A stretch of 11,725 bases of DNA from Sulfurimonadaceae bacterium (GCA_041548245.1 JBFESZ010000069.1:1-11725), one strand, 5' to 3'; counted from the stretch's first letter, positions 1 to 11,725 are shown. Numbers and translations: made by a program. The notes: generated by a model from the letters alone, not told the origin.

Positions 1-477
1 AAACGGGGACAACTGAAGGATGGATCTACAGATGAGAAGCTCAAAGCTGAGGCTCTGGAGCGTATCAAGAGAAAAGGGGCGCTTCTTTATGACTTGGCAA
101 AGCCTTATCAGGAGCATGAACGCTACATCAATGCGATGGTCCTGGGTTCACAAGACCTTACAAAAGGCGAGGGTGTTAATCTGCTGAGCGTACATGCGAG
201 TAAAGGTCTGGAATATAAAGAGGTCTACGTGATCGATCTTATGGATGGACGTTTTCCAAATCGAAAACTGATGAACAAAGGGGGCGGTGGTATAGAAGAA
301 GAACGCCGTCTTTTTTATGTCTCGGTAACACGGGCCAAAGATATCTTATATCTGAGCTATGCTAAGAATGACAAAATAAAAAAGATCGACTTCGTACCGT
401 CTCAGTTTCTGTATGAAGCAGGATTGATCCAAAAAGACGAGAACTATAGGAAAATGGTAGAAAAAGAGGGTGAATAG
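1..477 (+). CDS. UvrD/Rep-family (SF1A) ATP-dependent DNA helicase, C-terminal part (5' end outside window)
   Basis: Frame 1 is open from base 1 (KRGQLKDGSTDEKLKAEALERIKRKGALLYDLAKPY...) to TAG at 475-477, so the ORF-track start at 94 is internal. It contains SF1A motif V (LLSVHASKGLEY), GRFP, and motif VI (EEERRLFYVSVTRAKDILYLS). Confidence 0.93.
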   Translation, partial: KRGQLKDGSTDEKLKAEALERIKRKGALLYDLAKPYQEHERYINAMVLGSQDLTKGEGVNLLSVHASKGLEYKEVYVIDLMDGRFPNRKLMNKGGGGIEEERRLFYVSVTRAKDILYLSYAKNDKIKKIDFVPSQFLYEAGLIQKDENYRKMVEKEGE

Positions 478-510
478 TCAGAGATGAGGGTGTGTCTTTC
501 TCACCCTCTC
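461..510. terminator. Candidate hairpin/terminator between the convergent helicase and ctsF genes
   Basis: GAGGGTG (486-492) pairs with CACCCTC (502-508) around a 9-nt loop. Alternatively AGAGGGTGA (465-473) pairs with TCACCCTCT (501-509); on the minus strand this form is followed by a short T run (complement of the A run at 461-465). There is no long canonical U-tract. Confidence 0.45.
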
Positions 511-514
511 GGGA

Positions 515-1756
515 TCAGTTTTTAGCTGCTTTACCCATATCCCACATCGGCAAGAAGATCCCAAGTGCCATTAAGAGTACCATTGCCGCGATAAGTGCCA
601 ACATAATAGGTTCTATGGCTTCTGATAATCCATCAATGATAGCATCAAACTTCATCTTGTAATATTCAGTGACCTTTTCCATCATAGCATCAAGTTGACC
701 ACTTGATTCACCAGCGGCTACCATCTGGATGATCATATTCTCAAACAGACCGGTGTCTTTTAGACCCTGATGTAACGTATTACCTTTCTCGACGGCACCT
801 CTTACAGTTTGAAGTTTCTCTTTTAGAGGAAGATTATCGATCATATCAATAGCGGCCTCAAGTGAGTCTGCAATGGGGATACCCGCATGTACCAAAGCAG
901 AGAAAACAAGCATAAAACGATTCAAGGTTGCGAACTTAATAAGGTTTTTAATGAGCATGGTCTTAAGCAAGATTTCATGAAACCTAAACCTGACATTATA
1001 ATAATGGTTGATAGCAAAACGCGCTGTCAAGAATACAGCAATGATGGTTCCAAGCACATACATACCATATTGATTTATACCTACCTCCAATGCAAGCAAT
1101 ACCTGGGTTGGAAGCGGTAGCTCAGCATTGAGTTGTTCGAATATTGCTTTGAACTCAGGTACGACGTATGAAATAAGAATGGTAAAAGCGATGGCCATAG
1201 CGATCATAACGTTTCGAGGATAGGCCATAGCTTTTTTAAACTTGATGAAGTTTCTTCTAATCTCTTCCAGCATGTCGGCAAGCTTGTAGAGTGCTTCGGC
1301 CATGTTACCTGTTTTTTCTCCCAGCTGGATCATGGCTAAGGTCAAATTTCCCATCTCATATCTGAAGTTATTGATGGACTGAGACATACTGAGACCTGAG
1401 TTGATATCTTCGGCTATCCGGTTAAATACCTCTTTGAGTCTTTGGTCATCAGTAGAGTTGGCGATCTCATGCAGGGTGTCATGAATAGAGATACCTGCAT
1501 TGGTCATAACCGCCATTTGCCGGATACCGGCAATAAGACTGTCTTGTTTGATCTTTTTCTTTTTAAAGTTTTTGGTAATACCTTCTTTAAAAGCCTTAAG
1601 TTGTTGATCTAAGGGTGGAGAACTCTCAATTACTTTCAGGACAACACCGGGGAATTTAACTTTTGCAAGATAATGCGCTTCTTTCTTATCTTCTGCATGC
1701 AGACCGTGAGCTTCGCGTTTACCTTTGTTAATAACTGTAACTGAATAATATTTCAT
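515..1756 (-). CDS. ctsF: Type II secretion/type IV pilus inner-membrane platform protein (GspF/PilC/MshG family; CtsF-like)
   Basis: 413 aa with two T2SSF repeats (RQMAVMTNAGISI...GEKTGNMAEALYKLA...KKAMAYP; LVHAGIPIADSL...GESSGQLDAMMEKVTEYY...IEPIML...GIFLPMWDM) and three hydrophobic TM segments. It lies directly downstream of the GspE-type ATPase with an ATGA overlap at 1753-1756. Confidence 0.95.
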   Translation of the reverse strand: MKYYSVTVINKGKREAHGLHAEDKKEAHYLAKVKFPGVVLKVIESSPPLDQQLKAFKEGITKNFKKKKIKQDSLIAGIRQMAVMTNAGISIHDTLHEIANSTDDQRLKEVFNRIAEDINSGLSMSQSINNFRYEMGNLTLAMIQLGEKTGNMAEALYKLADMLEEIRRNFIKFKKAMAYPRNVMIAMAIAFTILISYVVPEFKAIFEQLNAELPLPTQVLLALEVGINQYGMYVLGTIIAVFLTARFAINHYYNVRFRFHEILLKTMLIKNLIKFATLNRFMLVFSALVHAGIPIADSLEAAIDMIDNLPLKEKLQTVRGAVEKGNTLHQGLKDTGLFENMIIQMVAAGESSGQLDAMMEKVTEYYKMKFDAIIDGLSEAIEPIMLALIAAMVLLMALGIFLPMWDMGKAAKN

Positions 1757-3495
1757 TGTTTTGCCACCCTTAAAATTTCATCAAATGTAGTGATACCTTC
1801 GGCAGCTTTTTGCATGCCGTTTTTGAACATATTTTGAAAACCCTCTTTGGTCGCCTGTTCTAAAAGTTCTACTTTTGAAGCTTCTTTCGCGATCATACTG
1901 GAAAGTTCTTCAGAAATTGGAAGTACTTCACAGATCATCTCACGGCCTTGGTAACCAGTTCCTGAACACTCTCTACATCCTGCACCTATCTTGAAAATCG
2001 CATTTTCAGGAATATATGATTTATACTCTTCTACAAGGTTATCCGGTAGTTTGGCATCCTCTTTGCAGTGAGGACATATCTTTCGAACCAAACGCTGTGC
2101 TTGAATAGCAACGACAGCACCACTGATCAGATAGGGCTCGATACCCATATCTGCCATCCTTGGAATGGCACTGACAGCATCATTGGTATGCAAAGTAGAG
2201 ATAACTAAGTGTCCGGTCAAGGCCGCTTTAATAGCGATCTCAAGTGTCTCATGGTCACGAATCTCACCGATCATGATCTTGTCAGGATCCTGGCGAAGAA
2301 TAGAACGCAGCGCATCTGCAAAAGAGAGGCCGACCTTTGGGTTGACCTGTACCTGTTGGATAAGGTTCATCCTATATTCGACAGGATCTTCAACAGTAAT
2401 CACTTTTTCTGTGACACTTCTAAGCTCATTAAGTGCACCGTAAAGGGTTGTCGTCTTACCCGAACCGGTAGGGCCGGTGACTAATATGACGCCAAACGGT
2501 GCTTTAAGCGCAGTATGGAGCTTTTGATAGCTGGCTGCATCCATGCCTGCTTCTTCGAGTTTTACCAGCGCTTTGGTCTTGTCAAGTACACGCATAACAA
2601 TTGATTCACCATACAGGATCGGTAGAGTAGATATACGAAAGTCAAACTCTTTATTACCAACATTGGCTGAAAAACGTCCATCTTGAGGTTTGCGTTTTTC
2701 GGCGATATCCAGATTGGCAAGAAGTTTTAGTCGTGAAGCCATAGGCGGATAGATGTCTTTGTCAAAGATGAAGATCTCGGTCAGTGCACCATCAATACGT
2801 CCACGTACAACACAGTTCTTTTCTGTAGGTTCGATGTGGATATCCGATGATCGCGAATGAATGGTTGTCTTTAGCACAACATCAATCAATTGTAAGATGG
2901 ATGAAGCCTCTTGTTGTTCTTCTGCACTGCCGATAGAATTAAGCTCACTTCGGATGTTGGCTACAAGTTCTTTAACGCTGTCCTTAAGCTCCATCTTCAT
3001 CAAGTAGGCTTCGATCTGCTTGCTTGTAGCTACGGCAATACTTAAAGGCTTACGCGGGTATATTCGCTGTAGCATCTCTTGGGCATCAACATTTAACGGA
3101 TCCGAGAATACAACGGTTACATGCATTTCATTTTGAGAAATTGGTATGGCGACAGCACGTTTAAGTTGATTGTACGGGGCCTTTTCTGCGAGACGGTAAT
3201 CTAAATCGACTGAGTCCAGATCTATGAAGGGATAGTTCAATACCTCGGCTAAATATTTTAAGACATCATGCTCAGATAAAAAACTATACTGATGAATCAC
3301 AGAAAGCTCATATCGGCCTACTCTGATCTGCTCAACGATGAAGCGCTTCACAAAATTTGCGGAAACAGCACCGACTCTCGTCAGAGTTTCAAGAAGAGCA
3401 TCAGGTTTTACACCTCTGGATGTGAGTCTTTCTATCTGTTGAGTAGTGATATGGTTTTTATCTAATAAGTCTTGTGTAATACGATCCAGTTGCAA
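1753..3495 (-). CDS. ctsE: GspE/PilB/MshE-family assembly ATPase (CtsE-like)
   Basis: Contains SDIHIEP, PQDGRF, Walker A GPTGSGKTTT, Asp box ITVEDPVE, Walker B LRQDPDKIMIGEIRD, His box ALTGHLVISTLHTND and tetracysteine Zn motif CPHC...CREC. I place the start at TTG 3495, which has AGGAG (3508-3504) 8 nt upstream; the ORF track starts at TTG 3513. Confidence 0.96.
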   Translation of the reverse strand: MQLDRITQDLLDKNHITTQQIERLTSRGVKPDALLETLTRVGAVSANFVKRFIVEQIRVGRYELSVIHQYSFLSEHDVLKYLAEVLNYPFIDLDSVDLDYRLAEKAPYNQLKRAVAIPISQNEMHVTVVFSDPLNVDAQEMLQRIYPRKPLSIAVATSKQIEAYLMKMELKDSVKELVANIRSELNSIGSAEEQQEASSILQLIDVVLKTTIHSRSSDIHIEPTEKNCVVRGRIDGALTEIFIFDKDIYPPMASRLKLLANLDIAEKRKPQDGRFSANVGNKEFDFRISTLPILYGESIVMRVLDKTKALVKLEEAGMDAASYQKLHTALKAPFGVILVTGPTGSGKTTTLYGALNELRSVTEKVITVEDPVEYRMNLIQQVQVNPKVGLSFADALRSILRQDPDKIMIGEIRDHETLEIAIKAALTGHLVISTLHTNDAVSAIPRMADMGIEPYLISGAVVAIQAQRLVRKICPHCKEDAKLPDNLVEEYKSYIPENAIFKIGAGCRECSGTGYQGREMICEVLPISEELSSMIAKEASKVELLEQATKEGFQNMFKNGMQKAAEGITTFDEILRVAKQ

Positions 3496-3503
3496 TTGAA
3501 CTA

Positions 3504-3508
3504 CTCCT
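3504..3508 (-). promoter_or_regulatory. Shine-Dalgarno AGGAG for the assembly ATPase, overlapping the upstream TAG stop
   Basis: The minus strand reads TGG-TAGGAG-TAGTTCAA-TTG-CAA-CTG-GAT; AGGAG is 8 nt before the in-frame TTG at 3495. Confidence 0.65.
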
Positions 3509-4055
3509 ACCAATAAGTGTGCCTATGAGTCATTATTGTATCATAATATTCTTCTATAACCATCTTCTTGGAATGGTTGCCGTTCTTGATATAAAGCTTG
3601 TATGAGACCTTCTCATTATGCTTGTCAAAAAACACATAATGGTTTTGTTTGCGATCATGTCGGCTCTTAGCATAGAGCTCAAATACGGTTGATAAGACAT
3701 GGTCTGTTGTCGGAAGTTTTAATTCGCTCAAACCATATCCATCTAGTAAAGCATGATAAAGAAGTTTTTTTTGCATTAAAATAACTGAAAAGTAGGCGGC
3801 ATTGCTACGGGCTTCTTGTGTTTTTTTAAGCAAAGATATAGGAATGGCCAAACGGTCTATATAGTCTGAATGAAGACAAGAGAATGCATACAAGGATACA
3901 AACTCTTCATCTTTCCGGTATTGTTGAAAGACTTTGAGGCCTTCTTTACATGCTTCTTCATATTGTTTGTCTTGATACAGATGGTACAGTGAGGTCTTGA
4001 TGTCCGCAAAAGCAAAGTTGAACAAAAGACAACTGATCAATACTAGAATTCTCAT
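3507..4055 (-). CDS. Exported hypothetical protein with helical/TPR-like N-terminal half and beta-rich C-terminus
   Basis: 182 aa with a Sec-type signal MRILVLISCLLFNFAFA|D. The segment LYQDKQYEEACKEG...YAFSCL resembles a TPR helix pair with Cys36/Cys60. It has an ATGA overlap with the upstream gene and its stop carries the SD of ctsE, so it is embedded in the operon. No function is recognisable. Confidence 0.85.
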   Translation of the reverse strand: MRILVLISCLLFNFAFADIKTSLYHLYQDKQYEEACKEGLKVFQQYRKDEEFVSLYAFSCLHSDYIDRLAIPISLLKKTQEARSNAAYFSVILMQKKLLYHALLDGYGLSELKLPTTDHVLSTVFELYAKSRHDRKQNHYVFFDKHNEKVSYKLYIKNGNHSKKMVIEEYYDTIMTHRHTYW

Positions 4056-4879
4056 TTAAATGTCCCGGATTCGATTTTTCTTAATAAGACGTCAGCAGCA
4101 GTAGACTTCGTTGTCTTTAGATATGATTTTAATGTATTTATTGCTAATTCATGCTGTCCAAGCTTAACTAAAGACTTAGAAAAGATAATCCAGCTCTCTT
4201 CGATACTTTTATCTATTTCATTTGTCATCAATGCATAATTGTATGACTTTTGATACTCACCAGCAGCATAGTATCGTTTGGCAATAAATAGACTCAAGGC
4301 TGGGTTCTTGTTCTTTTTAAATCTTCGTATGACATCTTTTAGATCTGTGTCACTTTTATTTGAAGTGATATTGAGCCTGTTCTCATTTGTCTCTTCAGCA
4401 AGGTCAGTAGCATTGGCAGGAGTTTCGTTTTCAGACATGACAGATACGGTCTCATTTCCTTGTAACGTAGATGTTACAGGTTCTTGGATTGGCATCTCTT
4501 CTTCAATAAAAGCAGTGAGTCCATCTTCGATATTATCCATAAAGTGCAGAGATGGTTTAAGTACTAGCGTACTTTTTTCTTGTTGAGGCTCTGGTCTGAT
4601 CTGTTCTTGCGTGTTGTCGGCAATATTGAGTTCAATAGGCGCTTTAACAGGTTCTGAAGACGGCTTTTGTTGAACGACAGTTTCAACTTGCTCTTTTGAC
4701 GGTTCTGCTTCTGTAGTTTGAACAGGGACATTGTTTTTGTCTTCTGTATCAGATAATGGCATATAGATGAAAAACAGTCCAATGATACTTACGCTTGCCA
4801 AAATAGATAAAACCAGAGGTATATAACTTTTTATTTTATACCGCAGCCATTGCCTCTCCAGTTCATGAATATTAAGCAT
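4052..4879 (-). CDS. ctsX: Membrane-anchored TPR-containing transformation/pilus accessory protein (CtsX/MshN-like)
   Basis: 275 aa: N-terminal amphipathic helix (ELERQWLRYKIK), one TM (res ~20-40), a long Glu/Pro/Thr-rich linker, and C-terminal TPR helices (LFIAKRYYAAGEYQKSYNYAL...SWIIFSKSLVKLGQHELAINTLKSY). It sits directly after the CtsP-like ATPase, as ctsX does in C. jejuni. SD AGGA at 4890-4887. The gene symbol rests on architecture plus synteny. Confidence 0.72.
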   Translation of the reverse strand: MLNIHELERQWLRYKIKSYIPLVLSILASVSIIGLFFIYMPLSDTEDKNNVPVQTTEAEPSKEQVETVVQQKPSSEPVKAPIELNIADNTQEQIRPEPQQEKSTLVLKPSLHFMDNIEDGLTAFIEEEMPIQEPVTSTLQGNETVSVMSENETPANATDLAEETNENRLNITSNKSDTDLKDVIRRFKKNKNPALSLFIAKRYYAAGEYQKSYNYALMTNEIDKSIEESWIIFSKSLVKLGQHELAINTLKSYLKTTKSTAADVLLRKIESGTFK

Positions 4880-5681
4880 GTATCAATCCTGTCTGTATTG
4901 CAGCCATTTCTATTATTTTATTCGAAATATTACTATAGTTTATTTTGGTCGGCTGGTTCTCTTCATACCAGTCATACAGACTAAACAAAGTATACAATAG
5001 CTTATTAGTGTCTCTGTAGTTGCCTTGTGTTATATGATGAATGCATTTTACATTTTTATTGTCAAACATATTGGCGACATCAAAACAGTTGTTTTTCATC
5101 AGTTTCTTTTGTATGTATATCTTCAGCTCTGCAGCAGACGCATTATGTAGTTCTAAACTTTCCCAAATACGTGTTTGAAAGTGCTCTTTAGCGATAATAT
5201 CTTCTTTCTCAGTTTTATGCAGTGTTATAACGAATTTGATTTTTCTGGCATCTGAAATCAAACGTATCTTTTCCATAAGTGAAGAGGTATATAGCTGCGC
5301 TTCATCCAGTAGAACAATGGGAATATTCTCAAACTGATAGTGCTCAGAAAGCTCATTGAATTGAGTGAAGTTTAATTCCTCAAAGGGTCGAACACCATAG
5401 ATGTCACGTGCGAGTGATTTTAAGAACTCGACTTCATCAACCAAAGGTGTATGATACATCACGACTTTTTGCTGGTCTTTAAGGTCCTCATAAAGCTTAT
5501 TAAGCATCATGCTTTTCCCTGTTCCCGGCTTACCGTAAAGAAGAATCATTTTTAGGGGTTTTTTGACTGAGTCTTTTAAAGATTGATAGAGTGTTGAGAC
5601 ACGATCGAGTTGAACATACTCTTTCGCATCTACGACATCTAAAAAGACCTCTTTCGAAGAGAGGTAAAAGCTACTTTTCAT
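4872..5681 (-). CDS. ctsP: ExeA/MshM-type AAA+ ATPase (CtsP-like)
   Basis: 269 aa with Walker A LLYGKPGTGKS, Walker B IVLLDEAQ, and an ExeA-like C-terminus (ELKIYIQKKL...IHHITQGNYRDTNKL). No TM or peptidoglycan-binding domain. It follows the secretin directly (TAGATG junction at 5684-5679). Confidence 0.85.
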   Translation of the reverse strand: MKSSFYLSSKEVFLDVVDAKEYVQLDRVSTLYQSLKDSVKKPLKMILLYGKPGTGKSMMLNKLYEDLKDQQKVVMYHTPLVDEVEFLKSLARDIYGVRPFEELNFTQFNELSEHYQFENIPIVLLDEAQLYTSSLMEKIRLISDARKIKFVITLHKTEKEDIIAKEHFQTRIWESLELHNASAAELKIYIQKKLMKNNCFDVANMFDNKNVKCIHHITQGNYRDTNKLLYTLFSLYDWYEENQPTKINYSNISNKIIEMAAIQTGLIHA

Positions 5682-7364
5682 CTACTCTTTTTCAGCTTCA
5701 ATTGTTGTTGCGTCTGTAGCTGCTTTCTTTTCTGCCATTCGTTCTTTACGTTCAGCTTCCAGTTCAGCATTTTTTGCATCGAGTTCAGCCAGATCATCCT
5801 GACTTTCTGAATGAATAAAGGCCTGAGAGTCAAGCTGCTCTTCATTAAGACCGGTATAGCCCAATTCGCTTAATGATATAGTCTGTTTTCCATCTTTAAT
5901 AATATGTGGTTCGATAACAATAACAAGCTCTTCGATAGTGTTGATCTTCTCTTGGTACTTGAATAACCAGCCAAGAATAGGAACATCACCCAGTAAAGGG
6001 ATTTTGTTTTCATTGATACTATCCTTTGACTGAATAAGACCACCAAGAATAACACGCTCACCATCTCGAACAGAGACGACAGATGAGAGTTGTCGACGAT
6101 TTAGATCCGGTGGAACATCACGTGTCGCTCCATCTTCATCTGAGGCGATGTCCTGACGTGTCTCGCTTAATGATGGATTTACCTTTAATGTAATGAGTCC
6201 ATTATCATCGATTTCAGGTGTTATATCAAGCAGAATACCTGCAAAAACAGAACTAACGACATCATTTTCTAAGGTGGAAGCTACACCACCGCCAGAACTT
6301 TGCTGCTGGGTTGTCTGTTGTATCTTATAAAAGTACTCACTACCAACACTGATGAGTGCCGGTTGATTGTTTAGTGTCATTATCTTAGGATTGGATATGG
6401 CTTTTACATTCCCTTGTGTTTTAAGGAACTTTATTACCTCATTGAGTGAACCTGACCCGATAATATTAATGGCACTGGAATTAATTGCACCGATTCGTCC
6501 ATATTCTGTAATAGCACCATCTTCTACCTCACTAACATTGTCTGTTAAAAGATTATTAGTGGTGATCTGAAAGTTTTGAAGAGCATACAGTTGTGACCAG
6601 TCAACCCCAGTTTCATGTCTATTATCAAGCGTAACACCCAATAGTTTGACATCGATAAGGACTTGTGCCTTTGCCTTTCTTTGAAGCTCTTGCAGGTAAG
6701 TTGAAAGACGTTCCATCTGTTTTGGTGTTGCCGAAACAGTCACAAGGCCTGCAGTTTTGTTGATGATTGGGGCATCTGCACTGTAATCATCTTCGGGACG
6801 GTTTAATACCGATTGAAACTCTAGGTCAAGGTTTTCCCAAAAAGCGACTTCATCCGTAGTCTCGATTTCAATACCGCTTTCAGATTCATTTGATGATGAC
6901 TGTGATGTGTCTGCAGCACCTGTGGTACTACCACCCTGAACACCAGATTTACTGCTAAGCGTGACATTTGTTGTACCGGTGCTTTTACGATTGGTTATGA
7001 TATAGTCAATATCAAATGTTTTCGTTACAAGGTAAGAGATATGCAAGATATTGTTCTCAAGTTTGTAAAAGAGATTGTTCTCTTTCAGAACCAAGTCGAG
7101 GACTTCGTCAATAGTCAAGTTCTTGAGATTAGTCTTGTTAAGCTCTTTTGATAATAACTTTTCCGCTTCCGGATCGGTTACGATAACACTGAACGAACAT
7201 TCATCACTAAGTTGGTCAACAAACTCCGTAATCTGAGTTCCTTTGATGGAAGAGATTGAAAAGAGCTGATACGTACAGTCAGCACTTAAAGATGATGTCA
7301 TTAGCGTTGCCGCTGCAACACTGCTTATGAGAGTGTTCTTTAATGGTTTTAGTGTTAGTTTCAT
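5682..7364 (-). CDS. mshL: Outer-membrane secretin, MSHA-type (MshL / CtsD-like)
   Basis: 560 aa: signal peptide, N-terminal STN-like domain, TKTFDIDYI followed by a Ser/Gly/Thr-rich loop and FWENL (MshL-like N domain), GLVTVSATPKQMERL, and a secretin core (QVLIDVKLL...GVDW...GNVKAISNPKIMTLNNQPALISVG...GILLDITPEI...VSVRDGERVILGGLI...KIPLLGDVPILGWLF...ELVIVIEPHII). Confidence 0.95.
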   Translation of the reverse strand: MKLTLKPLKNTLISSVAAATLMTSSLSADCTYQLFSISSIKGTQITEFVDQLSDECSFSVIVTDPEAEKLLSKELNKTNLKNLTIDEVLDLVLKENNLFYKLENNILHISYLVTKTFDIDYIITNRKSTGTTNVTLSSKSGVQGGSTTGAADTSQSSSNESESGIEIETTDEVAFWENLDLEFQSVLNRPEDDYSADAPIINKTAGLVTVSATPKQMERLSTYLQELQRKAKAQVLIDVKLLGVTLDNRHETGVDWSQLYALQNFQITTNNLLTDNVSEVEDGAITEYGRIGAINSSAINIIGSGSLNEVIKFLKTQGNVKAISNPKIMTLNNQPALISVGSEYFYKIQQTTQQQSSGGGVASTLENDVVSSVFAGILLDITPEIDDNGLITLKVNPSLSETRQDIASDEDGATRDVPPDLNRRQLSSVVSVRDGERVILGGLIQSKDSINENKIPLLGDVPILGWLFKYQEKINTIEELVIVIEPHIIKDGKQTISLSELGYTGLNEEQLDSQAFIHSESQDDLAELDAKNAELEAERKERMAEKKAATDATTIEAEKE

Positions 7365-7372
7365 GTCTTTCC

Positions 7373-7822
7373 CTATTTTGTTGAGATGTTGAGATTTTTA
7401 CTTTTTTGTGCAATGAAAAGTTTGATTTTCTTACTCTTTCTTTCTAGCACAACATAGTCACTTTGTATTTGAGAAAGTTTATATCCTCTAATAAGCTCAT
7501 TTTCTTTAACCCACTTACCACTGATCAAGGCAGAAGAATTCAGTACGATCTGCAAAGTTAAAGGTGACTTATCCATATCTTTCTTGGTAACGTCCTTCTT
7601 TGTCACAGTTGAAGGCGCTTTTGCATCTTTTTTACCAGAAGCAGATTTTTTCGGTTCTTCTTTAATAACGATGAACGGGCTTTTAAGTCTCGCCAAAGTA
7701 CTACTTTGAAGGCCGGTTCTAGCCGGCTTTATTTCATCTATCTTCTGGTCAATCCAGCTCATATTTGCATCCGCTTGCAACAAGCCTGCAAACAATGTAA
7801 GTATTAATAGTTTTGTTTTCAA
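7373..7822 (-). CDS. MshK/PilP-like exported secretin-associated protein (positional equivalent of CtsR)
   Basis: Signal peptide (M)KTKLLILTLFAGLLQA, a SPF motif, a Lys-rich linker, and a C-terminal beta domain LTLQIVLNSSALISGKWVKENELIRGYKLSQIQSDYVVLER of the MshK/PilP/GspC-HR type. It lies between pilO-like and secretin genes. I prefer TTG 7822 as start (TTGA overlap with the upstream stop, GGGGGA upstream); the ORF track uses ATG 7837. Confidence 0.72.
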   Translation of the reverse strand: MKTKLLILTLFAGLLQADANMSWIDQKIDEIKPARTGLQSSTLARLKSPFIVIKEEPKKSASGKKDAKAPSTVTKKDVTKKDMDKSPLTLQIVLNSSALISGKWVKENELIRGYKLSQIQSDYVVLERKSKKIKLFIAQKSKNLNISTK

Positions 7823-8445
7823 TACGTGATCCCCCATACAGAGATTTTTAACTCACTGTCAATTTTACTTGCTGCGATTAAATCGACATTATGAATATCG
7901 ACTACGAGAAAGCTCTGCTCCAGTGAATTTATAAACTTCATCGTTCTGTGAAAGTCTCCTGTGACTTTCAGCTCAATATCAAGGACATGTCCAAAAGTAC
8001 TCTTGTCAGCTGAAAACTCATTTGACAAGTAATGAAGCTGAACACCGTATTTTTTTGCATTTTCTGAGATAGAATCAATGAATTCCCCCCAGGCCTGTTC
8101 ATCATAGTACAGACTGGAAATCTGTTCAATCTTAAACTTGATGTATTCAGATTGGTCTTTAAGCGACACAAAATCCTGCTTCAGTTTAAGTGTTTGTGCT
8201 TTCAGTCCTTCTATCTTGCTTTGAGGGTTCCACTTAAGAAAGTTCTGATCATCAGCGATCTTCTTCTCAATGGCTTTAGTCTCGGCAACAGTCTTGTTGT
8301 AGCCGATTTCAGCACTGTCCCAAAAAAGTACATAAGACAAGCCAATTAAGGCAGCGGCCACCATGACATAAATAGCATAAATGTCAGTTTGCTTTTTTTC
8401 TGCAAAGGATTTGTCAATATCACCTAATATATCTTCTAAAGTCAT
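7819..8445 (-). CDS. pilO: PilO/MshJ-like inner-membrane alignment protein
   Basis: 208 aa: one N-terminal TM (IYAIYVMVAAALIGLSYVLFW), a coiled coil, then a PilO/GspM-type ferredoxin-like domain (FIDSISENAKKYGVQL...IELKVTGDFHRTMKFINSLEQSFLVVDIHNV...LKISVWG). ATGA overlap with the upstream gene. Confidence 0.8.
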   Translation of the reverse strand: MTLEDILGDIDKSFAEKKQTDIYAIYVMVAAALIGLSYVLFWDSAEIGYNKTVAETKAIEKKIADDQNFLKWNPQSKIEGLKAQTLKLKQDFVSLKDQSEYIKFKIEQISSLYYDEQAWGEFIDSISENAKKYGVQLHYLSNEFSADKSTFGHVLDIELKVTGDFHRTMKFINSLEQSFLVVDIHNVDLIAASKIDSELKISVWGITY

Positions 8446-9977
8446 TTGAGAACCACCTTTAACTCACTTGAATATAACTTTCCTTCACTGTCAAATTCGA
8501 TCTTATTGAAAGAAAATTTGTATTGTGAGGATTTTGTCTTCGTGTACCATTCGATAAGGTTTGTGATGCTCTTATCTTTTTTGGAAACCAAGTTTAACGT
8601 AAACATCTTCTCATTTGTTTTTGAGTCTTGGGAATAGCTGGCTTTAGAAAGTTGGACCTTGTATTTATTAAGGTCTTTTGTAAGATCGCTTATCCTACTG
8701 GCTTTCATCGGGTAGTTGACTTTGACATCATGTATCTTGGTCAATACGGCTTTCTTCTCATCCAAGGCTTTATTTTCATTTTCGACAAGTGTCTTTACCT
8801 TGTTCATCTCTTCTGTGTGGTGATTGACCTGTTTTTCTCTGTCCTGACGTTGTATGTGCAGTTCAGTGTACTCTGACGTCAGAGCAAGCTTTTTAATGTT
8901 TTCTATACCATCAAGAGTCCAGTAGACACCCGGGTAGATCATGGCAACAACGGCTGCCGCTGCTGCTGTTAGAATAAGTTGTCCGCTCGCACGTTTAACA
9001 AATGCAGGCGGTCGATGAAAACGTGTGAAGTTACATGTATACTTGTCTTCAGCTTCGAGTTGCGCAGTAAGATGCATGAGCAGGTGCATCTGGTCGATGT
9101 ACCACTCTTCTGTCTCAAATCCATAATTGAAGTTGAAGTCACTGGAGTCCAAGCCCAAGTATGTCTGTGAATATTCATCCATTCCGACAATTGCACCTAC
9201 TTCAGAACCGATATAGACTTTGTCGATTCTGTCAAGTTCAAACGCACGTTTAGAATAGGTCATAACATCATTGATGTGTAGGAATACTTCGCCAAAAAGT
9301 TTGATCAGATATTGTTGGTTTTCACTTTGAGAACTTCTTAGCCCCTCTTCGGATAAAAGTTTTGTGAAAGCTGAAAGTTCGATCTGCTCACCCAATAGTT
9401 CACAATATCGGTCATGCATCTGAGAAAATGAGTATTTTAACGATTTAGTATAAAGAAACTCTCTGTCATCATACAGTGTTAAAAATGCATCATCCGATTG
9501 GAAGTATATAAAACAGTGTGTACCATTCTCTTCGATGATCTCTTTTTTATACAAGGTTCTTAATAAAAGTGGTGCAGGGATAATAGTGTCTATATATTTT
9601 ATCTGTTCGATACTTTGCGCAAACGTCTCATTAAGAGTTAGCGGGTCGACTACAAAGACATGAAAACTTTTATTTCCTTCTTCTCCGCTGTCAGGTGCTT
9701 CTACGTAATCGATCTGATATTCAATTGCCATATCAAGACCAAGCTCTTCATAGATCTTGGTCTCAATTACATCTCTGACATCTTCATCAGGTATGTTTTT
9801 ACTGACATCAATGACGGTTGTGATGAAATCTTGCGTCTTTAGATATGAGATAGCATACTGATCTTTGATATATTGAGGTTTGTCAGCGGTCTTGATCTGT
9901 GTTGTTGTCCCCGTATAATAGGAATTATTATATGGATCTGCAGATATTGTACTGGAGAAGGCTTGCTTCTGTTTCAT
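8442..9977 (-). CDS. PilM-PilN fusion protein (MshI/GspL-like alignment-complex subunit)
   Basis: 511 aa. Residues ~1-315 show PilM-like actin-fold patterns (IETKIYEELGL...YQIDY; IDTIIPAPLLL; HCFIYF...LTLYDDREFLYTKSL; IDKVYIGS). These are followed by one TM (res ~334-353, nt 8978-8919), a coiled coil, and a PilN-like C-terminus (ISDLTKDLNKYKVQL...FTLNLVS...ITNLIE...YSSELKVVLK). SD AGGA at 9988-9985; positioned immediately before pilO. Confidence 0.75.
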   Translation of the reverse strand: MKQKQAFSSTISADPYNNSYYTGTTTQIKTADKPQYIKDQYAISYLKTQDFITTVIDVSKNIPDEDVRDVIETKIYEELGLDMAIEYQIDYVEAPDSGEEGNKSFHVFVVDPLTLNETFAQSIEQIKYIDTIIPAPLLLRTLYKKEIIEENGTHCFIYFQSDDAFLTLYDDREFLYTKSLKYSFSQMHDRYCELLGEQIELSAFTKLLSEEGLRSSQSENQQYLIKLFGEVFLHINDVMTYSKRAFELDRIDKVYIGSEVGAIVGMDEYSQTYLGLDSSDFNFNYGFETEEWYIDQMHLLMHLTAQLEAEDKYTCNFTRFHRPPAFVKRASGQLILTAAAAAVVAMIYPGVYWTLDGIENIKKLALTSEYTELHIQRQDREKQVNHHTEEMNKVKTLVENENKALDEKKAVLTKIHDVKVNYPMKASRISDLTKDLNKYKVQLSKASYSQDSKTNEKMFTLNLVSKKDKSITNLIEWYTKTKSSQYKFSFNKIEFDSEGKLYSSELKVVLK

Positions 9978-11275
9978 TCTTTATTCCTAGCTACATAATT
10001 TAAAACTACCATTCCACAAAAAGCATCTTGTTTATAAAACTCAGCTCTATACATTTTTTGCTCGTTGTCAAGCGAAAAACGTTTTAACAGTGAAGACTCA
10101 GCAATTTTTATTCCCAATTCATTATTGTACCTGGGATCAGTGAAACCAATCACATTCAAGCGATAACCCGCAGGTGCATTGAAAACTATATCGGACATTA
10201 TTTTAACTTCTGAAGGTAAATCAACAGATTTAACATTTCCGTCGACGATAGCCTCAAAAGGACCTTTGCATTCTTGCATAACAAAAGGTGTCGTACGAAG
10301 ATGCGAAATCTTTTTATGTCCTATATATAAATCGATAAAGCCATTGCCTTCAACCACGCCGCCTAAGGGGTGGGAGAAGTGCAAGTCGTTATCTTTCGAT
10401 TGTAGCGGAATATATCTTAAATTTTTTCTTAAGATGTCTAAATTAAGGGAGAAATTGCCATTAATGACCATATTTCCATTACTTTTAGTGATATTTTTAA
10501 CATTTTCTGAGTCCAGTTCAAAGTCTCTTTGATAATCAATGCCCATTATCTCCATAAAAGCTTCGATGGCCCGAAGCTGATAATAGACCTTTAGTGCAGT
10601 GTTTTTAAGCTCTTTGCTTGTCTCTATAGCAAAGGCAGGTTTATTATTGTTTATCGCAAAATAAGTTAATGAATGTTGCATCTCATTCTTTTTCTTTTTT
10701 GTCTTGGTATTTCTTACATTGAAACTGTGATGTTCTTGCAAAAGGTGGTTGTTAAGTTTTTCACTGACTTGCTCGGCGATACAGGCCAGATCTCCATAGC
10801 TGCTGTTGTAATCAAGTTTCTTTTGATCTATTACACAGGTCTGTCCCCATGCCCCAGGGTTAAATATGGTATTTGTGTATTTTTCGCGAAAAAAACCATG
10901 CCCGTCATGAAGGTTAAGAATAAGAGAGACATCTTCTTCGAGAATCAATGATTTGATCTCTTCGATAAGATTGATATCCGGATCGTGCTGCTCTATTTTC
11001 GAGAACTTGCGGTTAAGGTCTCCGTTAATACCTCGGCTGTATTGCAGGATGCTTTCTCTGTTTGTATTGGGAACAACCCATAGGTTTCCGCTATTTATAG
11101 TATAGTGCTGAGCTAGAATGGAAGCGGCAAAATATCCTCCGGGTTCATTTCCGTGTATTCCTGCAAATATCAAGAGAGTAGGACCTTGTGTCTTTCCGTT
11201 AAGTTTATAAATATCAAATTTGCCCTGGGCAAAGAGAGATGAGAATAGGAGCAATAATAGGGCGTATAATCTCAT
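9974..11275 (-). CDS. pgp1: M99 (M14-like) zinc D,L-carboxypeptidase, Pgp1/Csd4 family, acting on peptidoglycan stem peptides
   Basis: 433 aa with a signal peptide, GPTLLIFAGIHGNEPGG (H41, E44), VVPN, R81-G..GDLNRKF, LNLHDG (H123), NPGAWGQ, LTYFA and AFAIETSK (E218). Spacing matches H. pylori Csd4 Q46/E49/R86/N93/R94/H128/E222 as I recall them. The C-terminal beta domains include YRLNVIGF and YRAEFYK...FCGMVVL. Orthologue versus paralogue is not resolvable here. Confidence 0.88.
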   Translation of the reverse strand: MRLYALLLLLFSSLFAQGKFDIYKLNGKTQGPTLLIFAGIHGNEPGGYFAASILAQHYTINSGNLWVVPNTNRESILQYSRGINGDLNRKFSKIEQHDPDINLIEEIKSLILEEDVSLILNLHDGHGFFREKYTNTIFNPGAWGQTCVIDQKKLDYNSSYGDLACIAEQVSEKLNNHLLQEHHSFNVRNTKTKKKKNEMQHSLTYFAINNNKPAFAIETSKELKNTALKVYYQLRAIEAFMEIMGIDYQRDFELDSENVKNITKSNGNMVINGNFSLNLDILRKNLRYIPLQSKDNDLHFSHPLGGVVEGNGFIDLYIGHKKISHLRTTPFVMQECKGPFEAIVDGNVKSVDLPSEVKIMSDIVFNAPAGYRLNVIGFTDPRYNNELGIKIAESSLLKRFSLDNEQKMYRAEFYKQDAFCGMVVLNYVARNKE

Positions 11276-11725
11276 CTATTTCTCAGCCAAGATATAAAAC
11301 TTGTCGGAATGTAAATGCACATACAACTCTTTATGACCGCTGAATTGAAAACTGTTTGAACTGTACTCTTCTTTAAAGCTTATCAAGTAGACATCTTCAT
11401 GCTGTTGCATAGGGTAGGGAAGAATGTTAATATCACTAAACAAGATCTGTTTATACTCATCTTTTTGAAATATACGTTGTTTATAATCTTTAAACTTTGA
11501 ATAGTCCAAGCCGTCTATACGCTTGAAACCTTTATCGTAAAAACTCATGTAGGTATCAAAGTCATTTGTCTTCCAAGCCTTTCTCCAGCTGTAGAGTTGG
11601 CTTAAAAGCTGCATCAATTTTTTTTTGCTGACTTCAGGGTAGGGCTTTTGATCAATGTAGACCAGGGCCTCTTTGAAGTCAATTCGGCTTTCTATGTCTT
11701 GAAGGTTGTTATTGTTGATCGCAAT
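11276..11725 (-). CDS. pgp2: Pgp2/Csd6-like L,D-carboxypeptidase (YkuD-type catalytic domain plus C-terminal NTF2-like domain), 5' end outside window
   Basis: The frame is open from the window edge for 149 sense codons (IAINNNNLQDIESRIDFKEALVYIDQKPYPEVSKKKLMQLLSQLYSWRKAWKTNDFDTYMSFY...). 'IAINN' fits the residues that follow the catalytic GC of YkuD domains, but the Cys itself would lie just outside the window. W..AW...D...Y.SFY...F, F..YK.RIF, ISFKEEYSS..F...G.KELYV and ILAEK match the Csd6/Pgp2 NTF2-like C-terminal domain. Confidence 0.82.
   Translation of the reverse strand: MAINNNNLQDIESRIDFKEALVYIDQKPYPEVSKKKLMQLLSQLYSWRKAWKTNDFDTYMSFYDKGFKRIDGLDYSKFKDYKQRIFQKDEYKQILFSDINILPYPMQQHEDVYLISFKEEYSSNSFQFSGHKELYVHLHSDKFYILAEK
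11618..11626 (-). repeat. A9 homopolymer tract in the pgp2-like CDS
   Basis: T9 on the plus strand at 11618-11626 (coding AGC AAA AAA AAA TTG ATG); the longest homopolymer I found by eye in the window. Confidence 0.8.

Follow-up and report, generated by a model that had tools for sequence, protein, structure and literature searches.

A predicted cell-shape gene pair ahead of an MSHA-type pilus cluster in Sulfurimonadaceae: probably an inherited gene string, with a candidate promoter embedded in the M99 gene

Two genes predicted to trim peptidoglycan stem peptides stand directly ahead of a pilus-assembly cluster in a Sulfurimonadaceae bacterium, which raises the question of whether these enzymes serve the pilus or are ordinary shape-determining enzymes that neighbour it. 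The window, i.e., the whole stretch of DNA analysed (11,725 nucleotides, GCA_041548245.1 JBFESZ010000069.1:1-11725), had been described in an earlier note as a pgp2/csd6-like and pgp1/csd4-like pair joined to the head of an MSHA/competence pilus operon, and tentatively interpreted as a dedicated wall-remodelling module. The co-directional genes were read directly and all lie on the minus strand, with a helicase gene on the plus strand. In their order of transcription, the features are the following.

11276..11725 (open at the window end), minus strand: csd6/pgp2-like gene for a predicted L,D-carboxypeptidase, 3' part (NTF2-like C-terminal domain); Pfam Cds6_C 128.6 bits, cutoff 27
9974..11275, minus strand: Csd4/Pgp1-like gene for a predicted M99 D,L-carboxypeptidase, 433 aa, with an N-terminal signal-peptide-like segment; Peptidase_M99 (PF17033) 235.6 bits and M99_C (PF17129) 65.3 bits, cutoffs 27 for both
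10399..10421, minus strand: conserved DNA motif within M99, codons ~285-292, candidate activator site plus -10 box; synonymous constraint and distribution in loci
8442..9977, minus strand: MshI-like gene, 511 aa, with a PilM-like actin-fold domain, a long helix and a small C-terminal alpha/beta domain; structural model and Foldseek
7819..8445, minus strand: MshJ/PilO-like gene, 208 aa; Pfam PilO 27.1 bits, cutoff 22
7373..7837, minus strand: small ORF at the MshK position, 154 aa; position kept in loci, no family match
5682..7364, minus strand: MshL-type secretin gene, 560 aa; TIGR02519 pilus_MshL 274.7 bits (cutoff 250.2), Pfam Secretin 164.9 bits
4872..5681, minus strand: P-loop ATPase gene at the MshM position, 269 aa; Pfam AAA_22 45.6 bits
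4052..4879, minus strand: ORF at the MshN position, 275 aa, with weak TPR-like matches; ANAPC3 22.5 bits, below the cutoff of 27.2
3507..4055, minus strand: ORF of 182 aa (orf182); position kept in loci, no family match
1753..3513, minus strand: MshE-type assembly ATPase gene, 586 aa, with an MshEN domain; T2SSE 437.8 bits, MshEN 55.2 bits
515..1756, minus strand: MshG/PilC-type platform protein gene, 413 aa; Pfam T2SSF 180.3 bits
1..477, plus strand: UvrD/Rep/PcrA-type helicase gene, 3' end, convergent, closing the co-directional string; UvrD_C 80.9 bits

The TAG of the csd6-like gene stands directly against the ATG of the M99 gene (TAGATG, 11278-11273, minus strand), and the TGA of the latter overlaps the ATG of the mshI-like gene (ATGA, 9977-9974, minus strand), with AGG AAT AAA GAA ahead of the overlap, in the final M99 codons. 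Direct reading thus bears out both junctions as they had been described, together with the lack of intergenic space at either and the adjacency of the two trimming genes in pathway order. Overlaps like this ATGA are known from cases of translational coupling, and the arrangement is consistent with a genuine operon that includes M99 and mshI. GC content is even over the M99/msh junction (0.36-0.39). Consensus scans of the window were uninformative, both for promoters (30 promoter-like matches, vs 31.8 in shuffles) and for terminators (12 terminator-like matches, vs 7.9). A hairpin at the 5' end of M99 (11233-11219) was discarded as a conserved terminator, being limited to the window lineage (1 of the 22 loci examined).

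The window does not reach the half of the csd6-like gene that encodes the catalytic YkuD domain; this half was read instead from locus L002, which shows 4 differences from the window in 726 aligned bases. The full-length gene of this locus (9035-10000, 321 aa) matches YkuD at 51.5 bits and Cds6_C at 126.7 bits, and its product is similar to Csd6 (4xzz, E 6.4e-76) and Pgp2 (6xj6, E 7.6e-64), with the same N-terminal domain, YkuD-fold catalytic domain and NTF2-like C-terminal domain in all. Its His and Cys align with His-160 and Cys-176 of Csd6, and the HG...C pattern aligns with both Csd6 and Pgp2, although its spacer of 13 residues is one below the stated range (14 from His-Gly to Cys in Csd6). 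The gene is predicted to encode a Csd6/Pgp2-type L,D-carboxypeptidase (tetra- to tripeptide).

The M99 protein aligns over residues 25-428 with the Csd4 chains 4wcm, 4wck, and 4q6m (E about 1e-72). Its H41, E44, H123, and E218, invariant in an alignment of 13 sequences (A1), match Gln46, Glu49, His128, and Glu222 of Csd4, which we take to be the metal-binding and catalytic residues. At the first ligand, native Csd4 (4wck; presumably HP1075 of H. pylori) has Gln, whereas the M99 protein has His41; the top-scoring chain 4wcm, which we take to be the Q46H variant of Csd4, also has His. With an end-to-end alignment, both M99 Pfam domains, and metal and catalytic positions that are invariant in relatives, the product is predicted to be a Csd4/Pgp1-type D,L-carboxypeptidase (tri- to dipeptide), a kind of enzyme without which cells become straight rods. 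Judging from their sequences, both enzymes look catalytically intact and exported, and nothing in these sequences sets the pair apart from the shape-determining Csd4 and Csd6.

The genes after M99 form an MSHA-type pilus-assembly cluster with a PilM-PilN-like gene at its head. It resembles the V. cholerae MSHA secretory operon (mshIJKLMNEGF) in its msh gene order and in its components: a PilM-PilN-like first gene, a PilO-like protein, a secretin that scores over the MshL equivalog cutoff, an ATPase of the MshE type carrying MshEN, and a platform protein of the T2SSF family. Unlike that operon, the cluster of the window has neither pilin genes (mshBACD-like) nor an mshF-like gene before the helicase gene; no pilin gene was found in the locus, and no ORF lies between the mshG-like and the convergent helicase genes. 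In C. jejuni, ctsD-P-X-E-F presumably parallels the order of secretin, P-loop ATPase, small ORFs, GspE-type, and GspF-type genes.

The proteins at the MshI, MshK, and MshN positions match no curated family above cutoff. The 154-aa ORF at the MshK position has no match at E<=0.01 (sub-threshold matches only at E<=10), and the 182-aa ORF has no family at E<=0.01 and a single sub-threshold match at E<=10. For the 511-aa protein, neither Pfam nor NCBIfam gave a match, even at E<=10. Nevertheless, its AlphaFold2 model (mean pLDDT 84.9) has PilM structures as top Foldseek matches (5eou, 5eoy, 5eox, 3jc8, and 2ych), with E 1.2e-13 for PilM 5eou and 3.8e-11 for PilM-PilN 2ych. Beyond the PilM part, the model contains a long helix, then a small C-terminal alpha/beta domain. 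The earlier 'PilMN' call, therefore, holds at the level of the predicted fold, and the other gene identities had also been recognized correctly: a Csd6/Pgp2-like 3' end (Cds6_C) followed by a Csd4/Pgp1-like gene (M99).

The conservation of this arrangement was followed in the best 80 of 280 M99 relatives, all Sulfurimonadaceae, whose loci share the gene string rplI-(hslVU)-era-csd6-M99-mshI-J-K-L-M-N-orf-E-G. The order era-csd6-M99 is found in 78 of these 80 loci (the remaining 2 begin at M99), and mshI follows M99 in 77 (the remaining 3 end within M99), down to 46% M99 identity; none of the 80 has M99 in any other context. The linkage is thus kept in relatives. One assembly holds two such loci, 64% identical, each with mshI after M99. 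In six loci, M99 and mshI appeared to be fused, which was excluded by an in-frame TAG and a 9-nt spacer in all six. In locus L057, mshE and mshG are missing, and unrelated genes stand after orf182.

The gaps between the genes are equally uniform. They range from -14 to +28 nt between era and csd6 (n=76, none >40), from -14 to +26 nt between csd6 and M99 (n=76), and from -29 to +13 nt between M99 and mshI (n=67), with the gap of -4 (ATGA overlap) in 18 loci. From rplI to mshG, the median gap of every junction is at most 11 nt, and the nearest gaps above 40 nt in the window lineage are those before rplI (63), the FTR/rhodanese gene (109), and argG (84). As the junction between era and csd6, and all the others from rplI to mshG, are equally tight, a lack of spacers is no mark of a wall-plus-pilus module, and the view of the pair as the head of a distinct unit is not supported. 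Synteny does not discriminate function here either, since argG, rplI, and era are kept in the gene string with equal strictness.

The neighbourhoods known from other bacteria point the same way. In H. pylori, csd4 and csd6 are unlinked, judging from their locus numbers, and four genes precede csd6 in its operon. In the accessible text of Sycuro 2013 (PMC3844677), csd6 (HPG27_477) is the fifth gene of an operon starting at HPG27_473, with a promoter upstream of the first gene. The csd6 gene thus lies at the tail of an operon-like string in both organisms, although, in Sulfurimonadaceae, M99 comes directly after it. Because csd6 occupies its H. pylori operon position, it would be a housekeeping copy in an inherited position; for the pair, housekeeping status is suggested by position and similarity. 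Literature searches on HP0518 (csd6) with HP0517 and on HP0515-0517 returned no papers.

In C. jejuni, pgp1 and pgp2 are unlinked (cjj81176_1344 and cjj81176_0915), as the earlier note had stated. The accessible part of the same source (Frirdich 2014, PMC3961634) reports the two genes within 300 bp of each other in Nitratiruptor sp. SB155, Nautilia profundicola, a Desulfococcus, and Persephonella marina, and relates that pgp2 was found through this adjacency. Adjacent pgp1-type and pgp2-type genes, as in the window, are, therefore, already published and not new here. That account, as far as accessible, mentions neither era upstream nor pilus genes downstream. The available text of PMC12454360, which covers pgp1, pgp2, and Sulfurimonas, contains no passage on synteny or operons, and that of PMC10046745 and PMC4398505 nothing relevant; among the matches listed for Sulfurimonas type IV pili or natural transformation, nothing concerned this locus.

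What is new here is a synonymously constrained motif inside M99. Among 1,475 windows taken from 17 genes, synonymous variability reaches its minimum at M99 codons ~280-293 (z -5.3); the next-lowest windows outside M99 all lie at gene ends, with nothing comparable inside the other 16 genes. The constraint coincides with a 23-nt layout on the coding strand, TTTAAG-5 bp-TTCCGM-TAnAAT, which reads in the window as TTTAAG (10421-10416), a 5-bp spacer, TTCCGC (10410-10405), and TACAAT (10404-10399). For example, Leu286 is encoded by TTA in 72 of 74 loci and Pro290 by CCG in 71 of 74, vs 18% CCG at conserved Pro codons overall, and the motif bases stay fixed where the encoded amino acid varies. The exact 16-mer pattern is present in 57 of the 80 loci and the relaxed full layout in 74, S. 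indica NW8N (L074) being among the carriers of the motif. It is degraded in some loci (e.g., L057 and L068) that still have M99 next to mshI, and, thus, the motif is not the sole reason for the linkage.

Several interpretations of the motif were discarded. An RNA element is not supported, as the site has neither an Rfam match nor a conserved fold (RNAalifold -0.27 kcal/mol, 2 pairs). A sigma-28 promoter would require a different spacing, judging from the TAAAGTTT-N11-GCCGAT-type sites found upstream of flaG in these loci. A repeated uptake-type sequence does not agree with a single occurrence per locus; no further site was found on the coding strand in 1.32 Mb of loci (about 2 expected in shuffles), and, likewise, the loci hold no second example of the layout that could establish a promoter class. 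A -1 frameshift at the A-run is a speculative reading.

The motif may serve the msh genes as a promoter of their own within M99. Its layout is like that of an HsrA/HP1043-type activator site placed right against a -10 box: the first hexamer (TTTAAG) is a perfect match, the spacer is 5 bp long, a second hexamer follows, and TAnAAT comes directly after it, all on the coding strand, as reported for HP1043-activated sigma-80 promoters. In H. pylori, the second HP1043 hexamer is tTTAAg, of which the central TTAA is important for binding, whereas that of the M99 motif is TTCCG(C/A), which has only TT in common with it; moreover, the M99 motif sits inside a coding sequence. Because of this second hexamer, the motif is not classed among HP1043/HsrA sites, and its similarity to them serves as no more than a lead. 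The earlier note had named a transcription start inside pgp1 driving the pilus genes as evidence against its proposal; such a start is now hinted at by the conserved, promoter-like element.

Overall, the explanation judged reasonably probable is that of ordinary shape trimmers in an inherited, compact gene string, with probable read-through into the msh genes and an embedded msh promoter of their own. The Csd6/Pgp2-type and then Csd4/Pgp1-type trimmers would be the ordinary helical-shape peptidoglycan enzymes of the organism, within a long, co-directional, and nearly gap-free string inherited across the Sulfurimonadaceae. In this string, csd6 would keep its H. pylori position at the tail of a housekeeping operon, with M99 adjoining it and the MSHA-type cluster next, without a spacer. 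Upstream promoters probably read through into the msh genes, which probably also have their own regulated promoter inside M99, ~415 nt before mshI. Such a control region inside M99 would be enough to hold the msh cluster next to M99 through evolution, even if the enzymes did nothing for the pilus. Co-transcription, the start site, the promoter function of the motif, and the housekeeping role of the pair are what we infer. Against this explanation, the leader of ~415 nt ahead of mshI would be long, and strict family-wide linkage is also expected of a functional module.

A rather unlikely alternative denies the msh genes a promoter of their own: all their transcription would start upstream of rplI, argG, or the flagellar genes, and the M99 motif would have another role (e.g., as a roadblock formed by a regulator, a signal in the RNA, or a pause site in translation). 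This would agree with the lack of intergenic space from rplI to mshG, with the restriction of the hairpin to one lineage, with the departure of the second hexamer from the published HP1043 consensus, and with promoter-like matches in the window no more numerous than in shuffles. Nevertheless, the motif closes with TAnAAT at an unvarying distance and on the coding strand, as reported for HP1043-activated promoters, it is without conserved RNA structure, and the other 16 genes show nothing like it.

The dedicated wall-remodelling unit of the earlier note is improbable. In that view, the pair would either cut stem peptides locally and reduce cross-linking, letting the MshL secretin and the pilus pass through the sacculus, or serve to regulate cell shape jointly with piliation or DNA uptake. 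The view draws on the pathway-order adjacency with zero or negative spacers, on the linkage in 77 of the 80 loci down to 46% M99 identity, and on two enzymes that look intact and exported, and the ExeA/GspA system is a precedent for peptidoglycan-dependent secretin assembly. All the same, the upstream junctions, including that of era and csd6, are as tight, the unrelated argG, rplI, and era are conserved equally, csd6 is at its H. pylori operon position, and the pair is adjacent in taxa reported, in the accessible part of PMC3961634, without a pilus context. A candidate promoter also lies between the M99 start and the msh genes, and the sequences offer no feature that would set the enzymes apart from the shape-determining Csd4 and Csd6. 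Finally, no M99 fusion protein above 758 aa was found (range 759-2165 aa, E<=1e-5), which is weak evidence. It is very doubtful that wall trimming and pilus assembly are functionally coupled in Sulfurimonadaceae to the point that Csd6 and M99 ready the sacculus for MshL in addition to, or in place of, a role in cell shape, with an HsrA/CosR-type site in M99 tying expression of the pilus machine to these enzymes and the linkage kept for function across the family and not through inertia.

A later insertion of the msh cluster beside the housekeeping string in the family ancestor, leaving the linkage as a frozen accident without a regulatory tie, is similarly hard to credit: the string does stop abruptly at the convergent helicase gene, the cluster is breakable (L057), and an insertion has also been proposed for the V. 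cholerae msh locus next to mreB, but GC content is even across the junction (0.36-0.39), and the conserved motif within M99 speaks for regulation as a link.

If the explanation by ordinary shape enzymes in an inherited string is true, then junctions with no spacer and synteny across a family are not, taken alone, signs of a functional module in compact Campylobacterota genomes, and the csd6/M99 pair would be the Sulfurimonadaceae version of known shape enzymes. A promoter-like or regulator site in M99, if true, would explain how a pilus cluster came to be welded to a cell-shape gene. It would also offer a way into the regulation of MSHA/Cts-type machines in environmental sulfur oxidisers.

The minus strand of the window reads as a single continuous gene run, with GC content level throughout the region (0.36-0.39). 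Families were assigned using Pfam and NCBIfam, as listed here.

Features of the window and their Pfam/NCBIfam assignments
11276-11725, minus strand: csd6 (Csd6/Pgp2-like gene), Csd6 C-terminal NTF2-like domain, 128.6 bits; the ORF continues past the window edge
9974-11275, minus strand: M99 gene (Csd4/Pgp1-like), Peptidase_M99, 235.6 bits, and M99_C, 65.3 bits
8442-9977, minus strand: mshI, a 511-aa ORF without a Pfam or NCBIfam family
7819-8445, minus strand: PilO
7373-7837, minus strand: ORF without a family
5682-7364, minus strand: MshL secretin, TIGR02519, 274.7 bits (cutoff 250.2)
4872-5681, minus strand: AAA_22 ATPase
4052-4879, minus strand: ORF, weakly TPR-like
3507-4055, minus strand: orf182 (182 aa), without a family
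1753-3513, minus strand: T2SSE and MshEN
515-1756, minus strand: T2SSF
1-477, plus strand: end of a UvrD-type helicase gene, convergent

The two junctions described in the earlier note are exactly as it had them: TAGATG between csd6 and M99 (11278-11273), and ATGA between M99 and mshI (9977-9974), preceded by AGG AAT AAA GAA. The helicase gene end also carries a sub-threshold Rfam match (RF03531, 270-365, plus strand; E 0.012, 35.1 bits where the gathering score is 65.2); this family is described in Rfam as a Clostridioides sRNA located within a helicase gene, and the match is probably conserved helicase coding sequence.

Both wall enzymes are new members of well-known enzyme families. In a PDB search, residues 25-428 of the M99 protein (433 aa) align to H. 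pylori Csd4 structures (E about 1e-72), and H41, E44, H123, and E218, which we take to be the Csd4 metal-ligand and catalytic-glutamate positions, are invariant among 13 aligned relatives. Native H. pylori Csd4 (4wck) has an unusual Gln where the M99 protein has His41, and the best-scoring PDB chain is a Csd4 form with His at this position. Only the last 149 codons of csd6 lie in the window, the rest being beyond it, and the full 321-aa protein was taken from L002, a related locus with 4 differing bases in 726 aligned. It contains YkuD and Cds6_C domains and matches Csd6 (4xzz, E 6.4e-76) and Pgp2 (6xj6, E 7.6e-64) in the PDB. Its His and Cys align with His-160 and Cys-176 of Csd6, named as catalytic in a passage of Kim et al. 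2015 (PMC4599014), although the spacer between the His-Gly and the Cys is 13 residues instead of 14. The N-termini of both proteins, read by eye, are basic and then hydrophobic, as is typical of exported proteins.

For the 511-aa mshI protein, neither Pfam nor NCBIfam gave a match, even at E<=10. The protein was aligned with 27 orthologues of related loci (alignment A3), and an AlphaFold2 model was made (mean pLDDT 84.9), showing alpha/beta domains at residues 9-310, a helix at 333-433, and a small alpha/beta domain at 442-510. When this model was compared with the PDB using Foldseek, PilM came out on top (P. aeruginosa 5eou, E 1.2e-13), with further matches to the Myxococcus machine 3jc8 and to T. 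thermophilus PilM-PilN (2ych, E 3.8e-11), followed, after PilM, by FtsA, the EpsL/GspL cytoplasmic domain, and MreB. Given this ranking, the label ‘PilMN’, previously attached to the ORF, holds at the fold level.

The nearest named homologues of the M99 protein are found in Sulfurimonas and Sulfuricurvum. Scanning with the M99 alignment (A1), with one genome per species, yielded 280 relatives, the best 80 of which (46-100% identity, labelled almost exclusively Sulfurimonadaceae, Sulfurimonas or Sulfuricurvum) were analysed by mapping the proteins of the window onto each locus. Among these best 80 of 280, csd6 directly precedes M99 in 78, the other two loci beginning at M99, and mshI directly follows it in 77, the other three stopping inside M99. 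The remaining msh cluster keeps the order of the window to the end of each contig in this set. The linkage between M99 and the pilus genes is, thus, conserved within Sulfurimonadaceae. One divergent lineage (L057) departs from it further along: the string ends after orf182, and unrelated genes (17467-21284) stand in place of mshE and mshG, namely an unnamed opposite-strand 354-aa ORF, then genes for a DnaJ-domain protein, a MerR-family regulator, and a HipA-like protein. The genes mshE and mshG are, therefore, detachable. Two loci of a single assembly (L030 and L063, WFPU01) encode M99 proteins that are 64% identical, with mshI after each; they are apparently the product of a mixed bin or of locus duplication, and neither gene is an unlinked housekeeping M99 copy.

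Upstream, the order is just as well kept. The pair era-csd6 precedes M99 in the same 78 of the best 80 of 280 loci, the other two being those that begin at M99. In L002, the same-strand genes before M99 are flaG, fliD, fliS, a small ORF, argG, a ferredoxin-thioredoxin-reductase (FTR)/rhodanese gene, rplI, hslV, hslU, era, and csd6. The order rplI-hslV-hslU-era-csd6 is found in 46 of the best 80 of 280 loci, and 22 (21 + 1) of the 78 reaching upstream of M99 have it without hslVU (L014, L016-L019, L021-L025, and other Sulfuricurvum-type loci), era then directly following rplI at -35 to +9 nt. Across loci, the start of hslU apparently lies some 49 nt within hslV (n=48, median overlap -49; L002 6729-6777), and the overlap stretch is kept at the protein level (tblastn). 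Upstream of flaG, a TAAAGTTT-N11-GCCGAT-type sequence, which we take to be sigma-28-like, is present (L002 about 1010-1130, plus strand; equivalents in L003, L006, L008, and L013), and several flaG loci have a TGGAAC-N-ATGCTT-type sequence, presumably sigma-54-like, farther upstream.

The earlier note had seen no room for a promoter at the two junctions and had proposed that csd6 and M99 form a dedicated wall-remodelling module joined to the head of the pilus operon, or that cell shape is co-regulated with piliation or DNA uptake. Junction lengths were computed in the related loci with proper stop finding.

Junction lengths in the related loci
era to csd6 (n=76): -14 to +28 nt, median -7
csd6 to M99 (n=76): -14 to +26 nt, median +1
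M99 to mshI (n=67): -29 to +13 nt, median +8

The junctions are indeed tight, with a median gap of 11 nt or less everywhere from rplI through mshG, but no era to csd6 gap exceeds 40 nt (n=76), so the lack of space holds equally for the boundary between era and csd6 and does not single out csd6 as the start of a unit. The closest gaps longer than 40 nt in the window lineage are those before rplI (63), the FTR/rhodanese gene (109), and argG (84). The link between the enzyme pair and the pilus genes is real and conserved within Sulfurimonadaceae, but era, rplI, and argG are linked at least as strongly; a dedicated wall-opening module is, therefore, not supported but keeps a low probability. Fusion of M99 and mshI into one reading frame, considered for six loci, was rejected, since each of them has a TAG stop in frame plus a spacer of 9 nt. 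No protein of 759-2165 aa containing M99 turned up in a database search, which is weak evidence.

Parts of this arrangement have precedents. HP0514-0517 (HPG27_473-476) are presumably rplI, hslV, hslU, and era; a literature search for the HP0514-0517 locus tags found no paper. In passages of Sycuro et al. 2013 (PMC3844677), H. pylori csd6 (HPG27_477, HP0518) belongs to an operon that begins with HPG27_473, and complementation was driven by the promoter upstream of that gene. On this account, csd6 is the fifth gene, the same slot as in the L002 string after rplI, hslV, hslU, and era. As related in sections of Frirdich et al. 2014 (PMC3961634), pgp2 was picked through a homologue lying <=300 bp from a pgp1 homologue, the taxa showing such proximity being Nitratiruptor sp. 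SB155, Nautilia profundicola, a Desulfococcus, and Persephonella marina; the same text gives the C. jejuni genes as unlinked (cjj81176_1344 and cjj81176_0915), in agreement with the earlier note. The key part of the arrangement, pgp2 beside pgp1, is already published, and these two papers lower the novelty of what the window contains.

Promoters inside genes were searched for by scoring, in windows of 12 codons, how variable the codons are where the amino acid is conserved, with normalisation per amino acid, for 17 genes of the string (25-77 sequences each, 1,475 windows). All five of the lowest windows fall within M99 codons 277-300 (minimum z -5.3). The next-lowest lie at the ends of genes, places where overlaps and ribosome-binding sites are to be expected (orf182 3' end, -2.3; rplI 5' end, -2.2; mshE and mshJ 3' ends, both -1.4). 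In M99, Leu286 is TTA in 72/74 sequences, Ile289 is ATT in 60/61, and Pro290 is CCG in 71/74, CCG making up 18% (1,123/6,240) of conserved proline codons overall; bases are also conserved despite residue changes at codons 287 (AGT/AGC/AGA), 291 (CTA/ATA), and 292 (AAA/CAA/GAA). These codons lie within a 23-nt element.

10399-10421, minus strand: embedded element, M99 codons about 285-292; TTTAAG (10421-10416), ATATA, TTCCGC (10410-10405), and TACAAT (10404-10399) on the coding strand

Its exact 16-mer pattern occurs once per locus in 57 of the best 80 of 280 loci, always at this place, and the layout TTAAG-5-TT-(4 to 6)-TAnAAT is found in 74 of the 80. One carrier of the motif is a cultured relative, Sulfurimonas indica NW8N (L074). 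Over 1.32 Mb of loci, this layout has no other site on the same strand and one on the opposite strand, with about two expected in shuffles. Neither an Rfam match nor a conserved RNA fold was found at the element. A terminator-like GC-rich hairpin with a T-run, 40 nt into M99 (11219-11233, minus strand), was rejected as a conserved feature, since it is present in 1/22 loci examined, in the window lineage only.

The element resembles a site of HP1043/HsrA, an essential H. pylori regulator. This site is described, in passages of Pelliciari et al. 2017 (PMC5253667), as TTTAAG, strongly conserved, set 5 bp away from a second hexamer that is less well conserved, with 8% of sites inside genes. The M99 element has the same geometry, abutting a candidate -10 box. 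Its second hexamer is, however, TTCCG(C/A), without the central TTAA that matters for HP1043 in H. pylori according to a section of Zannoni et al. 2021 (PMC8345958); the sequence likeness is therefore a lead, and the element is not assigned to that class.

The chances are about even that the element is an internal regulated promoter, with transcription starting about 415 nt before mshI. Against this, the motif is degraded in L057 and L068, yet gene order is retained there, and the best 80 of 280 loci hold no other promoter with this layout. Such a promoter inside M99, if true, is the outcome that the earlier note had named as refuting a single dedicated operon. The embedded motif is the sole unusual feature and merits an experiment. 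If it is a promoter, the msh control region would be written into M99, which would by itself hold M99 and the msh genes together.
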